Shown: piece after piece, positions 1 to 64,000 of the stretch
How the letters are laid out: each line of letters starts with the position of its first letter
Position numbering within the stretch: position 1 is the stretch's first letter
Sequence record: NC_106513.1
Length of the DNA stretch: 64,000 nucleotides
Strand: one strand, 5' to 3'
Source of the DNA: Escherichia phage vB_EcoS_ESCO30
Program-made: the position numbers and the translations under genes
Notes under the pieces: generated by a model
Seen by the model: the letters and a program-made list of their open reading frames with translations, nothing else
Told to the model about the DNA's origin: nothing
Database searches by the model: none

Positions 1-19
1 CACTATAAAAATTTTTGGG

Positions 20-104
20 GTCGGATTTGCACACTACCAAAAATTGTCGGATTTGCACATACACGCCAGCACGTAACCCTTGGAGCACATGTCGGATTTG
101 CACA
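20..104. repeat. Three direct copies of 14-mer GTCGGATTTGCACA (20-33, 46-59, 91-104)
   Basis: Exact repeats read directly from the sequence; no overlapping ORF with coding support. Confidence 0.8.
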
Positions 105-109
105 AAAGC

Positions 110-127
110 GCAGGGCAATTGCCCTGC
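110..127. repeat. Perfect 18-bp palindrome GCAGGGCAATTGCCCTGC
   Basis: Self-complementary sequence read directly. Confidence 0.8.
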
Positions 128-134
128 TCGCCTG

Positions 135-285
135 AATGCGAATGATAATGAGAATCAATCTCATTTAAAAAGTGAAATGCGAATGATAATGATTCGCATT
201 TAAGAAGGGGAATGAGAACTATTCAAGAAGTGAAATGATTCTCATTTAAAAAGTGGAATGCGAATGATAATGATTCGCATTTAAA
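135..285. repeat. Cluster of short inverted repeats (AAATGCGAAT-N7-ATTCGCATTT at about 175-201 and 257-283; AATGAGAAT/ATTCTCATT variants; further copy at 619-641)
   Basis: Repeated dyad-symmetric motifs read directly; typical appearance of dimeric protein-binding sites. Confidence 0.7.
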
Positions 286-314
286 AACGGAAGTGAGAAA
301 CACTGTTATTTAAG

Positions 315-391
315 TTATCCACAGACTTATTAACAGCACGATTTGACTTGACAGAATCCTAGCCATTTTGAGGCGTTATCCACAGACTTAT
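315..391 (+). promoter_or_regulatory. Two DnaA-box consensus 9-mers (TTATCCACA at 315-323 and 376-384) within a 16-bp direct repeat TTATCCACAGACTTAT
   Basis: Exact match to E. coli DnaA box consensus TTATNCACA; protein binding not demonstrated. Confidence 0.65.
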
Positions 392-404
392 CCCCAAGTT
401 ATTC

Positions 405-424
405 TACTGTATATTTATACAGTA
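405..424. repeat. Palindrome TACTGTATA-TT-TATACAGTA (core copy again at 3671-3686)
   Basis: 9-bp arms, 2-nt spacer; second copy lies next to the reverse-oriented DnaA boxes. Confidence 0.7.
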
Positions 425-680
425 TTCCTACGCAGTGAATAGTTCTAATATAGGCCTAAAACGTCCTGAATCGCATTCTAACGCGTTTAATTTTGGTGGG
501 GATACTAAAACAAGGGCAAAATTGGAGGAGGCTTAAAAATTAATTAGCTCGCTAATGATCACACAAGGCGACACGTAACACCCTAATCATTAGCAGGCTA
601 ACCATCGCGGGCGCGGTCAAATGAGAATGATTCTCATTTGAGAATTGGGGGCACTCCCTGATAGTTGCGCCCCGTGATTA

Positions 681-875
681 TTAGTCTGGTAGTCGATGCG
701 TGATTTTTTCCTCCTCCCCGTAGGAATCGACCAAATACTGATAATAACCATCGTGATCATAAATGACTTTATCATATTCGCCCCGCTCGACCGCTTGCCG
801 GTTTTCCGGCGTATCGGGCACATAGAAAACGTCAACCATTGTGGTAGTTTTAGTTATAATAATTTTATTGCTCAT
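681..875 (-). CDS. Hypothetical pre-early protein (64 aa)
   Basis: ATG start; part of a co-oriented minus-strand gene block; the 17-bp dyad abuts the start. Confidence 0.45.
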   Translation of the reverse strand: MSNKIIITKTTTMVDVFYVPDTPENRQAVERGEYDKVIYDHDGYYQYLVDSYGEEEKITHRLPD

Positions 876-892
876 AATAACGCCCCGTTATT
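876..892. repeat. 17-bp hairpin/dyad AATAACG-CCC-CGTTATT; identical copy at 2044-2060
   Basis: Exact 17-mer found twice, each just upstream of a minus-strand start codon. Confidence 0.7.
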
Positions 893-1085
893 AGTTGGCT
901 ATCTCAAAAATAGCGTTTTCAAGTGTCGCCCTTAGAAACCCATCGCGCCCTACTACGGAATACTTGAGATCGGGTATTTTGTAACGCTCGATTGTTTTGA
1001 GTAATTGATCTTTTTGGGCTTTATATTTTTGCCCTTCTCGCGCTATCGTGTCGCCTTCGGCTTTAACGCAAATCAGTGTAACCAT
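891..1085 (-). CDS. Hypothetical protein (64 aa)
   Basis: ATG start with AGGGGG SD-like upstream; tight spacing with neighbours. Confidence 0.45.
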   Translation of the reverse strand: MVTLICVKAEGDTIAREGQKYKAQKDQLLKTIERYKIPDLKYSVVGRDGFLRATLENAIFEIAN

Positions 1086-1186
1086 AATAACCCCCTAGTA
1101 AATATAATTTTGCCAATAGTGGCGAACGTTATCGCCACCAGCGGAATCATTTGCAGCCTCAACATTACCAACGAAAATATATAATT

Positions 1187-1531
1187 TCATTGTGCCACCT
1201 TTCGAAAAGCTGTTTCAATACTATCCGCAGTGGATTGAATATATGCGCCCTTCATGATCAGGCGCTCGGTGCATACTTTGCGAAAAATATTAATAAAATC
1301 ATCTTCATTTTCTGCAATTAACGCCTCACCCATGACCTGAATATCACAAGATGCGAAGGTCAAAAATTGAAATGCCAGTTCACGGGCAACGACCGCATTA
1401 ATCTTATAATGCGCTTTTCCCTCGTAAATATTAACAACGCCCTTATATTCAGGTGAAAGCTGGTTTAAGTAGTTTGCTAGCAATGCCGGACGGCAATTAG
1501 TAACAAAGCGATTGCCCTCATAAATTACCAT
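1187..1531 (-). CDS. Hypothetical protein (about 114 aa)
   Basis: Track ORF starts at TTG (1546); internal ATG at 1531 is preceded by GGGAGG at good spacing. Confidence 0.5.
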   Translation of the reverse strand: MVIYEGNRFVTNCRPALLANYLNQLSPEYKGVVNIYEGKAHYKINAVVARELAFQFLTFASCDIQVMGEALIAENEDDFINIFRKVCTERLIMKGAYIQSTADSIETAFRKVAQ

Positions 1532-1654
1532 TTTATAACCTCCCAATCAGATAACCAGATAAAAGCATAAAAACCCCTAGTAAAAGGGGGTCATTCTTAA
1601 ATAAGGTGGCGGTAAAACCGCCAACCATTGCAAGGATAACAACAATAACGCTTT

Positions 1655-1867
1655 TCATAGTACCCCACGAAAGGCCGCGTAAAAGGTGGCAAAATATTTA
1701 ACCTTTTCAGCTATCACGTTGCCGCGCTTATCGAATTTTTTCTCGGTAACACGAAAGGCATTTTTATTACGTGCTACATATTCGATTTTACAATCTTCAC
1801 GCTCGAACGTGTTAACGTCCACCAGCTTAAAACCCTTTGAACGAGCAAGAGAAACGTTGCGGATCAT
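1655..1867 (-). CDS. Hypothetical protein (70 aa)
   Basis: ATG with AAAGGAGAA SD immediately upstream. Confidence 0.45.
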   Translation of the reverse strand: MIRNVSLARSKGFKLVDVNTFEREDCKIEYVARNKNAFRVTEKKFDKRGNVIAEKVKYFATFYAAFRGVL

Positions 1868-1869
1868 TT

Positions 1870-2016
1870 TTATTCTCCTTTATTCATGCAGCCCAGCAAA
1901 TAAGAAAAAACAGCGATACCCGCGCCAACAATAACCGCGTGAACGCCGAAAGCTATAGCAAAAAAGGATAAAATAGCGCCCAAGATACCTGCTAAAATAG
2001 CTCGAAAAATAACCAT
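1870..2016 (-). CDS. Small hydrophobic peptide (48 aa, MVIFRAILAGILGAILSFFAIAFGVHAVIVGAGIAVFSYLLGCMNKGE)
   Basis: Hand-translated; below the ORF-track size cut-off; AGGAGA SD upstream; one or two predicted TM helices. Confidence 0.35.
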   Translation of the reverse strand: MVIFRAILAGILGAILSFFAIAFGVHAVIVGAGIAVFSYLLGCMNKGE

Positions 2017-2062
2017 TTTCATTCTCCTAGTTAGCGGGGCGAAAATAACGCCCCGTTATTAC

Positions 2063-2293
2063 TTACATTAAAACAATTTTTGCAGCTTGTTTTTTAGTGC
2101 AGTGTTCAGCTTTTAGGGTATCCAGCAAAAAGCCAGCCGTTTGCTGATCAATCTTATCAGCGTTATACAATTCTTGGATGGTGTTATAAGTTTTAGCAAT
2201 GCCATATTCTTGCACCATTTCGTGAATAATAACGCGGTTAGATACCCAGCCTTGAGCGGTGAACAGATGACTAGCAGAAGAATAAGCAACCAT
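2063..2293 (-). CDS. Hypothetical protein (76 aa)
   Basis: ATG with GGAGG SD upstream. Confidence 0.5.
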   Translation of the reverse strand: MVAYSSASHLFTAQGWVSNRVIIHEMVQEYGIAKTYNTIQELYNADKIDQQTAGFLLDTLKAEHCTKKQAAKIVLM

Positions 2294-2412
2294 TTTAAGC
2301 CTCCAATTTTTTTTGGGAAATTTTCAACCGTCCTCAAACGGTGTAAAGGCATTATAACAAAAAAGGCCACCAATTATGGCGGCCTTTACAAAACTTTACA
2401 TTAAATTAGTTA

Positions 2413-3405
2413 TTACTCGCTTTCGGTGTTAACGGTAAAAGTAGAAATATCAATACCTTTCACCATTTCGTCAATCATTTCAGCGATGTTAAAACTTTGC
2501 ACCATTTCTAACATAGCCGCTTCCATAGCTGCGCCTGCTACCGCTTTCGCTTTCTGGTTATTCGGGGCGTACTGGTCAACCGCTACGCTCAGCAGGTTGG
2601 CAATAACTACCCGACCAATCGGCGTATCAATATAACCTTTAATCATAAACGGCGCTTTTTTAGCCGCTACTTTCGTGATTTGAGTTAATGCAATTTTACC
2701 CGCTTCCAGTTTTGCAGCATTTACAACAGCGGATTTATTAGCGGCAACGATGTTAGCAATCTTGGTCATGGTGTTTTTTCCTTTGTTTTCAGTAGTTTGA
2801 GTTTTAACGCTTTGAGTGTTAGAATTTACAGCACGTTTTTCTGTATTGTCAATGGGCTGATCTTCCTCTTTCCAGAAAGTAAAACCAGCCTCCTCTATTA
2901 AATCATTATATACATACGGGTATAATTCCGACGGTAGCAAAAAATTGCCGTCATCATCAAAGGCCATTACAGCCGCCAGACGATAACCGTCATAATCTGA
3001 CCGATTCCAGCCAACTGATAAATAACGCCAAAATGAATCGAGAAAGTTTTCTACGTCATAAAGATCATTATCATTAGCCTCATAGTTTTCTATTGAAAAA
3101 CCTTCTAAGCCCGCCCCAGTATCATAGGCTTTTACTGTGTTGCCTTTTACGATTATGAAATCAGTATCCGGCCCCCGACTAGTGAGCAATTGATAATCCT
3201 GATTATACAAAACAAGCGTTGCCCCTTGTTTATATAACGGTAGAAAACTATTCATATTATAAGCGTCATATTCATCAAAAAAGTTTTGATGAATAGTTTC
3301 AATATTGAAAACAAAATGCCGGATGCTGGTTGTTCTGCTACCATCCAGCAGGTTACGCAGCGCACCTTTTAAGACGGTTGCGTTATCTGGTTTATATAGC
3401 CTCAT
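2413..3405 (-). CDS. Hypothetical pre-early protein (330 aa) with Ala/Lys-rich C-terminal region
   Basis: Long ORF, ATG start, GAGAGGG SD-like upstream; no motif recognised. Confidence 0.6.
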   Translation of the reverse strand: MRLYKPDNATVLKGALRNLLDGSRTTSIRHFVFNIETIHQNFFDEYDAYNMNSFLPLYKQGATLVLYNQDYQLLTSRGPDTDFIIVKGNTVKAYDTGAGLEGFSIENYEANDNDLYDVENFLDSFWRYLSVGWNRSDYDGYRLAAVMAFDDDGNFLLPSELYPYVYNDLIEEAGFTFWKEEDQPIDNTEKRAVNSNTQSVKTQTTENKGKNTMTKIANIVAANKSAVVNAAKLEAGKIALTQITKVAAKKAPFMIKGYIDTPIGRVVIANLLSVAVDQYAPNNQKAKAVAGAAMEAAMLEMVQSFNIAEMIDEMVKGIDISTFTVNTESE

Positions 3406-3670
3406 TTGTTGGCCCTCTCGTTAATCGGTGAGTAAATGATAAGGGTAATTTTCTAGCATAGGCAAAGATTATTTTACTTTTTTATTTTCCTTGCCTAGCG
3501 CCTAGTTTTATGCTAACCGCGCAGCGGCATAGTAAAGAGCAAAACACGGCGAAGCCACCAGGGCGACGCGTTGCGGCTTTACTTTAATATTACCCTACAG
3601 CGTTTTGCTCGTTAGAAAGCGATTTAGGCCGCTTATTTTGGGCATCATTATAATATGTTTCCCATTTACC

Positions 3671-3790
3671 CTGTATATTTATACAGTAGGATAACCTGTG
3701 GATAAGTCTGTGTAAAAGTGCTATAAAGCCTTCCTATTGTGTCAATCAAATTTACAAAATGTATAAACCTGTGGATAACGTTGTGGATAA
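3671..3790 (-). promoter_or_regulatory. Palindrome CTGTATATTTATACAG plus three reverse-oriented DnaA boxes (about 3697-3705, 3770-3778, 3782-3790)
   Basis: Reverse complement gives TTATCCACA three times; mirror image of the 315-424 module. Confidence 0.65.
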
Positions 3791-3897
3791 CTTAAATGAT
3801 AGTGGTTCTCACTACAGTAAAAACTTATTAGGTAGTCTGCTAACTATTTTGTTATAATATAATAGAGATTAAACTAATAACATAAGGAAACTATAAC

Positions 3898-4425
3898 ATG
3901 GGTAAATATAAACATATTGATTATGAGACTGTTAATAAATACTTTTATTATGATGAATCATCGCCATCATTTCTAAGGTGGAAAGTAACGCGAGGAAATA
4001 AAAAGGCCGGTGATATTGCCGGATGTATTAATAACGATGGTTACTATACCGTAGGTTATGATTACGGTGTTTACAGTGTGCATCGTATCATATGGGTATT
4101 ATTTCATGGTGAAATAGATAGCGCCTTATTAATTGATCATATAGATAATAACCGGCTAAATAATAACATTAAAAACTTACGTTTAGTTGATCATATGCAG
4201 AATAATAATAATCGTGTTAATAGTAAGCGTGATAATGATTTACCTCGTTTTATTTATCGTAGTAGTAATGGCAAGCGTGATAGTAACGGACGTGATTATT
4301 TGCTGGCTCAAATTAGGATTCCTAATAGTAAGCGGCGCATTAGTAAGTCTGGTTATGATTTACCTACGTTACTAGATTGGGTGATCAAAAAATGTGCAGA
4401 GCATGGCATTCAGTATAATATTTAA
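3898..4425 (+). CDS. HNH homing endonuclease (175 aa)
   Basis: N-terminal YYDESSPSFLRWK and HRIIW motifs, DHIDNN...NLRLV HNH-type core; very AT-rich. Confidence 0.7.
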   Translation: MGKYKHIDYETVNKYFYYDESSPSFLRWKVTRGNKKAGDIAGCINNDGYYTVGYDYGVYSVHRIIWVLFHGEIDSALLIDHIDNNRLNNNIKNLRLVDHMQNNNNRVNSKRDNDLPRFIYRSSNGKRDSNGRDYLLAQIRIPNSKRRISKSGYDLPTLLDWVIKKCAEHGIQYNI

Positions 4426-4460
4426 AAGTCAAATATTTTATTTAATAAATTAACGCAATG

Positions 4461-4490
4461 CCCCTTGATTTTTATAAGTCAAGGGGTTTT
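4461..4490 (+). terminator. Rho-independent terminator-like hairpin (CCCCTTGA...TCAAGGGG + TTTT)
   Basis: GC stem followed by T-run just after the HNH stop. Confidence 0.6.
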
Positions 4491-4885
4491 CGTATTTATT
4501 TCATTTTTGCTTTTGTTAAATACTTGTTACATCGAAAATAAGCGGCCTAAAACGCCCTAGAAAGCGATAAAGTTTTCAGCCATCCCATCATAAGGGGGCA
4601 GCCCGTTTATCGTCACCTGATGGATTCTAGAAAAATCAAGTAGGGCAAGGCAAATATAAATGAAAAAATTACTTGCCTATCTGCTCGGTTTTATGGTATT
4701 CGCGCGCCCGTTTCTTTTAATTTTAGGTGAGCGCCGGACGCGGTGCGAGTATTTGCTTTCTTTACATTTCTTTACAAAAACAAGGTTGCACCTTTTTCGT
4801 TGTTTGCTATTATTTATCTCGTAGGGCGGCAATGACGAACTACACGGCGGTAAACTTCCCGCCGCGCTCTTTAAAAATTGGGTAT

Positions 4886-5164
4886 ATCTTAAAGCCTATC
4901 GGCGGTAAACTTATATATTATAAGGAATCGCAGATATGAAACAAACGCTTTTAATAACTGGTAAACCAGCTAAAAAATTGGATGGCAATACTAAAAAATT
5001 GTTGACAATAGCCCAGCAATCCGTAAAATACCGATTTGCGCAGTACAAGAAAGGCCGCCAGCAAGGTCTGGAAATGATCTGGCGCAATATTATGATCGAC
5101 CTGAAGGAAAATCATAAAAAACTGCAAAAAATAGTTTGACTTCCTAGCCGATAGGCTTTAAGAT
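4886..5164. repeat. Perfect 18-bp inverted repeat pair ATCTTAAAGCCTATCGGC (4886-4903) and its reverse complement (5147-5164) flanking ORF 4936-5139
   Basis: Read directly; right copy overlaps a TTGACT-17-TAAGAT promoter-like element. Confidence 0.7.
4936..5139 (+). CDS. Small basic protein (67 aa), flanked by the 18-bp inverted repeats
   Basis: ATG with AAGGA SD-like; Lys/Arg-rich. Confidence 0.4.
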   Translation: MKQTLLITGKPAKKLDGNTKKLLTIAQQSVKYRFAQYKKGRQQGLEMIWRNIMIDLKENHKKLQKIV

Positions 5165-5367
5165 GTACCCAGTTCGATAAGAGTGATAACTTGATAAAAT
5201 TTGACGGTCGGCACTTACCATAATGTGTCCCGCCCCCTAACTGGGATATAGCGGCCTGCGAGGAGTTCTTTAAATTGATTATAATGGCGAGTGGATTTTT
5301 TCTTATTATCTGCTACTTTCTAGCAGATAATGCGGAACAATCCGCTTAATAAACTGGAGTTTATACC

Positions 5368-5619
5368 ATGAAAAACGTTATTACCACGCCTAAAATTGGT
5401 CAATCCGTTTTCATTCCTTTCGTTACTAAAACGGACGAATTAACCGGAAAGGCCGAACGCATTAAAGGTGCGGCGCTTATGCCGTTTGATGTAATTGATG
5501 CGGTATACGCTGAAACGGAACGGAGTAACAACGGAAAAACTGTTTACAACGTTCGCGTTAAATCCGGCGACGTTGTAAAGGTTGCCCAGCGTAACGAAAA
5601 ATGGGAAGCTGTAGCGTAA
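5368..5619 (+). CDS. Hypothetical protein (83 aa)
   Basis: ATG with CTGGAG SD-like; followed by a hairpin at about 5631-5660. Confidence 0.5.
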   Translation: MKNVITTPKIGQSVFIPFVTKTDELTGKAERIKGAALMPFDVIDAVYAETERSNNGKTVYNVRVKSGDVVKVAQRNEKWEAVA

Positions 5620-5715
5620 TAGTGTTACTTTTATATGCCCCAGTAGTTCGGGGCATATAACGATTAACATTATGTTAATCTTATCCCTTAAATTAAATTA
5701 ACAGGAGCTATAATC

Positions 5716-6123
5716 ATGACTAACGTTAAAACCGCAAAATTTGCATGGAATGAAGAAAACACCCAAAAAGCTGTTTCTATGTATCAGCAATTAATCAACG
5801 AAAACGGTTTAGATTTCGCAAATAGCGACGGTTTAAAAGAGATTGCAAAAGCAGTGGGCGCGGCTTCTCCCGTGTCTGTTCGCTCAAAATTGACCAGCGC
5901 GAAAGCGTATCAGAAAAGCGATAAGCCTCGTAAAGTTGGCGGCGGTAGTTCTATCCGCAAAGCGCATTATGTGCGCGTTATTGCAAAACATGCGATCGAT
6001 TCCGGCATTATCAAAGACGCCGACGATCTGGCATCACTGGAAAGTGCAAAATTGGAAACGCTGGACGCCGTGGCGCAACTATTGGGCGTTGCCGATGAAG
6101 TAAAACAGGCCGCAGGCGAATAA
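5716..6123 (+). CDS. Putative HTH DNA-binding protein (135 aa)
   Basis: Motif EIAKAVGAASPVSVRSKLTSAK resembles the HTH module repeated in ORF 52460-53227. Confidence 0.5.
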   Translation: MTNVKTAKFAWNEENTQKAVSMYQQLINENGLDFANSDGLKEIAKAVGAASPVSVRSKLTSAKAYQKSDKPRKVGGGSSIRKAHYVRVIAKHAIDSGIIKDADDLASLESAKLETLDAVAQLLGVADEVKQAAGE

Positions 6124-6180
6124 ATTTAAATAGCGGGGAATATTCCCCGCTATAATTTCCCTTTGACTGGAGTTATTAAA

Positions 6181-6378
6181 ATGATCTTTTACCCCACTGA
6201 ATCACTAATTTTGGGCTTGTTTATTATGGCGGCCTCGTTATTGTTCGCATACTTCCAAAATGATCTGGATTCGTATTATTTTAAGCGCAAATCTAAGTTA
6301 GCGAAGCGGTTAGGCTTACTTTGTTTAATCGCCGCCGTTGTTTGCGGTGTTAGTTCTAGCCTGATGCCGATTAGTTAA
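6181..6378 (+). CDS. Small membrane protein (about 65 aa)
   Basis: Internal ATG at 6181 with CTGGAG SD; two hydrophobic segments. Confidence 0.4.
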   Translation: MIFYPTESLILGLFIMAASLLFAYFQNDLDSYYFKRKSKLAKRLGLLCLIAAVVCGVSSSLMPIS

Positions 6379-6475
6379 ATATTGCAAATTATAACGCCTA
6401 TTATTCAAGGCGTTATATCTGGCAATATTTGCCAATAACAAACGTTTTTTAATCCCTTTAACGGAGTTTATTACT

Positions 6476-8143
6476 ATGGTTATTTCCGCAGAAAAACAAT
6501 CCCAGATCATTAAACTTGCCGCTGATTTCAATTTCTATGGTAAACGTCTGCGCGCTACTAAACTGGAGGTCTGCGACGATATTTCAAAAGCGGTTTACGA
6601 TACTGCAAAATATTCCACCGCTATCTGCGACTGGTTGGAAGCAAATAAACCAGCGAAACCAAAAGCGGCGAAAGTAGCAAAAGCCATAAAAAACGACGAG
6701 CGCCCCGAAGCGGCTGGGATTGTTTCTAGTACCGTGGAACAGTGGGAAGTAAAACAAGGTAAACGCTTTATTATTACATCGATTCAGAATAATACTTTTC
6801 CTCATAAAAACTTTTTAGCCGCGCTTGAACAATATGCCCAATTTATCGGTGCTGATTTGCTGGTTAGCAAGTATATTTATAATAAAAACGGATTCCAAAA
6901 TGGTGAGGGCGCGGACGGAATCAAATATGATTCTGCGTTTGATAAATATATCTGCAATAAAAACGTGTTTTTGAATAATCGCCGTTTTGCTTTCATGGCT
7001 GAGATTAACGTGTTACCAACTGCAGATTATCCGCTGTCTGGATTCGCAGAAACTGCAACGGCTTTAAATATTGAAGGTCTGGCAATTGGTCACGCTAAAA
7101 TCACCGCCGAAAGCGTGCCAGCTTTAAAAGGTGAAGTAGTGCGCCGTATGTACTCAACCGGAACGGCGACGTTAAAAAACTACATTCAGCAGAAAGCAGG
7201 ACAAAAGGCCGAAGCGCTGCATAATTTCGGCGCGTTGATTGTCGAGTTCGATGAGGACGGTGAGTTTTTTGTTCGCCAGCTTGAAACAATGGATGAAAGC
7301 GGCATGTTTTATGATCTGAATGTTTGCGCTACTCCCGCCGGATGTTTTGAAACGTCCGATCATGTTTTAGGCTTGCAATATGGCGACATACACGCCGAAA
7401 AATTGGATGACGCTTGCGCCGTTGCGTCATGGGCTGGCGAAAATAGCTTGCTTGATATTCTCAAGCCTAAATATCAGTTTATCCATGACGTTCACGATTT
7501 TACATCGCGCAACCATCACAACCGCGCTTCTGGTGTATTCCTAGCAAAACAGTATGCCGCCGGACGTGATAAAGTTCTGGATGATCTCATCGATACCGGA
7601 CGCGTGCTGGAGTCAATGGAACGTGATTTTAGTCAAACAATCATTGTTGAATCAAACCACGATCTGGCGCTATCCCGTTGGCTGGATGATCGTAATGCTA
7701 ACATTAAAGACGACCCAGCAAACGCGGAACTATATCACCGCCTTAATGCTGCAATTTACGCGGCAATCGGTGATCATGACGATACTTTCAACGTGCTAGA
7801 TTATGCGTTGCGCAAGGTTGCAGGTTGTGAGTTTAATGCCATTTTCCTAACGACTGATCAATCTTTCAAGATTGCAGGCATTGAATGCGGCGTACACGGT
7901 CACAATGGCATAAACGGGAGCCGTGGCAATCCGAAGCAATTTAAGAAATTGGGCAAATTAAACACGGGGCACACTCATACCGCCAGTATTTACGGCGGCG
8001 TTTATACTGCTGGCGTGTCTGGTAGTCTGGACATGGGTTACAACGTTGGCGCGTCAAGCTGGACGCAAACGCATGTTATTACCTATGCAACCGGTCAGCG
8101 TACTCTGATCGACTTTAAGAATGGTAAATTTTTTGTACAGTAA
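6476..8143 (+). CDS. A1: A1-like pre-early protein, calcineurin/Mre11-type metallophosphatase nuclease (555 aa)
   Basis: Metallophosphoesterase motifs GDIHAE, ESNHD, GHTHT; size and position match my memory of T5 A1 (about 556 aa). Confidence 0.7.
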   Translation: MVISAEKQSQIIKLAADFNFYGKRLRATKLEVCDDISKAVYDTAKYSTAICDWLEANKPAKPKAAKVAKAIKNDERPEAAGIVSSTVEQWEVKQGKRFIITSIQNNTFPHKNFLAALEQYAQFIGADLLVSKYIYNKNGFQNGEGADGIKYDSAFDKYICNKNVFLNNRRFAFMAEINVLPTADYPLSGFAETATALNIEGLAIGHAKITAESVPALKGEVVRRMYSTGTATLKNYIQQKAGQKAEALHNFGALIVEFDEDGEFFVRQLETMDESGMFYDLNVCATPAGCFETSDHVLGLQYGDIHAEKLDDACAVASWAGENSLLDILKPKYQFIHDVHDFTSRNHHNRASGVFLAKQYAAGRDKVLDDLIDTGRVLESMERDFSQTIIVESNHDLALSRWLDDRNANIKDDPANAELYHRLNAAIYAAIGDHDDTFNVLDYALRKVAGCEFNAIFLTTDQSFKIAGIECGVHGHNGINGSRGNPKQFKKLGKLNTGHTHTASIYGGVYTAGVSGSLDMGYNVGASSWTQTHVITYATGQRTLIDFKNGKFFVQ

Positions 8144-8213
8144 GCCAATAAATTAAAACCTTATTTGCCTAAATCCTCCAATTAATGAGATAATATTAAT
8201 TGGAGGAATATAA

Positions 8214-8723
8214 ATGGCAAAAGAAATAGATTTTAATGAAGTTAACGAGAATGTTTATTATGATGAATCTAGCCCATCATTTTTACGATGGAAAATAAGT
8301 AAGCCCGGTGTAAAAGCGGGAAGTGTAGCGGGAACATTAAATCAGACAGGCTATTATGATGTAATGATTAACGGTGAATTATATAAAGCTCATCGTTTAA
8401 TTTGGGTTTTATTTAATAAAGAAATTAACCCTGATTTAGATATAGATCATAAAGTAATTTCTTACCCCGTTAACAACGATATAAATAATTTACGCCTAGT
8501 TACTCATGCGGTTAATATGACAAATAAGAGTGATTATAAAAGGCGTAATAAACTACCGAAATATATTTATCTTGATAAAGTTGATCCCATAGCGGGAGAA
8601 TATTACAGGGCAAAAATTAAAAACCCTATAACAAATAAATATGTTTCAAAAGGCAATTATGATTTATCTATTCTTTTAGAATGGGTTAAATCAAAGTGTA
8701 AAGAATTTAATATCCCTTATTAA
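8214..8723 (+). CDS. HNH homing endonuclease (169 aa), paralog of 3898-4425
   Basis: Shares YYDESSPSFLRWK, HRLIWVLF and NNLRLV motifs with 3898-4425; GGAGG SD. Confidence 0.7.
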   Translation: MAKEIDFNEVNENVYYDESSPSFLRWKISKPGVKAGSVAGTLNQTGYYDVMINGELYKAHRLIWVLFNKEINPDLDIDHKVISYPVNNDINNLRLVTHAVNMTNKSDYKRRNKLPKYIYLDKVDPIAGEYYRAKIKNPITNKYVSKGNYDLSILLEWVKSKCKEFNIPY

Positions 8724-8742
8724 ATTAATTGGAGTTATAAAC

Positions 8743-9138
8743 ATGGCTATTTCTAACCGTATTCCATTCGATCGCGCTCAATCCTCAATTGTTCTGGTTT
8801 ATTCTAATGGTGAACGTTACCACGTCGAGGCGGGGCACGTTATTGATGAGCTATTGGACTTTAACGACGGCTTGCAGGTTACTACCTTTGCATATACCAC
8901 GGGCAAACTATCAAGCCGCATCAAGGCGAAAGGCGTTTATATTGACACGGTGAAACAAGAAACGATTATCATCGACGCCGTAAAATCCGGCCTTGCCTTT
9001 GCAGTTGTCGCGCCTTGCCCCGCTTGCCTTGATGATCAATTGATCAGCGCAAAAGTATATACTTGTGCGGGGATTCGTTCCAGCGTATCAGGTGAGGATG
9101 TTAGTTTTATCGCTGATGCGTTAGCATATGGCCTTTGA
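8743..9138 (+). CDS. Hypothetical pre-early protein (131 aa), possible A2 equivalent
   Basis: ATG with TGGAG SD; follows A1-like gene; assignment by position only. Confidence 0.5.
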   Translation: MAISNRIPFDRAQSSIVLVYSNGERYHVEAGHVIDELLDFNDGLQVTTFAYTTGKLSSRIKAKGVYIDTVKQETIIIDAVKSGLAFAVVAPCPACLDDQLISAKVYTCAGIRSSVSGEDVSFIADALAYGL

Positions 9139-9218
9139 TAGTTGATTTATTATTGCCCGCTGATAAATAGCGGGCAATGCTGAATTAATCTAATCCCTTA
9201 AATGGAGAACGTAACAAA

Positions 9219-9953
9219 ATGAATCAAGTTAAAATGAATATTACCCGTAATTTCCCGCATATTTCCCGCGTCATGATTTGGGATCTGGACGGCACTATCA
9301 TTAATTCGTTTCATCGTGTAGCGCCTTGCTTTGATAGCGAGGGCAATTTAGATTTAAATAAGTATAAAAATGAAGCCTGCAAACATGATTTAATAATGCA
9401 AGATACACTATTGCCCCTTGTTACATATATGCGCCAGTGCATGAATGACGCAAATACTTTAAACATTATTTGCACCGCTCGACTAATGAGCAAGTCGGAC
9501 TATTATTATTTGCGTAAACAAGGGTTGCGCGGTCGTGGTGATAGTAATATCCGCGTGTTTTCCCGCGATACACTACACAAATATTTTGAGGCTGATAAAG
9601 TTAGCGAGATATACCACAGCAAAGACGCAGTTTATAAAAGTTACTATTTTGGGTTATTCAAACAATTATATCCGAACGCTGATTTTACGATGATTGATGA
9701 TCATAAAGGCGTGCTATCAGCGGCGGCATCATACGGATTTAAAACGCTGGACGCGCAAGCCGTTAACGATATTCTATCAATCGGTGTCACATTGATAGGT
9801 GAAACCTTTATTGATGAATCTCTTGAGGATGATAATGATTATCAGTTCCTAGCCGACCGCCTGCAATTATGTTGGGAAGGTATGACCGAGGAGGAACGCG
9901 CGGAATATAGTTGCAGCCCGCAACAATATATTGAGAAATTAAAAGTTGCGTAA
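9219..9953 (+). CDS. dmp: HAD-family 5'-deoxyribonucleotidase (Dmp-like, 244 aa)
   Basis: N-terminal HAD motif MIWDLDGTIINS (DxDGT); pre-early position as in T5. Confidence 0.65.
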   Translation: MNQVKMNITRNFPHISRVMIWDLDGTIINSFHRVAPCFDSEGNLDLNKYKNEACKHDLIMQDTLLPLVTYMRQCMNDANTLNIICTARLMSKSDYYYLRKQGLRGRGDSNIRVFSRDTLHKYFEADKVSEIYHSKDAVYKSYYFGLFKQLYPNADFTMIDDHKGVLSAAASYGFKTLDAQAVNDILSIGVTLIGETFIDESLEDDNDYQFLADRLQLCWEGMTEEERAEYSCSPQQYIEKLKVA

Positions 9954-9970
9954 TAATTAAAGTTGAAATT

Positions 9971-10007
9971 GTTTCACCCTGCAATTAAAATGGTTGCAGG
10001 GTGAAAC
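9971..10007. terminator. Strong 14-bp-stem hairpin GTTTCACCCTGCAA...TTGCAGGGTGAAAC between convergent genes
   Basis: Perfect inverted repeat read directly; lies between dmp (+) and the minus-strand peptide operon. Confidence 0.6.
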
Positions 10008-10117
10008 AGTTAGCATGGTAATAGTAACGGGGGTGGCGGTTAGCAGACTAAGTATTTTCGCCGGAGGCAGTGAGCACACCTTCATGTGTAATCTTATGAA
10101 ATTTCGAGATTTCCCAA

Positions 10118-10363
10118 TTAGCGCATAGAATGGTCGTCAAACCTGTGTTCTGGTCTGAACTCACGGAATCTCTTCCGCGACGCCCGAGATCCATCCGACC
10201 ACTCCCGCTCAAACTCCGCACGTTTCTCGTCAAACTTCCGCTCCCTTTCCGCAATCTCCCGCGATACTTCCGCAGTATACTTACGATGCTTGTTAATAGC
10301 CGCAGTCATTCCGAAAACTCCCGCGAGTACCCCGATAATAAAAGCAACTATAATACTAAACAT
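10118..10363 (-). CDS. Small single-pass membrane protein with charged C-terminal tail (81 aa)
   Basis: N-terminal hydrophobic helix MFSIIVAFIIGVLAGVFG; GAGAGGG SD; last gene of the coupled array. Confidence 0.5.
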   Translation of the reverse strand: MFSIIVAFIIGVLAGVFGMTAAINKHRKYTAEVSREIAERERKFDEKRAEFEREWSDGSRASRKRFREFRPEHRFDDHSMR

Positions 10364-10547
10364 CTAATTCCCTCTCAATTTGCAGAATACGGGTGCTATC
10401 ACAACGTTGCAGTAGTACTAGCTTTTCTAGAATAACTTGTTGTTGTTTCACCTGAGCCTCTAGAGTTTTTAGGCGGAGATACACGATACGAGAGACAATG
10501 AGGATTACCCAGACTAATATTACTATTAGTGTAACTGTCACTTCCAT
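10356..10547 (-). CDS. Small membrane peptide (63 aa), member of tandem family
   Basis: MEVTVTLIVILVWVILIV TM segment; start overlaps upstream stop (TAATG). Confidence 0.5.
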   Translation of the reverse strand: MEVTVTLIVILVWVILIVSRIVYLRLKTLEAQVKQQQVILEKLVLLQRCDSTRILQIERELDV

Positions 10548-10654
10548 TATTTACGTTTCTCCGATAGTAAGGTTTCGATTCTAGCTAAGTGATTATCTAA
10601 GATACATTGCCCAATAATCACAATCCCCAGTAGTGCAATAATTACCCATTCCAT
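10547..10654 (-). CDS. Small membrane peptide (35 aa, MEWVIIALLGIVIIGQCILDNHLARIETLLSEKRK)
   Basis: Hand-translated; TAATG coupling at both ends; paralog of 10654-10809. Confidence 0.4.
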   Translation of the reverse strand: MEWVIIALLGIVIIGQCILDNHLARIETLLSEKRK

Positions 10655-10809
10655 TATTTACGATCCTCTAATAAAGTTTCAATTCTAGATAATCTATTGC
10701 TCAACTGCATTAATTTAATTTCTGTTTGGGTTACAGAGGTATCTATTACACGTAAGCCTACAAAGAGAAGTACCAATAAGACGAATATGCCAATAATTAC
10801 CCATTCCAT
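10654..10809 (-). CDS. Small membrane peptide (51 aa, MEWVIIGIFVLLVLLFVGL...RIETLLEDRK)
   Basis: Internal ATG of track ORF 10654-10839; shares MEWVII start and RIETLL C-terminal motif with neighbour. Confidence 0.5.
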   Translation of the reverse strand: MEWVIIGIFVLLVLLFVGLRVIDTSVTQTEIKLMQLSNRLSRIETLLEDRK

Positions 10810-10937
10810 TAGATCCACCCCGCCATAGCTGCTAACCAAAAACCTACGAAGATTAGGAATAATACAAAACCAAATCCGTAAATGTTAACCCACGCTTCGT
10901 ACACTTCTCCGCGTCTGTTCTTTCTTTTGTTTGACAT
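10809..10937 (-). CDS. Small peptide (42 aa) with basic N-terminus and hydrophobic C-terminus
   Basis: Hand-translated (MSNKRKNRRGEVYEAWVNIYGFGFVLFLIFVGFWLAAMAGWI); stop overlaps next start. Confidence 0.35.
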   Translation of the reverse strand: MSNKRKNRRGEVYEAWVNIYGFGFVLFLIFVGFWLAAMAGWI

Positions 10938-11114
10938 ATCTTTCGTGCCCCCGTAAATGCGGTATTTTAAAATATTTTATAATTTGTGCATAACCAACCA
11001 TGCTCGTGACTTCCTAGAAGGGCTTCTCATTTTCTTGCATAGTGTTTTATGCCAGTACACCATCCAAGAAATAAAAAATTTAGTTTACTTGGATGTCTTT
11101 TTGTTTTATACTAA

Positions 11115-11381
11115 TTACAAGTAATTAGATTGTTCTAGTTTAAATTTACAATCACCATATTTAAGGTCAAACTGACTGAGATCCCACCATCCAAACTTAG
11201 TACGGAGCTGTACTACTGGAAAGCGATCTCCCTTAATACGAACTTTTTGAACCTTGAGACCGTAATGTTCTTCTCCCGCACCACCAAAAGATTTTACAAA
11301 TCCCGTGCAAAATGGTTTGGGAGCAGGTGCACAACCAGATAACATAACTGCGGCAACTAGTGCAATCACAAACTTTTTCAT
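11115..11381 (-). CDS. llp: Llp-like lytic-conversion lipoprotein (88 aa precursor)
   Basis: Signal peptide with lipobox LSGC; divergent from adjacent receptor-binding protein gene; own early-type promoter. Confidence 0.6.
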   Translation of the reverse strand: MKKFVIALVAAVMLSGCAPAPKPFCTGFVKSFGGAGEEHYGLKVQKVRIKGDRFPVVQLRTKFGWWDLSQFDLKYGDCKFKLEQSNYL

Positions 11382-11412
11382 ATTTATCTCTCCATTTCTA
11401 ATTTATGAATCT

Positions 11413-11441
11413 ATTATAGCAAAATAGAGGGATGAAAGCAA
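11413..11441 (-). promoter_or_regulatory. Sigma70 promoter TTGCTT-17-TATAAT upstream of llp
   Basis: Reverse complement of 11436-11441 gives -35 TTGCTT, of 11413-11418 gives -10 TATAAT, 17-nt spacer. Confidence 0.65.
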
Positions 11442-11466
11442 ATACATTTTTATAATAGGAGATTAT

Positions 11467-13254
11467 ATGGGTTTTTTCGCTGGAAAATATAGTGATGGTA
11501 AAACTGTATTATCGCTAAACAAAGTGAATGGTGGGGATATTAATGCCCACAAAACTCCTAATGCCAATACTATATTTCACTCTGATATGCCATTTGTTCT
11601 AGTTGAGAGTACTTATGAAAGTGCATTAAGTAGCGCTGGGAATGGTTTCTACGTATGCCAGATGCCTTCTGTGATAGCTAACCTAAAGAGTAATGATCCT
11701 GGTAGGGTTATACTAACCGCTGTTGAGATAAATGGTACGCATAGAGCTTTTCTTAATGGTACTCAATCCCAGGTTGGACAATTTCTTGCATTTTTTGAAG
11801 ATCCCCCTATTGGTAGGGCGGGTGCTGAATTAGGTCTTACGTCAGCTTTTGCATCTGGTAACAGTTTAGCACATGGTACTTATACTTATAACTCTAGTCT
11901 AGGACATGAAGAGTCAATAGCTAGACAAGGTACTGGTGGTACTATATCACAGGCTTCTGGGTTTAACTTATACAGACCTGGCGGGGCATATGCCGGTGAA
12001 GCCATAGGTAGAGCGTGGACTTTAGCAGGATTTCCAGCCGGAGCATCTAAAGTATCAATAAATAGTGGTAATGTTGACTTCTGGCACCCTAATTGGCAGG
12101 CTCCTATAGGGGCGGGAAAAAGAGGTCATAATTGGTTTTATGTTTGTAACTCCAATATACGTGGATATGCTGGTAAAAAGGGTACTACGCCAAGTAATGT
12201 TAGTGTATTATATAATTCTTCAACCTATCCAGATAAGGTTTATGTATGTAGAGGCTCGACATCTAATTTAGCATCACAGGCAGCAAAGAAGAAGTATGTT
12301 CAAGATAGTTATAATATTACTCCGACCAAGGTTATTTGGTATGTGCTGAATCTTAGATACTCTAACGGTGGTATGAGCGTTGCTAGTAATCCTTTTACTG
12401 GGTCTGATATTCGTATAAGCCCCTCTAACTTTACTATAAAAGGTGTTAGTCTTCCAAATACTAGTTACAAATTCATTAATCAGAATGCCTTTGGTAACTT
12501 ATCATCTAGACCTGATATGGAGTACATTGGTAATAACGTTGCTTATACCGGAGTCTTTGGAGACACTACAGCAAGATGCGAAATTGTAGGTTCTAATAAA
12601 GGCTCTTTATGGTCCCCTGTAAGTTACGGAGGTTCTAAGTCTCAGATAAGTATTTACAAATTCTCTGCTGGTAAACAATGGTATGTTAATTCCAATAATA
12701 ATACTATAGGTAATGAGCATGGGGTTGTTTGGGGACCTTCTTCAGTACCGTTACGATTACTACCAAATAACGTAGCTAGTACTTACATAGGTGATGACAT
12801 AAACCCTTCTTATCCAGGTACAGGGAATAAGTACGTAGCCCTATCTACAGTAGGTCTTGGATTACCTAATGCAAACTCTACAGTAATTCTAACTACTGAA
12901 GTAGTTGCCGGAAATCTTAATACAGCAGGAGGTCCTATACGAACATATGGTGGTACTGCGTGGCAGGTGCAAGGTAGAAGACAACAAAGTTATACCGGTG
13001 GTGATGGGGTATTCCATCAAATATTAACTTTACCCCCTAATCAGTTGGTGCCCTTCCATACTACAGCTTCTTATAGCTATACACAGCAGTGGGCTAGTCG
13101 ACCTGATGATTTAACATTTACTAGAAGTGGATTTATTTACACTATTAAAAATCTGGGTAACGGTAATGCTGAGTTAGGTGTAGTTATACATGCAAATGAA
13201 TCCGCTGCAGTTTTCTTACCGAGATTACGAGTAACAGTTCAACGCCTTACCTAA
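11467..13254 (+). CDS. Putative receptor-binding tail protein (pb5/Oad-like, 595 aa)
   Basis: Gly/Ser/Asn/Thr/Tyr-rich; sits divergently beside llp as in T5; no catalytic motif seen. Confidence 0.55.
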
Positions 13255-13264
13255 AGGAGGAAAT

Positions 13265-13747
13265 ATGGCAAATGATGTATTAGTACCAGATCTTATGTCC
13301 CCTGAAGGGATGGATGTGATTGAAGCTTATTTACAGTGCGGCAGCGATGTGCCTTCTGCCGCACGTAGTCTTGGAATGTCCGAAATTGCTTTCCGAGATA
13401 TTATGAATCGTAGTGAAGTTAAGAACTACTTAAACGATATTTTTATGGAGAGTGGATTCCGTAACAGAGATCGTTTGTTCGGTGTTCTAGATGAAGTTAT
13501 TAAACGTAAGCTAGAAGAGCTAGAAGAAACTGGCATGGGTTCTGACCAGGATATTATGGATATTCTATGGAAGGCACACAAAATGAAGATGGAAGAAATG
13601 AAAATGATGGTAGAGTTAGAAAAAGCTAAAGCTGCCGTTCGAGCTCCTGCTAATCAGACCAATATCCAGAATAACATTATTGCTGGAGCTGGGGATCAAA
13701 ACTACATGGACTTAATCACTTCCCTAGCTACTGGAGGTAAAAAGTAA
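13265..13747 (+). CDS. Terminase small subunit (160 aa)
   Basis: AGGAGG SD; HTH-like [19 protein letters not shown]; stop overlaps terminase large start. Confidence 0.55.
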
Positions 13748-15063
13748 TGGAAGTATCAAGACCCTACGTTAACACAGTAGATGTTATTGATTTCGGAATA
13801 GACAAACGTTTCTTCCGTCTACCTGTTTCTGGAATACTAGCACAAGAGGGTATTACACCTAATGGCCCTCAAATAGCAATTATCAATGCCCTAGAAGACC
13901 CTAGACATCGTTTTGTAACGGCGTGTGTATCACGCCGTGTAGGTAAATCTTTTATAGCATACACACTTGGGTTCCTAAAATTGCTGGAACCTAATGTGAA
14001 GGTACTAGTAGTTGCCCCTAACTACTCACTGGCCAATATCGGATGGTCTCAGATTCGTGGTCTTATTAAGAAGTATGGCCTGCAAACCGAACGTGAAAAC
14101 GCTAAAGATAAAGAGATTGAGTTAGCTAATGGTTCTCTATTTAAACTAGCTTCTGCGGCTCAGGCTGACTCCGCAGTTGGACGTTCATATGATTTTATCA
14201 TCTTTGATGAGGCGGCAATTTCTGATGTGGGTGGTGATGCCTTCAGGGTTCAGCTGCGTCCTACCCTAGATAAACCTAATTCTAAGGCTCTATTTATTTC
14301 CACCCCTCGTGGAGGTAACTGGTTTAAAGAGTTTTACGCCTACGGATTTGATGATACGTTGCCTAACTGGGTATCTATTCATGGTACATATCGTGATAAC
14401 CCACGTGCTGACTTGAATGATATTGAGGAAGCACGCCGTACAGTTAGTAAAAACTACTTCCGCCAAGAATACGAGGCTGACTTCTCCGTATTCGAAGGCC
14501 AGATCTTTGATACCTTTAATGCTATCGATCATGTTAAAGACCTCAAAGGTATGCGTCACTTCTTTAAAGATGATGAAGCATTCGAAACGTTGCTCGGTAT
14601 TGACGTTGGTTATCGTGATCCTACAGCAGTTCTTACTATTAAATATCATTACGATACGGATACCTACTATGTGTTAGAAGAATACCAGCAGGCGGAAAAA
14701 ACTACAGCTCAGCATGCTGCTTATATTCAGCACTGTATAGATCGTTATAAAGTTGATCGTATTTTTGTTGACTCTGCGGCAGCTCAGTTCCGCCAGGACT
14801 TAGCTTATGAGCATGAAATCGCATCGGCTCCAGCTAAAAAATCTGTCCTGGATGGTCTAGCATGTTTGCAAGCGTTATTCCAGCAGGGCAAGATTATTGT
14901 AGATGCTTCATGTTCCTCATTAATCCATGCATTGCAGAACTATAAGTGGGATTTCCAAGAAGGTGAAGAGAAATTATCGCGTGAAAAACCACGTCATGAT
15001 GCTAACTCTCACCTTTGTGATGCGCTGCGCTATGGAATTTACTCTATTTCCCGTGGTAAATAA
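13747..15063 (+). CDS. Terminase large subunit (438 aa)
   Basis: Walker A-like RRVGKS, Walker B-like IIFDEAAI, C-terminal nuclease-like region. Confidence 0.8.
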   Translation: MEVSRPYVNTVDVIDFGIDKRFFRLPVSGILAQEGITPNGPQIAIINALEDPRHRFVTACVSRRVGKSFIAYTLGFLKLLEPNVKVLVVAPNYSLANIGWSQIRGLIKKYGLQTERENAKDKEIELANGSLFKLASAAQADSAVGRSYDFIIFDEAAISDVGGDAFRVQLRPTLDKPNSKALFISTPRGGNWFKEFYAYGFDDTLPNWVSIHGTYRDNPRADLNDIEEARRTVSKNYFRQEYEADFSVFEGQIFDTFNAIDHVKDLKGMRHFFKDDEAFETLLGIDVGYRDPTAVLTIKYHYDTDTYYVLEEYQQAEKTTAQHAAYIQHCIDRYKVDRIFVDSAAAQFRQDLAYEHEIASAPAKKSVLDGLACLQALFQQGKIIVDASCSSLIHALQNYKWDFQEGEEKLSREKPRHDANSHLCDALRYGIYSISRGK

Positions 15064-15234
15064 ATAAGTATAGGATGGGATACTACTCAGTTGGTATCCC
15101 ATTCCTGCATTTTAAAATCCCCTTTACAAATTCGATACGATTATGTATACTATATTCATTGATCGGGAGAACTTCTCCCATAATAGAACGTAAACAAGAA
15201 AAATTAATGCTCTACATGAGGTGTAGGAGATTCT

Positions 15235-15915
15235 ATGGGTCGACAAAAGCTAACAATAAAAGATATAAATATTAGATTAGCTGATCGTGGAATCCAAATT
15301 GTCGGTGAATATGTAAACCAACGTACAAAAACAGTATTTAAATGCCAGAGAGCACACGTTTGGGAAGCAACACCACATTCTATACTCCATATGAGGAGAG
15401 GTTGTCCACACTGCTCCAATAATACAATATCGTTAGATGAAGTTAGTAACAGAATATCTAGTATAGGATATACTCTGTTAAGCAGCTATACTAATGCTAA
15501 AACAAAATTACATCTACGCTGCAATAACGGGCATGACTGTTTCATTACCTTAGATGGATTGACTCAAGGTAAAAGATGTCCTTATTGCTCTCTTAAGTGG
15601 GAGAATGGCGGATTCCTCTATATCATGTCCTCCTCTAGCGGTACTAAAGTAGGCATAAGCTTATACCCTGAGAAACGGTTGAATGAAGTTAAAAGAGAAT
15701 CTGGATTTTCTGACCTGTACTTGTTCACCATGTATCATCTACCTGATAGAGAGACTGCTTTAGATTTAGAAAAGGAAGTTCACAGAGAATATTATAATAA
15801 AAACTGTGGGTTTTCTAATTTTACAGGAAGCACGGAATTTTTTAATGTTGCTCCTGAGGATATAGTAATCTTTCTAAGTAGCTTTGGATTGGAGGATTAT
15901 GGCCACCAATACTAA
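15235..15915 (+). CDS. T5orf172-domain protein with two N-terminal zinc-ribbon repeats (226 aa)
   Basis: Repeats KCQRAHVWE...GCPHCS and RCNNGH...KRCPYCS; C-terminal GFLYIMSS...KVGIS resembles T5orf172/GIY-YIG-like fold. Confidence 0.55.
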   Translation: MGRQKLTIKDINIRLADRGIQIVGEYVNQRTKTVFKCQRAHVWEATPHSILHMRRGCPHCSNNTISLDEVSNRISSIGYTLLSSYTNAKTKLHLRCNNGHDCFITLDGLTQGKRCPYCSLKWENGGFLYIMSSSSGTKVGISLYPEKRLNEVKRESGFSDLYLFTMYHLPDRETALDLEKEVHREYYNKNCGFSNFTGSTEFFNVAPEDIVIFLSSFGLEDYGHQY

Positions 15916-16336
15916 ATATAAACGTGATGCTATTTCCATAATGAGAGATGGTATAAAATCTAGGTATAGTAAGGATGGTTGCTGTGCTATATGTGGTAGT
16001 AGTGAAGACCTAGAACTTCATCACTATCATACTATATCTCAGCTAATAAAAAAATTTGCTAAAGAACTCCAGCTGGATTTCACTGATGAGAATATCGTCC
16101 TTTCAAATAGGGAAGCATTCTACAAGAAATATGAGCATGAGTTAGTTAGGGACGTGGTAACATTGTGCCAGCACCATCACCAATTATTACATAAGGTTTA
16201 CACAAAAGAACCTCCTTTATTTTCTGCTAATAAGCAAAAAGTGTGGGTTCAAAAGCAGAAAGACAAATTACAGAATCCTCAAGAAAAGACACAAGTCAAG
16301 ACTGAAACAAAATCAGGATTCGCAAGGTTCTTATAA
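15899..16336 (+). CDS. HNH endonuclease (about 145 aa)
   Basis: CCAICG...LELHHYH...CQHHHQLLH; start re-picked at ATG 15899 after GGAGG. Confidence 0.6.
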   Translation: MATNTKYKRDAISIMRDGIKSRYSKDGCCAICGSSEDLELHHYHTISQLIKKFAKELQLDFTDENIVLSNREAFYKKYEHELVRDVVTLCQHHHQLLHKVYTKEPPLFSANKQKVWVQKQKDKLQNPQEKTQVKTETKSGFARFL

Positions 16337-17553
16337 TGGGTTTTAAAAGCTGGATTACTGAAAAGCTAAATCCGGGTCAACGTATTATAAGAGACATGGA
16401 ACCAGTTAGTCATCGCACTAACCGTAAGCCTTTTACCACTGGACAAGCCTACAGTAAAATTGAGATTCTCAATAGAACTGCTAATATGGTTATAGATAGT
16501 GCGGCGGAGTGTTCTTATACTGTCGGAGATAAATATAATATTGTCACGTATGCCAATGGCATCAAGGCAAAGACTCTAGACACTCTCTTAAATGTACGAC
16601 CTAATCCATTCATGGATATAAGCACATTCCGTAGACTTGTAGTCACTGACCTACTTTTTGAAGGTTGTGCATACATCTATTGGGATGGCACAGCACTTTA
16701 TCATGTCCCTGCTGCATTAATGCAAGTAGAGGCAGATGCCAATAAGTTTATCAAAAAATTTATATTTAATAACCAGATAGACTATCGCGTAGATGAGATT
16801 ATCTTTATAAAGGATAACAGTTACGTGTGTGGCACAAATTCTCAAATTTCTGGACAATCTCGTGTTGCTACTGTTATTGATTCTCTCGAGAAGCGTTCTA
16901 AAATGCTTAACTTTAAAGAGAAGTTCCTCGATAACGGAACCGTGATTGGTCTTATTCTTGAGACGGATGAAATCCTGAACAAGAAATTGCGTGAGCGTAA
17001 ACAAGAAGAATTACAACTCGATTATAATCCTAGTACTGGTCAGTCTTCTGTCCTGATTCTAGATGGTGGTATGAAAGCTAAACCGTACTCCCAAATATCC
17101 TCTTTTAAAGATCTAGACTTTAAGGAAGACATCGAAGGATTTAATAAATCTATTTGTCTAGCCTTTGGAGTTCCGCAAGTACTGCTTGATGGTGGTAATA
17201 ATGCGAATATTCGACCAAACATCGAATTGTTCTATTATATGACTATCATTCCTATGCTGAACAAACTGACTAGTTCTCTTACTTTCTTTTTTGGTTATAA
17301 GATTACCCCTAATACTAAGGAGGTAGCTGCATTAACACCAGATAAAGAAGCTGAGGCTAAACATTTAACCTCATTGGTTAATAATGGTATTATGACTGGT
17401 AACGAAGCTCGTTTAGAGCTGAACCTTGAACCTTTAGATGATGAGCAGATGGATAGGATTCGTATTCCTGCTAACGTTGCTGGTTCTGCAACAGGTGTAT
17501 CTGGTCAAGAAGGTGGTAGACCTCAAGGTTCCACCGAGGGAGATAAAGAATGA
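16336..17553 (+). CDS. Portal protein (405 aa)
   Basis: Position after terminase, size, start coupled to upstream stop. Confidence 0.65.
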   Translation: MGFKSWITEKLNPGQRIIRDMEPVSHRTNRKPFTTGQAYSKIEILNRTANMVIDSAAECSYTVGDKYNIVTYANGIKAKTLDTLLNVRPNPFMDISTFRRLVVTDLLFEGCAYIYWDGTALYHVPAALMQVEADANKFIKKFIFNNQIDYRVDEIIFIKDNSYVCGTNSQISGQSRVATVIDSLEKRSKMLNFKEKFLDNGTVIGLILETDEILNKKLRERKQEELQLDYNPSTGQSSVLILDGGMKAKPYSQISSFKDLDFKEDIEGFNKSICLAFGVPQVLLDGGNNANIRPNIELFYYMTIIPMLNKLTSSLTFFFGYKITPNTKEVAALTPDKEAEAKHLTSLVNNGIMTGNEARLELNLEPLDDEQMDRIRIPANVAGSATGVSGQEGGRPQGSTEGDKE

Positions 17554-18041
17554 TTGATTATAGTGGTCTAAAGACCATTTTTGGTGAAAAACTACCAGAA
17601 CCTCATATCTTCTTTGCTACGGTTGCTGCGCATAAATATGTTCCTAGCTATGCTTTTCTGCGTAGAGAACTAGGGCTTTCATCTGCGCATACTAACCGTA
17701 AGGTATGGAAGAAATTTGTAGAGGCTTATGGTAAAGCAGTTCCTCCTGCTCCACCGGCTCCACCATTAACTCTTTCTAAAGATTTAACTGCTAGCATGTC
17801 AGTTGAAGAGGGAGCAGCATTAACTCTTTCTGTTACTGCAACTGGTGGTACTGGTCCATATACTTATGCATGGACTAAAGATGGTTCTCCTATTCCTGGT
17901 GCTTCAGGGGCTACCTATACTAAGCCTACAGCAGCAGCTGAGGATTCTGGAGTCTATAAAGTAACGATAACAGATAGCAAGAAAGTTAGTAAGGATTCTA
18001 CTGCGTGTACTGTGACAGTTAACCCTGGGGTTGGAGGCTAA
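17550..18041 (+). CDS. Ig-like domain capsid decoration protein (163 aa)
   Basis: Pro/Ala linker then Ig-like segment LTLSVTATGGTGPYTYAWTKDG...GVYKVTITD. Confidence 0.55.
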   Translation: MIDYSGLKTIFGEKLPEPHIFFATVAAHKYVPSYAFLRRELGLSSAHTNRKVWKKFVEAYGKAVPPAPPAPPLTLSKDLTASMSVEEGAALTLSVTATGGTGPYTYAWTKDGSPIPGASGATYTKPTAAAEDSGVYKVTITDSKKVSKDSTACTVTVNPGVGG

Positions 18042-18044
18042 TAA

Positions 18045-18677
18045 ATGACACAAGCTGCTATTGACTATAACAAGTTAAAATCAGCACCGGTTCATTTAGA
18101 TGCTTATATTAAATCTATTGATAGCGAATCCAAAGAGGGTGTTGTAAAAATCCGTGGATTCGCTAATACAATTAGTAAAGATCGCGCTGGTGATGTAATT
18201 CCTGCTTCTGCATGGAAAACATCTAATGCACTTACTAACTACATGAAAAACCCGATTATTCTTTTCGGACACGATCATCGTCGTCCAATCGGTAAGTGTA
18301 TTGATCTTAACCCTACTGAAATGGGTCTTGAAATCGAATGTGAGATCTATGAAAGTTCCGATCCGGCTATCTTTTCACTAATTAAAAACGGTGTACTGAA
18401 AACTTTTAGTATCGGATTCCGCTGCCTAGATGCAGAGTGGGATGAAGCTACTGATATATTTATTATTAAAGATTTAGAACTATACGAAGTTTCGGTAGTT
18501 TCTGTACCTTGTAATCAGGACTCAACATTCAATCTCGCTAAGAGCATGAACGGTCATGATTACACTGAATGGCGCAAATCTTTTACTGCAATAAGTTCTA
18601 AAGCTGTCCCAGCTCAAGAACGTAATCTTTCTGAACTAGAAAAACTTGCGATAGCTTTAGGCTACGTTAAAGAATAA
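18045..18677 (+). CDS. Prohead protease (210 aa)
   Basis: GGAGG SD; position between portal and capsid; conserved His-containing segment FGHDHRRPIGK. Confidence 0.6.
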   Translation: MTQAAIDYNKLKSAPVHLDAYIKSIDSESKEGVVKIRGFANTISKDRAGDVIPASAWKTSNALTNYMKNPIILFGHDHRRPIGKCIDLNPTEMGLEIECEIYESSDPAIFSLIKNGVLKTFSIGFRCLDAEWDEATDIFIIKDLELYEVSVVSVPCNQDSTFNLAKSMNGHDYTEWRKSFTAISSKAVPAQERNLSELEKLAIALGYVKE

Positions 18678-18694
18678 CGGAGAATTATTTAAAA

Positions 18695-20071
18695 ATGACT
18701 ATTGATATTAATAAGCTGAAAGAAGAACTTGGTCTGGGTGATCTGGCTAAATCTCTGGAAGGTCTGACCGCTGCTCAGAAAGCTGCTGAAGCTGAACGTA
18801 TGCGTAAAGAGCAGGAAGAAAAAGAACTGGCTCGTATGAATGACCTGGTTTCTAAAGCAGTTGGCGAAGATCGTCAGAAACTGGAACAAGCTCTGGAACT
18901 GGTTAAGTCTCTGGATGAAAAATCTAAGAAGAGCGCTGAACTGTTTGCACAGACTGTAGAAAAACAGCAGGAAACTATTGTTGGTCTTCAGGATGAAATT
19001 AAATCTCTGCTAGCAGCTCGTGAAGGTCGTTCCTTCGTTGGTGATAGCGTAGCTAAAGCACTGTACGGTACTCAGGAAGCTTTTGAAGATGAAGTTGAAA
19101 AACTAGTTCTTCTGTCTTATATGATGGAGAAGGACGTATTTGAAACTGAACATGGTAAAGCCCACGTTAAGGCTGTCAATGGTTCTTCTTCCGTTTCTAT
19201 GTCTAGCGAAGCATACGAAACTATCTTCTCCACTCGTATTATCCGTGACCTGCAGAAAGAATTAGTAGTTGGCGCACTGTTCGATGAACTGCCAATGTCC
19301 AGCAAAATTCTTACTATGCTCGTTGAACCAGAAGCTGGAAAAGCTACTTGGGTGGATGCTTCCAAATTCGGTACTGACGAAACTGTTGGTGACGAAGTTA
19401 AAGGTACTCTGACTGAAATCAGCTTCAAAACTTACAAGCTGGCTGCTAAGTCCTTCATCACTGATGAAACTGAAGAAGATGCAATCTTCTCCCTACTGCC
19501 TCTGCTGCGTAAGCGTCTGATCGAAGCACATGCCGTTTCTATCGAAGAAGCGTTTATGACTGGTAATGGTACTGGTCAGCCGAAAGGTCTGTTGACTCTG
19601 GCTAGTGAAGATAGTGCTAAAGTTACCACTGAAGCTAAAGCTGATGGTTCTGTACTAGTAACTGCTAAAACCATTTCTAAACTGCGTCGTAAACTGGGCC
19701 GTCATGGTCTAAAACTGAGCAAACTGGTACTGATCGTATCTATGGATGCTTATTACGATCTGCTGGAAGATGAAGAATGGCAGGATGTTGCACAGGTTGG
19801 TAACGATGCTGTTAAACTGCAAGGTCAGGTTGGTCGTATTTATGGTCTGCCGGTTGTAGTTTCTGAGTACTTCCCAGCTAAAGCAGCAGATAAAGAGTTC
19901 GCAGTTATTGTTTATAAAGATAACTTCGTAATGCCGCGTCAGCGTGCTGTTACTGTTGAACGTGAGCGCCAAGCTGGTAAACAGCGTGACGCGTACTACG
20001 TTACTCAGCGTGTTAACCTGCAACGTTACTTTGCAAATGGTGTTGTATCCGGTGCTTACGCTACCGCTTAA
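18695..20071 (+). CDS. Major capsid protein precursor with N-terminal scaffold-like coiled coil (458 aa)
   Basis: Charged coiled-coil N-terminus then HK97-like core; strongly biased codon usage; terminator follows. Confidence 0.8.
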   Translation: MTIDINKLKEELGLGDLAKSLEGLTAAQKAAEAERMRKEQEEKELARMNDLVSKAVGEDRQKLEQALELVKSLDEKSKKSAELFAQTVEKQQETIVGLQDEIKSLLAAREGRSFVGDSVAKALYGTQEAFEDEVEKLVLLSYMMEKDVFETEHGKAHVKAVNGSSSVSMSSEAYETIFSTRIIRDLQKELVVGALFDELPMSSKILTMLVEPEAGKATWVDASKFGTDETVGDEVKGTLTEISFKTYKLAAKSFITDETEEDAIFSLLPLLRKRLIEAHAVSIEEAFMTGNGTGQPKGLLTLASEDSAKVTTEAKADGSVLVTAKTISKLRRKLGRHGLKLSKLVLIVSMDAYYDLLEDEEWQDVAQVGNDAVKLQGQVGRIYGLPVVVSEYFPAKAADKEFAVIVYKDNFVMPRQRAVTVERERQAGKQRDAYYVTQRVNLQRYFANGVVSGAYATA

Positions 20072-20091
20072 TACAGGCTTTTCAGCCGATA

Positions 20092-20116
20092 AGGAGAGCT
20101 TCGGCTCTCCTTTTTT
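20092..20116 (+). terminator. Rho-independent terminator GGAGAGCTTCGGCTCTCC + T-run
   Basis: Perfect 7-bp GC stem, 4-nt loop, TTTTTT. Confidence 0.7.
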
Positions 20117-20130
20117 ATTGGGAAAAATAA

Positions 20131-20643
20131 ATGCAAATCATCACAGCCGAAGATTATAGATTATATGGTGGTTTAAAACGACCTGAATTAGAGTCTGGTG
20201 TAGAAATGATGATTACTGCTGCCAATGCGCTGATTACGAGCCTTCTAGGCATGGATGATGCTGATGCGGTAGACCAGTTAATCAATACAAAACCTACACG
20301 TAGGAAATATTTTCTGAGCTCACCTTCTGCTACCTCCGTAACTAAAGTGACGATTAACGATAATGAGATTGATCCAGAGCAGTATAAGCTATACTCTGAT
20401 GGTGTTATCCTCCTAAAGTTTAATCCTCCAGAAGGTTATATGGATGTAGCATATACACAAGGTGGATTTAACCCAGTGCCTGAAGATCTCAAACTTGCAG
20501 CGTGTATGCTAGTAGATCATTGGCATAAACAAGATTATCGCCAAGCTAAAACAATTGGTGGTGAAACAGTAACCTTCAACAGCACTAAGTCTGGTATTCC
20601 AGAGCATATTCGTACTATTATTGAAGTATATAGGAGAGTATAA
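20131..20643 (+). CDS. Head completion/connector protein (170 aa)
   Basis: Position after capsid gene; preceded by TATTGGGAAAAATAA motif instead of a classical SD. Confidence 0.45.
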   Translation: MQIITAEDYRLYGGLKRPELESGVEMMITAANALITSLLGMDDADAVDQLINTKPTRRKYFLSSPSATSVTKVTINDNEIDPEQYKLYSDGVILLKFNPPEGYMDVAYTQGGFNPVPEDLKLAACMLVDHWHKQDYRQAKTIGGETVTFNSTKSGIPEHIRTIIEVYRRV

Positions 20644-21410
20644 TGTCTCTTTCCGATCTAGCTAAACAAATTATTAAAGAGCAGCTAGATACTGCAGGAC
20701 GATCTGAAAATAATAAGAATACTGTTGTGTACTCTGTTGAGACAGGGTTAAAAGATCCTACCAGAGATGGTACTATTGCTCAAGTATCTTTTAAGTTTTC
20801 AAAACCCGTATCACAAGATCTTCTTGATGTTAGAACAGCCTCCATACTAAAAGCTGTATCCTCTAGTTTAGATCTTTCGGGAGATTTAGGTGCTCTAGAA
20901 AATCTTATACAGGCAACCGCAGGTAAAAAATCTGCTGTAGGTAAAAAACGTTCTACAGGCAGAGTAGAGGTAAACTTTGGAGATCCTAAAGACGTAGAGG
21001 ATGGATACTCAGGTGCAATAACAGGTGCTTCCGGACGTTTCGTGTCTAATAGCAATATGAAAGTTATACTAGAGATAGTTGCTAAAGAGTACTTAATAAA
21101 GGATATGAAAAAGACAGGAGCGCCATTAAAATTTAGAACCGGTCGCTTTGCAAATTCTCTAAAAATTAAAGATGTTATGCTTAGAGACGCAGAGACTAGT
21201 AAAGGTTCTCCTGAATTGAACGTAACATATAATTATATGACTCGTCCATATTCTGTGTTCAACCCCGCAGTATCTACATATAGAAGATTATCTCTACGAC
21301 CTTATCCTGGCGCTAGAAACCCACAAAAACTTATTGGTGAGGCTATAGCAAAAGCTGCAAGAGACCTGATTCACTCCAGATATAAAATTAAGGTTAATCA
21401 AGGAACCTAA
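20643..21410 (+). CDS. Putative neck/tail-attachment protein (255 aa)
   Basis: AGGAG SD, start coupled to upstream stop. Confidence 0.4.
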   Translation: MSLSDLAKQIIKEQLDTAGRSENNKNTVVYSVETGLKDPTRDGTIAQVSFKFSKPVSQDLLDVRTASILKAVSSSLDLSGDLGALENLIQATAGKKSAVGKKRSTGRVEVNFGDPKDVEDGYSGAITGASGRFVSNSNMKVILEIVAKEYLIKDMKKTGAPLKFRTGRFANSLKIKDVMLRDAETSKGSPELNVTYNYMTRPYSVFNPAVSTYRRLSLRPYPGARNPQKLIGEAIAKAARDLIHSRYKIKVNQGT

Positions 21411-21413
21411 TAA

Positions 21414-21899
21414 ATGGACCATAGAACAAGTATTGCACAAGCTATGGTTGACCGAATCTCTAAACAAATGGATGGTTCTCAACCTGACGAATATTTTAAT
21501 AACCTATACGGAAACGTTTCTCGTCAAACTTATAAATTTGAGGAAATACGAGAGTTTCCTTATGTGGCAGTTCATATCGGAACTGAAACTGGGCAGTATC
21601 TTCCTTCGGGCCAACAGTGGATGTTTTTAGAACTTCCAATCCTGGTGTACGATAAAGAGAAAACAGACATTCAAGAGCAACTTGAAAAACTCGTAGCGGA
21701 TATAAAAACCGTTATTGACACAGGTGGAAATTTAGAATATACTGTTAGTAAACCTAATGGATCGACCTTCCCATGTGAGGCAACTGATATGATCATTACA
21801 TCAGTTAGTACAGATGAGGGTCTACTGGCCCCATATGGTTTAGCAGAAATAAATGTAACAGTGAGGTATCAGCCTCCACGTAGGTCACTTCGCAGATAA
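21414..21899 (+). CDS. Putative tail completion protein (161 aa)
   Basis: Position and size only. Confidence 0.4.
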   Translation: MDHRTSIAQAMVDRISKQMDGSQPDEYFNNLYGNVSRQTYKFEEIREFPYVAVHIGTETGQYLPSGQQWMFLELPILVYDKEKTDIQEQLEKLVADIKTVIDTGGNLEYTVSKPNGSTFPCEATDMIITSVSTDEGLLAPYGLAEINVTVRYQPPRRSLRR

Positions 21900-21925
21900 G
21901 TTACAGATTAGGAGAAAATAATTAA

Positions 21926-23317
21926 ATGTCTTTACAACTATTACGTAATACTCGAATCTTCGTGTCTACGGTTAAGACTGGTCATAATAAGACCAACACG
22001 CAAGAGATTCTAGTTCAGGATGATATTTCTTGGGGTCAGGACAGTAACTCAACAGATATTACTGTTAATGAAGCTGGTCCGCGTCCAACTCGTGGTTCTA
22101 AACGTTTTAACGACTCTTTAAACGCAGCTGAGTGGAGTTTTTCTACTTACATCCTACCGTATAAAGATAAAACTACTAGCAAACAAATTGTTCCTGACTA
22201 TATGTTATGGCATGCACTTTCTAGTGGTAAAGCTATTAACTTAGAAGGTAATACAGGGGCACACAATAACACAACTAACTTCATGGTTAACTTCAAAGAT
22301 AACTCCTATCATGAGTTAGCAATGTTACATATTTATATTCTGACTGATAAAGCATGGAGTTATATTGATTCCTGTCAGATTAATCAGGCAGAGGTTAACG
22401 TTGATATCGAAGATATTGGCCGTGTAACTTGGTCTGGTAATGGTAATCAGCTTATTCCTCTGGATGAGCAACCATTTGATCCGGATGAAATAGGTATTGA
22501 TGATGAAACTTATATGACTATCCAGGGTTCTTATATTAAGAACAAACTAACGATCTTGAAGATCAAGGACATGGATACCAATAAGTCTTATGACATACCG
22601 ATTACCGGTGGTACTTTTACTATTAACAACAACATTACTTATTTAACACCTAATGTAATGTCCCGTGTTACTATTCCAATTGGTTCCTTTACCGGTGCTT
22701 TTGAATTAACTGGTTCATTAACTGCTTATCTGAATGATAAATCTCTTGGTTCTATGGAACTGTATAAAGATCTTATCAAAACTCTGAAGGTAGTTAACCG
22801 CTTCGAAATCGCTTTAGTACTTGGTGGCGAATACGATGATGAACGTCCTGCAGCTATTCTGGTAGCTAAACAAGCGCACGTTAATATTCCTACTATTGAA
22901 ACTGATGATGTACTTGGTACTTCAGTAGAGTTTAAAGCTATTCCATCTGATCTGGATGCTGGTGATGAGGGTTACTTAGGATTTTCTAGTAAATATACCA
23001 AAACAACTATTAATAACTTGATTGTTAATGGTGATGGTGCTACTGATGCTGTAACCGCAATTACTGTTAAATCTGCCGGTGATGCTACTTCTGTTCGGAC
23101 TGGACAAACTCTTCAGATGAGTGTTGAAGTTACTCCTTCTTCCGCAAGGAATAAGGATGTTACCTGGGCTATCACTGCCGGTGATGCAGCTACTATCAAT
23201 GCAACAGGACTATTAACAGCACATGCTAGTAAAACTGGTGCAGTAACTGTAGAAGCTACTGCTAAAGATGGTTCTGGAGTTAAAGGTACTAAACAGATTA
23301 CTGTAACAGGTGGTTAA
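21926..23317 (+). CDS. Major tail tube protein with C-terminal Ig-like (Big_2-type) domain (463 aa)
   Basis: C-terminal segment ITVKSAGDATSVRTGQTLQMSVEVTP...VTVEATAKDGSG typical of Big_2; position before chaperone and tape measure genes. Confidence 0.65.
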   Translation: MSLQLLRNTRIFVSTVKTGHNKTNTQEILVQDDISWGQDSNSTDITVNEAGPRPTRGSKRFNDSLNAAEWSFSTYILPYKDKTTSKQIVPDYMLWHALSSGKAINLEGNTGAHNNTTNFMVNFKDNSYHELAMLHIYILTDKAWSYIDSCQINQAEVNVDIEDIGRVTWSGNGNQLIPLDEQPFDPDEIGIDDETYMTIQGSYIKNKLTILKIKDMDTNKSYDIPITGGTFTINNNITYLTPNVMSRVTIPIGSFTGAFELTGSLTAYLNDKSLGSMELYKDLIKTLKVVNRFEIALVLGGEYDDERPAAILVAKQAHVNIPTIETDDVLGTSVEFKAIPSDLDAGDEGYLGFSSKYTKTTINNLIVNGDGATDAVTAITVKSAGDATSVRTGQTLQMSVEVTPSSARNKDVTWAITAGDAATINATGLLTAHASKTGAVTVEATAKDGSGVKGTKQITVTGG

Positions 23318-23321
23318 TTAA

Positions 23322-24218
23322 ATGTTTTATTCTCTCATGCGAGAGTCTAAAATAGTTATTGAGTACGATGGTAGGGGGTATCATTTCGATGCCCTCTCTA
23401 ATTATGATGCTAGTACGTCTTTTCAAGAGTTTAAGACTCTTAGACGTACTATCCATAATCGTACTAACTATGCAGACTCTATTATTAATGCTCAAGATCC
23501 TTCATCTATTTCATTGGCAATAAATTTCAGTACTACGCTTATTGAATCTAATTTCTTTGATTGGATGGGATTCACGCGTGAGGGAAATTCTTTATTTTTG
23601 CCAAGAAATACTCCCAATATTGAACCTATTATGTTCAATATGTATATTATTAATTATAATAATAGCTGTATTTATTTCGAAAACTGTTATGTATCAACAG
23701 TTGATTTTTCTCTAGATAAGAGTGTACCAATTCTAAATGTTGGTATTGAGTCTGGAAAATTCTCTGAAGTATCTACTTTCCGTGATGGATATACAATTAC
23801 ACAAGGTGAAGTACTTCCGTATAGTCCTCCAGCTGTGTATACTAATAGCGCGCCGCTGCCGGCATTAATTTCAGCATCTATGTCCTTCCAACAACAATGT
23901 TCTTGGAGAGAAGATAGAAGTATATTTGATATAAACAAAGTTTATACTAATAAACGAGCTTATGTCAATGAAATGAATGCTTCCGCAACACTAGCTTTCT
24001 ATTACGTTAAGAGATTGGTAGGAGATAAGTTCTTGAATCTAGACCCTGAAACAAGAACTCCACTAATTATTAAAAATAAGTATGTTTCTATAACATTCCC
24101 TTTAGCACGTATTTCAAAACGCCTAAACTTCTCAGATTTGTATCAGGTAGAGTATGATGTAATTCCTACTGCTGATTCAGATCCTGTAGAAATAAACTTC
24201 TTTGGAGAAAGAAAATAA
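23322..24218 (+). CDS. Hypothetical tail protein (298 aa)
   Basis: AGGTGG SD; late-operon context. Confidence 0.4.
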   Translation: MFYSLMRESKIVIEYDGRGYHFDALSNYDASTSFQEFKTLRRTIHNRTNYADSIINAQDPSSISLAINFSTTLIESNFFDWMGFTREGNSLFLPRNTPNIEPIMFNMYIINYNNSCIYFENCYVSTVDFSLDKSVPILNVGIESGKFSEVSTFRDGYTITQGEVLPYSPPAVYTNSAPLPALISASMSFQQQCSWREDRSIFDINKVYTNKRAYVNEMNASATLAFYYVKRLVGDKFLNLDPETRTPLIIKNKYVSITFPLARISKRLNFSDLYQVEYDVIPTADSDPVEINFFGERK

Positions 24219-24622
24219 TGATTAACTTAAAAGATATTACTCTAGAAACTCGTACTGTCACTCTTTCATACCCAGGTATGCCGAACTTTAAGCTAGAGCT
24301 TAATTATATGTCTCGTGCTACTTCTAAACGAGTTATCACCTCTGCTAAGCGTGACGAGTGGGTTAATGGTACTTTGATTCAGGTACAAGATGATGATAAG
24401 TTTATTGAAGCTTTCGTTGATGCTGCGATTAAAGGTTGGACTGGTTTGACTGTAGGTGACGTTGAAAAACTGATGCTGATCGAAACAGATGCTGATCCTG
24501 CTACTGAAGTTCCATTTAGTCGTGATAATGCTGTAATGCTTATGCAGAACTCTGCTGCGTTTGATTCTTGGATCAACCAGACAGTGTTCCACTTAGACAC
24601 TTTTCGTAGCTCAAAAGCGTAA
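24218..24622 (+). CDS. Putative tail assembly chaperone (134 aa)
   Basis: Canonical position between tail tube and tape measure genes. Confidence 0.45.
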   Translation: MINLKDITLETRTVTLSYPGMPNFKLELNYMSRATSKRVITSAKRDEWVNGTLIQVQDDDKFIEAFVDAAIKGWTGLTVGDVEKLMLIETDADPATEVPFSRDNAVMLMQNSAAFDSWINQTVFHLDTFRSSKA

Positions 24623-24683
24623 AGAATTACTAGATGCTGTTGCTGACTTTGCTGATAAGTGTATTAAAAGCTCAGCATCTAAA

Positions 24684-25052
24684 ATGACTAAACAACAATA
24701 TTTAATACTTTGTGAATCAATGGGTATAGAGCCTGATCCTAAGGCTATGCCTGTTGAACTTGAAGACTTTCCACCTATTGTAGCTATTAGTATGAATATT
24801 TATAATAGTCTAGTTGACTGTTTCATACCTGGTGACTTCCCTATTTTTATAGGTAAAGATAAAGCTGCTTTAGGTGTTTTATTTGATATTTATGGGATTA
24901 CTGATCCTATAGAGAAAGAATTTGTTCTACACATTATCAATATATTTGATGCTAAAGCTGTAGACGCTGCACGTAAACGTGCTGAGAAGCATAAGCCGCA
25001 AAATGGTAGAATACCTAACGTTAAGCCACATGCCAAATCTCGAGCACGGTAA
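24684..25052 (+). CDS. Putative chaperone extension ORF (122 aa; frame open from about 24597)
   Basis: No SD before the ATG; reading frame overlaps the end of the upstream ORF in the +1 frame. Confidence 0.4.
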   Translation: MTKQQYLILCESMGIEPDPKAMPVELEDFPPIVAISMNIYNSLVDCFIPGDFPIFIGKDKAALGVLFDIYGITDPIEKEFVLHIINIFDAKAVDAARKRAEKHKPQNGRIPNVKPHAKSRAR

Positions 25053-25087
25053 AAGTTTCCTCCAATGGGCGTTCCACGATGAGGCTT

Positions 25088-25118
25088 GGCTCTGGGTGAT
25101 TTGCCCAGAGCCTTTTTT
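25088..25118 (+). terminator. Rho-independent terminator GGCTCTGGG...CCCAGAGCC + T-run
   Basis: 9-bp stem followed by TTTTTT. Confidence 0.7.
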
Positions 25119-25135
25119 ATTGGGAAAAATAAAAT

Positions 25136-28100
25136 ATGACTGATAAGCTAATACGAGAATTATTAATAGACGTTAAGCAGAAGGGGGCAACTCGTACTGC
25201 AAAGTCTATTGAAAACGTATCTGATGCGTTAGAAAACGCTGCTGCTGCTTCCGAACTGACAAATGAGCAGTTAGGTAAAATGCCCAAAACCCTTTACTCC
25301 ATTGAGAGGGCAGCAGATAGAGCAGCAAAAAGTCTTACTAAAATGCAAGCTAGTAGGGGCATGGCTGGTATCACTAAATCCATTGATGGTATTGGTGATA
25401 AGCTAGATTACCTGGCTATCCAACTTATTGAAGTAACAGATAAACTAGAAGTTGGATTCGATGGAGTTTCTAAATCTGTTAAAGCAATGGGTAATGATGT
25501 TGCCGCTGCAACGGAGAAAGTTCAAGATAGGCTGTATGATACTAATAGAGCCTTAGGTGGTACAGCTAGAGGTTTTAATGATACTGCTGGTGCCGCTGGT
25601 AGAGCTTCTAGAGCTATTGGTAATACTTCTGGTTCAGCACGTGGTGCAACTCGTGATTTTGCAGCAATGGCTAAGATAGGTGGTAGTTTACCTATTATGT
25701 ACGCAGCTCTTGCTTCCAACATCTTCGTTTTGCAATCTGCATTCGAACAACTTAAATTAGGTGACCAGTTAAATCGTCTAGAAAAATTTGGGGTTATAGT
25801 AGGTACTCAGACAGGTACTCCTGTTCAGTCCCTTGCTAGATCACTACAAGAAGCTGCTGGATATGCTATTTCTTTTGAAGAAGCAATGAGACAGGCATCT
25901 TCAGCGTCTGCTTATGGATTTGATGCCGAACAACTTAATAAATTTGGTTTAGTAGCTCGTCGTGCTGCTGCTGTTCTTGGCGTTGATATGACTGACGCAC
26001 TTAACCGTGTAATTAAGGGTGTATCTAAACAAGAAATCGAACTTCTGGATGAACTTGGTGTTACTATTCGTCTTAACGATGCTTATGCTGATTACGTTAA
26101 ACAGTTAAATGCTGCAAACACGGGTATAACATATAATATTAATAGCCTTACTACCTTCCAGAAACAGCAAGCGTATGCTAATGCTGTTATAGCAGAATCT
26201 ACTAAGCGTTTTGGTTACTTAGATGAAGTTTTACGTGCTACTCCATGGGAGCAATTTGCTGCTAACGCAGATGCTGCACTAAGAACAATACAACAAGCCG
26301 CTGCTAAATACCTAGGGCCAGTAATTGATGCTATCAACACAGTATTTTATACTTCTCAGGCTTCTGTATCTGCTGAAGCAGCTAGAGCTCAAGAAAAAAC
26401 TAATAGACAGATAGATCCTACTAACGTTGGTGCTGTTGCTTTAAGTTTGGCTGCTTCTGAAGAAGGGTATAATAAAGCTCTAGATATGTATAAGGAATCT
26501 CTTGATAAGCGTAATAAGCTAAAATCTGAGTTCGATAAACGAATGGAACAAGCAGATTTCTATACAAAATTAGCTATACGTCAAGTTGGTGAGGGTATTC
26601 CTGTTGGTCTTGCAGCAGCAGGTGCTTCGGAAGCTAATAAACAATTTGTAGCAGAAACTGCCGCTATGGGACTACAAGTAGCACGCTTGGATAAAGAAGT
26701 TACTGATTCTACAGAGAATCTCAATGCTTGGAAATCAGCGTATCAAGCTGCTGGGGCTGCTGCTGCAAAGGCTAGTCCAGAGTTTCAGAAGCAAATTAAT
26801 CTACAGAGAGATACTACTGATCCTGGTGCTGTATACGATTTTAACTCTACTGTATTAAAAGGTCTAACTGAGCAGCAGAAAGCGTACAATCAGACTAAGA
26901 AAACTGCTAGTGACTTAGCTAATGATATACAGAACGTTGCTCAGAGTACAGATACTGCTGCTAAAACTAGTGCTACCTTAGCAGATGCTATAAAAAACAT
27001 AGAATCTCTATCTCTAGGTACTGGTAAGAGTGCTGATGAGTACGTTAAAAATCTTAACCTAGGCTACAATACTCTGTCTGAAATGAAAACTGCGTCTCAG
27101 GCCTTATCTGAGTACGTTAGACTAACTGGTAATGAGACTAAGAACCAGTTAGCAGTCCAACAGAAGATAGCCGATGTATATAACCAAACTAAGGATAAAG
27201 AAAAAGCACAGGAAGCTGGTAGGCGTTTAGAACTCCAACAGTTAGAAGAGCAAGAAGCTGCTTTACGCCGTGTTCTTCAAACAAACCAGGGAAATAAAGC
27301 TGTTGAGAAAGAAATTGAAAAAATTCAGCTGGAGAAACTTAAACTTACCAATCAGGGTATGGAGGCTCAGAAGAAGGTTAAGGATTATACAGATAAAATT
27401 CTTGGTGTAGACCGTGAGATAGCTCTTCTGAATGACCGTACTATGACTAGCACTCAGTATAGATTAGCACAGTTAAAGTTAGAACTAACTATAGAGGAAG
27501 AAAAATACGAGTGGTACTTAAAACAAGCGGATAAACAAAAAGAGGCAGAACAGTCTAGACGTGCTCAAGCACAGATAAGCAGAGAGTTATGGGAAGCAGA
27601 GAAACAAGCTACTGCTACTCATGTATCCGCCCTTATGGATGCCTTAGAGGTTAGCCAAACGCAGAGAAATGTCACTGGTCAGTCCCAGATTCTCACTGAA
27701 AGGTTATCTATTCTGCAGCAGCAGCTGGAGCTGTCTAAAGGTAATACTGAAGAAGAAATTAAATATCGTAATGAGATTTATAAAACTTCGGCAGCCTTAG
27801 AACAGCTTAAAAAGCAAAGAGAGGATCAAACGTACAAATCAGTCATATCCTCACTAGGGGGTACATTCACTCCTACCAATGGATTATCTGGTGATGATAA
27901 AGAGTTTGCTGATTTTGAGAATAGAATGTCTATGTATGATCAGGCTATAGCTAAGATGTCAGAAGTGGATTCTGCCTCTACAGCATTGGCTAACAGCATA
28001 GGTAATTTCTCCTTAGCAGTGGTGGCTAATGCACAAGATAGCTTGGATAGTATAACAACCATATCTGCAGGTATGCAGATGGTGGGACAGATGATGGCAT

Positions 28101-28816
28101 ATTCCGCTAACCAGCAAATAAGTGCAATAGACCAGGCTATTGCAGCAGAACAGAAGCGTGATGGTAAATCTGAGGAATCTAAAGCTAAAATCAAGAAGTT
28201 GGAGGCAGAAAAGACTAAGATACAGCAGCGAGAAGCTAAAAAGCAAATAATCATATCTACAGCCGTAGCTATGATGAACGCTGCAGCTACCCGTCCATTC
28301 TTACCATTAGGGTTAACGATGATGGCCACTGCGGCTGCTGCAGGCGCACTATCCTTAGCCTCTGCTTCTAGTGCATCCTCTATACCCTCTGTGGATTCTG
28401 GAGCAAATACAACTAGTTACTTAACATTAGGAGAGCGTCAAAAGAATATAGATGTGTCCATGTCTGCTAACGCAGGTGAATTATCTTATATCAGAGGCGA
28501 TAAAGGTATAGGTAGTGCTAACTCTTTCGTTCCTCGTGCTGAGGGTGGTAATATGTACCCAGGGGTTAGTTACCAAATGGGTGAACATGGTACAGAAGTA
28601 GTTACCCCTATGGTTCCTATGAAAGCTACACCTAATGATGAGCTAAAAGCCTCATCTAACTCAACTTCAGGAAGACCTATCATCTTGAATATTAGTGCTA
28701 TGGATGCTGCAAGTTTTAGAGAGTTTGCTTCTAGTAATAGTAGTGCTCTAAGAGACGCAGTAGAATTAGCTCTGAATGAGAACGGTGCTAGTCTGAAAAC
28801 ATTAGGAAATTCTTAA
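25136..28816 (+). CDS. Tape measure protein (pb2-like, 1226 aa)
   Basis: Very long, Ala/Gln-rich coiled-coil protein with hydrophobic segments near the C-terminus; canonical position. Confidence 0.85.
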   Translation: MTDKLIRELLIDVKQKGATRTAKSIENVSDALENAAAASELTNEQLGKMPKTLYSIERAADRAAKSLTKMQASRGMAGITKSIDGIGDKLDYLAIQLIEVTDKLEVGFDGVSKSVKAMGNDVAAATEKVQDRLYDTNRALGGTARGFNDTAGAAGRASRAIGNTSGSARGATRDFAAMAKIGGSLPIMYAALASNIFVLQSAFEQLKLGDQLNRLEKFGVIVGTQTGTPVQSLARSLQEAAGYAISFEEAMRQASSASAYGFDAEQLNKFGLVARRAAAVLGVDMTDALNRVIKGVSKQEIELLDELGVTIRLNDAYADYVKQLNAANTGITYNINSLTTFQKQQAYANAVIAESTKRFGYLDEVLRATPWEQFAANADAALRTIQQAAAKYLGPVIDAINTVFYTSQASVSAEAARAQEKTNRQIDPTNVGAVALSLAASEEGYNKALDMYKESLDKRNKLKSEFDKRMEQADFYTKLAIRQVGEGIPVGLAAAGASEANKQFVAETAAMGLQVARLDKEVTDSTENLNAWKSAYQAAGAAAAKASPEFQKQINLQRDTTDPGAVYDFNSTVLKGLTEQQKAYNQTKKTASDLANDIQNVAQSTDTAAKTSATLADAIKNIESLSLGTGKSADEYVKNLNLGYNTLSEMKTASQALSEYVRLTGNETKNQLAVQQKIADVYNQTKDKEKAQEAGRRLELQQLEEQEAALRRVLQTNQGNKAVEKEIEKIQLEKLKLTNQGMEAQKKVKDYTDKILGVDREIALLNDRTMTSTQYRLAQLKLELTIEEEKYEWYLKQADKQKEAEQSRRAQAQISRELWEAEKQATATHVSALMDALEVSQTQRNVTGQSQILTERLSILQQQLELSKGNTEEEIKYRNEIYKTSAALEQLKKQREDQTYKSVISSLGGTFTPTNGLSGDDKEFADFENRMSMYDQAIAKMSEVDSASTALANSIGNFSLAVVANAQDSLDSITTISAGMQMVGQMMAYSANQQISAIDQAIAAEQKRDGKSEESKAKIKKLEAEKTKIQQREAKKQIIISTAVAMMNAAATRPFLPLGLTMMATAAAAGALSLASASSASSIPSVDSGANTTSYLTLGERQKNIDVSMSANAGELSYIRGDKGIGSANSFVPRAEGGNMYPGVSYQMGEHGTEVVTPMVPMKATPNDELKASSNSTSGRPIILNISAMDAASFREFASSNSSALRDAVELALNENGASLKTLGNS

Positions 28817-28822
28817 AACTGG

Positions 28823-28850
28823 AGGAGGACTTTGAGTCCTCCTTTTCTTT
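28823..28850 (+). terminator. Terminator hairpin GGAGGAC...GTCCTCC + T-rich run
   Basis: Stem-loop then TTTTCTTT just after the tape measure stop. Confidence 0.6.
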
Positions 28851-28925
28851 ATGGAAAAATAAAAATTTCTTGATAAAATTTTCTAATACTATTATAATAT
28901 TGTTATTAAAGAGGAGAAATTAACT

Positions 28926-29540
28926 ATGAGATTACCAGACCCATACACGAATCCAGAACTTTCAGGATTAGGATTCGAAAGTGTTAACCTGATTGATAAT
29001 GACCCAGTAATTCGTGATGAGTTACCAAATGGTAAAGTTAACGAAGTTAAGGTATCTGCTCAATACTGGGGTATAAATATTTCTTATCCAGAATTATTTC
29101 CAGATGAATATAGTGTTTTAGATGCTTTTATTCTAGAATATAAAAGGACTGGTAGTTATATAGATGTTATATTACCCCAATACGAAGCTTTTAGAGTTAG
29201 AGGTAATACTAGTCTAGTAAATATACCTGCTGGACAGAAGGGTTCTAATATAACTATGGATACAAAAGGACTTCTCACAGGTATTCCAAAACCAGGGGAT
29301 CTATTTAAGCTATCTAACCATCCAAAAGTATATAAAATAACATCATTCAATAAATCAGGCAATACGTGGTCTATAAACTTATACCCTGATTTATTTATAA
29401 CTACTACTGGGGCTGAGAAACCAGTGTTTAACGGAATACTATTTAGAACAAAACTCATGAATGGTGATGCTTTCGGATCTACATTAAATAATAACGGAAC
29501 ATATTCCGGCATCTCATTAAATTTACGGGAAAGTTTATGA
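28926..29540 (+). CDS. Distal tail protein (Dit-like, 204 aa)
   Basis: Position directly after tape measure gene; AGAGGAG SD. Confidence 0.6.
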   Translation: MRLPDPYTNPELSGLGFESVNLIDNDPVIRDELPNGKVNEVKVSAQYWGINISYPELFPDEYSVLDAFILEYKRTGSYIDVILPQYEAFRVRGNTSLVNIPAGQKGSNITMDTKGLLTGIPKPGDLFKLSNHPKVYKITSFNKSGNTWSINLYPDLFITTTGAEKPVFNGILFRTKLMNGDAFGSTLNNNGTYSGISLNLRESL

Positions 29541-32386
29541 AGAAAATACTAGATAGTGCTAGAAACTACTTAAAAAATAATAGCAGAATAAAAACTGCTA
29601 GTCTAATTTCCCTAGAATTACCTGGCTCTACTGGTACTAATACTGCTTTTATTTATTTAACGGATTATTTTAGAGATGTACTATATAATGGTATTTTGTA
29701 CCAGGCCGGTAAAGTTAAGTCTATTAGCACACATAAACAAAATAGAGATTTATCTATTGGTAGTCTATCTTTTACTATTACTGGTACAGCGCAGGATGAA
29801 GTACTAAAATTAGTGCAGAATGGTGTGTCCTTTTTAGATAGAATAGTATCAATCCACCAAGCAATTATTACAGAGGATGGTTCTATTTTACCTGTAGACC
29901 CAGACACAAATGGCCCTTTATTATATTTTAGAGGGAGAATTACCGGTGGGGGTATTAAGGACAACATTAGTACTTCTGGGGTTGGAACTTCCACAATTAC
30001 TTGGAATTGTTCTAACCAATTCTATGATTTTGATAGGGTTAATGGTAGATTTACTGATGATGCTTCTCATAGGGGGCTTGAGGTTGTAGCAGGACAATTA
30101 GTTCCATCTAACGGGGCTAAAAGACTTGAGTACCAAGAAGATTATGGGTTCTTTCACGCTAATAAAAGTATCTCTATTCTAGCAAAGTATCAGGTACAGG
30201 AAGAAAGATACAAGCTAAAGTCTAAGAAAAAGCTATTTGGACTATCTAGAAGTTATAGTCTTAAAAAGTATTATGAGACTGTTACTAAAGAAGTAGATAT
30301 AGATTTTAACCTTGCTGCTAAGTATATACCAGTAGTTTATGGTGTACAGAAAATACCGGGAATACCTATTTTTGCGGATACGGAATTACACAATCCTAAT
30401 ATAGTTTACGTAGTATATGCTTTTGCTGAAGGAGAGATAGACGGTTTTCTTGACTTTTCCTTTGGTGATAACCCTATGATTTGTATGGACTCTAATGATA
30501 GCTCTGCTAGAACCTGTTTCGGTGTTAAAAAAGTAGCAGGAGACACCATGCAAAGAATAGCATCAGGAATATCTTCTAGTAGTCCTTCTGTGCATGGCCA
30601 GGAATATAAATATAACGATGGTAATGGTGATATAAGGATTTGGACTTATCATGGAAAAGCTGATCAAACGGCTTCTGAAGTATTAGTAAATATAGCGAAG
30701 GAACGTGGGTTCTATCTCCAAAATATGAATGGCAATGGCCCTGAATACTGGGATGCTAGATATAAGCTACTAGATACTGCTTATGCCGTAGTACGTTTTA
30801 CTATTAATGAAAATAGAACTGAGATTCCAGAAGTTAGTGCTGAAATTCAAGGTAAAAAAGTAAAAGTCTATCATTCTGATGGTAGAGTAACTGCTAATAG
30901 TACTAGTTTAAATGGTATTTGGCAAACACTTGATTACTTAACCTCTGATAGATATGGCGCTAATATTACCATTGATCAGTTCCCTCTTCAGCAACTAATA
31001 CAGGAAGCAGCTATTTTAGATATTATAGATGAATCCTATCAGGTATCTTGGCAGCCATATTGGAGATACGTTGGGTGGACTGATCCACTAGCAGAAAATA
31101 GACAAATAGTACAAATGAATACTATTCTGGATACATCTGAATCAGTATTTAAAAATGTGCAAGGTTTGTTAGAGTCCTATGGTGGGGCTATTAACAATTT
31201 ATCTGGCCAGTATAGGGTTACTGTAGAAAAATACTCTAATACTCCATTAGAGATTAATTTTCTAGATACTTACGGTGATTTGGAGCTATCAGATACTACT
31301 GGTAGAAATAAATTTAACTCAGTTCAAGCATCTATCGTAGATCCCGCCCTTAGCTGGAAAACTAATTCCATTACATTCTATAACTCCAGGTATAAGGAAC
31401 AGGATAAGAACCTAGATAAAAAATTACAACTATCTTTTGCTAATATTACTAATTACTATACTGCAAGAAGTTTTGCTGATAGGGAACTTAAGAAATCCAG
31501 ATACTCAAGAACACTTTCTTTCTCATTGCCATATCAATTCATTGGTATTGAGCCTAATGACGCTATTGCATTTACATACGACCGTTATGGGTGGGATAAG
31601 AAGTACTTCCTAGTAGACGAAGTGGAAAACTCCAGGGAAGGAAAGATAAATGTTACCCTACAGGAGTATGGAGAAGATGTATTCATCAACTCCGAGCAGG
31701 TTGATAATAGTGGTAATGATATTCCTGATATTAGTAATAATGTCCTTCCTCCTAGAGACTTTAAATATACCCCTACTCCTGGCGGTTTAGTAGGCTCTAT
31801 AGGTAAAAATGGTGAGTTATCCTGGCTTCCGAGTCTAACCAATAATGTAGTTTATTACTCTATTGTGCACTCAGGCCATGCCGAACCTTACATAGTACAA
31901 CAGTTAGAGACCAATCCTAACGAACGTATGATCCAAGAAATAATTGGAGAACCAGCAGGTCTGGCTATATTTGAGATAAGGGCAGTAGATATTAATGGTA
32001 GAAGAAGTTCTCCAGTGACTCTGTCCATAGAACTTAACTCCGCTAAAAACCTTAGTGTAGTATCTAATTTTAGAGTAACTAATACTGCTTCTGGAGATGT
32101 AACTGAGTTTGTTGGCCCAGATGTGAAACTAGCCTGGGATAAGATACCTGAGGAAGAAATAATTCCAGAAATTTATTATACCCTAGAAATACATGATTCT
32201 CAGGATAGAATGCTTCGTAGTATTAGGATAGAGGATGCCTATACTTATGACTATCTATTAACATATAATAAGGCGGATTTTGCTTTGCTGAACTCAGGTG
32301 CTCTAGGTATCAATCGTAAATTACGATTTAGAATACGGGCTGAAGGAGAAAGCGGAGAACAATCTGTTAGTTGGGCCACTATTTAA
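29537..32386 (+). CDS. Baseplate hub / tail-associated protein (pb3-like, 949 aa)
   Basis: Size and position; start overlaps upstream stop (ATGA). Confidence 0.7.
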   Translation: MKKILDSARNYLKNNSRIKTASLISLELPGSTGTNTAFIYLTDYFRDVLYNGILYQAGKVKSISTHKQNRDLSIGSLSFTITGTAQDEVLKLVQNGVSFLDRIVSIHQAIITEDGSILPVDPDTNGPLLYFRGRITGGGIKDNISTSGVGTSTITWNCSNQFYDFDRVNGRFTDDASHRGLEVVAGQLVPSNGAKRLEYQEDYGFFHANKSISILAKYQVQEERYKLKSKKKLFGLSRSYSLKKYYETVTKEVDIDFNLAAKYIPVVYGVQKIPGIPIFADTELHNPNIVYVVYAFAEGEIDGFLDFSFGDNPMICMDSNDSSARTCFGVKKVAGDTMQRIASGISSSSPSVHGQEYKYNDGNGDIRIWTYHGKADQTASEVLVNIAKERGFYLQNMNGNGPEYWDARYKLLDTAYAVVRFTINENRTEIPEVSAEIQGKKVKVYHSDGRVTANSTSLNGIWQTLDYLTSDRYGANITIDQFPLQQLIQEAAILDIIDESYQVSWQPYWRYVGWTDPLAENRQIVQMNTILDTSESVFKNVQGLLESYGGAINNLSGQYRVTVEKYSNTPLEINFLDTYGDLELSDTTGRNKFNSVQASIVDPALSWKTNSITFYNSRYKEQDKNLDKKLQLSFANITNYYTARSFADRELKKSRYSRTLSFSLPYQFIGIEPNDAIAFTYDRYGWDKKYFLVDEVENSREGKINVTLQEYGEDVFINSEQVDNSGNDIPDISNNVLPPRDFKYTPTPGGLVGSIGKNGELSWLPSLTNNVVYYSIVHSGHAEPYIVQQLETNPNERMIQEIIGEPAGLAIFEIRAVDINGRRSSPVTLSIELNSAKNLSVVSNFRVTNTASGDVTEFVGPDVKLAWDKIPEEEIIPEIYYTLEIHDSQDRMLRSIRIEDAYTYDYLLTYNKADFALLNSGALGINRKLRFRIRAEGESGEQSVSWATI

Positions 32387-34489
32387 ATGATTTCAAATAA
32401 TGCACCAGCTAAAATGGTTCTAAATAGCGTCTTAACTGGATATACGTTGGCGTATATCCAGCATTCTATTTACTCAGATTATGACGTTATAGGCAGATCT
32501 TTTTGGCTAAAAGAAGGTAGTAACATTACTCGTAGAGACTTCACGGGTGTGGATACTTTCTCTGTAACTATTAATAATCTAAAACCTACAACAACTTATG
32601 AAGTTCAGGGTGCATTTTATGATTCCATAATAGACTCTGAACTTCTTAATGCACAGATAGGTATTAATCTATCTGATAAACAAACTTTTAAAATGAAATC
32701 AGCACCTAGAATCACGGGTGCTCGATGCGAGTCAGAACCAGTAGATGTTGGTGTTGGAGCACCAATAGTTTATATAGACACTACAGGGGAGGCCGATTAT
32801 TGTACTATCGAGTTAAAAAATAATTCTAATGCTAATAACCCGTGGGTTAAATATTACGTTGGTGCGCTAATGCCAACTATTATGTTTGGCGGTGTACCAA
32901 TTGGATCCTATAAGGTAAGAATTTCTGGTCAAATAAGCCTACCAGACGGTGTTACTATTGATTCGTCTGGGTACTATGAGTATCCTACTGTTTTTGAAGT
33001 TAATTATAATTTTGTTCCTCCTACCGCACCTACTAATATTGAATTTAAAGCAGCGCGTATTGCAGATGGTAAAGAACGCTATGATTTGCGTGTTCAGTGG
33101 GATTGGAATAGGGGTGCAGGTGCTAATGTTCGTGAGTTTGTTCTATCCTATATAGATTCAGCAGAATTTGCTAGAACTGGATGGACTAAGGCACAAAAAA
33201 TTAACGTGGGTGCTGCTCAATCAGCAACAATTATATCATTCCCATGGAAAGTAGAGCATAAATTTAAAGTGTCATCTATTGCCTGGGGACCCGGTGCTCA
33301 AGATGTTACTGATTCCGCAGTACAGACATTTATATTAAATGAGAGCACACCGTTAGATAATAGTTTTGTTAATGAAACTGGTATAGAAGTAAATTACGCG
33401 TACATTAAGGGTAAGATCAAAGACGGCTCTACTTGGAAACAAACTTTCCTGATAGATGCTGCTACTGGTGCAATTAACATTGGACTTCTAGATGCCGAAG
33501 GAAAAGCACCAATATCTTTTGACCCTATTAAAAAGATAGTTAACGTTGATGGAAGTGTAATAACTAAAACCATTAATGCTGCGAACTTTGTCATGACTAA
33601 TTTGACTGGTCAAGACAACCCTGCAATCTATACTCAAGGTAAGACTTGGGGAGATACAAGGTCTGGTATCTGGATGGGCATGGATAATACTACTGCCAAA
33701 CCAAAGCTAGATATCGGTAATGCTACACAATATATCCGCTACGATGGTGATACTCTAAGAATTTCTAGTGGGGTTGTGATTGGTACACCTAATGGCGACA
33801 TTGATATAGCAACAGGTATACAGGGTAAGCAAACAGTATTTATTTATATTCTAGATACTTCATTACCTGCTAAACCAACAAGCCCTGCATACCCACCTTC
33901 TGGTTGGTCTAAAACTCCACCGAATAGAACATCTAATACTCAGAATATTTACTGTTCTACTGGTACTCTGGACCCTGTTACTAATCAATTAGTATCGGGA
34001 ACTAGTTGGTCAGACGTAGTTCAGTGGAGTGGTACAGAAGGTGTTGATGGTAGGCCTGGAGCAGACGGTAAACCAGGTGCCGATGGCAGGCCAGGAGATA
34101 CAGGACAACGTGGTCCTGGAATGTATTCTCTTGCTATCGCTAATTTAACAGCATGGAATGATTCACAAGCTAATTCATTCTTTACATCTAACTTTGGTAC
34201 TGGCCCTGTTAAATATGATGTATTAACCGAGTATAAAAGTGGGGCACCAGGAACAGCGTTTACTAGGCAGTGGAATGGTTCAGCATGGGCTAGCCCTGCA
34301 ATGGTTTTACATGGTGACATGATAGTTAATGGTACAGTAACTGCTAGTAAAATTGTTGCTAATAACGCTTTCTTATCACAAATTGGTGTAAATATTATAT
34401 ATGATCGTGCAGCAGCACTATCCTCTAATCCAGAGGGATCTTACAAAATGAAGATAGACCTGCAAAACGGGTATATCCATATAAGGTAA
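32387..34489 (+). CDS. Tail tip protein (pb4-like, 700 aa) with a collagen-like G-X-Y stretch
   Basis: [27 protein letters not shown] at about 34041-34120; position. Confidence 0.6.
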
Positions 34490-34493
34490 AATA

Positions 34494-34916
34494 ATGAGTA
34501 CAGAAAATAGAGTTATTGATTTAGTAGTAGATGAGAACGTACCTTATGGTTTACTTATGCAATTTATGGATGTAGATGATAGTGTTTATCCTGCTACATC
34601 TAAGCCAGTAGATCTTACTGGCTTCTCTCTTAGAGGGAGTATTAAAAGTAGCTTAGAAGATGGAGCTGAAATTTTAGCATCCTTTACCACTTCTATTGTG
34701 GATGCTAGACAAGGTGTAGCGTCTATAAGTCTACCTGTTAATGCTGTAACTACTATTGCATCTAAAGCATCTAAAGAAAGAGATAGATATAACCCTAGAC
34801 AAAGGTTGGCTGGATACTATGATGTAATTATTACTAGAACAGCTGTTGGTAGCGCTACTAGTTCTTTCCGCATTATGGAAGGCAAGGTTTATATTAGTGA
34901 TGGGGTAACTCAATAA
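34494..34916 (+). CDS. Collar/fibre-attachment protein (140 aa)
   Basis: Size and position immediately upstream of the long tail fibre gene. Confidence 0.5.
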
Positions 34917-37900
34917 TGGCTATAACTAAAATAATTTTACAGCAAATGGTCACTATGGACCAGAATAGCATAACTGCAAGTAAGTATCCTAAATATACAG
35001 TTGTGCTTTCTAATTCCATTAGCTCTATTACGGCAGGAGAACTAACTACTGCTATAGAATCCTCTAAAGCTTCTGCTGCAGCAGCTAAACAATCAGAGAT
35101 TAATGCTAAACAGTCAGAGCTAAACGCTAAAGACTCTGAGAATGAAGCAGAAATTTCCGCAGCATCTTCCCAGCAATCTGCAACTCAGTCTGCATCTTCT
35201 GCTACTGCTTCTGCTAATAGCGCTAAAGCTGCTAAGACTTCTGAGACTAATGCAAAAGCTAGTGAGACGGCTGCAAAAACTTCAGAAACCAATGCAAAGG
35301 CTAGTGAAACAGCGGCTAAAACTTCTGAGACCAATGCTAATAGTAGCAAAACTGCTGCTGCTGCATCTGCTTCCGCAGCAAAAACCTCAGAAACTAATGC
35401 TGCTGCATCTGCTTCTGCCGCTAAAACCTCTGAAACTAACGCTAATAGTAGTAAAACTGCTGCTGCTAACAGTGCTAGTGCTGCTAAAGCATCAGAAACC
35501 AATGCTAAGACCTCAGAAACTAATGCGGCTGCTTCTGCTACTAAAGCTGAAAACGCAGCTTCCGGTATGCGTGATTCTATAGGTTTAGGTAATGCCCCCC
35601 GTAATTGTCCTGATATTTCTGGTAATCCTTCTGCGTATATTGGCTTTATGCGTATCATGAGTACTGCGGTAGGCTTTCCATCAATAGCCTCTGGAGAAAG
35701 TAGTCTTACAGGATTTATTAGTCAAGTGGATGGTAGTCCAGCGTACACTGGTGTTTTCCAAGGATGGGCGTCCCGCTCATTATATACATATCGTTGGGCA
35801 AGCAACATAGGCCCACAGTGGACACGTCATGCTCGTAAGAATGAGGTTGATAAGCTCGTCCAACTAAGTTCTGAGACCCACCTATTAAACCCGGGTGATA
35901 ATGCTAAAATAATTATTACTTCCAATAAACTCTGGGGAGCTTATGATATAGAGAATAGGACATACATACCTCTTGCAGTAGGACAGGGAGGTACCGGGGG
36001 TAGATCAGCTGCTGAAGCAAGAGCTAATCTACAGCTAAACCGCTTCCAACGTTCCAGTGATACAAGAACCATCGTTTGTTCAACAGATGTTCAGGCGGAT
36101 GGCTGTTATTTACAGGTTGATGCTAGTGGTCAGTGGGGCGCATTTAATCCTATAACTGGTAAATGGCAACCTCTCGCAATAGCTCAGGGTGGCACTGGTG
36201 CTCTTAATACTTCTGACGCACGTAGAAATCTGGAAGTAATGTATCGTAGATTTTCTACCTTAACAGACCAGAACTTGAATGATCTTACGGGTGAGTCTAC
36301 AGGTTTCTACTACCAGGGTCTATCTGCTAATGCAACTGCAGCCCGTAATTATCCTATTCAAGAAGCGGGAAACTTAATGGTACTACAAAATGGTGCTAAT
36401 GGGGTTGCTGGATGTTGTCAAATATACATTACCTTTAGTACTAATAGGATATACGAACGTAGTTATAACCCAGGTACCTCAACATGGTCTGCCTGGGGAT
36501 CTATCCTTAATAGTTATGATCCTAGCTACTGTAGACAGCTTATTGAGCTAGGTTCCCAGCATGCACCATTATTTGCTGGTCTAGCATTAACTGGATATAG
36601 TAATAGTACGGTAGCTGCTGGAGGTATTATTAATAGCTATCTAAGAGCTACAGATGGTACTCAAAGGGTACGTATGCGCTTATATCCAGAGAAACTTGCT
36701 GATGGGGTTGCGGCTGCAACGCTACAGGTTATGGGGGAAGATACTGGTCCATCTTATAAAACATTCCATTTTAAACACAATGGCCAATTATACGTACCAA
36801 ATGAAATAAATACGGAGACTATATCTGTTAGGGATCTTACTGTAACCCAACGAAATTTAGGTATACCTACTACTGGATTTATGGGTGATTACCAGACTAT
36901 CAATGCACCCGCAGGTGCTGTAGATGGAAAATACTACCCAGTTATATTCTATACTGGAGGTACCAGTGGTTATGGTATTACGCCTGTACCTATATTTGTG
37001 CGTACTCCTGGTAGATCTGCATCCCATGAGATGAACAATAATGTTTTCTCTGGATATGTAGCTTGTGGGGGTTGGAGTGATAGTCCCACTATGGCACACG
37101 GCATGTTTACAACATACGATCCTAATGAACTAGGGATCTTATGTATAAAGGGTAGTAACAAAGACTACTCTCAGCATATAGCAGTGTATGTACACTATAA
37201 GGCATTCCCTGTAAATATTATGACAGACCCTAAGGTTGTGATAACTGTTCCAACTGAGGATTATGTATTGGGTACTAACGGTGTTAAATTTAAGTTTGGG
37301 GTAACAGATGCGGGTGATGGGAACACAGAAGGTAATGTGAGTAATATTCTAAACTTTACTGGTGGTGGTTCTGGTTACTACTCTACCCATCCTTTCCGCC
37401 AGGGATTATCTAATAATTTTGCCCTAACTAATAACCTTAGTACTGGAGATGCTTTTTCTGCTACTGCACCTTCTTTTACTTTTAATGGTAGTGTTGTCGG
37501 TGCTAATAGTTATTCTGCTAGAGGTGATGCTGTAACAAAAAATACGTATATATCTCAACTGGTAAATAGTGCCGATAACATAGTAGGACAGAGTGAGTTT
37601 AGGGCAACCGAAGAAGCAGGACAAATTATTGTTAGGGATATGACTAGTTCTGCTAGTCATAAATTCTTTAATTTTAATAAGGATGGGACCTTTTCAGCTC
37701 CTTCCGGTATTTTATCCTCTACTGGTATAGACTGGAATACACAACATAATATTATCAATAAGTTTTATGGTATTGCTGGTCAAGTTAATAGTCCTGAAAA
37801 CAATGTTGTTTTTGGTGGTGTACATATAGGTTTTAGTGGTAACTTTGCTACTCAACTAGCCGGTAGGGGTAGTAGATATTACCTGAGAAGTATTGAATCT

Positions 37901-38845
37901 GGCACTATAGGTGCATGGAATCGTATAATTACGGATCAATATGCTGATTTTAAAGCACAAATTTTTGCTAACAAAAATGGCGAAGCTATAACCATTAAAT
38001 CGACAGTGAATGACAACTCGGAATCTGGATATATCGCTGGTAGAAATAATACCAATACCCGTTTATGGTACGTAGGAAAATCCGGTCCTCAAGAAACTGT
38101 GGTTATCCGTAATGAGATGAACGGAAACCAAATACTATTAAGGGATGGTGCTGGCGATATAAGCTTGGATACAAAGGGTGGGAATAAGGTCGTATACGCA
38201 AACGCGTCGAACTTTAGGCTTATTAATAGTAACGGAAAGTATACAAGATTAGTAACATCCGGAACTTCAACTCATGCAATTAGCCTGGATAACTGGGGTA
38301 CAACTACAAGACCAACTGTATTTGAATGTAAGTACGAAAATCCTTCTACTTCTGCTAACGTTGGTTGGATATTCTATGGTCAAGTAAATACCGATGGATC
38401 TAGAGTATTTCAAGTTAATGGTGCCGTTAACTGTGTAACTTTAAATCAAAGTTCCGACCGTGATCTTAAAGACAATATTAAACCAATCAAAGACGCAACA
38501 AATGCTTTGCGGAAAATGAATGGTTATACATATACACTTAAAGAAGACGGCTTACCTTATGCGGGTGTTATTGCTCAGGAAGTGATGGAGGCTCTACCTG
38601 AAGCTGTAAGTGGATTTACAAAATATACAGATCTTGAGGGACCTACTCTTACTGGAGAACAATTAGTTGGTGAAGAAAGATTCTACTCAGTAGACTATGG
38701 AGCAATTACCGGGTTATTAGTACAGGTAAGTAGGGAATCTGATAGTAGGATCACAGCTCTAGAATCAGAAGTATCTGATCTTAAAAAGCAAATTGCAGAC
38801 CTAACTCTAGTAGTTAACTCTTTGTTAGCAAATAGGGCACAGTAA
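34916..38845 (+). CDS. L-shaped tail fibre (pb1-like, 1309 aa) with C-terminal intramolecular chaperone (peptidase S74-like) domain
   Basis: C-terminal SDRDLKDNIKPI...GYTYTLKEDG...AGVIAQEV matches the auto-cleaving chaperone motif; N-terminal Ala/Ser/Thr tandem repeats. Confidence 0.8.
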   Translation: MAITKIILQQMVTMDQNSITASKYPKYTVVLSNSISSITAGELTTAIESSKASAAAAKQSEINAKQSELNAKDSENEAEISAASSQQSATQSASSATASANSAKAAKTSETNAKASETAAKTSETNAKASETAAKTSETNANSSKTAAAASASAAKTSETNAAASASAAKTSETNANSSKTAAANSASAAKASETNAKTSETNAAASATKAENAASGMRDSIGLGNAPRNCPDISGNPSAYIGFMRIMSTAVGFPSIASGESSLTGFISQVDGSPAYTGVFQGWASRSLYTYRWASNIGPQWTRHARKNEVDKLVQLSSETHLLNPGDNAKIIITSNKLWGAYDIENRTYIPLAVGQGGTGGRSAAEARANLQLNRFQRSSDTRTIVCSTDVQADGCYLQVDASGQWGAFNPITGKWQPLAIAQGGTGALNTSDARRNLEVMYRRFSTLTDQNLNDLTGESTGFYYQGLSANATAARNYPIQEAGNLMVLQNGANGVAGCCQIYITFSTNRIYERSYNPGTSTWSAWGSILNSYDPSYCRQLIELGSQHAPLFAGLALTGYSNSTVAAGGIINSYLRATDGTQRVRMRLYPEKLADGVAAATLQVMGEDTGPSYKTFHFKHNGQLYVPNEINTETISVRDLTVTQRNLGIPTTGFMGDYQTINAPAGAVDGKYYPVIFYTGGTSGYGITPVPIFVRTPGRSASHEMNNNVFSGYVACGGWSDSPTMAHGMFTTYDPNELGILCIKGSNKDYSQHIAVYVHYKAFPVNIMTDPKVVITVPTEDYVLGTNGVKFKFGVTDAGDGNTEGNVSNILNFTGGGSGYYSTHPFRQGLSNNFALTNNLSTGDAFSATAPSFTFNGSVVGANSYSARGDAVTKNTYISQLVNSADNIVGQSEFRATEEAGQIIVRDMTSSASHKFFNFNKDGTFSAPSGILSSTGIDWNTQHNIINKFYGIAGQVNSPENNVVFGGVHIGFSGNFATQLAGRGSRYYLRSIESGTIGAWNRIITDQYADFKAQIFANKNGEAITIKSTVNDNSESGYIAGRNNTNTRLWYVGKSGPQETVVIRNEMNGNQILLRDGAGDISLDTKGGNKVVYANASNFRLINSNGKYTRLVTSGTSTHAISLDNWGTTTRPTVFECKYENPSTSANVGWIFYGQVNTDGSRVFQVNGAVNCVTLNQSSDRDLKDNIKPIKDATNALRKMNGYTYTLKEDGLPYAGVIAQEVMEALPEAVSGFTKYTDLEGPTLTGEQLVGEERFYSVDYGAITGLLVQVSRESDSRITALESEVSDLKKQIADLTLVVNSLLANRAQ
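35185..35560 (+). repeat. In-frame low-complexity tandem repeats (KTSETNA/ASASAAK units) inside the tail fibre gene
   Basis: Repeated nucleotide units read directly; they generate spurious antisense ORFs. Confidence 0.75.
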
Positions 38846-38852
38846 AAAAGAA

Positions 38853-38885
38853 ACCCCAGTGGACAAAATCCACTGGGGTTTTTTC
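38853..38885. terminator. Bidirectional terminator CCCCAGTGGA...TCCACTGGGG flanked by A-run and T-run
   Basis: 10-bp stem between convergent late (+) and early (-) blocks. Confidence 0.75.
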
Positions 38886-38887
38886 TA

Positions 38888-39151
38888 TTATTCGCTTCTA
38901 CAACCTTCTATAATACCAAGATTATAAATAGTTAATAGTATTTTTAAATGCTCATTGTCGTTATTAGTACAAAGTTCCACAAAACCTTCAGGATCCCAGA
39001 AAATAACATTACCCTCTTTATCTGTTTTTAGTACAACCATTTCTGGTTCAGTAGTTTTAATCTGATAAGTTGACGCATTAGTATCAATACCTACCATATT
39101 AGGATCAACAAAATTACTTGCTTCCTGAGCTTCCAAATCCACCTTCTCCAC
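38888..39151 (-). CDS. Hypothetical small protein (up to 87 aa)
   Basis: ORF overlaps dUTPase start by about 38 nt; start uncertain. Confidence 0.3.
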   Translation of the reverse strand: MEKVDLEAQEASNFVDPNMVGIDTNASTYQIKTTEPEMVVLKTDKEGNVIFWDPEGFVELCTNNDNEHLKILLTIYNLGIIEGCRSE

Positions 39152-39560
39152 GAATAGTCTCCCCTAGTTCGTCAACGATTTCAAAATTATGAGTTGAGTA
39201 GTGTGGTACTACTACTAGCTGACAAAGTCTTTCAAAATTTTCCAGAGTTTGAATTTCAGAACCATAGTTATAAAGGTTCATCTTAATAGTTCCACGATAG
39301 TCTGAGTCAATCACTCCTGCGGTGTTTGCAATCATCAGATGACGCTTACCTAAGGAGCTACGAGGGACCACCAAACCGAACCAACCTCGCGGAATTTCTA
39401 CCGCGACACCGGTGTCAATCATAAGAGATTTGCCTGGTGCAATAGCACGTAAATCTGCAGCAGGATTAGTACCAAAGAATGCTCGCAGATCCATACCTGC
39501 TGCATCTTCGGAACCAATCTTAGGCATACAATCTGGATGGGTTAATTTAATTTTAATCAT
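39114..39560 (-). CDS. dut: dUTPase (148 aa)
   Basis: dUTPase motifs AGMDLRA and GVIDSDYRG, C-terminal RGEGGFGSSG. Confidence 0.85.
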   Translation of the reverse strand: MIKIKLTHPDCMPKIGSEDAAGMDLRAFFGTNPAADLRAIAPGKSLMIDTGVAVEIPRGWFGLVVPRSSLGKRHLMIANTAGVIDSDYRGTIKMNLYNYGSEIQTLENFERLCQLVVVPHYSTHNFEIVDELGETIRGEGGFGSSGSK

Positions 39561-40432
39561 TGTCCTGCAATCTCCAAAATATCTTTTGTAAATTTATCTA
39601 ATACATCTTGACCTACCGCAGCAATAGCATCCACACAGTAGGTAGGTAAATCAACCAGAATTAGGTTTCGATAAAGCAATTCTTCTGAAGCATTTAAATT
39701 CTGTATATATTTCTGTTTTCCAGGCAGTGGAAGCTGATCAATAATATCCAGAACGTTACCAAATTCACGAATAATGTTATATCCGCGCTTTGCCCCAATA
39801 CCTTCAACACCTCGGATATTATCTCCTAAATCACCCATAATTGCTTTCAGGGAGATGAACTGCTCTACATCGTCAACATTATGATGCTCATACATATCAC
39901 GAAGATGATATTCACGACGTGTTGTGAAAGAGAAGCGAGAAACTTTGTCAGTTAATAAAGTATCCCAGTCACCATCGGTAGAAATTAGCCAAACATGATC
40001 ATATAGATGCCCAATCAGCTTAACAATATAAGCTGCCATGTCGTCTGCTTCTACGCCCCGAATAGTGAAAGTTGGGAATGTAGTTTCACATAACTCGAAA
40101 GCATCTTTCAAATATTCGAAGAACTGCTCATCTAACGCTTTCTCCTCTTCCGTACGCTGCGAGTATTTCTCATCTCGGTTCCCTTTATACTCGGGGAGAT
40201 GCTCTAGGCGGAATGCGGACTTCCCTTTATCTCCTAAAACTATTGTAGTTCTAGCAGAATAAGATTTTGCTAGAGACTGAATAGTGGAAACATAACTTGA
40301 GGCAAATGGTTTTTTACTATTGTTATGCTTGAAGCGAAAGCCTAAGTTAGTTCCATCGACAATCATTAGGTTACGACGGGAAGCCATTTCAGCTTCCTCT
40401 TCTTCAATAAATTTTCCCCAGGATTTACTCAT
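39557..40432 (-). CDS. Flap endonuclease / 5'-3' exonuclease (291 aa)
   Basis: PIN-like N-terminal domain (LMIVDGTNLGFR) and H3TH region (GVEGIGAKRG); size matches my memory of T5 D15. Confidence 0.85.
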   Translation of the reverse strand: MSKSWGKFIEEEEAEMASRRNLMIVDGTNLGFRFKHNNSKKPFASSYVSTIQSLAKSYSARTTIVLGDKGKSAFRLEHLPEYKGNRDEKYSQRTEEEKALDEQFFEYLKDAFELCETTFPTFTIRGVEADDMAAYIVKLIGHLYDHVWLISTDGDWDTLLTDKVSRFSFTTRREYHLRDMYEHHNVDDVEQFISLKAIMGDLGDNIRGVEGIGAKRGYNIIREFGNVLDIIDQLPLPGKQKYIQNLNASEELLYRNLILVDLPTYCVDAIAAVGQDVLDKFTKDILEIAGQ

Positions 40433-40914
40433 TATTTAATTAAGTCCTCAACAGATGCATGATGTAGCCACGGCTCAAATAAACCAATTACGATTTCCAT
40501 GTCTTTCTTATTTAACACCATATGGGTACGACTCATTAAGTTGTCAACCATCGGGTCTGAGCTATCCAAAGCTATTAACCACTGTCCTCTGTCTTTTTTG
40601 AATATTAATGCAGGTTTGGAGTTCATCTGCTCACCTTCACGTGAGCACTGCTGCCACCACTTCTCTAGAGTGGATTCACCAACATTAAATAAATTACTTG
40701 ATATATTATCATCTTTATACCACTTAACTTCGAAGCAGTATTTACTAATGTGTCCGCTTTGTGGTGGAAGGTAGATGTCGCCCTTCAGTCCGTGGCTCTG
40801 GCCAAAAGCACCAGAGCCGGGAACACGTTCCCACTCAAGACCTGTACGCTCACGTAAAATATCTCTTACCTGATATTCACCACGTTTACCTTTCTCTCTA
40901 CTATCTACAGCCAT
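40432..40914 (-). CDS. Putative PD-(D/E)xK nuclease, possible junction resolvase (160 aa)
   Basis: GDIY...FEVK pattern consistent with the D...E-x-K catalytic core. Confidence 0.45.
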   Translation of the reverse strand: MAVDSREKGKRGEYQVRDILRERTGLEWERVPGSGAFGQSHGLKGDIYLPPQSGHISKYCFEVKWYKDDNISSNLFNVGESTLEKWWQQCSREGEQMNSKPALIFKKDRGQWLIALDSSDPMVDNLMSRTHMVLNKKDMEIVIGLFEPWLHHASVEDLIK

Positions 40915-40917
40915 GTT

Positions 40918-42756
40918 TTATTCTAAGTAGGAAAATCCTTCTGCATCTTTTTTGACAGTAATCTTATGAGCTAATGGATGCGTATGCCCATGAGAAACAA
41001 TGATAGAATTTAGACTTTCTTCCTCATTTAATAGTTCAACGAGAGTATCAAGTCCTTTCGTATCAATAAAGCTAATTACTTCATCAAGGAATAGAAGATT
41101 AATATTAACTTTACTAATAGATGTTAACAGCATCCGAATAGCTAACAGGGTTGCTAGATTAATTCTACTTTGCTGACCAGTAGAGCAGTTCTCCATACTG
41201 GTACGATTTCCATCATTGAAGATTACTACTTGTAATTTCGTTTCATCAAGTTCAAACCCAAGTGCGAATTTACCACCAGTCATAATGGAAAGGTATTTAT
41301 TAATTAGTTCTTCAAATACTTTCACACTATGCTCTAGTTTATACCCCACCAGATTTTTCAAAGCAGCAATTAGAATATCAAGATCAGCTACAGCTTCTGA
41401 TACTCCATCAAGTTTGGAAGTAATTTCAGTCATTTCTGCTTCAGCTTTCTCAATCTGTTCTAGTTTCGCTTTATATTTTGCATTAGCTAATTCGACATTT
41501 GCATTATGCTCTTTGGCAATTGCAACCTTAGAGCGGCCATCAGCGATTTCCTGTTCTAATTGTCGGATTTGCACCTGTAGGATTTGCACATTGAGTTCTT
41601 CAAAAGAAGCATCACTCATTGAATTTTTGAACTCGTCTCTAGCTACCACTGCTTTATCCAAAGCATCCTTTGCTCTAGAATACGCAATGTACTCAAGTTG
41701 TTCTTTTTTCAACTGTCCTAGCTTAGCTTCAAGGGATTGCTTCTCTTTGAACAGAGGATCATATTCTACTCTAGCCATATCCATTGCTTTTTGAGCAGCA
41801 GTTGTATCCAGGTGAGTACCACAAGTAGGGCATTCAGTATTTGAAGCCTCTTGCTTGAACTTCTGATAACGTTTCTTAACTTCGCTCGCACGTGAGGTCA
41901 CAATCGTTAGGTCACGCGTAACACTCGAGATCTCTTCATTTTGGTCGGTGGGCGCGGGCAAATTTTTGAAAGGTTCAAAAGATTGTTCGGCAACTTGTAC
42001 AGCTTTGTCCAAATTACGCAACTTAGTAATATTAGCCTCTTGAGACTTGGCTAATGCCGCCTTAATTTTCGATTCAGTAAGTTCTTGTGCTAATGGCTCT
42101 TCATCAAACTCCGGCACCTCTACAGGTTCCTGCAAAGTTCCTAGATTATTTTTTCCATTAAGGATTTTCGTAATTACAGCCATTTGGCCCTGCAAATTAT
42201 TTAAGGTATTTGCTATTTCTTTACGGTCGGCCTTAATAGTTTCCGACATTTCTTTGTATTGTTCTTGGTTGAACAAGTTAACAAGAAAAGCCTTACGTGT
42301 TGCATCTGTTGCTTTTAGAAAATCTAGATTAGAACCCACTGATTGATAAATCAGTTTGGTGAATGTTTGAAAGTCACCACCCATAATTTCTTCAATCATC
42401 TTATATGTTTGGGTTGCCGTATGCCCACTAATATCTTCTCCATTCTTAATGAGTGTAACCTTAGCAGTTGATTTAACTACTTTATGCAATTCATACTCAT
42501 CTTCATCTTTTGAGAAGTAAGCGTGCATATCATACTCTTTTTTCGGAGAAGACCAAGAGAACAGAGCATCCTTCTTAATACCACGTGAGTTCTTATTATA
42601 GAACAGCTCTTCTATAACCGTGGCGATGGTAGATTTCCCTAGCCCATTGCCCCCGATTAGTTGAGTAACTGGATTCTTATCGAAATGAATTACGATATCC
42701 TTACCGTAAGACATAACGTTACTAAATTTTAGTGTCTTAATTGTAATCTTTGACAT
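40918..42756 (-). CDS. SbcC/Rad50-like ATPase (about 612 aa)
   Basis: N-terminal Walker A GGNGLGKST, long coiled coil, C-terminal signature/Walker B LFLDEVISFID; start re-picked at MSKITIK. Confidence 0.8.
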   Translation of the reverse strand: MSKITIKTLKFSNVMSYGKDIVIHFDKNPVTQLIGGNGLGKSTIATVIEELFYNKNSRGIKKDALFSWSSPKKEYDMHAYFSKDEDEYELHKVVKSTAKVTLIKNGEDISGHTATQTYKMIEEIMGGDFQTFTKLIYQSVGSNLDFLKATDATRKAFLVNLFNQEQYKEMSETIKADRKEIANTLNNLQGQMAVITKILNGKNNLGTLQEPVEVPEFDEEPLAQELTESKIKAALAKSQEANITKLRNLDKAVQVAEQSFEPFKNLPAPTDQNEEISSVTRDLTIVTSRASEVKKRYQKFKQEASNTECPTCGTHLDTTAAQKAMDMARVEYDPLFKEKQSLEAKLGQLKKEQLEYIAYSRAKDALDKAVVARDEFKNSMSDASFEELNVQILQVQIRQLEQEIADGRSKVAIAKEHNANVELANAKYKAKLEQIEKAEAEMTEITSKLDGVSEAVADLDILIAALKNLVGYKLEHSVKVFEELINKYLSIMTGGKFALGFELDETKLQVVIFNDGNRTSMENCSTGQQSRINLATLLAIRMLLTSISKVNINLLFLDEVISFIDTKGLDTLVELLNEEESLNSIIVSHGHTHPLAHKITVKKDAEGFSYLE

Positions 42757-43714
42757 ATTTTGCAGCTCTAGCCAAGATTCTATCAATGTCGCCTTGAGAT
42801 AGCTTCTCGACTTCACGGAAGTAAAGTTCAAGTTCGCCCAACATATCAAGATCAACAAGATTTAACTTAGCATCTTTAGTAACTCGATGGTTAATCTTCT
42901 TATCTAATAAATCAGAGTCTTTAATAGACTTTAATTGAACAACGTCACCAGTAACTTCATAGACTACACGATCATAATCACTAGGTTCCATCTCTTCACC
43001 TGCTCCGATTGTTTTACGAATCAGTTGTGGTAAATCACCTAGTTCAATCCATTCTACTTTTAATGTGTCGGTATCAATGATAAAGCAACCATTTGTACCT
43101 TTTGTGCGTTCTCTATGGAACGATGTAGTTAATGGAGACCCTGGGTAGAGAAGTCTAGTAGATCCGATAGTCTGGCTATTAGTATAAGAATGTAAATCTC
43201 CAGCAATTACAGTATCATAACAGTTGTACTTAGTTAGATCAATTTCTGGTTTTACATGTGGAGGGATTTCACCACGAACATGCGTGAAACATAGTTTTGA
43301 TTCAGCAGGTTTCCACTTGGGTTTATGAATCTCATCATATGGGACAATATCAAATTCAGGGGAACGATATGGTTTGGTAATTACTTCCCACTTCCCACTA
43401 GTTACTTTATTAATAACTCCCGCATAATGGTATAGACATGAAATGGTTTTAGTTAACATTTCATGATTTCCAGTAAAGATTTTGCCTGGATGGTCAAGTC
43501 TTGACATGAACTGTTCAAGCAGTTCTATTTCTTCTGACGACGGGTCGGCAACATCAAGTATATCACCACCAGCAATATGAAGATCACAGTTATGATTATG
43601 GAATATATCATTTAACCGTTCTCCTAGCATCAGGAAGCGACGCTTCTGCCATTCCTTTGGAACTTTATCTTGTCCTAGTTTGATATGATGATCAGCACTA
43701 AATAATATTCTCAT
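42737..43714 (-). CDS. SbcD/Mre11-like metallophosphatase nuclease (325 aa)
   Basis: Phosphoesterase motifs ADHH, GDILD, GNHE; adjacent to SbcC-like gene. Confidence 0.8.
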   Translation of the reverse strand: MRILFSADHHIKLGQDKVPKEWQKRRFLMLGERLNDIFHNHNCDLHIAGGDILDVADPSSEEIELLEQFMSRLDHPGKIFTGNHEMLTKTISCLYHYAGVINKVTSGKWEVITKPYRSPEFDIVPYDEIHKPKWKPAESKLCFTHVRGEIPPHVKPEIDLTKYNCYDTVIAGDLHSYTNSQTIGSTRLLYPGSPLTTSFHRERTKGTNGCFIIDTDTLKVEWIELGDLPQLIRKTIGAGEEMEPSDYDRVVYEVTGDVVQLKSIKDSDLLDKKINHRVTKDAKLNLVDLDMLGELELYFREVEKLSQGDIDRILARAAKYVKDYN

Positions 43715-43715
43715 T

Positions 43716-43745
43716 GGTTAAAAAGAAAGGGGCCGAAGCCCCTCT
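43716..43745 (-). terminator. Terminator hairpin AGGGGCTTCGGCCCCT + T-run on minus strand
   Basis: GC stem with loop then TTTCTTTTT in minus-strand reading. Confidence 0.6.
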
Positions 43746-43750
43746 ATTTA

Positions 43751-44524
43751 TTAGTCATCCAGATCGCTTGCAGCTTCCTGGTCAATACCTTTCTGGGAAC
43801 CAGCATTGCTGTTACCAGATTTGGCATCATCATCTTTATTCTCACGACCTTCCATGAAGGCTAGAATTGCTTCTTTCTGCTCTTCATAGGTAGGAACCGG
43901 ATAGGTTTGTTCCAGAGAAGGAACTTTTTCGAACTTAATGATGTCGCCATCTTCATCACACATAGCTTCACCGATCAGATCTACATCCGCAGCATATTGC
44001 TTAGATTCCGCACTGTTAGGATCTTGCAGCTTAATCTGGAACTGCATAGCAGCAATCTGCTGTACATCATACTCAGTATCGAAACCTTTACCTTTTTTCT
44101 CGATAGAAATATCAATATCAAACGGAGTTGCCAGGTTCAACTGCTTCATGATAGACTGGATGCCTTTCAGAATAGTAGCCTTGACTTCCATTACTTTCAG
44201 TTTGTTATCAGAACGGTCAATAACAAAGGCGATATAGTTTTTCTTCGGTTTCAGCGGAACACGATTACCATCTTTATCCAGCTCTTTCTCGAAGAAGCCC
44301 ATCTCATGAACCGGATCAGCTTTACCACGAACAAAGCTCTCTTTGTCACGGTTAAAACGGAGACATTCGAAAGGAGCTACGTTACCCTCTTTATTAGTCA
44401 GCCAATAGACATAACGTGGAAGAACACCAGAAACGATACGAACACGAGTGATACCGTTGTTGAACTTCAGGAATTCGATTTTATCGTTAGAACCGCCAGT
44501 AGTTTCGCCCCAAGACTTAGCCAT
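43751..44524 (-). CDS. Putative ssDNA-binding protein with acidic C-terminal tail (257 aa)
   Basis: Acidic C-terminus ...QEAASDLDD as in phage SSBs; replication-gene context. Confidence 0.45.
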   Translation of the reverse strand: MAKSWGETTGGSNDKIEFLKFNNGITRVRIVSGVLPRYVYWLTNKEGNVAPFECLRFNRDKESFVRGKADPVHEMGFFEKELDKDGNRVPLKPKKNYIAFVIDRSDNKLKVMEVKATILKGIQSIMKQLNLATPFDIDISIEKKGKGFDTEYDVQQIAAMQFQIKLQDPNSAESKQYAADVDLIGEAMCDEDGDIIKFEKVPSLEQTYPVPTYEEQKEAILAFMEGRENKDDDAKSGNSNAGSQKGIDQEAASDLDD

Positions 44525-44801
44525 ATTTTATTTCCTCTTTAAAGATTAATTTCGATTTGTTAATTGCGATTAGTGGGTTAGTGTCGATTACTAAACGTGG
44601 TATCCATACTGGAACATATTGTATGTCCAAACTGGGATCGTTTGTAAACTTGTATTCGGCATAATTTCGTAGACTTAAAATTCCTAGATATTCTGCCAGT
44701 TGTCTATTAGACAATTTATTTGGATTATCAACTATTGTTGATTCATTCAAAATGAATGAGGAACCTACCAATAATTGGTGAGCATCAGGCTCTGTAAGCA
44801 T
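44517..44801 (-). CDS. Hypothetical protein (94 aa)
   Basis: Downstream of two tandem early promoters; weak SD. Confidence 0.35.
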   Translation of the reverse strand: MLTEPDAHQLLVGSSFILNESTIVDNPNKLSNRQLAEYLGILSLRNYAEYKFTNDPSLDIQYVPVWIPRLVIDTNPLIAINKSKLIFKEEIKYG

Positions 44802-44908
44802 TCTTTTGAATAGCTTAATAATTAGGTCGGAATTTCCTCTAGCTAGTAAGTATAGCTTTTCATAATCGAAGAATTTAATTTTTGTTTTCTCCTCGAATTT
44901 ATGTATAT

Positions 44909-44938
44909 ATTATACTAGATTTCGAGAGAATTTAGCAA
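44909..44938 (-). promoter_or_regulatory. Sigma70 promoter TTGCTA-18-TATAAT
   Basis: Minus-strand reading of 44909-44938. Confidence 0.55.
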
Positions 44939-45009
44939 CTAAAATTTTTATTTTTCTGCTTCGGACTTTCTTATCAATCCGAAACTTTCTCTCTCAAATT
45001 TATGTATAT

Positions 45010-45038
45010 ATTATACATCATTTATGAGCTGTTGCCAA
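45010..45038 (-). promoter_or_regulatory. Sigma70 promoter TTGGCA-17-TATAAT (tandem with 44909-44938)
   Basis: Minus-strand reading; shares downstream ATAAATTTGAGAGAG box with the 58030 promoter. Confidence 0.6.
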
Positions 45039-46374
45039 ATGCAATTTTAGCTAATTGAACTGCTTTCTCAGGAGTCATGGTAATAGTTTTCCACCCATTG
45101 TTACGATATACTGCCATCCGTCCAGAAGCCTGCCTTAGTCCAGTGCCACCTTTCATAATTAGATCTACAACAATAGGGTCGAGTTTACCATCGACAATAC
45201 GTTGAACACGTCCTGCAAGCTGTTCAATGAGAGATTCATTATTAATGAGGCTTCCCATTATTAAACAAGACAGCTCATTAAGGGAAATACCTTCAGAGAA
45301 GATACTTTGAGCTGCTGCAAGTACACAAGGCCCACCTTTTGCTATATCTTCCTGAATTTTTAATCGGTCATCCAAGTGGGTTGCCCCTATAATTTCATAT
45401 GTTGTAACACCACGCTGTGCAAGAGCTTCTAGTACTGTTTGGATTAACTCTGTTCTATCACTTACAATGAGTACTTTATGCCCCATATTCACATATAGAT
45501 GTGCTAGGTTTATAATAGTCTCTCGGTATTCAGGATGGTTATACACATCGTTAGCACGTAATGCCCACGGTACGTTTTGGTTCCCTGATAACTCAACAGG
45601 TACGGAGTATCTATGGATTGTAGGTGCAACAGTATTATTAACCGGTGGGCTAAAGATATTATATCCAAAGAAATCTTTGAACATAACTTGTAGACCATCT
45701 TTACGTTTTAATGTTCCAGATAGCCCAATCTTATAGCGAGCACATGATATTTCTAGGAAGTTAGTGAAAGTTGTAGCCACACAATGGTGAACTTCATCAA
45801 CTATAACAGTACCGAATACTTTAGAAAGATTATTCGCATGTTTATTCACTGTTTGAATATTACTGACCACAATTGGTGGATCAATATTGTATTTTCCAGA
45901 ACCTATGATACCTGGTTCAAACCCAAACCATTTACGAACTTCTGCTGCCCACATCTCACGAATAGATGTGTTAGTACAAATTACCAGAGTTTTCTGGCCA
46001 AATTTATACGCAAGTGCAAGGGCTAGGATAGTTTTGCCAAATCCAGGCTTACCATTAATAATACAGGTATCATCGCATTCTTCGTATATTGGAAGCTGGT
46101 CTTCTTCACGCAGCTTGAACTTAGGTTTTGGTATTTCTACCGGAGCTAATGTGCGTTTATCTACTAATTCGTACTTTACTCCTTTAGCATCTAGTAAATC
46201 CAGACGCGTAATAGGAATCCACTTAATCTCTTTGGCGACAACACCACTATTCTTATACATAATAGGGTATTTACTAGTCATTGTCTCGATGTGATAAGTG
46301 GTTTGTTTACTACAATAATCCCAAAGTTCATCATCGGGCTTGAAATAGGCTTTATTAGATATAACAACCTTCAT
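45022..46374 (-). CDS. SF2 DEAD/DEAH-box-type helicase (450 aa)
   Basis: Motif I GKPGFGKT, motif II VIVDEVHH, motif VI QLAGRVQR. Confidence 0.8.
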   Translation of the reverse strand: MKVVISNKAYFKPDDELWDYCSKQTTYHIETMTSKYPIMYKNSGVVAKEIKWIPITRLDLLDAKGVKYELVDKRTLAPVEIPKPKFKLREEDQLPIYEECDDTCIINGKPGFGKTILALALAYKFGQKTLVICTNTSIREMWAAEVRKWFGFEPGIIGSGKYNIDPPIVVSNIQTVNKHANNLSKVFGTVIVDEVHHCVATTFTNFLEISCARYKIGLSGTLKRKDGLQVMFKDFFGYNIFSPPVNNTVAPTIHRYSVPVELSGNQNVPWALRANDVYNHPEYRETIINLAHLYVNMGHKVLIVSDRTELIQTVLEALAQRGVTTYEIIGATHLDDRLKIQEDIAKGGPCVLAAAQSIFSEGISLNELSCLIMGSLINNESLIEQLAGRVQRIVDGKLDPIVVDLIMKGGTGLRQASGRMAVYRNNGWKTITMTPEKAVQLAKIAFGNSS

Positions 46375-46868
46375 AATTTTATTCTAAGTCTAGGAATTTC
46401 AGGCTCCTCTTGATGGACTTGATAAATAACAGGGCTATTATTTACCAGAATATAGCTTATATAAGCTGGAACATAGGATAATACAAATGGATATGGAACT
46501 TTAGCTACATAGCATTGGTATTTTCCGTTATAAATTCTAGCTGAATGCAAAACTTTAGAGGTGACAACATCATAGAACGTAGTTTTCTTCCAGTTAATAA
46601 GATTTCCATCAGAATCTATAAATTGGCTACGCTTTGACCCAACTAATTGAGACAACATTGATATTCTACCTCTAATAGGGTAGAGCTTGTATGGTAATTC
46701 TTTCCGTTTCTCAAATAGGATAAGCCTACGTTGAGAAAACGTGCCAGGCAACTTCCTGTTATCTAGCACATATTTATTATATCTTGTTGTAATTACGGAA
46801 TAATCACCTTCTTGCTCAATTGATACAAACGCCCGTAAAGCATATACGGGCAATTTGAAATCAAGCAC
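46371..46868 (-). CDS. Hypothetical protein (165 aa)
   Basis: Non-ATG start in track; coupled to polymerase stop. Confidence 0.4.
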   Translation of the reverse strand: MLDFKLPVYALRAFVSIEQEGDYSVITTRYNKYVLDNRKLPGTFSQRRLILFEKRKELPYKLYPIRGRISMLSQLVGSKRSQFIDSDGNLINWKKTTFYDVVTSKVLHSARIYNGKYQCYVAKVPYPFVLSYVPAYISYILVNNSPVIYQVHQEEPEIPRLRIKL

Positions 46869-49428
46869 CGAGAATCCTTCTCACGTTATCCAAATCTTTA
46901 CATACAGCAATAAACTTATCATCCTTGTATTTGCTATGATCTGGATGCTCTTTATCCATTGCAGCTAGTTTCTTATACTCGAATTCTGCATCAAGTAATA
47001 CACCCTTGACATAACGAGTGTATTCATCATCATCAATACAAGCGATTGATGGATGCTGCTTCTTCATCTTACCACAAGAGTAGTCACGAGAACCTCCAGC
47101 TTCAGAATCAGAATCAATACCAATCGGACAACCAGGAATACTGATACCACGGTCTTTCTGAATATTACGAATCAGGATTTCATTGTATTGGTCGATCAAG
47201 TCTTCACGAACAATAGCAACTACGGAGTCATGAACCAGCATAACAATCTTCATCTCTTGTTCTAGGCCAAGAGAAATGATCTCATTATCTGTATCTACAG
47301 CACCTAAAAGGAGACTATCAGAAGAAGCAGACTGAATGATTGCGTTAAATCCAGAACGGATTTCTTCACCCTGAACACCACGGTCTTCGGAGTGGATATT
47401 ATGCAGACGACGTTTACGACCAAAGTGACTGTAGATAAATCCATGATTCTTGATCTGATCGTGGCACTTATCAATCCAACGCTTAAGCTGCGGGAACTGA
47501 CCGAAGTAAGTTTCAATGTACTCTTTAGCATCTGCAACAGTACACTCCACAAACGGTTCACCTGTCTTAGCAGCTTGTTCCAGAAGAGCTTCATTAACAG
47601 AATGAGCTACTTTAGCCGGGCCAGAACCGTACAAAATACCGAAGGTGATTGCTTTAGCTGCTTGACGCAGAGCTGGGAATAACTTTTTAACATCACGAGG
47701 CTCGCACTGGAGCTTAAATACCATGTGTGCGATGTTAGAGTGGAAGTCAGGATATTTATCAGGTTCATTTCTCATGTTGATAAATACTTGTTGCATATTT
47801 CTATCCCCAGATAGAACAGCAGCATAATAAACTTCCGCAGTTGTTAAGTCCCATGCGATTACACGATACCGGGGAGGAGCTACTACACAACCCTTGATAA
47901 TAGATTCATCACGAGGTAACTGTTGAAGGTTCAGTTTACCAGAAGAACTCAGACGACCAGAAGTAGTCATGTGTTCGTGGAAGCCAGTACGAATGCAACC
48001 ATCAGCATCAATGCTCAGAAGAATCTTCTCAACGTAAGTAGAGATCAGCTTAGTCAGCTTACGAATCTCTAGCAGAGTTTTAGCAATTGGATGCTGCGTA
48101 GACAGTTCGTTCAGAGCTTCTGCATCTGTAGAGTCCGCTCCAGTATCTGTCAATTTACCTGTTGGAGTTAAGCCAACATAATCAAACAGAAGAACACGCA
48201 GCTGCTTAACAGAGTTTGGGTTAAACGCCTCGTTCTGGTCTTTTTCTAGCTGAACGACTTCTGGATAAGTATACAGTTTCTCACGAGCCTTATTCAGGTT
48301 ATGGGTTAACTGGTACTGTGCTTCTTTCAAGCGATCAATAGAAATTGGTACACCACGATCTTCAACACGTTGCAGGAACACGCAACCAGGCATCAAAACA
48401 TCGTAGTATAGACTGCAAAGTTTTTCATTCTTCTCAATTTTTGGTAAGAAGAAGTTGTGCAAACGTATGGTTGCATCGGTATCTTTTGCAGCGTAAGGCC
48501 ACATAATATCAAACGGAATTAAATCATAGGTGAAATCTTCTTTCTTGATTTTATGTGCTTTGCAGTAATCATCCTTGAACTTATCTAGTTCAAAGTCATA
48601 GTCACCCATATCGGTGTACTTCATTGCTAGAGATTTCAAGCCGTGAGTACCACGACGTTCATCTAGAACATAATGCTGCAACATTGTATCATGGAGCCTG
48701 CGTTCTTTATGTGCTTTATCAAAAGTAAGTCCCAGATGGTACTTATAAAAGTGCATATCAAACTTCAAGTTGTGAAAAACAATAGTGTGGTTTTCACTAT
48801 CCAGAATTTTCTGGAGATAATATACTGCAACCTCTGTGAGACAATCAGAATCGATATACACACCCTGATACTCTTGGTGAGACATAGAAACACCAAGCAG
48901 ATAACCATCTCGACAGTATAGTGCTGAGGTTTCGGAGTCGAATGCTACAGGTCCGATAACCATATTATACACCATCTTGATATATTCTTCCGCCTCGTCA
49001 GGGTCAGTAATAGGGCGGTAATCACCAGCTTTTGCAATCTTCTCGCGACCATTGATAATATCGTGGATATTCTCTACTGTTGCATCAAAAACTGGTTTCA
49101 TTTCAGGCTTAAAGTGTAACTGGGCTGGGCTGATACTCGCAATCCAGTTAGCATATCCATTATACTCTACACGTTTACCAGTATAGTCACCAATGCCTTT
49201 CTTACCTGCGAAGTACAGGAAAGGTTCAGCACCTACTAGTATAACAAAATCGTAATCATTCGGATCAAATGGGTTTTCTGGTGTTCCAATAGTAATATGC
49301 TTTTTAAGCAAACGACCAGATAACTTCTCGTTACACATATGGAATACATCAACTTCCTCGCCGTATAGCTGGAAATGTTTATCGTAACGAGTGTTGTTTA
49401 GCGCTTTATCAACTACTGCGATTTTCAA
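46861..49428 (-). CDS. Family A DNA polymerase with 3'-5' exonuclease domain (855 aa)
   Basis: Exo motifs (AFDSETS), PolA motif B RQAAKAITFGILYG, motif C LVHDS; size equals my memory of T5 polymerase. Confidence 0.9.
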   Translation of the reverse strand: MKIAVVDKALNNTRYDKHFQLYGEEVDVFHMCNEKLSGRLLKKHITIGTPENPFDPNDYDFVILVGAEPFLYFAGKKGIGDYTGKRVEYNGYANWIASISPAQLHFKPEMKPVFDATVENIHDIINGREKIAKAGDYRPITDPDEAEEYIKMVYNMVIGPVAFDSETSALYCRDGYLLGVSMSHQEYQGVYIDSDCLTEVAVYYLQKILDSENHTIVFHNLKFDMHFYKYHLGLTFDKAHKERRLHDTMLQHYVLDERRGTHGLKSLAMKYTDMGDYDFELDKFKDDYCKAHKIKKEDFTYDLIPFDIMWPYAAKDTDATIRLHNFFLPKIEKNEKLCSLYYDVLMPGCVFLQRVEDRGVPISIDRLKEAQYQLTHNLNKAREKLYTYPEVVQLEKDQNEAFNPNSVKQLRVLLFDYVGLTPTGKLTDTGADSTDAEALNELSTQHPIAKTLLEIRKLTKLISTYVEKILLSIDADGCIRTGFHEHMTTSGRLSSSGKLNLQQLPRDESIIKGCVVAPPRYRVIAWDLTTAEVYYAAVLSGDRNMQQVFINMRNEPDKYPDFHSNIAHMVFKLQCEPRDVKKLFPALRQAAKAITFGILYGSGPAKVAHSVNEALLEQAAKTGEPFVECTVADAKEYIETYFGQFPQLKRWIDKCHDQIKNHGFIYSHFGRKRRLHNIHSEDRGVQGEEIRSGFNAIIQSASSDSLLLGAVDTDNEIISLGLEQEMKIVMLVHDSVVAIVREDLIDQYNEILIRNIQKDRGISIPGCPIGIDSDSEAGGSRDYSCGKMKKQHPSIACIDDDEYTRYVKGVLLDAEFEYKKLAAMDKEHPDHSKYKDDKFIAVCKDLDNVRRILGA

Positions 49429-49489
49429 ATTTAATCTCCTCTTGGTAAGTAAGTATAACTTCAGTGTTTCTTCTCTAACTTACCAATAT

Positions 49490-49519
49490 ATTATACCAAA
49501 TCTTTAAGCGATTCAGCAA
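49490..49519 (-). promoter_or_regulatory. Sigma70 promoter-like TTGCTG-18-TATAAT upstream of polymerase gene
   Basis: Minus-strand reading; embedded in the 3' end of the primase ORF. Confidence 0.45.
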
Positions 49520-50381
49520 CTAAAATTTCAATACGTTTTGCTAACATATCAATTTCATCTTTGTTTAAATCACCCGGATCTTTACCTTCAGGCAGAAGAA
49601 AGTTAGCAACTACAGGTATTAAACGCGTTTTTGTACGAATTAACTTGGCCAACGCTTGTGCAGCCTTATTACCAGAAGCATCATTATCTAGTAAGATAAC
49701 AACAACTTTTACACCAGCAATAATATAAGGGCTGAACTTATCCGCAATGTTATCCGAAGTAAACTGATGTGTACCAAAGCAGCAAGAAGCGTAGTCTATA
49801 CCACTATCTTCTAGATTCAGCATATCAAAGATACCCTCAACTAGAATAAGAACTGGAGTATTATATCGTACAGGAAAAATTGGTGGTGAAACTTGTTTTG
49901 GTTTTACTAAGTATTTAGGAGGGGCAGAACTGTTTATAGAACGACCCAAAAATAGGATATTGCGTCCAACAGCATCTGTGATTGGGAATACAATTCTGCC
50001 TTCCCAGTCTGCTTGGTGTTGGAAAGCAAAATATTTCTTCAAGGTCTTAGAACTTATACCTCGGAAATCACCTTCGAAAAGGTAAGCAGATTCAGGAATT
50101 GCAAGATTCGTTGATCCATTCCTAATCTCTGAAATCTTTTTACGTACTTGCGATAGCCTTGGGGACTGTCGGTACTGAGTCTCATTAAAATAATGGTAAA
50201 TGCTCGGTATACCTTTACCGAAGCCACAACTCAAGCAGTGCATAATACCTGTTTCAGGGTCAATACGCAAACTTGGGTGTTTATCGTCATGATCTGGATT
50301 TAAGCAACAGATTAAAATATCTCCACCAGTATCTTTATACTCAATTCCCTTAAGATCAAGTAATTCTGTTATTCTACTCAT
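49491..50381 (-). CDS. DnaG-like primase (296 aa)
   Basis: Zinc-binding CCLNPDH...CLSCGFGKG, TOPRIM-like acidic motifs. Confidence 0.65.
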   Translation of the reverse strand: MSRITELLDLKGIEYKDTGGDILICCLNPDHDDKHPSLRIDPETGIMHCLSCGFGKGIPSIYHYFNETQYRQSPRLSQVRKKISEIRNGSTNLAIPESAYLFEGDFRGISSKTLKKYFAFQHQADWEGRIVFPITDAVGRNILFLGRSINSSAPPKYLVKPKQVSPPIFPVRYNTPVLILVEGIFDMLNLEDSGIDYASCCFGTHQFTSDNIADKFSPYIIAGVKVVVILLDNDASGNKAAQALAKLIRTKTRLIPVVANFLLPEGKDPGDLNKDEIDMLAKRIEILVAESLKDLV

Positions 50382-50908
50382 GAATTTAGCTCCTCCAGTG
50401 AAGGATACTTAGTTGGATCAAAGATCTCTTGAACAGCATTTTCTCCATGTAATTGTAGACGTAGTTCATTGGCTTTAGTGACTGCAAGCTTTAGATCTGC
50501 GTAATTAAAGAGCCCACCGTGAACTTTTTCTCCCGTAGAATTTACTACTCTTACATGCCATTTGTGATCCCGCTTAAACCAGAAAACTCCCAAGTATCCA
50601 GATTTACTTCTAGCTGTTTTATTTCTACTATTTTCTTGCCGGGTGGATGGCCTAATATTAATCCATCTATTATCCCAAGTAATTCGATTAATATGGTCTA
50701 CTTCCTCTGGCATATATCCTTCCATATATAGGAAGGCTAGTTGGTGTGCAAAGTATAATTTTCTATCTACCTTTATCCGTATGTATCCACTATCTAGAGT
50801 ACCCGCAATACTACCAGCTTTCTGATTGCCTCTAGATACTTTTCTAGTAAACTCCCCAGTCTCTGGGGAGTAGTCAAACAGTTCTTTTAGTCGTTCCTGT
50901 GTTATCAT
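50378..50908 (-). CDS. HNH-AP2-type homing endonuclease (176 aa)
   Basis: HQLAFLYMEG...VDHINR...NIRPSTRQEN and AP2-like YLGVFW; inserted between primase and helicase. Confidence 0.65.
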   Translation of the reverse strand: MITQERLKELFDYSPETGEFTRKVSRGNQKAGSIAGTLDSGYIRIKVDRKLYFAHQLAFLYMEGYMPEEVDHINRITWDNRWINIRPSTRQENSRNKTARSKSGYLGVFWFKRDHKWHVRVVNSTGEKVHGGLFNYADLKLAVTKANELRLQLHGENAVQEIFDPTKYPSLEELNS

Positions 50909-52428
50909 ATATCGCTGGCCTGTTCACCTGTTGAATTTTCAGTTTTGTCTTTCTTAGCACGTTTAGGTTGAGCCGGCTTATCCTTCTCAATAGGGATAAC
51001 GAACTCAGCTTCCATTTGAGATATATCTTCCATTGCTAGGTTGGTAGTGTTATCCATTCGCAGAGTTTCCCAGTTCATCTTAGGCATAAACTTCACGCTA
51101 TCAGAAGAACGAGTTTTAACGAAGTCAAACATAATAGCACCTTGGCCATTATCAGCTTTTGCAGCATTAAGATTAGCAGCCATGTCTGCAGAATCAAGAA
51201 TCCCCTTTGACATACGTGTTCTACCATCTTGATCGATCTGGTAAGGAGCTACGCCAGCCACGTTATGTTTCTGGCAGATAGATTTGAAAGACGAGCTAAC
51301 AACCATCTGTTCTTTCCAGTCATACATATCAATGGTTTTAGAATCTGGAAGTCGGGTTTGGTTAATATAGTCCAGTAAAGCTACTGTAACTTTATCACCA
51401 TATCTAGCAACTAATTTATTTAGTTCTACGTCAACTGTTGTAATGGACAGCTCAGGATCATAAACAATAATCATAGGAGTATGTAGTTCATATCCCTCTA
51501 TTAGCTTACTCTCCATATCGTAGAAATCACTCATCTTAGCCATTGTGTACTGTTTAACGAAGTTATCAAAAAGCTCTTCACCTCCATTAAACATTCTAGC
51601 TCTAGTTCTGGCCAATCTCAACAGAGCTGCACCTTCTAGAGTATTATTACGCATTGCTAATGCTGATACACCAGCTAACATGGCTAGATTACGTCTAAAT
51701 ACTTCATGTTCTTTCATCTCAATTGAGAAGTATGGAGCAATATCTCCATTCAAATATTGCTGAACCTGTATGTTTGAACAGATAATGGATTTACCAGTAC
51801 CACGCCAACCACCAAGCAGTAACGTTTCTGTGCGAGCTAAACCGATTTGAGCGTCGAACTCATTACAAATACCAAGAGCGATTAAGTTCAGTTTGGTATC
51901 TTCTTCTCTCTGGAAAATACGCATGTTATCTGCGTTGAATACTTTTCCAGTATTCGTTACTTTCTCTTCTAATTTTAAGTGAAGGGAGGCAACTCGGTTG
52001 AGAATTTCTCCCTGATCCAGCATTGTTAAATCTTGAAGCACGTCTGTTTCTAGAAGCTTCAGGAATAAATCCTGTGTATATTCGGCTTCTAGGACTTCAA
52101 GTGCCTGTTCCATGCTCACTTCTGGAATTTGAGTGTTAGCTAAGACGACTAGAGCTTGAGAAAGGCGGGCGTTCCTATTAGCTTCAAGCATAAGTGCGTC
52201 AATGGACGGCATTGTGTTATATTTTTTATAATAATTCTGGACGGCTTGGTAAATTGAGGAGAAAGCGTCATTAAAATGATCTTTATGCAGTTTTGAGAAT
52301 GTTTCCAATGCTATTTGCTTCTGTTCGGAAGCTAGAAGCATCTTCAACACTACAGCTTGCACGTTAAACAAGGTCATTCTCCTTTGCACGCTTTCGTGCC
52401 TTCTAAATGCAAAAAGGGGAAGGAGCAT
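50905..52428 (-). CDS. DnaB-like replicative helicase (507 aa)
   Basis: RecA-like core with GTGKS P-loop; GGGGAGGGGG SD-like upstream. Confidence 0.65.
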   Translation of the reverse strand: MLLPLFAFRRHESVQRRMTLFNVQAVVLKMLLASEQKQIALETFSKLHKDHFNDAFSSIYQAVQNYYKKYNTMPSIDALMLEANRNARLSQALVVLANTQIPEVSMEQALEVLEAEYTQDLFLKLLETDVLQDLTMLDQGEILNRVASLHLKLEEKVTNTGKVFNADNMRIFQREEDTKLNLIALGICNEFDAQIGLARTETLLLGGWRGTGKSIICSNIQVQQYLNGDIAPYFSIEMKEHEVFRRNLAMLAGVSALAMRNNTLEGAALLRLARTRARMFNGGEELFDNFVKQYTMAKMSDFYDMESKLIEGYELHTPMIIVYDPELSITTVDVELNKLVARYGDKVTVALLDYINQTRLPDSKTIDMYDWKEQMVVSSSFKSICQKHNVAGVAPYQIDQDGRTRMSKGILDSADMAANLNAAKADNGQGAIMFDFVKTRSSDSVKFMPKMNWETLRMDNTTNLAMEDISQMEAEFVIPIEKDKPAQPKRAKKDKTENSTGEQASDI

Positions 52429-52459
52429 AGCCCCCTCCCCTTAGGTTTAATTTACCAGA

Positions 52460-53227
52460 TTATTCAGCAGCCGCAGCTTTTGCATCCAGTTTAGCACGCT
52501 TAGCGGCACCATCATAGTCCTTAGCAACCAGACCACGACGAGACAGCATAGATTTAACACCGCGCTCAGATTTACCAGTTTTCTCAGCGATCTCAGCAAC
52601 AGTCATGTTAACCAGATCCAGGCCTTCTAACAGATCTTCACGAGTTTTAGCACTTGAGGTTTCCTGTACCGGCATAGCAGCGATACGACCTTCACGAAGC
52701 AGACTCAGAGCTTTACCGCGGATCTGCTTGATATTACGACCGAAGTGAGCAGCGATAGCTTCAATAGTAGCACCAGCAACAACCTGATTAACAAAATCAG
52801 TTTCTTCATCCGGAGTGAAGGAACGAACAGCAGCAGCTTTTTCGGTTGGCTTAACAGAAGCGGTCATTTCCAGACTCAGGATCTTACCCTGTACCTGTTT
52901 AGCACCGAACTGACCACCAGCTACAGCAGCAGCGATTTCAGCATAGGTATACTGACCAGCATGAGCATTCAGGAAATCAACCAGTTCAGCTTCCTGCTCA
53001 GGAGTCCACGGGGATTTCTGTACTTCGTTAGCTTTTTGTACTTCGAAACCTTCTTTACGCAGCTTAGAGCCAACAGAGCGAGCGGTAACGTCTTTGCCAG
53101 TTTCAGCAGCCAGTTCAGCGGCGATAGCAGCTACTTGTTCTTGAGAGATTACATCAACACCCAGAGCAGTGGCTTTTGCTTTCAGAGACTCGGTTACACC
53201 TTCTACGTTCCAGTTCAGTTTAGACAT
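52460..53227 (-). CDS. DNA-binding protein with four tandem HTH (sigma region-4-like) repeats (255 aa)
   Basis: Four repeats of about 45 aa matching T-P-E/D-x-E...AEIAA...G...K.LSL...G read from the translation. Confidence 0.55.
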   Translation of the reverse strand: MSKLNWNVEGVTESLKAKATALGVDVISQEQVAAIAAELAAETGKDVTARSVGSKLRKEGFEVQKANEVQKSPWTPEQEAELVDFLNAHAGQYTYAEIAAAVAGGQFGAKQVQGKILSLEMTASVKPTEKAAAVRSFTPDEETDFVNQVVAGATIEAIAAHFGRNIKQIRGKALSLLREGRIAAMPVQETSSAKTREDLLEGLDLVNMTVAEIAEKTGKSERGVKSMLSRRGLVAKDYDGAAKRAKLDAKAAAAE

Positions 53228-53999
53228 TATTATTTTTCTCCAATAGTTCTTTAATCGACAGGATTTCTATCCCATTCGTTTCGGCTTTCTTATAAGATGA
53301 GGAAGAACGCTTCGATTCATCCTCACAGATTAGGTATTTGACGTCTTTGGTAACGGATTTCTTAACCGTATATCCTAGACCTTCTAAATAGTTTGTTGCA
53401 TCCGTTCTATTTGCAAAATCTTGCAAAGATCCGGTAATACACACCGTGATTCCATTTGGCTGGGCAACTAATTCATCTGTAATGATGTCAGCTTTAGCAC
53501 CCTTAATACCATTTGAGAATTTCCACGGTAGTTCGATAACATCCTTGCCTTGTGGGGAACTTAGCCAGGCTTTATAATTTTCTCCAGCCTTGCCGTCAGC
53601 CTTCACATCGTGGAAGCTAGTGCAATTTTGGGATAATTTCTTTGCTGCAACCTCTCCAATTAGAGGGATTCCTAAAGAACCGAGAACTGAACCAAAGTCA
53701 ATGTCTCCGCGAACTTTAGTATTTAATTCGCTAATTAACTTAGCGGCAACCTTGCTACCCACGGCTCTAACCAAATCTTCTTCGGTTAGGTAAAACAGTT
53801 CTGAAATCTTCGTCAGCTCCAGCTTCTCAATAGTTTTTGGGCCAAAGCCCTTTAACTTCATTTTTGAACAGAAGTTCTCAATTAACTTACTTGATTGCGC
53901 TGGACAGTTGGACTTATTCCGACAGAATAATTGTCCGTTGACAAGATCTAGCTTAGAACCACAAGAGGGACATTGTGTTGGAATTTCGATTTTCATCAA
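53220..53999 (-). CDS. NAD-dependent DNA ligase, C-terminal subunit (Zn finger, HhH, BRCT; 259 aa)
   Basis: CPSCGSKLD...CRNKSNCPAQ zinc finger, GFGPKTIEKL HhH; adjacent to adenylation subunit. Confidence 0.7.
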   Translation of the reverse strand: MMKIEIPTQCPSCGSKLDLVNGQLFCRNKSNCPAQSSKLIENFCSKMKLKGFGPKTIEKLELTKISELFYLTEEDLVRAVGSKVAAKLISELNTKVRGDIDFGSVLGSLGIPLIGEVAAKKLSQNCTSFHDVKADGKAGENYKAWLSSPQGKDVIELPWKFSNGIKGAKADIITDELVAQPNGITVCITGSLQDFANRTDATNYLEGLGYTVKKSVTKDVKYLICEDESKRSSSSYKKAETNGIEILSIKELLEKNNNV

Positions 54000-54026
54000 A
54001 TTTCTTCCTTATCAATTTATATAAAT

Positions 54027-54055
54027 ATTATAGCAAGTATTTAAGCATTTAGCAA
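54027..54055 (-). promoter_or_regulatory. Sigma70 promoter TTGCTA-17-TATAAT upstream of ligase C-terminal subunit
   Basis: Minus-strand reading. Confidence 0.6.
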
Positions 54056-54119
54056 CTACAATTTTAACTAACTTTGCTTACCCTCGCCATAACTTTCTAT
54101 CCCTCAACTGAATGATAAT

Positions 54120-54148
54120 AGTATATACCTAAGCGGCGAAAATGTCAA
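54120..54148 (-). promoter_or_regulatory. Sigma70 promoter TTGACA-17-TATACT
   Basis: Minus-strand reading; consensus -35. Confidence 0.55.
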
Positions 54149-54198
54149 TAACCACTTTATAATTCCGATATGGTAGATGGGTAGCAAAGGGTTATGTA

Positions 54199-55170
54199 TT
54201 AATCGTATACTCTCTCTACTATGCACGGGATTACACCACCAGCACGAATCACTCGAATCTGGCAACCGATCTCTAGATCAAGAGAGTTAATATAATCAAC
54301 GTTATTAAGAGTCGCTTTAACAATTGTAGCATCATCAATAATTACCGGTTCGAAATAACCAACTGGAGTTACTTTACCAGAAGCCCCTACCTGCCATTCA
54401 ACTTTAGTAAGAGTTGTAATCTCGCCTTCTTCATCCTCTTTAATAGCGAATGCCCCGCGAGGGAATTTATTAGTCCAGCCTTCTCGGAAGAATTTGTTGT
54501 TGTCATTAATACGAACAACTTTACCATCCGTCGGAATCCATTTAAAGAAGGAACGCACATTAACAACTGTTAAGAAGTTCTCATTCTCTAGCCAGAGCAT
54601 ATCTTTTAAATACGATTCTGTAATACCTACAGATTCAGCAGAACATTGGATACCGTATGCAACGAAGATTAAACCACCTTCCCCGATACGTTGTGCGAAA
54701 TCATCGCTATCTTTGAGGTTAATAGCACCAGAGGCAAAGTTACGTTTATTTTCTACTTCTTTTGTAATTAGAACTTCACCAGTGATTTGAGTAGGTACTT
54801 TTTGGGAAATCTTTTTAGGGATGTTCAGCAATCTTACGTTGCTTGTGACATCATTCCCTAGAATACCATTACCACGAGTTAGCGCTTGAACAAATTCGCC
54901 ATTAATATATAACAGAGAAATCGCACAACCATCTAACTTATCAGTTTCTACCTGACCTAATGGGTTAAACGGAGGTTTATCTCCACGATTATAATAAACT
55001 TTCTGTAAAGAATACATACGATACAGATGTGGAATATCACCCTTAGGCCCGATCTCTTCCTCTAATGGGAAGCGTTTTACCAGGCGATCATATTCTTCAT
55101 CAGAGATTAAAGACATGCCTTGATAATATGCTTCTTGACAGCGTTTAATAAATTCTTTTACATTGGTCAT
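54199..55170 (-). CDS. NAD-dependent DNA ligase, N-terminal adenylation/OB subunit (323 aa)
   Basis: Adenylation motif KLDG (TDKLDGCAI); LigA-like N-terminal region. Confidence 0.75.
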   Translation of the reverse strand: MTNVKEFIKRCQEAYYQGMSLISDEEYDRLVKRFPLEEEIGPKGDIPHLYRMYSLQKVYYNRGDKPPFNPLGQVETDKLDGCAISLLYINGEFVQALTRGNGILGNDVTSNVRLLNIPKKISQKVPTQITGEVLITKEVENKRNFASGAINLKDSDDFAQRIGEGGLIFVAYGIQCSAESVGITESYLKDMLWLENENFLTVVNVRSFFKWIPTDGKVVRINDNNKFFREGWTNKFPRGAFAIKEDEEGEITTLTKVEWQVGASGKVTPVGYFEPVIIDDATIVKATLNNVDYINSLDLEIGCQIRVIRAGGVIPCIVERVYD

Positions 55171-55201
55171 TTATTTATATCTCTCATTAATTTATATAAA
55201 T

Positions 55202-55230
55202 ATTATATAACAAAACTGAGTTGAAAGCAA
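55202..55230 (-). promoter_or_regulatory. Sigma70 promoter TTGCTT-17-TATAAT upstream of ligase adenylation subunit
   Basis: Minus-strand reading; A/T-rich upstream region. Confidence 0.65.
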
Positions 55231-55236
55231 ATACAT

Positions 55237-55548
55237 TTATTCTTTTTCCGCCAGGCGTCTAGCTTCTTTTTCTACTTCTAATAAAACCTCACTATTAGAC
55301 AATATTTTAGTAAATGCCTTAAATAAATGAGATGTTGTTTCTAGAGTGTATGGCATACTGAATCCACTTTTTGTTGGAAACCATTCGCCTTCTATATCTT
55401 GGAGCCAGTACCTAATTCCTAAGTATAGATTCCCCCTAAACTCAGATACAGTTAGCCTAACCTGTTGGCCATCTTCTCTTTCCCAGATAACTATGGACTG
55501 ATCATCTACATGCCCAACATAATCCTGATTTACATTATCTCCCGACAT
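55237..55548 (-). CDS. PC4-like ssDNA-binding protein (103 aa)
   Basis: Segment RLTVSEFRGNLYLGIRYW...PTKSGFS resembles the PC4/p15 fold signature. Confidence 0.45.
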   Translation of the reverse strand: MSGDNVNQDYVGHVDDQSIVIWEREDGQQVRLTVSEFRGNLYLGIRYWLQDIEGEWFPTKSGFSMPYTLETTSHLFKAFTKILSNSEVLLEVEKEARRLAEKE

Positions 55549-56195
55549 TTTATTGCTCCCTGACTTAGGAGATATTCCTCTGCCTCCTCTGGTTGAATAT
55601 TAAAAAACTCAGTAGAACCATCAAATATTGATTCTGTAAATATCTGTGTAGTACTAAAAAATCTATGAGCTTTATTTTCTAGATTATACGCTGACTCATC
55701 ATAAGAGTATACTCCATGTATACTCAAGTCCTCCAGATTAGAGTCTTTTTTGATCTCTAAAAGTCTTCTATCTGGACTTTTAGATGTTCCTATTTTTGTT
55801 CCTAACCGTGGACTATAGAATATATACAAATAGCTTGTAGTTACACAAATAGGACAAGACCTTCCTGCATTTTTAACTTTATCCACGCTACTAGTCCACC
55901 TATGCCCCTCTGCACACTCGAATACTGCTTGACTATGTGCATTGATATAGGGAGGTATAAGTTTTATGCCTCTATTGGCTAATTGTTGATTTATTTGCTC
56001 TATAGTAAGTTTAGCTTTACCGCTACAATGTGGGCAACCACTGCCTTTTCTTATATTATTTAGGTATGCCTTCCACTGGTGGCCTTTTGAGCATCTAAAT
56101 ATGGCGGGTGTTCTTATGTTAATCCACTCACTTACTATACTAAAACCTCGCGGCTCTAATTCTTTATTTATTTGCTTTACTGTTAACTTTTTCAC
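55530..56195 (-). CDS. T5orf172-domain protein with two N-terminal zinc-ribbon repeats (221 aa)
   Basis: RCSKGHQWK...GCPHCS and ECAEGHRW...SCPICV repeats; C-terminal YLYIFYSPRLGTKIGTS; paralog of 15235-15915. Confidence 0.55.
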   Translation of the reverse strand: MKKLTVKQINKELEPRGFSIVSEWINIRTPAIFRCSKGHQWKAYLNNIRKGSGCPHCSGKAKLTIEQINQQLANRGIKLIPPYINAHSQAVFECAEGHRWTSSVDKVKNAGRSCPICVTTSYLYIFYSPRLGTKIGTSKSPDRRLLEIKKDSNLEDLSIHGVYSYDESAYNLENKAHRFFSTTQIFTESIFDGSTEFFNIQPEEAEEYLLSQGAIKCREIM

Positions 56196-56214
56196 TATAA
56201 CCCATATACAGCAA

Positions 56215-56232
56215 AGGAGAGCCGAAGCTCTC
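56215..56232. repeat. Hairpin GGAGAGCCGAAGCTCTCC; its reverse complement is identical to the capsid terminator stem at 20092-20109
   Basis: Read directly; T-run on plus strand only. Confidence 0.6.
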
Positions 56233-56242
56233 CTTTTCTTTA

Positions 56243-56533
56243 TTATTTTTTGCCTACTGGCGTAGCTCTATCAAGTTCACTAGACAATGAAGTGATACGT
56301 TTCACCTTATTTACAGGAATAAATCGGAAGCTGTCATTAGTGCGACTAAACACTAGAATTTCGTCATCTTTTGGTTGACGGATACGCTCCTGAGCAAAAC
56401 GTTTACTTAGGTACTTATCAGAAAAATCCATAGTACCCTGAAGGTACGTAGTACCTTTTTGGCGTAGTTTCTCATAATGAAGGTAGAACTCATTATGGGC
56501 TTCACATGCGGAGATAATTTCTTGTTTGTTCAT
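56243..56533 (-). CDS. Hypothetical protein (96 aa)
   Basis: ORF in early operon; no motif recognised. Confidence 0.4.
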   Translation of the reverse strand: MNKQEIISACEAHNEFYLHYEKLRQKGTTYLQGTMDFSDKYLSKRFAQERIRQPKDDEILVFSRTNDSFRFIPVNKVKRITSLSSELDRATPVGKK

Positions 56534-56547
56534 GTATAATCTCCCTA

Positions 56548-56958
56548 TTACTTAGTGATAGCTCGGATCGCTTCTGCCAGATGAGCAGCCGCTTTACCGG
56601 TCAGTTTGTCGATAATTGCATCATCCAGAAAATCTGGTGCTAAGCCAGCATCAGAGAATGCTGAACGAAGGTCGGCATGGGCTTGAGCTTTGGAGGTACG
56701 AGAGCCACCGGAAGCTTTTTCTCCAGTAGATGCGCTAGATTTAGAAGCAGAACCAGCAGCTTTCTTAATATACAAGCCCGCTTTAGTCAGCTTCATACGA
56801 AAACCGTTCGGAGTTACACCATTTTCCTGGGCAATTTCGCTAACAATTTCCATGCTAACACTCGGACGTTCATCCTCTGGGAATTGCTCCATACGAGCAA
56901 CGTATTCGGAAGACATTTTTTCGAACAGTTCATCAGTCCACTGAGTTGGAGTAGTCAT
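56548..56958 (-). CDS. Putative HTH DNA-binding protein (136 aa)
   Basis: Single copy of the EIAQENGVTPNGFRMKLTKAG module seen in ORF 52460-53227. Confidence 0.45.
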   Translation of the reverse strand: MTTPTQWTDELFEKMSSEYVARMEQFPEDERPSVSMEIVSEIAQENGVTPNGFRMKLTKAGLYIKKAAGSASKSSASTGEKASGGSRTSKAQAHADLRSAFSDAGLAPDFLDDAIIDKLTGKAAAHLAEAIRAITK

Positions 56959-57015
56959 ATTTTATATTTCCTTAATTAAGAATTAAACAGAATAGTTCTT
57001 TCAAACTATGAGAAT

Positions 57016-57044
57016 ATTATATCAAGAATTGTAGGATTAAGCAA
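57016..57044 (-). promoter_or_regulatory. Sigma70 promoter TTGCTT-17-TATAAT
   Basis: Minus-strand reading, upstream of ORF 56548-56958. Confidence 0.65.
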
Positions 57045-57064
57045 CTGAAATTTTTCGGTAATTG

Positions 57065-57325
57065 CTACACGTCTAGCTCAACAATCTCCCAATCATCCGC
57101 TAGAGCTTCATCTAGAGTTAATTCAACCTCTTCATCACTGGGCAGCAGCGTAGTATCTGAAGGCATCCACACGTACTGGCGTACAGTATTGCTGTCTACG
57201 TCAAATTTCAATAGTACAGTATACTCTCTATTATTTTCCCAGCTATCCCGCTGGAGATATTTTACTTCCCCATCTTTAAGTAAATCAGTTAGTCTACTCA
57301 CGGCGTTTTCCTTTTTCTTTATCAA
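57065..57325 (-). CDS. Hypothetical acidic protein (86 aa)
   Basis: ORF only. Confidence 0.4.
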   Translation of the reverse strand: MIKKKENAVSRLTDLLKDGEVKYLQRDSWENNREYTVLLKFDVDSNTVRQYVWMPSDTTLLPSDEEVELTLDEALADDWEIVELDV

Positions 57326-57998
57326 GTTTCAAGGCGGCCTTAACAGCTTCGTTAATCAACGTAATGACTTCTTCCCGAGTCCACTTATACCCCAGAGACT
57401 TTACATCAACCCCTAACTTTTCCAGGTGTTTAACAGAAGCCAGTTCATAATTCATATAATGAACGTTCTGTTGTTTGCCTTCTGATAGAAGCCATACACG
57501 GTAACAACCAACAGGGTTATCCATTGCTTTTTTGATTTCACCGATACACTGGTATCCAGGAACCCAAACAAGCTCACCTACCTCAAATTCTTCTGCTACA
57601 GCATCGTCAGGAATAATTGGTGGATTCAATGGATCTACAATATCGTTCAAACGAAGTAGAGCACCATATCGTTCCAGAACAGATTTAACCATTGCTACAG
57701 AGCGATAATTACGATCGGCAATCTCTTCAAAAGAATCACCAGATAAATACTGCTCAATAACGTTGGCTAACTCAATGCCTTCAATGAGTGTGCCACGTTT
57801 CTTTTTCTTCATCTCGGCAACTTGAATTTGGCGATCTTGCCACTCTTCAATCATCCTTTCCATAGTTGGATTGGAGGATACTCCGAGCATTTCACATGCT
57901 GCTTTCTTAGTACCACCGTTCTCCAGATGCTCTATAACTTTTTTAAAGACTTCATCCGGGATTTCATGGATATGTTTCTTTCTGCGAGAACCAGCCAT
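57294..57998 (-). CDS. Putative HTH-containing early regulator (234 aa)
   Basis: HTH-like GTKKAACEMLGVSSNPTMERMI; first gene downstream of the P_N25-like promoter. Confidence 0.55.
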   Translation of the reverse strand: MAGSRRKKHIHEIPDEVFKKVIEHLENGGTKKAACEMLGVSSNPTMERMIEEWQDRQIQVAEMKKKKRGTLIEGIELANVIEQYLSGDSFEEIADRNYRSVAMVKSVLERYGALLRLNDIVDPLNPPIIPDDAVAEEFEVGELVWVPGYQCIGEIKKAMDNPVGCYRVWLLSEGKQQNVHYMNYELASVKHLEKLGVDVKSLGYKWTREEVITLINEAVKAALKLDKEKGKRRE

Positions 57999-58029
57999 AT
58001 TTAAACTCCTCTCTCAAATTTATGAATCT

Positions 58030-58058
58030 ATTATACAGAAAAATTTTCCTGAAAGCAA
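58030..58058 (-). promoter_or_regulatory. Strong sigma70 early promoter TTGCTT-17-TATAAT with A/T-rich UP-like region (matches my recollection of T5 P_N25)
   Basis: Minus-strand reading gives AAATTTATTTGCTTTCAGGAAAATTTTTCTGTATAATAGATTCATAAATTTGAGAGAGGAG; identity to P_N25 is from memory. Confidence 0.75.
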
Positions 58059-58066
58059 ATAAATTT

Positions 58067-58300
58067 TTACGATTCCTTGAGCAAAGAAGAAAGTTCAGCA
58101 TATACTTTATCTAATTCAAACCCTATGCGAAGAGATACGTTAGTCCTCCGTTGTTTAAGTAACCACTCGGATATGTTAGGGATGCCAGCTAGTCTGTGTG
58201 GTACCACCCTACATAGCTTTTCCGAAGTATCGTAAGCAGGAACTTTACGCTCTTTTACTGGAAACTTCCTTGTTTCCCATTTTTTATTCTTCACTGTCAT
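58067..58300 (-). CDS. Hypothetical basic protein (about 77 aa)
   Basis: Track ORF trimmed to internal ATG at 58300 with GGAGAG SD to limit overlap with the HNH gene. Confidence 0.35.
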   Translation of the reverse strand: MTVKNKKWETRKFPVKERKVPAYDTSEKLCRVVPHRLAGIPNISEWLLKQRRTNVSLRIGFELDKVYAELSSLLKES

Positions 58301-58814
58301 ATCTCTCCGAGGGATTAAATTCACCAAACAGCTCTTTAACTCCCCTAAGGTATAGCTGATGGGCTTCTTCCGGGGTATCTCGTCTACCAAAAATATGCTG
58401 CTTTCCATCGCAGTAAGCGTAGGCCATATACCTATTACCTCGTTTTACAACTCCAGTGAATCCGGTAGAATTAGTAGAACACTTCTTATTCTTTCCATTT
58501 TCGGAATAGGTAGCCTTACGTAAATTATCCCACAAGTTATTTAAACTATCACCGTCTTTATGGTCGATAGTTTTATCTCCAGGATCTTCGCCTGTCTTTA
58601 TAAACCAGATTATTCTATGGGCTAAGTAAGCTGTCCGCTCCCCATTTATCGTAAACTCTAGTTGTCTCCCAGTTTTCATTTTGGAGCCCGCTACCTTTCC
58701 CTTCCTTGGGCCAGATAACCAAATTAAGTCCCCAGTACTTTCGTCATACCTAAGCTTTTCTAGGATAAATGCCATAGGAGGCATTGGTTTATGCGTCTTC
58801 ATTAGTTGCTCCAA
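58284..58814 (-). CDS. HNH-AP2-type homing endonuclease (176 aa)
   Basis: AHRIIWF...IDHKDGD...NLR and AP2-like GFTGVVKRGNRYMAYA. Confidence 0.65.
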   Translation of the reverse strand: MEQLMKTHKPMPPMAFILEKLRYDESTGDLIWLSGPRKGKVAGSKMKTGRQLEFTINGERTAYLAHRIIWFIKTGEDPGDKTIDHKDGDSLNNLWDNLRKATYSENGKNKKCSTNSTGFTGVVKRGNRYMAYAYCDGKQHIFGRRDTPEEAHQLYLRGVKELFGEFNPSERYDSEE

Positions 58815-61575
58815 GTTCTGACAGTACTTCTTCTGCCATAGCCTTCTCTTCCTCTGTCATGAATTTGAAAGGAATCGGCATACACTCGATTTTACAATAG
58901 GTTCTGTACCAGTCTACTATATTTTCAGTGTTCATATCCTTACCAATACCCATCATACCAAGATACATTCTAGCATATTTTGGGTTAGCACTCTGACCTG
59001 TTTTAAGGAAGAAGTCTTTCTTCTTACCTTTCAGAGCTTCTATGAAGGGTTTAATGGTTACATTTGAACACTTCTTAATGTCTTCCCAGAACATCTCGTG
59101 CATCTTATGGAAGAATGCAGCTCGATCGTTCGGCTTATCTTTGATATATTGTTCAACATGCTCAACTGTTACATCTTTAATAGACTCAAGATGATAATAG
59201 CGAACAAGAAGTAGTTTAGCTTCATACGCATCCGCATGACGTGGAGCACAATAATCTGGAGTTGAATGCAGAATAGCTTTGATTCGCTCTTCTGTGTACT
59301 CTTTACCAGCACCTTCGATAGTTCCCCAGCTTTCACTGAAAATATCAATAGTTGCACCTTGATCAAGTAAGTAATAACGTAAAGTACTAGTATAGTTCCT
59401 AGATTCCAGCTCCCTGCGACGTGCGTATAATTGCTGTGCTAATTCCAGCCAGCCTTCATCAATATTATATTGTTCAGAACCTGCGGAGAATCCACTCGTA
59501 GATTTATCAATAAAATAATAGATGTTCTGGGCACCACGGTCGCGCCTGATTGCTTGGAAACGCATGTTCGGCGCTTGATTACTGGTTCTAGTAATAACAA
59601 ATACGTTATCAAAATAGTTGAAGTCAACGCCACTCGTTACGGATGGACTACATAATAAACAGTCAATCTGTTGGTCAATTAGCTCATTAGTTGTATAATC
59701 CAGAATACGTCGAATATCCACATCTGAGGTGGAGTTTGAATGGATTTCCTTAACTAACGCACCAGTATTACGACGTAGTGCCATACCCTTCTCATTCAGC
59801 TCATCAGGGCCACAATCAGATACCAGAATAGATTTCTCACCCATCTCTAGAGAAGTCTGAAGTGCAACCCAAATACTGGATTCATCAGGGAACTCATAAG
59901 CATGAGCTTTTGACAGCATCTTACGGTGATGATTATAGAATGCAACTGGTTTATCGAACTCAATCAAAGAACCATATGCTTCAATTGTTTCCGCACTAAT
60001 ATCACCATCGGATAGTATAATGATTTTTGCAGTTGCAAGAATATCCCGAAGAACCTGAATACACTCGCGACGTTGCTTAACAACCGGGGCGAATAATAGG
60101 TCATTCATTACTGCATCACATTCATCAATAAAGATTGCATCAATTTGACCAATAAAACTTTTGAACTTATGTAAAGAGTGAATAGTTGTGGACATACGAT
60201 CAATAGCACCACGCTTGAAATTAAGCATATCTACAGACTTATCATATTGTCCTGCACTAAATTTCTTGGCATTTGAAGATACCAGTGCTCTAGTATTTGT
60301 AATTGCTAAGAAATTACCTTTAATAACCCCTGAATCTAACCAACGCACAACCGCCGTGGTTTTACCTGTGCCTAGACTTGCTTTTACAAAAGTCATATGA
60401 CCTTCTGGTGGCACAGTGTTTAATTTCAAGAAATTATCTGTTTCTAGAGAGTTAGTTTCTAGCTTTTTAAGTGGAATACCTTTTAAAACATCAGGTATAT
60501 CACGTTTAGAATTATTAACAAATGCTTTCAGAGCCTGTTTTCGACCGTTATTAAAGTAATCTTGAATATTACGACTATTATCTTTAGTTGCAATATACTC
60601 AGATAAAGCTGGGCGGATCTCCTTCTCTAGCCAACCAAAATCTACACCATCCTCTAACGCTCGGTGATAGAGTTTAGGAATAATACGTAGATACACTCCA
60701 TCTTCAGCTTCTTCTAGTTCGCTGATAGTTTCCTCTACTTTATCAGAGGCAGCTTTTTTACCTTTAATTTGATCGAGTAAAGAGTAGAATTCCTCTTTAA
60801 ACTCTCCTCTAGTTGTTTCATAGTCAACTAGATTATTAGGTAAATTTACTTTTGAGCCTTTAACAAATACCAGACGTGAAGCACCATCCGCTTTAAACGG
60901 ATCAACTATACCATCAGTAAATAAAGGATCTGCAAAATAGTGGAGCTGTACTGAAGAGTAATAAGCTAAGTCGGCAATATCAAAACCATACTTTTGTCTA
61001 CTACTTTCGTTGATAGATGTAAATAAGAACTTGATCTGACCCTGTGTAACTTTAACATTAGATTCTAGTATTAAGTGCATTCGGATACCTGGTTTTAGTC
61101 CAGCCGAAGACGATGCATGAGCAATAAACCCTGCATCAAGAGGAAACATATCCTCACTAATACTATTCAACATCCTAATAATATGACGCGCCATGCCAAC
61201 AAGATCAAACTTGTTACAACCTCCTGTATCTACAATACCATCCACATCCATTGCGATTATATGACTTGGATTAGATACATTAAAGTTGCCCTTCTTACGT
61301 CGCACATTATTTTTAGGTGCAAGACATCGACCTCGTACCACAACGATATGAGGGTCAGACGTTAAACGTCTCATAAGAGGAAGCATTTCTACTAGGGTTT
61401 GAGGATCAACTTCATCAATTACATCAAACTTGAAGGGCATTGAAGCTGGTTTACCTTCAGGATGCTTTGAGGAAAATCTTTTAGCAAAAAGATAATCTTC
61501 TGCTTTAACTTCTCGCCAATTGCCTGTGGCTAAATCGCGATGAAATCCTGCATGACCTTGTAGGATTGAAAACAC
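58789..61575 (-). CDS. Large SF2-type helicase, replication-origin-binding-protein-like (about 929 aa)
   Basis: Walker A SLGTGKTTAV, DExD-like IFIDECD; start re-picked at GTG 61575 after AGGAG (track start is TTG). Confidence 0.65.
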   Translation of the reverse strand: MFSILQGHAGFHRDLATGNWREVKAEDYLFAKRFSSKHPEGKPASMPFKFDVIDEVDPQTLVEMLPLMRRLTSDPHIVVVRGRCLAPKNNVRRKKGNFNVSNPSHIIAMDVDGIVDTGGCNKFDLVGMARHIIRMLNSISEDMFPLDAGFIAHASSSAGLKPGIRMHLILESNVKVTQGQIKFLFTSINESSRQKYGFDIADLAYYSSVQLHYFADPLFTDGIVDPFKADGASRLVFVKGSKVNLPNNLVDYETTRGEFKEEFYSLLDQIKGKKAASDKVEETISELEEAEDGVYLRIIPKLYHRALEDGVDFGWLEKEIRPALSEYIATKDNSRNIQDYFNNGRKQALKAFVNNSKRDIPDVLKGIPLKKLETNSLETDNFLKLNTVPPEGHMTFVKASLGTGKTTAVVRWLDSGVIKGNFLAITNTRALVSSNAKKFSAGQYDKSVDMLNFKRGAIDRMSTTIHSLHKFKSFIGQIDAIFIDECDAVMNDLLFAPVVKQRRECIQVLRDILATAKIIILSDGDISAETIEAYGSLIEFDKPVAFYNHHRKMLSKAHAYEFPDESSIWVALQTSLEMGEKSILVSDCGPDELNEKGMALRRNTGALVKEIHSNSTSDVDIRRILDYTTNELIDQQIDCLLCSPSVTSGVDFNYFDNVFVITRTSNQAPNMRFQAIRRDRGAQNIYYFIDKSTSGFSAGSEQYNIDEGWLELAQQLYARRRELESRNYTSTLRYYLLDQGATIDIFSESWGTIEGAGKEYTEERIKAILHSTPDYCAPRHADAYEAKLLLVRYYHLESIKDVTVEHVEQYIKDKPNDRAAFFHKMHEMFWEDIKKCSNVTIKPFIEALKGKKKDFFLKTGQSANPKYARMYLGMMGIGKDMNTENIVDWYRTYCKIECMPIPFKFMTEEEKAMAEEVLSELGATNEDA

Positions 61576-62074
61576 AACAATACTCCTGTGTTGGAAATGA
61601 AATAAATTTTCTTTAGGACTATTCAGAAAGAATAGAACAACTGTTACTGTCAATTTCTCAACAAATTAATCGCAAATACTGAAGTGGGGTGGCAACTTCC
61701 ACTTTCACGCTACACTGCCGCTTCACTATACCGCACAAATCCTTGAGGATGGCCGCTAAGCCAGATTTGCTCACCTAATGCTTCATGTACTAGCTCATAC
61801 TAGATGTAGTATACCTTACGTCATCACTTCTCAGAGTTTTTCACTCTTCCCGTCTCACTTCACAACCACCTCACACTAGGTTGCTTCGAGGCCTTACCAG
61901 GGTTCCTACGGGATGTAGATCGCTAAGTATTCTATTAATTATTTGTTTAAAAACTAACACGTAACAGTTAAAACAACCCTTAATGGGGCAGCCTAACTGT
62001 TCCGTATCGCGGATTGTAAACAAGAAAAATTAGCAAAATCAATTTTTACTAATGTCTCTCAATTCAATATAAAT

Positions 62075-62103
62075 ATTATATCAAGATTTTGAGCATCGTG
62101 CAA
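62075..62103 (-). promoter_or_regulatory. Sigma70 promoter TTGCAC-17-TATAAT heading a roughly 500-nt leader
   Basis: Minus-strand reading. Confidence 0.55.
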
Positions 62104-62179
62104 GTAAATTTTTAAAGAGAATGCTATCATTGGTCTTGAGTACGGATAAAACCGAGCCAAAATGACTCGGTTACGTGGA

Positions 62180-62377
62180 TTAGACACTTAAAATACTTCT
62201 AATCTCTTCTATATACTTATCTACTTTTTTAGCATCTACTTTGCTTAGTTTTTCTATATCAAAATTAGGATCAGTAAACATTCTAGCTATCTCTATCTCT
62301 AGAGACTTACTAATTTTCCCTGTAGTATTCCACTTAGAAATCTTCCCTTTTATTTTCCAAAATTCCTTATTCATCAT
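62180..62377 (-). CDS. Hypothetical protein (65 aa)
   Basis: ORF only. Confidence 0.35.
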   Translation of the reverse strand: MMNKEFWKIKGKISKWNTTGKISKSLEIEIARMFTDPNFDIEKLSKVDAKKVDKYIEEIRSILSV

Positions 62378-62759
62378 TTAATCCCGGAACATAAATCCCA
62401 ACACGATTTAATTGTTCTTTAGCTTCTGCGAGAATATCTGGAGTGTACTCCCAAATATCATTTTCCACCTGTAAAAGATGGGGCGAACAACCGTCATCAG
62501 GCACACGACATATGGCCAAACCACGTGGATGGAACAAAGAGAAATTTAGTGCAACAATTAAACCCATAGCAGACAACTCATTCCAATCCAATTCCCATTC
62601 CCTAGCGTAGCCTGATAGGAAAACACCAATACAGGGATAGTCTATTTGCTGCTTCGGAAAAGTGAAGGAAGCTTGTCTTACCCCCAACCAACGTTGTAGC
62701 AGCTTCTCCGCACGCTTCACCAAACTAGGATCAATCTGACGCCAATATACTTGTTCCAT
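62367..62759 (-). CDS. Hypothetical protein (130 aa), paralog of 62769-63197
   Basis: Shares PCIG...W.EL...GL..ALN..LF.P...PGL pattern with neighbour. Confidence 0.45.
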   Translation of the reverse strand: MEQVYWRQIDPSLVKRAEKLLQRWLGVRQASFTFPKQQIDYPCIGVFLSGYAREWELDWNELSAMGLIVALNFSLFHPRGLAICRVPDDGCSPHLLQVENDIWEYTPDILAEAKEQLNRVGIYVPGLNDE

Positions 62760-62768
62760 TGTGCCCCC

Positions 62769-63197
62769 TTAGGCAGTTAAACCAGGAATCTGATAACCAA
62801 AACGACGAAGTTTCTGGATACCATCATTTACCTCTTCCGGCGAGTAAGACCAACCGTAGTGTTCATTAACTTGAAAGCCCGGAGATTCACTGGTTTTATA
62901 ATTAACAACAATACGGTGTTTATTGGGCATAAATAGCTTATAGTTTAATGCAAAAACCAATCCCATTTCATCCAGCTCTTTCCATCCGACAATCTCTTCA
63001 AGACCATCCTCTACCTGCACAATTAAACCAATACAGGGAGCCTCTTCAATCTCACCTTTAAAAGCAAAGGAGATTTCATTATTCTCACACCATATTTTCA
63101 GAGCATTAATAGCCTCGTTGTACAGGTTGGCTGGAAGAGTACGCCAAAAATTAACCAATATTGGGTTAGCTTCTTTAGAAAATACATTATTGAACAT
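62769..63197 (-). CDS. Hypothetical protein (142 aa), paralog of 62367-62759
   Basis: Tandem duplicate by motif comparison. Confidence 0.45.
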   Translation of the reverse strand: MFNNVFSKEANPILVNFWRTLPANLYNEAINALKIWCENNEISFAFKGEIEEAPCIGLIVQVEDGLEEIVGWKELDEMGLVFALNYKLFMPNKHRIVVNYKTSESPGFQVNEHYGWSYSPEEVNDGIQKLRRFGYQIPGLTA

Positions 63198-63199
63198 AT

Positions 63200-63706
63200 T
63201 TACACCTTAAATTGTTGTAGGGCTTTACACATTTCAAGATCTGGACTAAATTCTAACATATAGCTAACAGCTCTTAAATCTTGAAGATTTATTCCAGTCC
63301 TACCGTTGACTATAACCGTTGGATACTGATACATCATAGCACCCGCATCATCAAGCACACACCAATGTTTGAGCTTATGCTTTTCAACGAAACGAAGAAC
63401 AGAATTACCCCTAGATAATCCACCCCCAGTAAAATCCGTTGTACCAAGAAAACGATCGATAAGACCTAATCCGGTCATAATCTGAACGTTCTCCATCTCA
63501 TTTCTGACAGAGAACCAAGATGATACTCCAACAATCATTATCGGAGAAGGACGAATAAAGTCCTGAAAAGCCTTGAGAAGCGGTTTAAAAACCCAGTCAC
63601 TTCCAAAGAAAATCTTTTCATCATCAGGTGCATGGTGATGAGAGATGCTCGAGTTGAGTACCCCATCAATATCTAGAAAAATAATTGGAGTATTACTTAT
63701 TTCCAT
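63200..63706 (-). CDS. HAD-superfamily phosphatase-like protein (168 aa)
   Basis: N-terminal IIFLDIDGVLN (DxDGV) motif. Confidence 0.5.
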   Translation of the reverse strand: MEISNTPIIFLDIDGVLNSSISHHHAPDDEKIFFGSDWVFKPLLKAFQDFIRPSPIMIVGVSSWFSVRNEMENVQIMTGLGLIDRFLGTTDFTGGGLSRGNSVLRFVEKHKLKHWCVLDDAGAMMYQYPTVIVNGRTGINLQDLRAVSYMLEFSPDLEMCKALQQFKV

Positions 63707-63875
63707 TTTTGTCCCTTTCTAAGAACGTATCATACTCAACCGTATCAACATATATGACACCATAGTCATCAGATTTATAGTCCATTTCCCATAGCTCACA
63801 TCGATAACACCAACTACCATCCGCCCATACAAATATATCATCGGGATGTGTATATACAGATTTAACTATGGACAT
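63693..63875 (-). CDS. Hypothetical small protein (60 aa)
   Basis: ORF only. Confidence 0.3.
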   Translation of the reverse strand: MSIVKSVYTHPDDIFVWADGSWCYRCELWEMDYKSDDYGVIYVDTVEYDTFLERDKNGNK

Positions 63876-64000
63876 ATCTGTTTCCCCTCATCTCCGGTAC
63901 ATAAGGTCTACCCTCTAGATGGGCTTCTACACGAGCAATAAAATCAGGGTCACTGAAAGCATCTACCGCACCTTTACTCCAGTAAGGGATACCGCGTTCT
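63861..64000 (-). CDS. 3' end of a gene truncated by the window edge
   Basis: Open frame running into the window end, stop near 63861. Confidence 0.3.

Follow-up and report, generated by a model that had tools for sequence, protein, structure and literature searches.

What are the five small membrane peptides encoded beside the lipoprotein gene llp in a T5-like phage, and what could they do in the infected cell? The question arises from a preliminary description of the window, by which we mean the whole 64,000-nucleotide stretch of Escherichia phage vB_EcoS_ESCO30 (NC_106513.1) that was analysed. The peptides were described there as a tandem array chained by overlapping stop and start codons, and their position next to llp was taken to suggest an envelope-acting module.

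Five translationally coupled genes

The ORFs and junctions of the window agree with the outline of that description. Five consecutive minus-strand ORFs, in the order A, B', B, C, D, are chained by overlaps (Table 1). The set is flanked on one side by the llp lipoprotein gene and on the other by the terminal repeat, whose inner edge is about 41-42 bp away. Each peptide has a single hydrophobic segment with a 19-residue Kyte-Doolittle mean of 2.3-3.1, as expected from the one helix per peptide first proposed. TAATG had been given as the junction throughout; this holds for three of the four, but C and D are joined by an 8-nt overlap, ATGTTTAG. SD-like sites of -5.8 to -8.6 kcal/mol are located 4-10 nt 5' of each array start, the value for gene A being -8.6. 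The 51-aa member B' appears in the program-made ORF list as 61 aa from an upstream TTG, but we place its start at the ATG of the TAATG junction because all homologues open with MEWVII and an SD-like site is found there. Across 33 T5-like loci the junctions overlap (TAATG, ATGA or ATGTTTAG) with the single exception of the truncated C of L009, and overlap is kept even in A-B-D and A-D architectures from which other members are missing, which argues that stop/start coupling is selected. The five genes are thus translationally coupled via overlapping stop and start codons, each with its own SD-like site.

Table 1. Coordinates of the array genes and neighbouring features in the window
Feature	Position	Strand	Description
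Strong inverted repeat, possible operon terminator	9967-10011	.	between convergent D and dmp, inside terminal repeat
Gene D	10118-10363	-	81 aa; T5.162 homologue; phrog_6447, E 3.1e-47
Gene C	10356-10547	-	63 aa; T5.161 homologue; phrog_5851, E 8.7e-31
Gene B	10547-10654	-	35 aa; T5.160 homologue; phrog_6369, E 3.8e-26
Gene B'	10654-10809	-	51 aa from ATG; extra B paralogue; phrog_6369, E 3e-15
Gene A	10809-10937	-	42 aa; T5.159 homologue; phrog_8596, E 1.1e-30
llp-A spacer	10938-11114	-	stop-interrupted remnant of 104-aa ORF (phrog_16810); ends with SD of A
llp-type receptor-blocking lipoprotein gene	11115-11381	-	88 aa; lipobox LSGC; phrog_1119 Cor/Llp, E 1.8e-26
Probable llp promoter	11413-11441	-	TTGCTT, 17-nt spacer, TATAAT, A/T-rich upstream stretch
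pb5-type receptor-binding gene	11467-13254	+	divergent from llp

Gene A, which every one of the 33 loci carries and which also occurs in the divergent phage Eos, encodes a basic N-terminus (KRKNRR) followed by an aromatic-rich hydrophobic helix at the very C-terminal end, and this helix carries a GxxxAxxxG small-residue motif. The remaining four peptides have an N-terminal helix. In B' it is followed by a heptad-patterned helix ending RIETLLEDRK; the gene is present in five of the 33 loci and its cassette is bounded by perfect 21-nt direct repeats (10636-10656 and 10791-10811). Among the 33 loci B is missing from phage smaug only, and an alignment of 19 distinct B sequences contains the nearly invariant motif GQC(I/V)LDNHLARIE. 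C continues into a heptad-patterned helix of about 40 aa ending ERELDV and is optional, being absent from nine of the 33 loci and truncated by a premature stop in one more. In B, B' and C, L/I/V residues recur at heptad intervals, as read from the sequences. D has invariant glycines G11, G15 and G18 in its N-terminal helix, a conserved, highly charged helix (residues 24-66) and a variable tail, its least conserved part, which is replaced or truncated in many phages; AlphaFold2 predicts a single helix over residues 2-69 (mean pLDDT 72). The segment EW(S/N)DGSRASR(K/R)RF of D is conserved. By a positive-inside count the soluble parts of B', B, C and D would be cytoplasmic, but the same rule mispredicts lambda Rz, and we give it no weight.

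The proposed paralogy of the 51-aa and 35-aa members is confirmed: B' and B both match phrog_6369, and a profile-to-profile comparison (hhalign) pairs them with 94.7% probability (E 5.7e-8). The 63-aa C, likened to them in the preliminary description, does share their architecture, but homology is not demonstrable by hhalign (12% probability to B and 2% to B').

Conservation and selection among T5-like phages

The array is not an unrecognised feature: it is the T5.159-T5.162 set of the T5-like phages (Tequintavirus) plus one tandem paralogue of T5.160. In T5 (NC_005859), A, B, C and D are T5.159, T5.160, T5.161 and T5.162, each annotated as 'contains single transmembrane domain', and B' is annotated in other Tequintavirus records. 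All five peptides match PHROG families over their full length, and these families are listed as of unknown function. Identity to T5 is 76% for A, 94% for B, 75% for C and 91% for D, and the order, the strand relative to llp, the overlapping junctions and the distance of about 41-42 bp from the terminal repeat are all the same. The window phage differs from T5 in carrying B' between A and B, where T5 has no such gene, and in its Llp, which at 88 aa versus 77 aa and 26% identity is of a different, non-homologous type. A-D are 75-94% identical to their T5 counterparts, Llp only 26%. By this comparison the receptor module, made up of pb5 and llp, has been exchanged between T5 and the window phage, and the array is uncoupled from it and evolves independently.

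The array is present in more than 400 phage records. In the T5 and MM-1 annotations and in the 33 loci, it runs from llp or the receptor-binding protein (RBP) gene to the terminal repeat in the same order and with overlaps. Hundreds of Tequintavirus and Epseptimavirus genomes keep it, among them those of phages in development for therapy and biocontrol. Several public records misname array peptides as tail fiber, receptor binding or tail assembly proteins. In the reference genome of T5, a classic model phage, the label of these llp-side genes is just 'single transmembrane domain', and a full-text literature search found nothing on T5.159-T5.162, in line with the earlier statement that no function had been described for such an array.

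Conservation across T5-like genomes had been proposed as a check, and array homologues were indeed recovered in 33 related loci under purifying selection. Pairwise dN/dS in the annotated frame is 0.14 for A, 0.21 for B, 0.42 for C and 0.36 for D across these loci; values in the two shifted sense frames range over 0.7-2.1, and each of the three antisense frames scores worse than the annotated one in every case. Within D the ratio is 0.19 for the charged helix versus 0.70 for the tail. Given the lowest dN/dS in the annotated frame, the SD-like sites, CDS annotation in T5 and its relatives and PHROG membership, the comparative analysis shows the array genes to be genuine and under purifying selection.

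Searches beyond these phages returned little. Scans of the five peptides against Pfam, NCBIfam and PADLOC gave nothing above threshold; word-indexed searches with D, C and A as queries, covering 5.8 billion proteins, recovered T5-like phage proteins only; HMMER with the D alignment against 1.84 billion representatives found only T5-like proteins and one borderline charged-repeat match, with no cellular relatives; and PDB sequence searches yielded generic charged helices only. By these searches, none of the four families has relatives outside the T5-like phages, and we class all of them as orphans.

The same slot, from the RBP gene to the dmp end of the terminal repeat, is occupied in phage Eos, Klebsiella phage phi1_146058 and Providencia phage PSTCR5 by arrays of small one-hydrophobic-helix proteins with the same strand logic, several having coiled-coil segments. 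However, only the A-like peptide of Eos is recognisably homologous, the others being unrelated in sequence, and none of the three phages has llp at that position. No functional annotation was found for these positional analogues in the Eos, Klebsiella and Providencia phages.

The llp neighbour and a probable shared transcript

The neighbour upstream of gene A is, as first described, a Cor/Llp-type lipoprotein gene; its product also matches Pfam LPAM_1, and related records label it a receptor-blocking or Cor protein. We treat llp as the context of the array and not as a member. Its probable promoter is claimed to be near-consensus and early-type, and T5 has an annotated promoter at the equivalent site (TTGCTT...TATAAT), upstream of llp only, with nothing annotated between llp and T5.162. 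No resemblance to the classical T5 promoter PN25 is claimed, the annotated llp promoter of T5 itself being different from PN25.

We found no terminator-like site in the spacer between llp and A, just a weak hairpin lacking a U-tract, and none in the region 9800-11600. The spacer is derived from a 104-aa ORF that is intact in some Epseptimavirus genomes; tblastn with the intact protein matches the window (E 1e-6) and T5 (E 2.4e-10), both with in-frame stops. An independent promoter within the spacer was considered, but no convincing candidate emerged, and the conserved block there corresponds to the decayed ORF and the ribosome-binding site of gene A.

Two observations point to co-transcription with llp. 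First, the llp promoter is the sole possible upstream promoter of the array, since the next gene (pb5) is on the opposite strand. Second, there is no terminator between llp and A. The array therefore probably shares an early transcript with llp, and we regard this as fairly safe. A strong hairpin occurs 3' of D only: an inverted repeat with 18-nt arms, 94% complementary, whose RNA fold has a 15-bp stem and a z-score of -4.0. No clean U-tract follows it, and it may possibly serve as the operon terminator. An Rfam scan gave just one meaningless sub-threshold miRNA match, on this hairpin.

Possible roles in the infected cell

Nothing in these findings indicates an unusual mechanism. The argument for an envelope-acting module from adjacency to llp is weak, llp being swapped between T5 and the window phage and absent from divergent relatives. 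In our view the best explanation, a weak guess to which we assign a probability of about 0.3, is that the peptides act at the inner membrane as accessory factors which, alongside Llp, protect the infected cell's envelope or remodel it. Co-transcription with llp would supply the products early and in fixed proportions; the peptides would insert in the inner membrane and plausibly oligomerise, through small-residue motifs in the A and D helices and short leucine-zipper-like segments in B, B' and C; and the resulting complex would, most plausibly at the inner membrane, keep out secondary phages or membrane-acting agents or prevent the damage they cause. This would amount to a superinfection-exclusion-type role whatever outer-membrane receptor the phage uses. 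Oligomerisation is proposed on account of the invariant glycines of D, the heptads of B, B' and C and the prediction of D as one long helix.

The array also has an accessory, fast-turnover character, typical of exclusion or host-interaction genes, since B', C and even B are gained and lost, the families are confined to T5-like phages and divergent Demerecviridae have different small membrane-protein arrays in the same slot. llp is a proven exclusion and receptor-blocking gene type, and the small phage inner-membrane exclusion proteins T4 Imm and Sp, P22 SieA and HK97 gp15 are likewise accessory and fast-evolving. The array resembles these in consisting of small membrane proteins, with a probable transcript shared with llp, but there is no sequence similarity, and the known proteins are encoded by single genes whereas the array comprises four or five coupled peptides. 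Matches of A-D to Imm, Sp, SieA or Cor/Llp were absent from PHROG, Pfam and PADLOC, and among the genes of the locus only the neighbouring lipoprotein matches Cor/Llp. The guess at exclusion is weakened by this lack of homology to known exclusion proteins and by the empty PADLOC, Pfam and NCBIfam scans. A role in the phage's own cycle fits equally well, since both Tequintavirus and Epseptimavirus carry A and D universally and in well-conserved form. Lytic conversion is linked to the array by transcription and position, no more, because the array is uncoupled from Llp and present without llp in Eos. Nor are membrane peptides special to this locus, since T5 has about 12 other small predicted membrane proteins with genes in 10-34 kb. 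Superinfection exclusion and transport modulation by the array, both raised in the preliminary description, are possible functions. If the peptides do give lytic conversion a second layer, at the inner membrane, or act as a device of host takeover, they would add to the knowledge of how T5-like phages protect the infected cell, with a bearing also on mutual exclusion among cocktail phages.

The host-takeover alternative, doubtful but deserving serious thought, is that each peptide binds to a protein of the host inner membrane and modulates it, for example a transporter, a protease or a component of the machinery for cell-wall synthesis or division. Larger membrane partners are likewise the targets of bacterial small membrane proteins and of phiX174 E, and one helix with a short charged or amphipathic segment, as in the array peptides, is the architecture typical of small membrane regulators. 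A and D are kept across phages of E. coli, Salmonella and Shigella, suggesting a conserved host target, and the PHROG category of D is 'moron, auxiliary metabolic gene and host takeover'. D also bears a weak resemblance to LapA_dom (PF06305; 21.5 bits against a cutoff of 28, E 2.2e-4) and to ZapG/YhcB-like proteins (15 bits against a Pfam gathering threshold of 33.5), but both matches fall below the curated cut-offs and are of a helix-plus-charged-segment type that arises by composition. No target can be named, and four or five different peptides that are strictly coupled in translation are easier to reconcile with a joint complex than with separate inhibitors.

A more elaborate form of the envelope explanation, and an unlikely one, is a single hetero-oligomeric inner-membrane complex with A and D as its core and B, B' and C as exchangeable subunits, made early with Llp and sealing the cell against competitors. 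The seal would act against DNA entry or membrane attack, and the stop-start junctions would fix the subunit ratios. Were this true, T5 lytic conversion would have a second layer that does not depend on the receptor, and superinfection exclusion a new type, one built of several subunits.

It is improbable that the peptides modulate the timing of lysis as antiholin-, holin- or pinholin-like proteins or as spanin accessories, the first of which had been among the initial suggestions. They do resemble class III holins and antiholins, which are small single-helix proteins with charged C-termini, and the N-terminal helix and coiled-coil-like helix of B', C and D, with a lipoprotein gene near the array, recall the spanins and holins of lambda (Rz/Rz1), T4 (PseT.2/PseT.3) and T5 (T5.041/044/045). 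B' matches a holin family (phrog_689) at E 0.32, the best such match and one unaccompanied by any Pfam holin match, and the Klebsiella positional analogue has a weak Rz-like PHROG match (E 0.009), but neither is significant. Moreover, the lysis genes of T5 are complete and lie elsewhere (holin T5.041, endolysin T5.040, spanins T5.044/045); the T5.041/T5.040 pair, at about 20 kb, is separated from T5.159-162 by some 90 kb. The periplasmic coiled coil of an i-spanin is typically about 100 aa or more; the soluble parts of the array peptides (16, 29, 42 and 62 aa, versus about 130 aa in lambda Rz) are by our estimate too short to bridge the periplasm. Neither the array members nor their alternative frames contain a lipobox, and the nearby lipoprotein is a receptor blocker of Llp type and not an o-spanin. 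If the array is co-expressed early with llp, as is likely, the timing would be odd for lysis effectors. With the lysis genes elsewhere and no significant lysis-family match, there is no need to invoke a holin or spanin role. The record can be corrected: the array is real, under selection, already annotated, not tied to receptor type and not needed for canonical lysis.

Still less probable is that the peptides are membrane tethers for phage DNA transactions (replication, concatemer processing or packaging) on the model of phi29 p16.7, in which a membrane helix at the N-terminus is accompanied by a coiled coil and a basic end that binds DNA. D combines its N-terminal helix with a long charged helix and an Arg/Lys-rich segment (18 K/R in 62 residues), A and D are universal in the subfamily, and about 42 bp separate the locus, which is near the terminase genes, from the boundary of the terminal repeat. 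However, the closeness to the repeat boundary may be incidental, D has no detectable DNA-binding domain, and its tail, with a dN/dS of 0.70, is its least conserved part and is exchanged or shortened in many phages.

Hardly credible, finally, is the idea that the array consists of spurious or decaying functionless ORFs, whose chaining would be a side effect of genome compactness in phages: many genomes do without C or B', one C copy has a premature stop and the neighbouring 104-aa ORF is clearly decaying, but purifying selection is specific to the annotated frame in all four families, overlapping junctions are kept in every architecture, an SD-like site precedes every start and A and D occur in all Tequintavirus and Epseptimavirus loci examined, and for A, B and D the selection analysis largely refutes it.

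Organization of the array

The window is from a T5-like phage and runs in reverse relative to the T5 reference; five consecutive minus-strand ORFs, here A, B', B, C and D, lie between dmp and llp. As the preliminary description had it, each encodes one hydrophobic helix: every peptide has a single strongly hydrophobic segment (Kyte–Doolittle means of 2.3–3.1, 19-residue window), which is C-terminal in A, behind a KRKNRR-rich N-terminus, and begins at residue 1–4 in B', B, C and D, where an amphipathic or charged helix follows. TAATG chaining, claimed for all five, holds at three of the four junctions (A>B', B'>B and B>C) but not at C>D, where the overlap is 8 nt (ATGTTTAG). A Shine–Dalgarno-like sequence precedes all five starts by 4–10 nt, with predicted pairing to the 16S 3' end of −5.8 to −8.6 kcal/mol (llp, for comparison, −6.4 kcal/mol).

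The array is already known, having been catalogued in PHROGs and since the annotation of the T5 genome (NC_005859), in which T5.159–T5.162 are placed between llp and the right terminal repeat, all four described as 'contains single transmembrane domain'. B' is not in T5; other Tequintavirus genomes, e.g. MM-1 and LmqsSP1, have it as an annotated CDS. By BLASTN we found the array region in 444 phage records, mostly of Salmonella and Escherichia phages.

Features of the array region, with T5 counterparts and annotated-frame dN/dS
Feature	Position	Strand	T5 counterpart	Identity to T5 (%)	PHROG	dN/dS
dmp, pre-early gene of terminal repeat	9219-9953	+				
Inverted repeat, 15-bp stem	9967-10011					
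D, 81 aa	10118-10363	-	T5.162 (81 aa)	91	6447	0.36
Antisense ORF opposite D, 101 aa	10130-10435	+				
C, 63 aa	10356-10547	-	T5.161 (64 aa)	75	5851	0.42
B, 35 aa	10547-10654	-	T5.160 (35 aa)	94	6369	0.21
B', 51 aa counted from ATG	10654-10809	-			6369	
21-nt direct repeats	10636-10656, 10791-10811					
A, 42 aa	10809-10937	-	T5.159 (42-45 aa)	76	8596	0.14
llp-A spacer, 177 bp	10938-11114	-				
llp-type lipoprotein gene, 88 aa, lipobox LSGC	11115-11381	-	T5.158		1119 Cor/Llp, E 1.8e-26	0.33
llp promoter	11413-11441	-				
pb5-type receptor-binding gene	11467-13254	+				

Architectures, selection and paralogy

We compared 33 loci, namely the window, seven annotated records and 25 IMG/VR contigs. 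A pattern search over these loci, with one B added by eye, gave A-B-C-D at 18 loci, A-B-D at 8, A-B'-B-C-D at 5 and A-D at 1; A and D occur at every locus and B at nearly every one, C is an optional member and B' a rare one. Junctions overlap in all architectures, the sole exception being phage NBSal005 (locus L009, 2317-2484), whose C homologue has a premature stop (55 aa versus 63–64) and ends 16 nt before D. This genome is a natural knockout, showing C to be dispensable. Since the overlaps persist despite loss of members, selection seems to maintain the coupling, which would fit co-production in a fixed ratio, although such overlaps are frequent in compact phage genomes.

Pairwise Nei–Gojobori dN/dS from codon alignments of the 33-locus set is low in the annotated frames (see table) and 0.7–2.1 in the two shifted sense frames. 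The ORFs are thus kept and under purifying selection in T5-like genomes; as genes they are conserved and coupled, and each product is a small protein with one hydrophobic helix. Within D, dN/dS is 0.19 in the charged helix (residues 24–66) and 0.70 in the C-terminal tail. All three antisense frames score consistently worse than the sense one, which disposes of the ORF opposite D; no purifying selection is seen in the frame of that ORF, most likely an artefact of the GA-rich repetitive codons of D.

Profile-to-profile alignment of B with B' (94.7% probability, E 5.7e-8) bears out the proposed paralogy of the 35-aa and 51-aa members, B' resembling B plus about 16 inserted residues. The perfect direct repeats flanking the B' cassette cover the TAATG junction and first codons; such repeats are what a tandem duplication leaves behind, and recombination across them would cleanly remove the cassette. 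The 63-aa member does have the architecture ascribed to it, since C, like B and B', has an N-terminal helix followed by heptad-spaced L/I/V, but homology to B or B' was not demonstrable by profile alignment (12% and 2% probability). Neither A nor D is related to the other members.

In several relatives (loci L021, L023–L025, L028 and L029) an HNH homing-endonuclease gene is inserted right after D, at a site corresponding to about 10076–10120 of the window, and its start overlaps the D stop; the D tail is then RMSESGDKPVDRRSS, KIDGKS or AKVSDEE in place of REFRPEHRFDDHSMR. Some genomes without an intact endonuclease keep an altered D tail or an endonuclease fragment, which looks like the footprint of invasion followed by loss.

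Transcription and the receptor module

The llp promoter (TTGCTT, 17 nt, TATAAT, with an A/T-rich upstream stretch) is close to consensus and is the sole upstream candidate, because the next upstream gene is on the opposite strand. Its downstream part (TATAATAGATTCATAAATT) may resemble PN25, a classical strong early promoter of T5, from which the llp promoter of T5 itself differs somewhat. In the equivalent place the T5 annotation gives a promoter with identical hexamers, and it marks neither promoter nor terminator between llp and T5.162. Our scan found no terminator-like site in 9800–11600, and the hairpin just past llp is weak (z −2.1) and without a U-tract. The inverted repeat between the convergent dmp and D, within the terminal repeat, is strong and near-perfect (z −4.0) and is a possible bidirectional terminator; Rfam returned only a sub-threshold, meaningless miRNA match to it. 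Llp is reportedly 'expressed early', going by the title of the 1994 work of Decker et al. As stated in a passage of PMC10644984 citing Decker et al. 1994, Llp blocks the receptor once primary infection is under way. Promoter position and Llp timing together indicate that the array is probably an early operon driven from the llp promoter, and we infer with fair confidence that its genes are expressed early and together with llp.

The llp-A spacer is what is left, riddled with stops, of a 104-aa acidic ORF (phrog_16810), likewise a remnant in T5. Some Epseptimavirus genomes (loci L004, 1254-1568, and L031, 1823-2137) have the ORF intact, and other genomes have it with a frameshift or interrupting stops; the 3' end of the ORF overlaps, in a different frame, with the start of A. 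The spacer thus represents a decayed gene and not a regulatory region in its own right. On the other side, the right terminal repeat starts 41–42 bp past the stop codon of the D homologue in T5 and MM-1, which by homology would put the boundary in the window near 10076.

Llp of T5 (77 aa, FhuA) and of the window (88 aa, a type annotated in BtuB-type phages) have 26% identity in a forced alignment and appear unrelated, whereas the arrays are nearly the same. RBP and Llp are described as a module whose parts are inherited together (PMC8624392); the array lies outside this module and is not tied to the receptor. In phage Eos (locus L007, 1225-2622) an A homologue and four unrelated N-terminal-helix/coiled-coil proteins (78, 107, 76 and 183 aa) are encoded directly beside the RBP gene and, unlike in the window, without llp at the RBP-side slot. 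In more distant relatives, then, the array appears not to depend on llp. The same slot holds two proteins of this helix/coiled-coil type in Klebsiella phage phi1_146058 (L034, 4301-4990) and five peptides of 29–50 aa in Providencia phage PSTCR5 (L036, 4722-5270), all unrelated to the window array, and these cases suggest that the stretch from RBP gene to terminal repeat is a general home of small membrane-protein genes in the family. The Eos 183-aa and a Klebsiella 153-aa protein have an odd common layout of N-terminal helix, coiled coil and Ser/Gly/Ala-rich tail, with Cys-containing C-terminal motifs (YDCGGSSFSPSCD and YCDSGSSSSSFDSGCSF, respectively).

Possible functions

No array peptide had an above-threshold match in Pfam, NCBIfam or PADLOC; the best sub-threshold match of D, LapA_dom (21.5 bits, cutoff 28), reflects a helix-plus-charged-segment resemblance. 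Searches of D, C and A against 5.8 billion proteins, and of a D profile against 1.84 billion representatives, returned T5-like phage proteins only, and PDB sequence searches no informative match. That no function has been described, as the preliminary description stated, agrees with our finding no study of these genes in the full-text literature; none of the PHROG families matched by the five peptides has an assigned function, and the label of that of D is only 'membrane protein'.

AlphaFold2 predicts D as a single helix (residues 2–69, pLDDT 72). By a simple count of flanking Lys/Arg, the N-terminus of A would be cytoplasmic, as would the C-terminal portions of B', B, C and D, but this count mispredicts lambda Rz, whose orientation is established as periplasmic. 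The invariant G11/G15/G18 of D, the GxxxAxxxG motif of A and the leucine-zipper spacing in B, B' and C suggest, with moderate confidence, that the peptides oligomerise in the inner membrane. Our tentative guess (probability about 0.3) is that they form an accessory complex modifying the envelope of the infected cell alongside Llp, most plausibly giving exclusion or protection that acts at the inner membrane and does not depend on the receptor. The evidence gathered points to no unusual mechanism.

That the peptides instead inhibit host membrane proteins is an alternative of only slightly lower probability. Modulation of lysis timing is unlikely, and with it the earlier idea of a holin/antiholin-like module: the T5 lysis genes (holin T5.041, endolysin T5.040, spanins T5.044/045) lie about 90 kb away, no array member has a significant PHROG lysis-family match, and the soluble portions fall short of what an i-spanin needs, so the array is not a lysis cassette. 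A role as membrane tethers for phage DNA is improbable, and absence of any function, largely refuted by the selection data, is scarcely credible.

About a dozen further small T5 genes, at 10–34 kb, also carry transmembrane notes, so that small membrane peptides are not confined to this array in T5. GenBank and UniRef names of the small peptides (matches H8 and H20–H25; proteins P0077, P0083, P0084 and P0091) contradict one another (tail fiber, receptor binding, receptor blocking, tail assembly protein, H-N-H endonuclease) and look like annotation-transfer errors from adjacent genes.

Follow-up and report, generated by a model that had tools for sequence, protein, structure and literature searches.

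The closest described system is the hrs-llp gene pair of phage BF23 (DQ097178; Mondigler, Ayoub and Heller 2006, J Basic Microbiol 46:116; genome OR083247). The receptor of BF23 is BtuB, in contrast to FhuA for T5; hrs can take the place of the T5 gene oad functionally, and Llp performs lytic conversion (PMC10644984). The llp gene product of phage DT57C differs from that of BF23 by one amino acid (Golomidova et al., PMC4728585). Leaky expression of the DT57C llp from a plasmid lowers plating by a factor of more than 100 for BF23 and DT57C and leaves T5 unaffected, and Llp of this DT57C/BF23 type is reported to protect 100-fold to million-fold against BtuB-dependent phages and not at all against T5 (PMC4728585). 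BtuB use has also been demonstrated experimentally for several of the Epseptimavirus/Tequintavirus modules of EPS7, SPC35, DT57C, S114/S126 and phiR2-01 (PMC4728585, PMC8594841), and according to Maffei et al., BtuB is the receptor of the great majority of Markadamsvirinae (PMC8594841).

Structures are available for the oad-llp pair of T5, which is directed at FhuA (PDB 8A8C, 8B14, 8A60, 7QJF). In the work of van den Berg et al., T5 Llp was shown to be bound on the periplasmic side of FhuA, in which the plug adopts a non-native conformation, and Llp binding causes the extracellular loops EL7 and EL8 to fold into the site of pb5 (PMC9586334). The same work proposed that jamming by small lipoproteins is common to TonB-dependent transporters in general (PMC9586334). 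The Cor proteins of T1-like and lambdoid phages, which belong to phrog_1119, are likewise small lipoproteins encoded beside receptor-binding genes that inactivate a TonB-dependent transporter. A preprint reports that T5 Llp and Cor share a fold and does not mention BF23 or BtuB (10.64898/2026.03.26.714494).

We analysed a window of 64,000 nucleotides from Escherichia phage vB_EcoS_ESCO30 (NC_106513.1), which DNA searches assign to a T5-like phage of the genus Tequintavirus. The window contains two divergent ATG-started ORFs, whose coordinates, divergent orientation and lengths in the initial annotation agree with the ORF list and the sequence. The ORF at 11115..11381 on the minus strand encodes a predicted 88-aa receptor-blocking (lytic conversion or superinfection exclusion) lipoprotein precursor, Llp, and the ORF at 11467..13254 on the plus strand encodes a 595-aa putative receptor-binding tail-tip protein (RBP) of the pb5 family and the BF23 (BtuB) type, hrs/oad. 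As judged from these sequences, the gene pair is very probably a receptor-binding and receptor-blocking module of the BtuB type, and there is no evidence here that contradicts this assignment. The module is already known, as the BF23 form of the T5-like two-gene host-recognition module. The novelty that had been implied for the pair is not upheld, since no other module type is as common among T5-like phages.

The arrangement of the locus is that of BF23. A distance of 85 nt separates the two start codons, and the order of the small membrane ORFs, llp, the RBP gene and the genes of the small and large terminase subunits is the same in the window, BF23, Salmonella phage SE11 and T5. The RBP gene is flanked by llp and the gene of the small terminase subunit and is placed where the late region ends, beside the terminal repeat. 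Directly 3´ of it follow the genes of the small (13265..13747, plus strand) and large (13747..15063, plus strand) terminase subunits, which were recognized by a match to phrog_3802 (E 1e-90) and by the Pfam domains Terminase_6N and Terminase_6C. On the other side, four ORFs for small single-pass membrane proteins (10118..10937, minus strand) are located downstream of llp, between llp and the terminal repeat; they are homologues of T5.159-162 and of BF23 Orf1-4 (BLASTP, 35–96% identity). BF23 has the same lengths of the two proteins (595 and 88 aa), the same divergent layout with an 85-nt intergenic region and annotated llp -35 and -10 signals, and the same neighbours, with the terminase genes on one side and four small membrane ORFs and the terminal repeat on the other. 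The T5 pair occupies the same genome position with the same divergent layout and a TTGCTT-17-TATAAT promoter. The modules of EPS7, SPC35, DT57C, S114/S126 and phiR2-01 are also laid out in this way, but carry more distant alleles than the BF23/SE11 group (66–87% identity for the RBP and 58–99% for Llp). Terminator-like sites were not found after llp or after the RBP gene. The second of the small membrane ORFs (10654..10839) measures 51–61 aa versus 35–38 aa for its homologues, and about 100 nt of it (about 10694..10791) have no match in BF23, SE11 or T5.

The RBP is dominated by Gly (11.6%), Ser (10.3%) and Asn (8.7%) as its commonest residues, which fits its description as a Gly/Ser/Asn-rich protein. 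When it was aligned to the RBPs of T5 and BF23, a comparison suggested in the initial annotation, the two identities were 31% and 96.6%. The 31% identity with T5 pb5 extends over the full length (E 4e-59), with the highest similarity over residues 1–100 (43%) and 301–470. In contrast, BF23 Hrs is identical at 575 of 595 positions and has the same length of 595 aa. The closest RBPs (99%) come from the Salmonella phages SE11, Stp1, SP3 and the Kenya-K series, and the SE11 protein is identical at 591 of 595 positions (99.3%). The narrow BF23/SE11 allele group comprises 22 phage records with at least 95% RBP identity. Over residues 1–595 the protein belongs to phrog_4815, 'receptor binding tail protein' (E 6e-267), and it matches the solved pb5 structures 8b14_B and 8a8c_B in the PDB (E 1.9e-50); the Pfam search of the RBP matched no family. 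The near-identity to Hrs bears out the earlier proposal that the large divergent protein is the tail receptor-binding protein, and the use of BtuB by BF23 argues for the second part of that proposal, a receptor other than the FhuA of T5. On the basis of this near-identity, the RBP is predicted to bind the BtuB of E. coli and Salmonella.

The initial annotation had argued for another receptor from the length of the protein. The RBP is indeed shorter than T5 pb5, which has 640 aa (oad, 1923 nt; 640 residues in PDB chain 8b14_B) and is thus 45 residues longer; pb5 binds FhuA and has diverged from the RBP in its middle and loop regions. Taken by itself, the length argument (595 vs 640 aa) is weak, and it is the identity to BF23 Hrs that carries the conclusion.

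The 20 substitutions that separate the RBP from BF23 Hrs are scattered, and several are near segments that align with the FhuA-contacting loops of pb5. In pb5, Phe170 forms the tip of the FhuA-contacting loop L2, and loop L4 comprises residues 570–590 (PMC9586334). A cluster of substitutions at residues 173–180 of the RBP lies just past the position aligned to Phe170, and the substitutions at 526, 541 and 552 are in or beside the stretch aligned to L4. One explanation is that, through the 20 substitutions, the RBP has come to use FhuA, FepA or another porin and that llp is a mismatched passenger, and recombination between hrs and llp is documented in DT57C (PMC4728585). Several observations make this very unlikely. 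The Hrs of DT57C uses BtuB (PMC4728585) at an identity of about 70% (measured via its relative D1G); BtuB use that is kept at this distance renders a switch at 96.6% identity highly improbable. The RBP allele is of the BF23 type and not of the T5 (FhuA) or H8 (FepA) type; with the FhuA-type RBPs, those of T5 and the S130/S131 group, it shares only about 31% identity. Compared with BF23 hrs, from which it diverges by 9% at the nucleotide level, the RBP gene shows 137 synonymous versus 20 non-synonymous codon differences, and llp shows 7 versus 0; the excess of synonymous differences indicates strong purifying selection on both genes. The RBP gene and llp have also been inherited together with those of SE11: across the module, positions 11000..13400 show a DNA identity of 96.7% to SE11, and of 92% to BF23. 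Thus, BtuB remains the predicted receptor. The proximity of the substitutions to the aligned receptor loops suggests that the fine specificity, for example for E. coli versus Salmonella BtuB, could differ from that of BF23; as a matter of speculation, the substitutions could represent tuning to Salmonella BtuB.

The precursor of Llp begins with MKKFVIALVAAVMLSGC, in which residues 1–16 form the signal peptide and the lipobox L-S-G-C places the predicted lipidated residue at Cys17. The protein passes the Pfam family LPAM_1 with 23.9 bits (cut-off 20), which together with the sequence substantiates its reading as an 88-aa lipoprotein precursor with an LSGC lipobox. The residue at position +2 after the lipidation Cys, as read from the sequence, is Ala, and we read Ala at this position as a sign of outer-membrane sorting of a lipoprotein. 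All 88 residues are identical to those of BF23 Llp, the blocker of BtuB-dependent infection, and the earlier view of the protein as an Llp-like receptor blocker thereby gains support from sequence comparison. Homologues of BF23-type Llp are present in 439 phage records, compared with 34 for T5-type Llp, and both genes of the module have hundreds of homologues, which is far beyond chance. Llp falls in phrog_1119, 'Cor superinfection exclusion protein' (E 1.8e-26), a match that may stem from BF23-type members within that PHROG.

In size and lipobox, Llp resembles the o-spanins, and a small lipoprotein of this kind might have a role other than blocking, such as that of an o-spanin in lysis. This is extremely unlikely for Llp. 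It is identical to a protein reported to confer resistance to BF23 (PMC4728585) and falls in the Cor/Llp PHROG; its gene is divergent to the RBP gene, has its own sigma-70-type promoter and is located outside any lysis cassette; and no i-spanin partner was present among the annotated or homology-assigned neighbouring ORFs.

The llp promoter is located at 11413..11441 on the minus strand and consists of a -35 hexamer TTGCTT (11441..11436), a spacer of 17 nt and a -10 hexamer TATAAT (11418..11413), with an A/T-rich tract upstream of the -35 hexamer. A Shine-Dalgarno sequence GGAGAG precedes the llp start codon ATG (11381..11379) by 6 nt. The -10 hexamer is perfect, whereas the -35 hexamer shares only 3 of its 6 bases with TTGACA, and owing to this score the promoter was not listed by a generic sigma-70 scan. 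That scan returned 10 promoter-like sites in 10000..13800 versus 11.3 in shuffled sequences and is therefore uninformative either way. The promoter assignment instead follows from conservation and annotation. In the alignment, BF23, SE11 and T5 have both hexamers and the 17-nt spacing without any change; the BF23 record DQ097178 annotates the same positions as the minus_35 and minus_10 signals of llp, the BF23 genome record annotates the promoter as early, and the T5 record annotates divergent promoters in the corresponding intergenic space. Of the 'consensus early promoter' that the initial annotation had placed here, the promoter itself stands, with its perfect -10 hexamer and the BF23 annotation, but the -35 hexamer is the T5-type TTGCTT and not the sigma-70 consensus.

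On the plus strand, the RBP gene has a Shine-Dalgarno sequence AGGAG at 11457..11461. A TATAAT at 11451..11456 was considered as part of a late promoter for the RBP gene and was not adopted, because it abuts this Shine-Dalgarno sequence, so that a transcript would begin at or past the ribosome-binding site, and because it falls in a 6-nt gap of the T5 sequence. There is also an overlap between this TATAAT and the A/T-rich tract that precedes the -35 hexamer of llp.

The relationship of BF23-type Llp to T5 Llp and Cor was examined with sequence profiles and a structure model. BLASTP aligns Llp and T5 Llp with 30% identity (E 1e-4); this match consists mostly of the signal peptide and was rejected as evidence of homology. 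When the profile of Llp without its signal peptide was compared with mature T5 Llp, the hhalign probability was 0.3%, which means no detectable similarity. In contrast, the BF23-type Llp profile matches the mature Cor of the T1-like Escherichia phage aalborv (Hanrivervirus; L005 2501..2728) with an hhalign probability of 83.6% (E 8e-6) over 57 columns, and all three Cys are matched in the alignment. The match to the Cor of the Tunavirus JMPW2 (L006 2501..2728) is weak (probability 31%, E 5e-4). T5 Llp also matches phrog_1119. On these sequence comparisons, BF23-type Llp probably belongs to the Cor/Llp family as a distant member. The profile match to Cor softens the label 'non-homologous' found in the literature and makes a shared mechanism more plausible. 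The characterised Cor proteins act on FhuA, whereas Llp is predicted to act on BtuB; Llp is also 13 residues longer than Cor.

A search of 5.8 billion proteins with Llp gave only 11 clusters, all 58–99% identical, which accounts for the shallow alignment (12 sequences) behind the structure model. The predicted mature Llp has a pLDDT of 83.7 and contains five strands and a short helix. Foldseek with this model returned nothing significant; structurally, the model comes closest to the T5 Llp of the FhuA complex. The two proteins have in common that they are small lipoproteins with a pair of Cys near the two ends, and the model hints at a similar small β-barrel. Cys25 and Cys78 of Llp (mature Cys9 and Cys62) are invariant among 12 family members; the T5 counterpart of this pair, Cys11-Cys58, is a disulphide.

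By analogy with the crystal structure of T5 Llp-FhuA, we infer that Llp has a periplasmic site on BtuB and acts there by plug jamming, or 'reverse allostery'. Periplasmic jamming has been shown structurally for T5 Llp-FhuA only (PMC9586334). Llp could instead block BtuB from the outside or compete directly for the RBP site, with no jamming of the plug from the periplasm. This alternative draws on the lack of detectable sequence similarity between mature BF23-type Llp and T5 Llp, and on the search of PDB sequences with Llp, which gave matches at chance level only (ovomucoid, E 0.2) and no BtuB-Llp structure. We consider it unlikely, because the lipobox and the Ala at +2 point to an outer-membrane lipoprotein that faces the periplasm, because the model is closest to the FhuA-bound form of T5 Llp and because the Cys pair near the two ends is found in both proteins. 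Moreover, an external location of T5 Llp was itself overturned by the crystal structure and a delta-EL7 experiment (PMC9586334).

With periplasmic plug jamming as the preferred action of Llp, the module would work as follows. The RBP at the tip of the straight central tail fibre would bind BtuB, the TonB-dependent vitamin B12 transporter, and this binding would lead to irreversible adsorption and DNA ejection. Llp would be made early from its own promoter, exported, lipidated on Cys17 and cleaved, and would then bind BtuB and lock the transporter in a state that is closed to the RBP. Through this lock, superinfection would be excluded, and progeny would not be wasted on envelope debris after lysis.

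The module is set in a genome of mosaic character. The first 25 kb of the window are about 92–93% identical to NBSal005, vB_Sen_I1, BF23 and others, and none of the listed phage records with coverage of most of this region is closer; set against the 96.7% identity of the llp-RBP module to SE11, this level of identity indicates a mosaic genome. The genome may lie below the 95% species threshold. Relative to the standard T5/BF23 map, the window shows the right-hand end in reverse complement, and its positions 1..~10076 correspond to the long terminal repeat, which carries the pre-early genes, among them A1 (6476..8143) and the 5´-deoxynucleotidase gene dmp (9219..9953). A probable homing endonuclease gene, the plus-strand ORF at 15235..15915, codes for 226 aa with T5orf172/MUG113, CapR and treble-clef zinc-finger domains. 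Its neighbours are the terminase large-subunit gene on one side and an HNH nicking endonuclease gene (15884..16336) on the other, and it is missing from the corresponding site in BF23 and SE11; it is complete in 72 of 440 matching phage records and about 98.5% identical in the top matches listed, such as NBSal005 and T5_ev212. The gene of the L-shaped tail fibre (34916..38845, plus strand) is a single ORF of 1309 aa with a C-terminal Peptidase_S74 intramolecular chaperone domain. This one-gene arrangement is that of T5 and BF23, unlike the two genes LtfA and LtfB of DT57C, and the O-antigen target of the tail fibre would determine the host range together with BtuB.

That BtuB is the terminal receptor of this phage is a prediction that can be made from sequence alone. 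Such a prediction is useful for assembling phage cocktails, because loss of btuB would give cross-resistance to most T5-like phages and to the E colicins. Apart from the hint of a shared fold, the locus adds nothing new on how such modules work. A fold shared by BtuB-blocking and FhuA-blocking lipoproteins, as hinted at here, would back the published proposal of a general jamming of transporters. If aalborv uses BtuB, the alleles of Cor and Llp would group by receptor across phage families.

Follow-up and report, generated by a model that had tools for sequence, protein, structure and literature searches.

Zinc-finger T5orf172 endonuclease genes at two loci of a T5-like phage: probable homing endonuclease genes linked to diverged downstream alleles

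Results

Two genes of one family at separate loci

Here, we analyzed a 64,000-nt stretch of the genome of Escherichia phage vB_EcoS_ESCO30 (NC_106513.1; hereafter, the window), a T5-like phage whose terminase-portal and ligase-D3 regions are 95–98% identical to those of Tequintavirus genomes, including T5. Both T5orf172-family endonuclease genes reported in the initial annotation were recovered as open reading frames (ORFs): copy 1 on the plus strand at 15235–15915 (226 aa) and copy 2 on the minus strand at 55530–56195 (221 aa, GTG start). Their placement is also as described there, with copy 1 located between the genes for the terminase large subunit (terL) and the portal protein, and copy 2 within the early replication block, between D3 and ligA. 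The family assignment comes from Pfam and from matches to phrog_681, ‘endonuclease’ (E = 4e-59 for copy 1 and 1.5e-51 for copy 2), and public records label the corresponding genes ‘endonuclease’ or ‘putative homing endonuclease’. The two proteins are full-length paralogs with 35% identity (BLASTP E = 2e-43), and a six-frame profile search of all 64,000 nt detected copies 1 and 2 only, with no third copy. Across 450 phage records, the zinc-finger T5orf172 family is represented by 641 matching places, up to 5 per genome and at different positions. The term ‘paired’, previously applied to the two genes, is misleading: T5 carries copy 1 only, whereas phages fp01 and smaug carry copy 2 only. Thus, because the two copies assort independently among genomes, they are independent genes rather than a functional pair.

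A shorter relative is found in Klebsiella phage vB_Kpn_K7_rec5 (compared segment L013, 1495–1884), namely, a 129-aa stand-alone T5orf172 gene, numbered 151 and annotated as ‘homing endonuclease’. In experimentally evolved Klebsiella T5-like recombinants, the one gene from the minor parent that every recombinant retained was a GIY-YIG gene denoted ‘CDS 98’ (PMC12654880); in the recombinant genomes, the match to the T5orf172 family is gene 151, which may or may not correspond to CDS 98.

Tandem zinc fingers and a GIY-YIG-type domain

Each protein starts with two Cys/His repeats. The duplication posited in the initial annotation stands, but neither the proposed C-x-x-H spacing nor the assignment to zinc ribbons does: the ligands are spaced C-x3-H-x14/15-C-P-x-C in all four fingers of both copies, and Pfam classifies the finger fold as a treble-clef. 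A zinc-ribbon match from NCBIfam (RNA polymerase subunit P) was rejected, its score of 25 bits lying far below the cut-off of 84. Two stretches of each protein match CapR (PF21817; 35.0 bits for copy 1 and 33.3 for copy 2, gathering threshold 24.2) and DUF4379 (PF14311; 31.3 and 43.9 bits, respectively, gathering threshold 24.5). The internal duplication is also apparent across the two copies, the first finger of copy 1 aligning with the second of copy 2 (39% identity, E = 3e-15). In copy 1, the tandem CapR/DUF4379 repeats span 15244–15597 on the plus strand (aa 4–62 and 63–121 by Pfam), with predicted zinc ligands C37, H41, C57 and C60 in finger 1 and C96, H100, C115 and C118 in finger 2, and jointly constitute a presumed sequence-specific DNA-binding module. 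The fingers of copy 2, predicted from Pfam, lie at 56019–56192 and 55842–56018 on the minus strand.

The repeats are followed, as stated in the initial annotation, by a T5orf172/GIY-YIG-like core, with Pfam matches above the gathering thresholds in both proteins: T5orf172 (PF10544; 35.4 bits for copy 1 and 25.3 for copy 2, threshold 20) and MUG113 (PF13455; 36.2 and 40.2 bits, respectively, threshold 22.3), both of the GIY-YIG clan. In copy 1, this domain occupies 15604–15879 on the plus strand (aa 124–215) and includes Y129, K138, G140, R148, E179 and E201; the nuclease domain of copy 2 is predicted at 55572–55835 on the minus strand. Structure prediction, one of the checks proposed originally, yielded for copy 1 an AlphaFold2 model with a mean pLDDT of 89, in which two similar small domains, each consisting of a helix, three strands and a short helix, precede a C-terminal beta-beta-alpha-beta-alpha domain, that is, the alpha/beta fold of GIY-YIG nucleases in a predicted model. 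Structural comparison matched SLX1/HIGLE (8.1, 7.5 and 6.9 for the individual matches), the N-domain of AtGRXS16 (4.8), the I-TevI catalytic domain (4.7), PD-T4-3 (4.5), UvrC (3.9) and Eco29kI (3.9). A Foldseek search with the whole copy 1 model returned nothing useful, and a sequence search against the PDB gave ankyrin-type matches only, which we judged spurious.

To count conserved residues, we used the same alignment that underlies the structural model, which comprises 40 full-length homologs collected by profile search; a word-indexed search had given 7 proteins. Y129, G140, R148, E179 and E201 are invariant (40 of 40), K138 is present in 39 of the 40 homologs, and the finger cysteines are conserved in 37–40 of them. 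The fourth ligand, the finger histidine, is retained in 30–32 of the 40 (75–80%), which counts against the homing interpretation given below. All these residues, ligands and catalytic-type positions alike, are present in both window proteins. Either of the two glutamates, E179 or E201, may correspond to E75 of I-TevI or to E180 of the phage ICP1 nuclease Odn.

Among the metagenomic homologs, arrays of more than two fingers are common, and in six proteins (P0067, P0072, P0076, P0085, P0090 and P0115) the CapR/DUF4379 array is fused to PF18741 or PF04480 instead of T5orf172. Judging by such domain combinations, the fingers look like a targeting module that can be moved between proteins.

The terL–sciA–portal locus

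The T5 ortholog of copy 1 is T5.154 (98% amino acid identity). Copy 1 starts at the ATG at 15235, with an AGGAG ribosome-binding site just upstream, and the same start is annotated in phages PNJ1902 and 2-3. The RefSeq version of T5.154 (NC_005859) is 277 aa long, 51 codons longer than the 226-aa frame, and is credited with a ‘single transmembrane domain’ at the N-terminus. Comparison of the region of this extension (window 15075–15275) with the T5 segment (L001, 2829–3662) shows that a 1-nt difference at about 15219 breaks the extension in the window and leaves the 226-aa frame intact. Two plus-strand elements identified by scanning fall in this region: a terminator-like hairpin downstream of terL (15073–15104), which is kept in all 4 aligned sequences, with or without copy 1, and a sigma-70-like promoter, TTTACA-17-TATACT (15123–15151; 10 of 12 matches), which aligns with its counterpart at the empty site of phage DaisyDussoix. 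Because the ‘extension’ corresponds to the terL hairpin and promoter, which genomes without the gene also have, the start given for T5.154 in RefSeq appears to be wrong, and the likely start is the equivalent of the ATG at 15235.

Downstream of copy 1 lies sciA (15899–16336, plus strand), the homolog of T5.153 and the gene for an HNH-type nicking endonuclease, so named in the annotations of DT57C and the BASEL phages. The last 17 nt of copy 1 are shared with the beginning of sciA. Pfam gave for the HNH motif of SciA a best match to HNH_2 at E = 0.58 on a longer ORF and no match on the protein beginning at the ATG. In empty-site genomes, the promoter runs straight into sciA, as in DaisyDussoix, where the ribosome-binding site and ATG of sciA come immediately after the common promoter, whereas in the window copy 1 intervenes. 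Alignment with the empty-site genomes places the insertion at approximately 15160–15885 on the plus strand (about 0.72 kb), with the left junction after 15159.

In phages DT57C and SA001, only remnants of copy 1 are found, which retain about 48 near-identical initial codons and a diverged second finger but have lost the entire nuclease domain. DT57C additionally has ACG in place of the ATG start codon. The remnants lie at about 1197–1540 of the compared DT57C segment (L005) and at 837–1004 of that of SA001 (L006), where the SA001 annotation has a 55-aa ‘hypothetical protein’.

Copy 1 is sporadically distributed. Orthologs with at least 80% amino acid identity were detected by tblastn in about 80 of roughly 450 records, a tight terL–portal query was covered to at least 80% in only 72 of 543 records, and terL–sciA–portal takes up about 1,280 bp in most T5-like phages but 2,001 bp in the window. 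A megablast search with a 3.8-kb query had made copy 1 seem near-universal (361 of 449 records with at least 80% coverage); the tighter query ruled this out as an artefact, since the gene accounts for only 18% of the longer query. Occupied and empty states both occur in Tequintavirus, in Epseptimavirus and in one Klebsiella T5-like clade, in which a 52%-identical ortholog is likewise present or absent.

The position of copy 1 between terL and sciA/portal, together with its co-inheritance with sciA, could be taken to mean that it is a non-mobile part of T5 DNA packaging or nicking, acting with terminase and the SciA nickase. This appears extremely improbable, given that copy 1 is absent from most T5-like phages, which keep terL, sciA and portal, and that the remnants in DT57C and SA001 show that it can be lost. 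The ‘Not Fit’ score of T5.154 in CRISPRi-ART points in the same direction but carries little weight because the guide was aimed at the mis-annotated start and portal likewise scored ‘Not Fit’.

The T5.114–T5.115 locus

T5 has no counterpart of copy 2, only a terminator between T5.114 and T5.115. Relative to T5, copy 2 is a clean insertion, in both the window and phage NR01, downstream of a hairpin. This hairpin, GGAGAGC-TTCG-GCTCTCC (56213–56236, minus strand), was found by scanning between copy 2 and the upstream T5.114 homolog (56243–56533, minus strand), at the position equivalent to that of the T5 terminator. Downstream, the final 19 nt of copy 2 coincide with the start of the gene for a PC4-like ssDNA-binding regulator, the T5.115 homolog (55237–55548, minus strand; Pfam PC4). 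In phage Gostya9, the allele type of the T5.114 homolog changes near its 3′ end; therefore, a recombination breakpoint adjoins the copy 2 insertion. The complete copy 2 locus is present in 10 of 442 records, including NR01, fp01, smaug, SelmaRatti, SP01 and HZ_ZJUN2, and tblastn similarly detected orthologs with at least 80% identity in about 10 records. T5 and Gostya9 have intact empty sites, and no decayed version of copy 2 was seen, unlike copy 1. Thus, when the proposed check for mobility among T5-like genomes is made, both genes prove to be sporadic, clean intergenic insertions, and the strict vertical conservation that would speak against mobility was not found.

Several features of the surroundings of copy 2 can be recorded here. 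An 86-aa minus-strand ORF at the T5.112 position (57065–57325) is a local hot spot of divergence, with identities to T5, Gostya9 and NR01 of about 46–52% at 57101–57200 and 68–77% at 57201–57300, against more than 90% in the flanks. NR01 has an extra 189-nt ORF (L003, 3465–3653) between ligA and the PC4-like gene, which is absent from the window and T5 and is visible in the identity profile as a gap of 179 nt. Two separate genes, ligB and ligA, about 200 bp apart (window about 53200–55170; compared segment L002, 1519–3472), code for the NAD-dependent DNA ligase; in T5, promoters are annotated between them, and the window is about 93–100% identical to T5 there.

Each gene runs into the start of its downstream neighbour, and copy 1 is situated between a promoter and sciA, an arrangement that would also suit domesticated DNA-binding regulators devoid of nuclease activity, with copy 1 controlling sciA and copy 2 the PC4-like gene. 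A precedent exists in CapR of the satellite PLE, a repressor from the same family (PMC8096241). However, Tyr, Arg and Glu of the catalytic type do not vary among the homologs, the nuclease domain is complete, omega is about 0.1, and in most T5-like phages sciA and the PC4-like gene are expressed with no regulator of this kind, so that we find this possibility hard to credit.

Linked flanking alleles and selection

Against empty-site genomes, a drop in nucleotide identity, to about 70–80%, is confined to the gene directly downstream of each copy, and values of 97–100% resume just beyond it. At the first locus, sciA is 68–85% identical to the empty-site allele at the nucleotide level, against 100% for the portal gene, and falls into two allele classes, about 85% identical in amino acid sequence, according to whether copy 1 is present. 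Between the window and Epseptimavirus phage 2-3, dS is 1.12 for terL, 0.48 for copy 1, 0.46 for sciA and 0.24 for portal; the respective values against PNJ1902 are 0.41, 0.58, 0.64 and 0.16. Given that copy 1 and sciA share their dS whereas terL and portal differ, the two genes are exchanged together, as a unit flanked on either side by a breakpoint. At the second locus, the PC4-like allele of the window shows dS of 1.9–2.9 against the empty-site phages T5 and Gostya9 but only 0.07–0.08 against the occupied NR01 and SP01, with ligA and D3 remaining at 0.07–0.19 throughout these comparisons. Among the 442 records, sorted into coverage classes, none has the window-type PC4-like allele without copy 2. 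Such diverged flanking alleles could also result from ordinary mosaic recombination of variable modules rather than from endonuclease-driven co-conversion.

Both genes evolve under purifying selection (omega 0.085–0.10 for copy 1 and 0.14–0.17 for copy 2). For a selfish gene, such selection is expected only while chances for homing persist; therefore, this observation fits a function useful to the phage equally well. Accordingly, the two proteins might be weapons beneficial to the phage, that is, sequence-directed nucleases deployed against competing phages, satellites or host DNA. ICP1 provides the example of Odn, a T5orf172 nuclease used against PLE satellites (PMC8263062), and domains of homing endonucleases have been repeatedly co-opted in phage-satellite conflicts, according to a broader survey (PMC10448857). 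Nevertheless, we consider this explanation unlikely. Both genes sit beside diverged alleles of conserved genes, with empty sites and remnants in sister phages, as homing predicts; their fingers are of the generic CapR type, without a borrowed specificity domain such as the RepA_N domain of Odn; and neither protein matched any defence-system model in PADLOC-DB at E values up to 0.01. This reading overlaps with homing, of which marker exclusion is a by-product.

Discussion

Taken together, these observations indicate that copies 1 and 2 are probably homing endonuclease genes (HEGs) of the free-standing kind, within the T5orf172 branch of the GIY-YIG superfamily, that would spread by the homing mechanism outlined below. 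The initial annotation allowed for selfish elements, an interpretation that is now supported by the insertions, the empty sites, the decayed copies, the many paralogs and the linked diverged alleles. As befits HEGs, each gene is either present or absent at a fixed site in otherwise collinear genomes, with intact empty sites in DaisyDussoix for copy 1 and in T5 and Gostya9 for copy 2; degenerate copies exist in the case of copy 1 (DT57C and SA001); and identity profiles along with gene-by-gene dS reveal diverged linked alleles and recombination breakpoints beside the gene. The direct support thus consists of the domain architecture, the fold, the catalytic-type residues, the intergenic insertion, the sporadic spread, the decayed copies, purifying selection, and the linked alleles with their breakpoints. 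Zinc binding, the existence of target sites, DNA cleavage and biased inheritance are what we infer from these features for both copies.

Under the proposed mechanism, the two N-terminal zinc fingers would read a specific DNA site at or near the empty junction in the genome of a co-infecting relative, and the C-terminal GIY-YIG-type domain would cut nearby DNA of this T5-like phage that lacks the gene. Recombinational repair would then copy into the cut genome the endonuclease gene along with the adjacent resistant downstream allele, that of sciA or the PC4-like regulator. Judging from where the diverged alleles lie, the target sites probably either span the empty-site junction or lie where the downstream gene begins, at its 5′ end, the linked downstream alleles being presumably resistant to cleavage; computational analysis identified no target site for either copy.

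A more elaborate version of homing could be envisaged for copy 1, in which the gene would travel with its linked sciA allele as a minimal ‘HEG island’, a mobile module of two nucleases. In one variant, the endonuclease may spread a particular version of the nickase that makes the single-strand interruptions of T5, in which case gain of the endonuclease gene would also alter the nick pattern of the phage; in the other, the endonuclease and SciA may act jointly, with one strand cut by each. That copy 1 and sciA have equal dS, that the breakpoints on both sides are sharp and that the reading frames overlap is compatible with this scheme, but simple linkage explains these features equally well, and we regard the scheme as quite unlikely.

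The homing interpretation that we favor places both genes within a family already known, as instances of a published group of selfish phage nucleases, copy 1 being a gene of T5 itself. The original verdict of unknown function is accordingly outdated at the family level: finger-bearing T5orf172 HEGs have been described (PMC10448857), and Odn cuts DNA (PMC8263062). The present analysis adds local detail, namely, where the two copies are inserted, which sciA and PC4-like alleles go with them, what is left of copy 1 in DT57C and SA001, and a corrected start of T5.154, which affects how CRISPRi knockdown of this gene is to be read. The linked alleles mark the probable areas of the target sites. Furthermore, given that T5 (occupied) and BASEL phages such as DaisyDussoix (empty) can be cultivated on E. 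coli K-12, these phages offer a convenient test bed for homing by T5orf172 nucleases.

Comparison with known systems

The closest relatives in design are the HEGs of phage ICP1. Barth, Dunham and Seed (2023; PMC10448857) describe T5orf172 HEGs with repeated fingers of the CapR/DUF723/DUF4379 type, likened to ‘beads on a string’; list T5-like phages among the lineages enriched in these genes; report a terminase gene in 35% of their neighbourhoods; and locate them at boundaries of genetic exchange, with the caveat that homing by T5orf172 HEGs was not verified experimentally. In an earlier study, Netter et al. (2021; PMC8096241) characterized PLE CapR as a zinc-finger DNA-binding protein akin to the N-terminal domains of the ICP1 T5orf172 proteins, showed that its finger cysteines are required for DNA binding, and interpreted the ICP1 proteins as homing endonucleases. 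ICP1 gp174, gp165 and others have the same domain order as the window proteins, with tandem N-terminal CapR/DUF4379-type fingers and a C-terminal T5orf172 domain (PMC10448857, PMC8096241). The HEGs of the ICP1 type and the window genes are alike in being free-standing, in lying near terminase or replication genes and at exchange boundaries, and in having decayed alleles. The passages of both papers compared here make no mention of the terL/sciA and T5.114/T5.115 loci or of the linked sciA and PC4-like alleles (PMC10448857, PMC8096241).

With Odn (Gp88) of ICP1, the window proteins share a T5orf172 catalytic domain with conserved Arg and Glu (PMC8263062). Odn cuts DNA in vitro, and the E180A substitution abolishes cutting (Barth et al. 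2021, PMC8263062), which makes it the only T5orf172 member with demonstrated DNA cleavage in the literature compared here. However, Odn employs a DNA-binding RepA_N domain captured from the satellite and serves as an anti-satellite weapon, whereas the window proteins have zinc-finger repeats and a homing-like genomic setting.

The I-TevI and Seg endonucleases of phage T4 (SegB and others) are more distant. In I-TevI, the catalytic domain is N-terminal, whereas in the window proteins it is C-terminal; the second motif is Y-[IV]-G in the I-TevI/Seg family and K-[IV]-G here; and the DNA-binding module also differs. Thus, given the K-[IV]-G motif and the C-terminal catalytic domain, the window proteins share the I-TevI fold and would act in a similar way but fall outside the I-TevI/Seg family.

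Finally, PLE CapR contains a homologous zinc-finger domain, and PF21817 is apparently named for it. The first ligand pair is C-x3-H in the window proteins, as opposed to the CxxC...CxC reported for CapR (PMC8096241). CapR is described as a transcriptional repressor that resembles the N-terminal domains of HEGs (PMC8096241), whereas the proteins encoded in the window retain the full nuclease domain, its catalytic-type residues being invariant.

Follow-up and report, generated by a model that had tools for sequence, protein, structure and literature searches.

The 64,000-nt stretch of DNA analysed here, referred to below as the window, belongs to a T5-like phage with 92–93% identity to Tequintavirus genomes and the same gene order. 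Three junctions of its late operon are considered: J1, after the major head protein gene (18695–20071); J2, after the tail assembly chaperone gene (24684–25052); and J3, after the tape measure gene (25136–28816), all on the + strand, as are their parts and the two late promoters described below. At each of them a GC-rich hairpin with a U-rich tract of about 7–9 nt lies past the stop codon and is co-oriented with the upstream gene, as expected of an intrinsic terminator. The T5 record (NC_005859) annotates putative rho-independent terminators at all three orthologous positions, in near-identical sequence, after the genes for the major head protein, chaperone T5.142 and the tape measure protein.

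At J1, the hairpin GGAGAGCTTCGGCTCTCC (20093–20110; GGAGAGC-UUCG-GCUCUCC, −12.0 kcal/mol, extendable to 20091–20112) begins 22 nt past the stop codon of the major head protein gene and leads into the U-tract TTTTTTATT (20111–20119). The segment that follows, GGGAAAAATAA (20120–20130), ends at the ATG of the head-tail adaptor gene (20131–20643). It comprises a weak Shine-Dalgarno (SD) sequence, GGGA (20120–20123), 7 nt before the ATG, and an A-rich spacer, AAAATAA, which together with the start codon occupies 20124–20133 and includes an in-frame TAA at 20128–20130. At J2, the hairpin (25088–25112; −19.1 kcal/mol) begins 36 nt past the chaperone stop codon, and its tail (25113–25121) is again TTTTTTATT. 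The segment GGGAAAAATAAAAT (25122–25135) carries GGGA (25122–25125), 10 nt before the ATG at 25136, and the A-rich spacer AAAATAAAAT, which with the ATG of the tape measure gene spans 25126–25138. A sequence-only reading of the window had described a motif, of which the U-tract is the left half, that runs straight from the terminator into the start codon; this is so at J1, but at J2 two additional bases (AT) separate the shared 17-mer from the ATG.

The J3 hairpin (28821–28845; −11.9 kcal/mol with its T-rich tail TTTTCTTTAT, which reaches 28852) begins 5 nt past the tape measure stop codon. It is followed by an exact copy of the 11-mer GGAAAAATAAA (28853–28863), which the sequence-only reading called a variant; the interval that it assigned to terminator and variant, 28847–28865, covers the T-tract and the motif but leaves the hairpin outside. 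The 11-mer lies 7–17 nt upstream of the −35 hexamer of the late promoter PG25 (core TTGATA-17-TATAAT, 28870–28898, 11/12 consensus match), within the A/T-rich, UP-element-like stretch GGAAAAATAAAAATTTC (28853–28869, about −52 to −36), which belongs to the T5 feature 'promoter P-G 25'. In T5, P-G25 directly follows the third terminator and starts at T-ATGGAAAAATAAAAATTTC. GGAAAAATAAAAATTTC thus occupies the place of an UP element or A/T block (about −60 to −38, directly upstream of a −35/−10 pair), and we read the J3 motif, from its sequence context, as belonging to the A/T-rich segment that precedes the core of PG25, a sigma-70 late promoter. Behind this promoter, a strong SD, GAGGAG, with its ATG (28911–28928; −9.1 kcal/mol) opens the distal tail protein gene (28926–29540). 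A second late sigma-70 promoter, PJ5 (TTGACA-17-TATACT, 21715–21743, 11/12 match), lies inside the tail-terminator gene, upstream of the major tail protein gene, and is identical in sequence to T5 'promoter P-J 5', which is located inside T5.146. T5 late promoters are of the sigma-70 type with UP elements, PJ5 and PG25 being ordinary sigma-70 promoters, and in T5-type promoters the −43 region is preceded by an A/T-rich block, AAAAATT. The late kinetics of PG25 in T5 were established by primer extension (PMC7472727). The literature searched yielded neither the PG25 sequence string nor a map of transcription starts or termination in T5 or a T5-like phage, and an Rfam scan of the whole window at the gathering threshold gave 0 matches.

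The recurrence of the motif at late-operon terminators exceeds chance. A 23-nt exact repeat, CCTTTTTTATTGGGAAAAATAAA, at 20109 (J1) and 25111 (J2) ranks second by length among the exact direct repeats of the window, against longest repeats of 14–19 nt in 60 dinucleotide-preserving shuffles. The 17-mer TTATTGGGAAAAATAAA has exact copies at 20115 (J1) and 25117 (J2), and with up to three mismatches it finds 5 matches where 0.72 are expected, a number reached in 0 of 100 shuffles. Three exact copies of the 11-mer are present in the window, each just 3′ of a late-operon terminator; the motif search in a related phage that the sequence-only reading had suggested gave the same picture, since Spc35 (bases 1–106,922) carries exact GGAAAAATAAA at J1, J2 and J3 only. 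The central observation of that reading, a motif repeated after the late terminators at three sites, is therefore confirmed. Within Tequintavirus and Epseptimavirus-like genomes the exact identity between J1 and J2 amounts to 23–26 nt, which on the sequences compared is more than a generic terminator and ribosome-binding site (RBS) need share. The identity of the J3 11-mer to J1 and J2 likewise seems to exceed what base composition predicts, at a rough, uncomputed estimate of ~0.1 chance copies per genome. Because the identity among the three sites goes beyond generic need, they may have arisen by common descent, been homogenized by gene conversion or have a further function in common.

The evidence supports 20131 and 25136 as genuine start codons; the claim that they lack an SD was an interpretation that does not hold. 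Each site has a G-triplet in the SD register, and GGGA pairs at normal spacing, 5–10 nt 5′ of the start codon, with UCCU of the 16S 3′ end through 4 bp including one G·U (−4.2 kcal/mol). This is weak by the standard of 52 genes in the window (median −6.35 kcal/mol), 12 of which have a duplex equal to or weaker than those of J1 and J2, placing the two sites in the lowest quartile; such an energy is reached in just 13.6% of random windows. The start-site profile of the 52 genes has a G peak at −12 to −8 and at least 50% A at −5 to −1, and in a leave-one-out comparison J2 ranked second and J1 ninth. Accessibility of the two start sites is comparable to that of other late genes, and comparable sites of the GGG type, such as ACGGGAAAGTTTATG at 29537, are used by other low-copy genes in the window. 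Judged by sequence, J1 and J2 thus appear to be weak SDs in the typical A-rich start-site context of this phage, with nothing distinctive about them. The suggestion of a translation-initiation element in place of an SD is borne out insofar as the motif lies in the initiation regions of the adaptor and tape measure genes, but GGGA is itself a weak SD.

Comparison with relatives places this weak SD in a wider pattern. In Proteus and Vibrio-type relatives, canonical SDs (AAGGAG, AGGAGGT, AGGTGA and AGGT) are found at the same position after the U-tract: the Proteus phage J2 reads TTTTTTATAGGTGAAATTCATATG, with AGGTGA in the SD slot, Vibrio-type J1 reads TTTTTTCGTTTAAGGAGAAATATATG and TTTTTTCTTATAAGGAGAGAATATG, and Vibrio-type J2 reads TTTTTTGCTATAGGAGGTAACATG and TATTTTTATAGGTAAAATATG, with AGGAGGT or AGGT in the slot. 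To this set of distant relatives an IMG/VR profile search contributed only 4 more loci. Given this positional homology, the order terminator, U-tract, SD, A-rich spacer and ATG appears to be family-wide, with GGG occupying the SD slot. Relatives have between 6 and 11 nt from GG(G) to the ATG, a variation expected of an SD, and the J1 variants GGGA, AGGA and GGA are all 3–4 nt long. Whether the SD at J1 and J2 has been selected to be weak is uncertain, since Vibrio-type relatives carry strong SDs at J1, behind a different hairpin. The uninterrupted J2 of the window is the common form among relatives, whereas in T5 a homing-endonuclease gene, T5.141, is inserted right after TTTTTTATT and the GGGAAAAATAAA half is missing; the T5 tape measure gene instead uses CAGGAAAACATTAGATG and is coupled to T5.141 by an ATGA overlap. 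Because of this insertion and substitution, the right half of J2 appears replaceable by another weak-SD site.

The two hairpins differ in how they are conserved among relatives. Compensatory double changes at 4 pairs preserve the J2 hairpin across relatives, and the consensus fold contains no pairing at the start site. In the window and in Klebsiella-type phages, UCCAAU on the upstream side of the J2 terminator could pair over a long range with AUUGGG, but we rejected this interaction because Proteus phages cannot form it and the start site stays free in the consensus fold. Relatives also show 1-nt indels (GGG/GGGG) and changes in T- and A-run length at J2; because of these indels and a frame relation that differs between the window and Proteus phages, the stretch is not a coding extension of the chaperone gene by frameshifting. 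The J1 hairpin, on the other hand, is identical in Klebsiella- and Proteus-phage relatives, without a compensatory change from T5-like to Proteus phages, although identity in the proteins on either side falls to 58% and 32%. In a 660-nt alignment that extends to Proteus phages, conservation is highest in the J1 block (93–97% identity against 40–70% in the flanks), an invariance that, on this alignment, seems to go beyond purely structural constraint. The hairpin with its T-run nevertheless recurs in unrelated Pseudomonas, Acinetobacter, Vibrio and Erwinia phages, and a second copy of the hairpin type lies within the window at 56216–56233, which weakens the case for a special recognition site; the recurrence in unrelated phages points to convergence on an optimum, possibly set by the UUCG tetraloop.

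We propose that the motif is most probably a terminator U-tract joined to a weak RBS at J1 and J2, and to the A/T-rich upstream part of PG25 at J3. It would then be a composite, with several ordinary signals crowded together where a T5-type late operon has its only real gaps between genes. The RBS of the next gene would directly follow a strong intrinsic terminator (a GC hairpin with UUUUUUAUU) at J1 and J2, and would consist of the weak GGGA and an A-rich, unstructured spacer of the kind found before most start codons of the phage. Neither the genes for the adaptor, neck protein and tail terminator protein after J1 nor that for the tape measure protein after J2 would have a dedicated promoter, the next ones being PJ5 and PG25, respectively; these genes would therefore be expressed from read-through transcripts, with de novo initiation at the weak site. 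Partial read-through across J1 and J2 may be assumed, and an attenuator followed by a weak start site would set a low output of low-copy virion parts, whose genes lie downstream of those for high-copy products, namely the major head protein, and the tail tube and chaperones. PJ5 would restart transcription ahead of the major tail protein gene. At J3, the order T-tract, GG, A-tract would represent the terminator tail plus the upstream part of PG25, which would restart transcription for the tail-tip genes. If GGGA acts as an SD, changing GGG to CCC is predicted to cause a strong loss of expression, GGGA to GGAG a gain, and AAAAATAAA to ACGCGTACG a moderate loss.

A/U-rich leaders bind ribosomal protein S1 and can support initiation with poor SDs. 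It is thus conceivable, though unlikely, that the AAAAATAAA tract acts as an SD-independent enhancer that recruits the 30S subunit through S1 or through its lack of structure, the GGG being incidental. A residues dominate the spacer, as they do before most start codons of the phage, the SD duplex is weak at −4.2 kcal/mol, and the region is largely unpaired. However, the G-triplet lies exactly in the SD register, GGG, GGA or AGG is present in all enterobacterial relatives, distant relatives have full SDs, and few random windows attain the observed pairing energy. The A-rich spacer is moreover generic to the genome rather than special to the adaptor and tape measure genes. Such an enhancer complements the weak-SD explanation more than it excludes it.

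An element that tunes the terminator would be the only single function to fit J1, J2 and J3 alike. Terminator efficiency in vitro can be altered by the sequence immediately past the release site, and GG with an A-tract behind the U-tract could modulate termination through the stability of the downstream duplex or through U:A pairing in the read-through RNA. We consider this improbable. A weak hairpin between U-tract and A-tract, with GGG in its loop, does appear in minimum-energy folds, but its stability is marginal (−1.9 kcal/mol, z = −0.39) and the centroid folds lack it, and any purine-rich start site is automatically complementary to an adjoining U-tract; we therefore rejected it as a structural feature. 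In addition, strong terminators elsewhere in the window (4461–4486 and 38854–38878) do without the motif, and the Proteus-phage J3 has no GG.

The identity of J1 and J2 over 23–26 nt, the sharing of an 11-mer with J3 that occurs nowhere else in ~107 kb of a related genome, and the conservation of the J1 block would also suit a cis-acting operator shared by the late-operon terminators and bound by a phage factor, such as a translational repressor, an antiterminator or a processing nuclease. That the sequence is a specific operator, common to the two attenuators and partly to the PG25 junction, which a T5-encoded late factor would read as RNA or DNA to coordinate read-through into, or translation of, the low-copy genes for head completion and the tape measure, is very improbable, as is a shared operator of this kind in general. 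Beyond the T-tract and GG, J1 does not match J2 in the Klebsiella- and Proteus-phage clades, T5 lacks the right half at J2, variants in homopolymer length are tolerated among relatives, and conservation is no greater than expected of a terminator with a start site. We know of no such T5 factor. If real, the operator would be an undescribed regulatory layer of T5 late expression and a handle on the early-to-late switch, which to our knowledge is still unexplained.

The sequence-only reading also raised a late promoter, and its third copy is indeed the A/T-rich upstream region of one, PG25. That RNA polymerase restarts behind the terminators at J1 and J2 from a promoter, or part of one, is extremely improbable: the same 11-mer lies upstream of a genuine late promoter at J3, and CTGATA at J2 and the −35 hexamer TTGATA of PG25 are equally far from the motif, but there is no −35/−10 pair of at least 9/12, at the 16–18-bp spacing of a sigma-70 promoter, near 20110–20170 or 25110–25180, and no promoter is annotated there in T5, whose known late promoters are standard sigma-70 promoters. 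A start site would fall in coding sequence downstream of the ATG, and because the motif adjoins the ATG, a transcript initiated at this point would carry no leader for the gene and so not include its RBS. A decayed PG25-like promoter in the 5′ end of the tape measure gene was rejected as well, as the best −10 candidates after CTGATA match 2–4 of 6 positions, without the key bases, and the hexamer is coding, with TGATAA encoding a conserved Asp-Lys of the tape measure N-terminus. The T4-type late promoter TATAAATA is absent at −10 from J1 and J2, where the sequence is GGGAAAAATAAATG or GGGAAAAATAAAATATG.

Overall, with terminators and PG25 already annotated in T5, the motif is ordinary gene-expression punctuation rather than a new signal. 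The late operon of T5-like phages appears to contain three conserved terminators and two internal sigma-70 promoters, and the genes directly behind the two promoter-less terminators would start from weak-SD, A-rich sites. These cassettes of terminator and weak RBS hint at a way in which the head:connector and tube:tape-measure ratios may be set. In its present form the finding is of little consequence; its practical value lies in annotation and phage engineering, J1 and J2 being natural insertion points where relatives already carry homing-endonuclease genes.

The composite that we propose resembles three known kinds of element. (i) Attenuating terminators within phage late operons share with J1 and J2 the hairpin and U-tract after high-copy genes, with promoter-less low-copy genes next; in phage late operons, a high-copy gene, a leaky terminator and low-copy genes set the ratios of structural proteins, a likeness that we draw from general knowledge. 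(ii) The weak or non-canonical, S1-assisted SD sites of E. coli and its phages are similar in their 4-nt SD, normal spacing and A-rich, unstructured context. (iii) UP elements and −43 A/T blocks of T5 early and late promoters of the PN25 and PG25 class are matched by J3, but a core promoter lies downstream at J3 only, whereas J1 and J2 have an ATG in its place.

The repeat shared by the junctions after the major head protein (J1), chaperone (J2) and tape measure (J3) genes is real and non-random, and it is a composite of known, ordinary signals that have been annotated before in T5. J1 reads GGAGAGCTTCGGCTCTCC-TTTTTTATT-GGGAAAAATAA-ATG (ATG at 20131), J2 reads GGCTCTGGGTGATTTGCCCAGAGCC-TTTTTTATT-GGGAAAAATAAAAT-ATG (ATG at 25136) and J3 reads ...GTCCTCC-TTTTCTTTAT-GGAAAAATAAAAATTTC-TTGATA.... 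The motif that the sequence-only reading had described after late-gene terminators is present at all three sites. The exact stretch common to J1 and J2 is 23 nt, the second longest exact repeat in the window, versus a maximum of 19 nt in 60 dinucleotide-preserving shuffles. GGAAAAATAAA matches exactly at these three junctions only, both in the window and in Salmonella phage Spc35 (107 kb of genome). Tequintavirus genomes such as Spc35 are 92-93% identical to the window region and have the same gene order: major head protein (18695-20071), head-tail adaptor (20131-20643), neck and tail terminator, major tail protein (21926-23317), minor tail protein (23322-24218), two chaperones (24218-24622 and 24684-25052), tape measure (25136-28816) and distal tail protein (28926-29540). 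In the T5 RefSeq record, the major head protein, T5.142 chaperone and tape measure genes are each followed by a putative rho-independent terminator, promoter P-J5 is placed within the tail-terminator gene, and promoter P-G25 adjoins the third terminator directly 3'.

Since the P-G25 feature of T5 begins with T-ATGGAAAAATAAAAATTTCTTGATA..., the supposed variant at J3 is the A/T-rich upstream portion of the late promoter PG25, whose core (TTGATA-17-TATAAT, 11/12 match) lies at 28870-28898; the PJ5 orthologue is at 21715-21743. In T5, both PJ5 and PG25 belong to the sigma-70 class, show late kinetics and have UP elements (PMC7472727); in promoters of the T5 type, the A/T-rich block AAAAATT precedes the -43 region (PMC3326045). 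The proposal of a late promoter therefore holds at J3, as part of PG25, but not at J1 or J2, where we searched for a sigma-70-like -35/-10 pair and found none, and where the motif abuts the ATG or stops 2 nt short of it, leaving any transcript begun there without the gene's own ribosome-binding site.

The start codons at J1 and J2, previously read as having no Shine-Dalgarno (SD) sequence, instead have a weak one in a typical A-rich start site. GGGA, 7 nt (J1) or 10 nt (J2) from the ATG, pairs with the 16S 3' end (UCCU) in a 4-bp duplex including one G.U pair (-4.2 kcal/mol). The median duplex energy across the 52 window genes is -6.35 kcal/mol, with 12 genes equal to or weaker than -4.2 kcal/mol, a value attained by only 13.6% of random windows. 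Start sites of these genes show a G peak at -12 to -8 and at least 50% A at -5 to -1, and a leave-one-out weight matrix over all 52 ranks J2 second and J1 ninth; the part of the motif 3' of the U-tract is therefore the generic start-site pattern of the phage, with comparable sites at TTGGAGAAAAATAATAATG (52460-53227) and AGAGGAAATAAAATATG (43751-44524).

The motif is retained at J1 and J2 in 30 IMG/VR T5-like loci, with varying homopolymer lengths and J1 variants GGA and AGGA. Klebsiella-type phages (adaptor 66% identical) have CCTTTTTTATTGGGTAAAATATG at J1 and CCTTTTTTATTGGAAAAAATCATG at J2, Proteus phages (32%) the unchanged hairpin plus TTTTTTATTGGGTAAAA at J1 and TTTTTTATAGGTGAAATTCATATG at J2, and Vibrio-type phages (20-28%) TTTTTTCGTTTAAGGAGAAATATATG or TTTTTTCTTATAAGGAGAGAATATG at J1 and TTTTTTGCTATAGGAGGTAACATG or TATTTTTATAGGTAAAATATG at J2. 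These junction sequences show a family-wide order of hairpin, U-tract, SD, A-rich spacer and ATG, in which GGG holds the position of a canonical SD, its distance to the ATG varying from 6 to 11 nt in relatives, as for an SD. Pairing of the J2 hairpin is preserved by four compensatory changes, and the J2 consensus fold shows no pairing at the start site, whose accessibility is similar to that of other late genes. At J2 in T5, the homing-endonuclease gene T5.141 (L038, 15543-16319) is inserted directly 3' of TTTTTTATT; CAGGAAAACATTAGATGA then provides the start of the tape measure gene, in overlap with the stop codon of T5.141. The part of the motif 3' of the U-tract is thus dispensable there.

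In relatives, free-standing homing-endonuclease-like genes have inserted at J1 as well as at J2. In three IMG/VR genomes (L003, L009 and L025, around 9290-9990), the gap from the major head protein stop codon to the J1 terminator holds a Cys-rich ORF of ~190 aa with a palindromic promoter-like region upstream of it. Directly 3' of the large terminase stop codon, a 13-bp hairpin without a T-tract (GGATGGGATACTACTCAGTTGGTATCCCATTC, 15073-15104) lies at the start of a 66-aa ORF (15075-15275) and upstream of a 226-aa ORF (15235-15915), a position corresponding to the T5.154 endonuclease gene.

The J1/J2 identity of 23-26 nt in T5/Epseptimavirus-like clades, and the 11-mer common to J3 and J1/J2, exceed the need of a generic terminator and start site. 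In a 660-nt alignment that extends to Proteus phages, the J1 block is the most conserved part (identity of 93-97% versus 40-70% in the flanks), and the major head protein is only 58% identical. Convergence explains this in part, because the UUCG-tetraloop hairpin of J1 with its T-run also occurs in unrelated phages and again in the window. The excess would suit gene conversion between J1 and J2, tuning of the terminator by the A-tract that follows it, or an operator that the sites share for some phage-encoded factor, yet each is improbable since J1 and J2 diverge in other clades and T5 J2 is without the right half. The second hairpin copy (56216-56233, minus strand GGAGAGCTTCGGCTCTCC) is located in the early region, with a minus-strand gene on either side. 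Read on the minus strand, it has an A-run before it and TTTGCTGTATATGGGTTATAGTG after it; read on the plus strand, it leads into a good T-run (TTTTCTTTATTATTTTTT) and may thus terminate transcription that is bidirectional or on the plus strand (antisense).

Returning to the composite of terminator and weak start site, the stretches from J1 to PJ5 and from J2 to PG25 contain no promoter, which would leave the adaptor, neck, tail-terminator and tape measure genes to be expressed by read-through of strong-looking terminators. Translation of the read-through transcripts would have to start de novo, at weak sites set as near the hairpin as the ribosome permits (18 and 23 nt). Among the genes that precede J1 and J2 are those for the most abundant T5 virion components (major head protein, tail tube), and products of the genes just 3' are required in a few to a dozen copies; thus it is plausible that an attenuator plus weak start site sets virion part ratios. 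After J3, PG25 and the strong SD of the distal tail protein gene (GAGGAG, -9.1 kcal/mol) would restart tail-tip gene expression. The J3 start site ATTAAAGAGGAGAAATTAACTATG (28903-28928) matches the ribosome-binding site of pQE-type vectors, and TCGTAAAAATTTATTTGCTTTCAGGAAAATTTTTCTGTATAATAGATTCATAAATTTGAGAGAGGAGTTTAAATATG (57999-58077, minus strand) matches PN25, the 'T5 promoter' of expression vectors. The ATTAAAGAGGAGAAATTAACTATG string is present in cloning primers in 14 papers.

From the chaperone stop codon to the J2 terminator, a 35-nt block (AAAGTTTCCTCCAATGGGCGTTCCACGATGAGGCTT, 25053-25087) is near-invariant across T5-like, Klebsiella-type and Proteus-phage relatives. A coding role is unlikely, because relatives show a GGG/GGGG indel and its relation to the chaperone frame varies by clade; the consensus fold pairs its anti-SD-like CCUCC with GAGG. 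In the region 24596-24700, the second chaperone gene (24684-25052) is virtually without an SD (-0.1 kcal/mol), and its frame is open for 27 codons 5' of the ATG, overlapping the last ~6 codons of the first chaperone gene (24218-24622). The pair looks like a candidate G/GT-type programmed frameshift, for which +1 or -2 would be needed here, possibly at ACT-TTT-CGT.

At the left end of the window, a dense repeat array (19-650) holds five palindromic units of ~28 nt (AATGCGAATGATAATGATTCGCATT type), three copies of TGTCGGATTTGCACA, and an exact 17-mer, GTTATCCACAGACTTAT, present twice (314-330 and 375-391) with the DnaA-box-like TTATCCACA. This array resembles the non-coding region, rich in repeats and DnaA boxes, where FST and SST meet in T5 and BF23.
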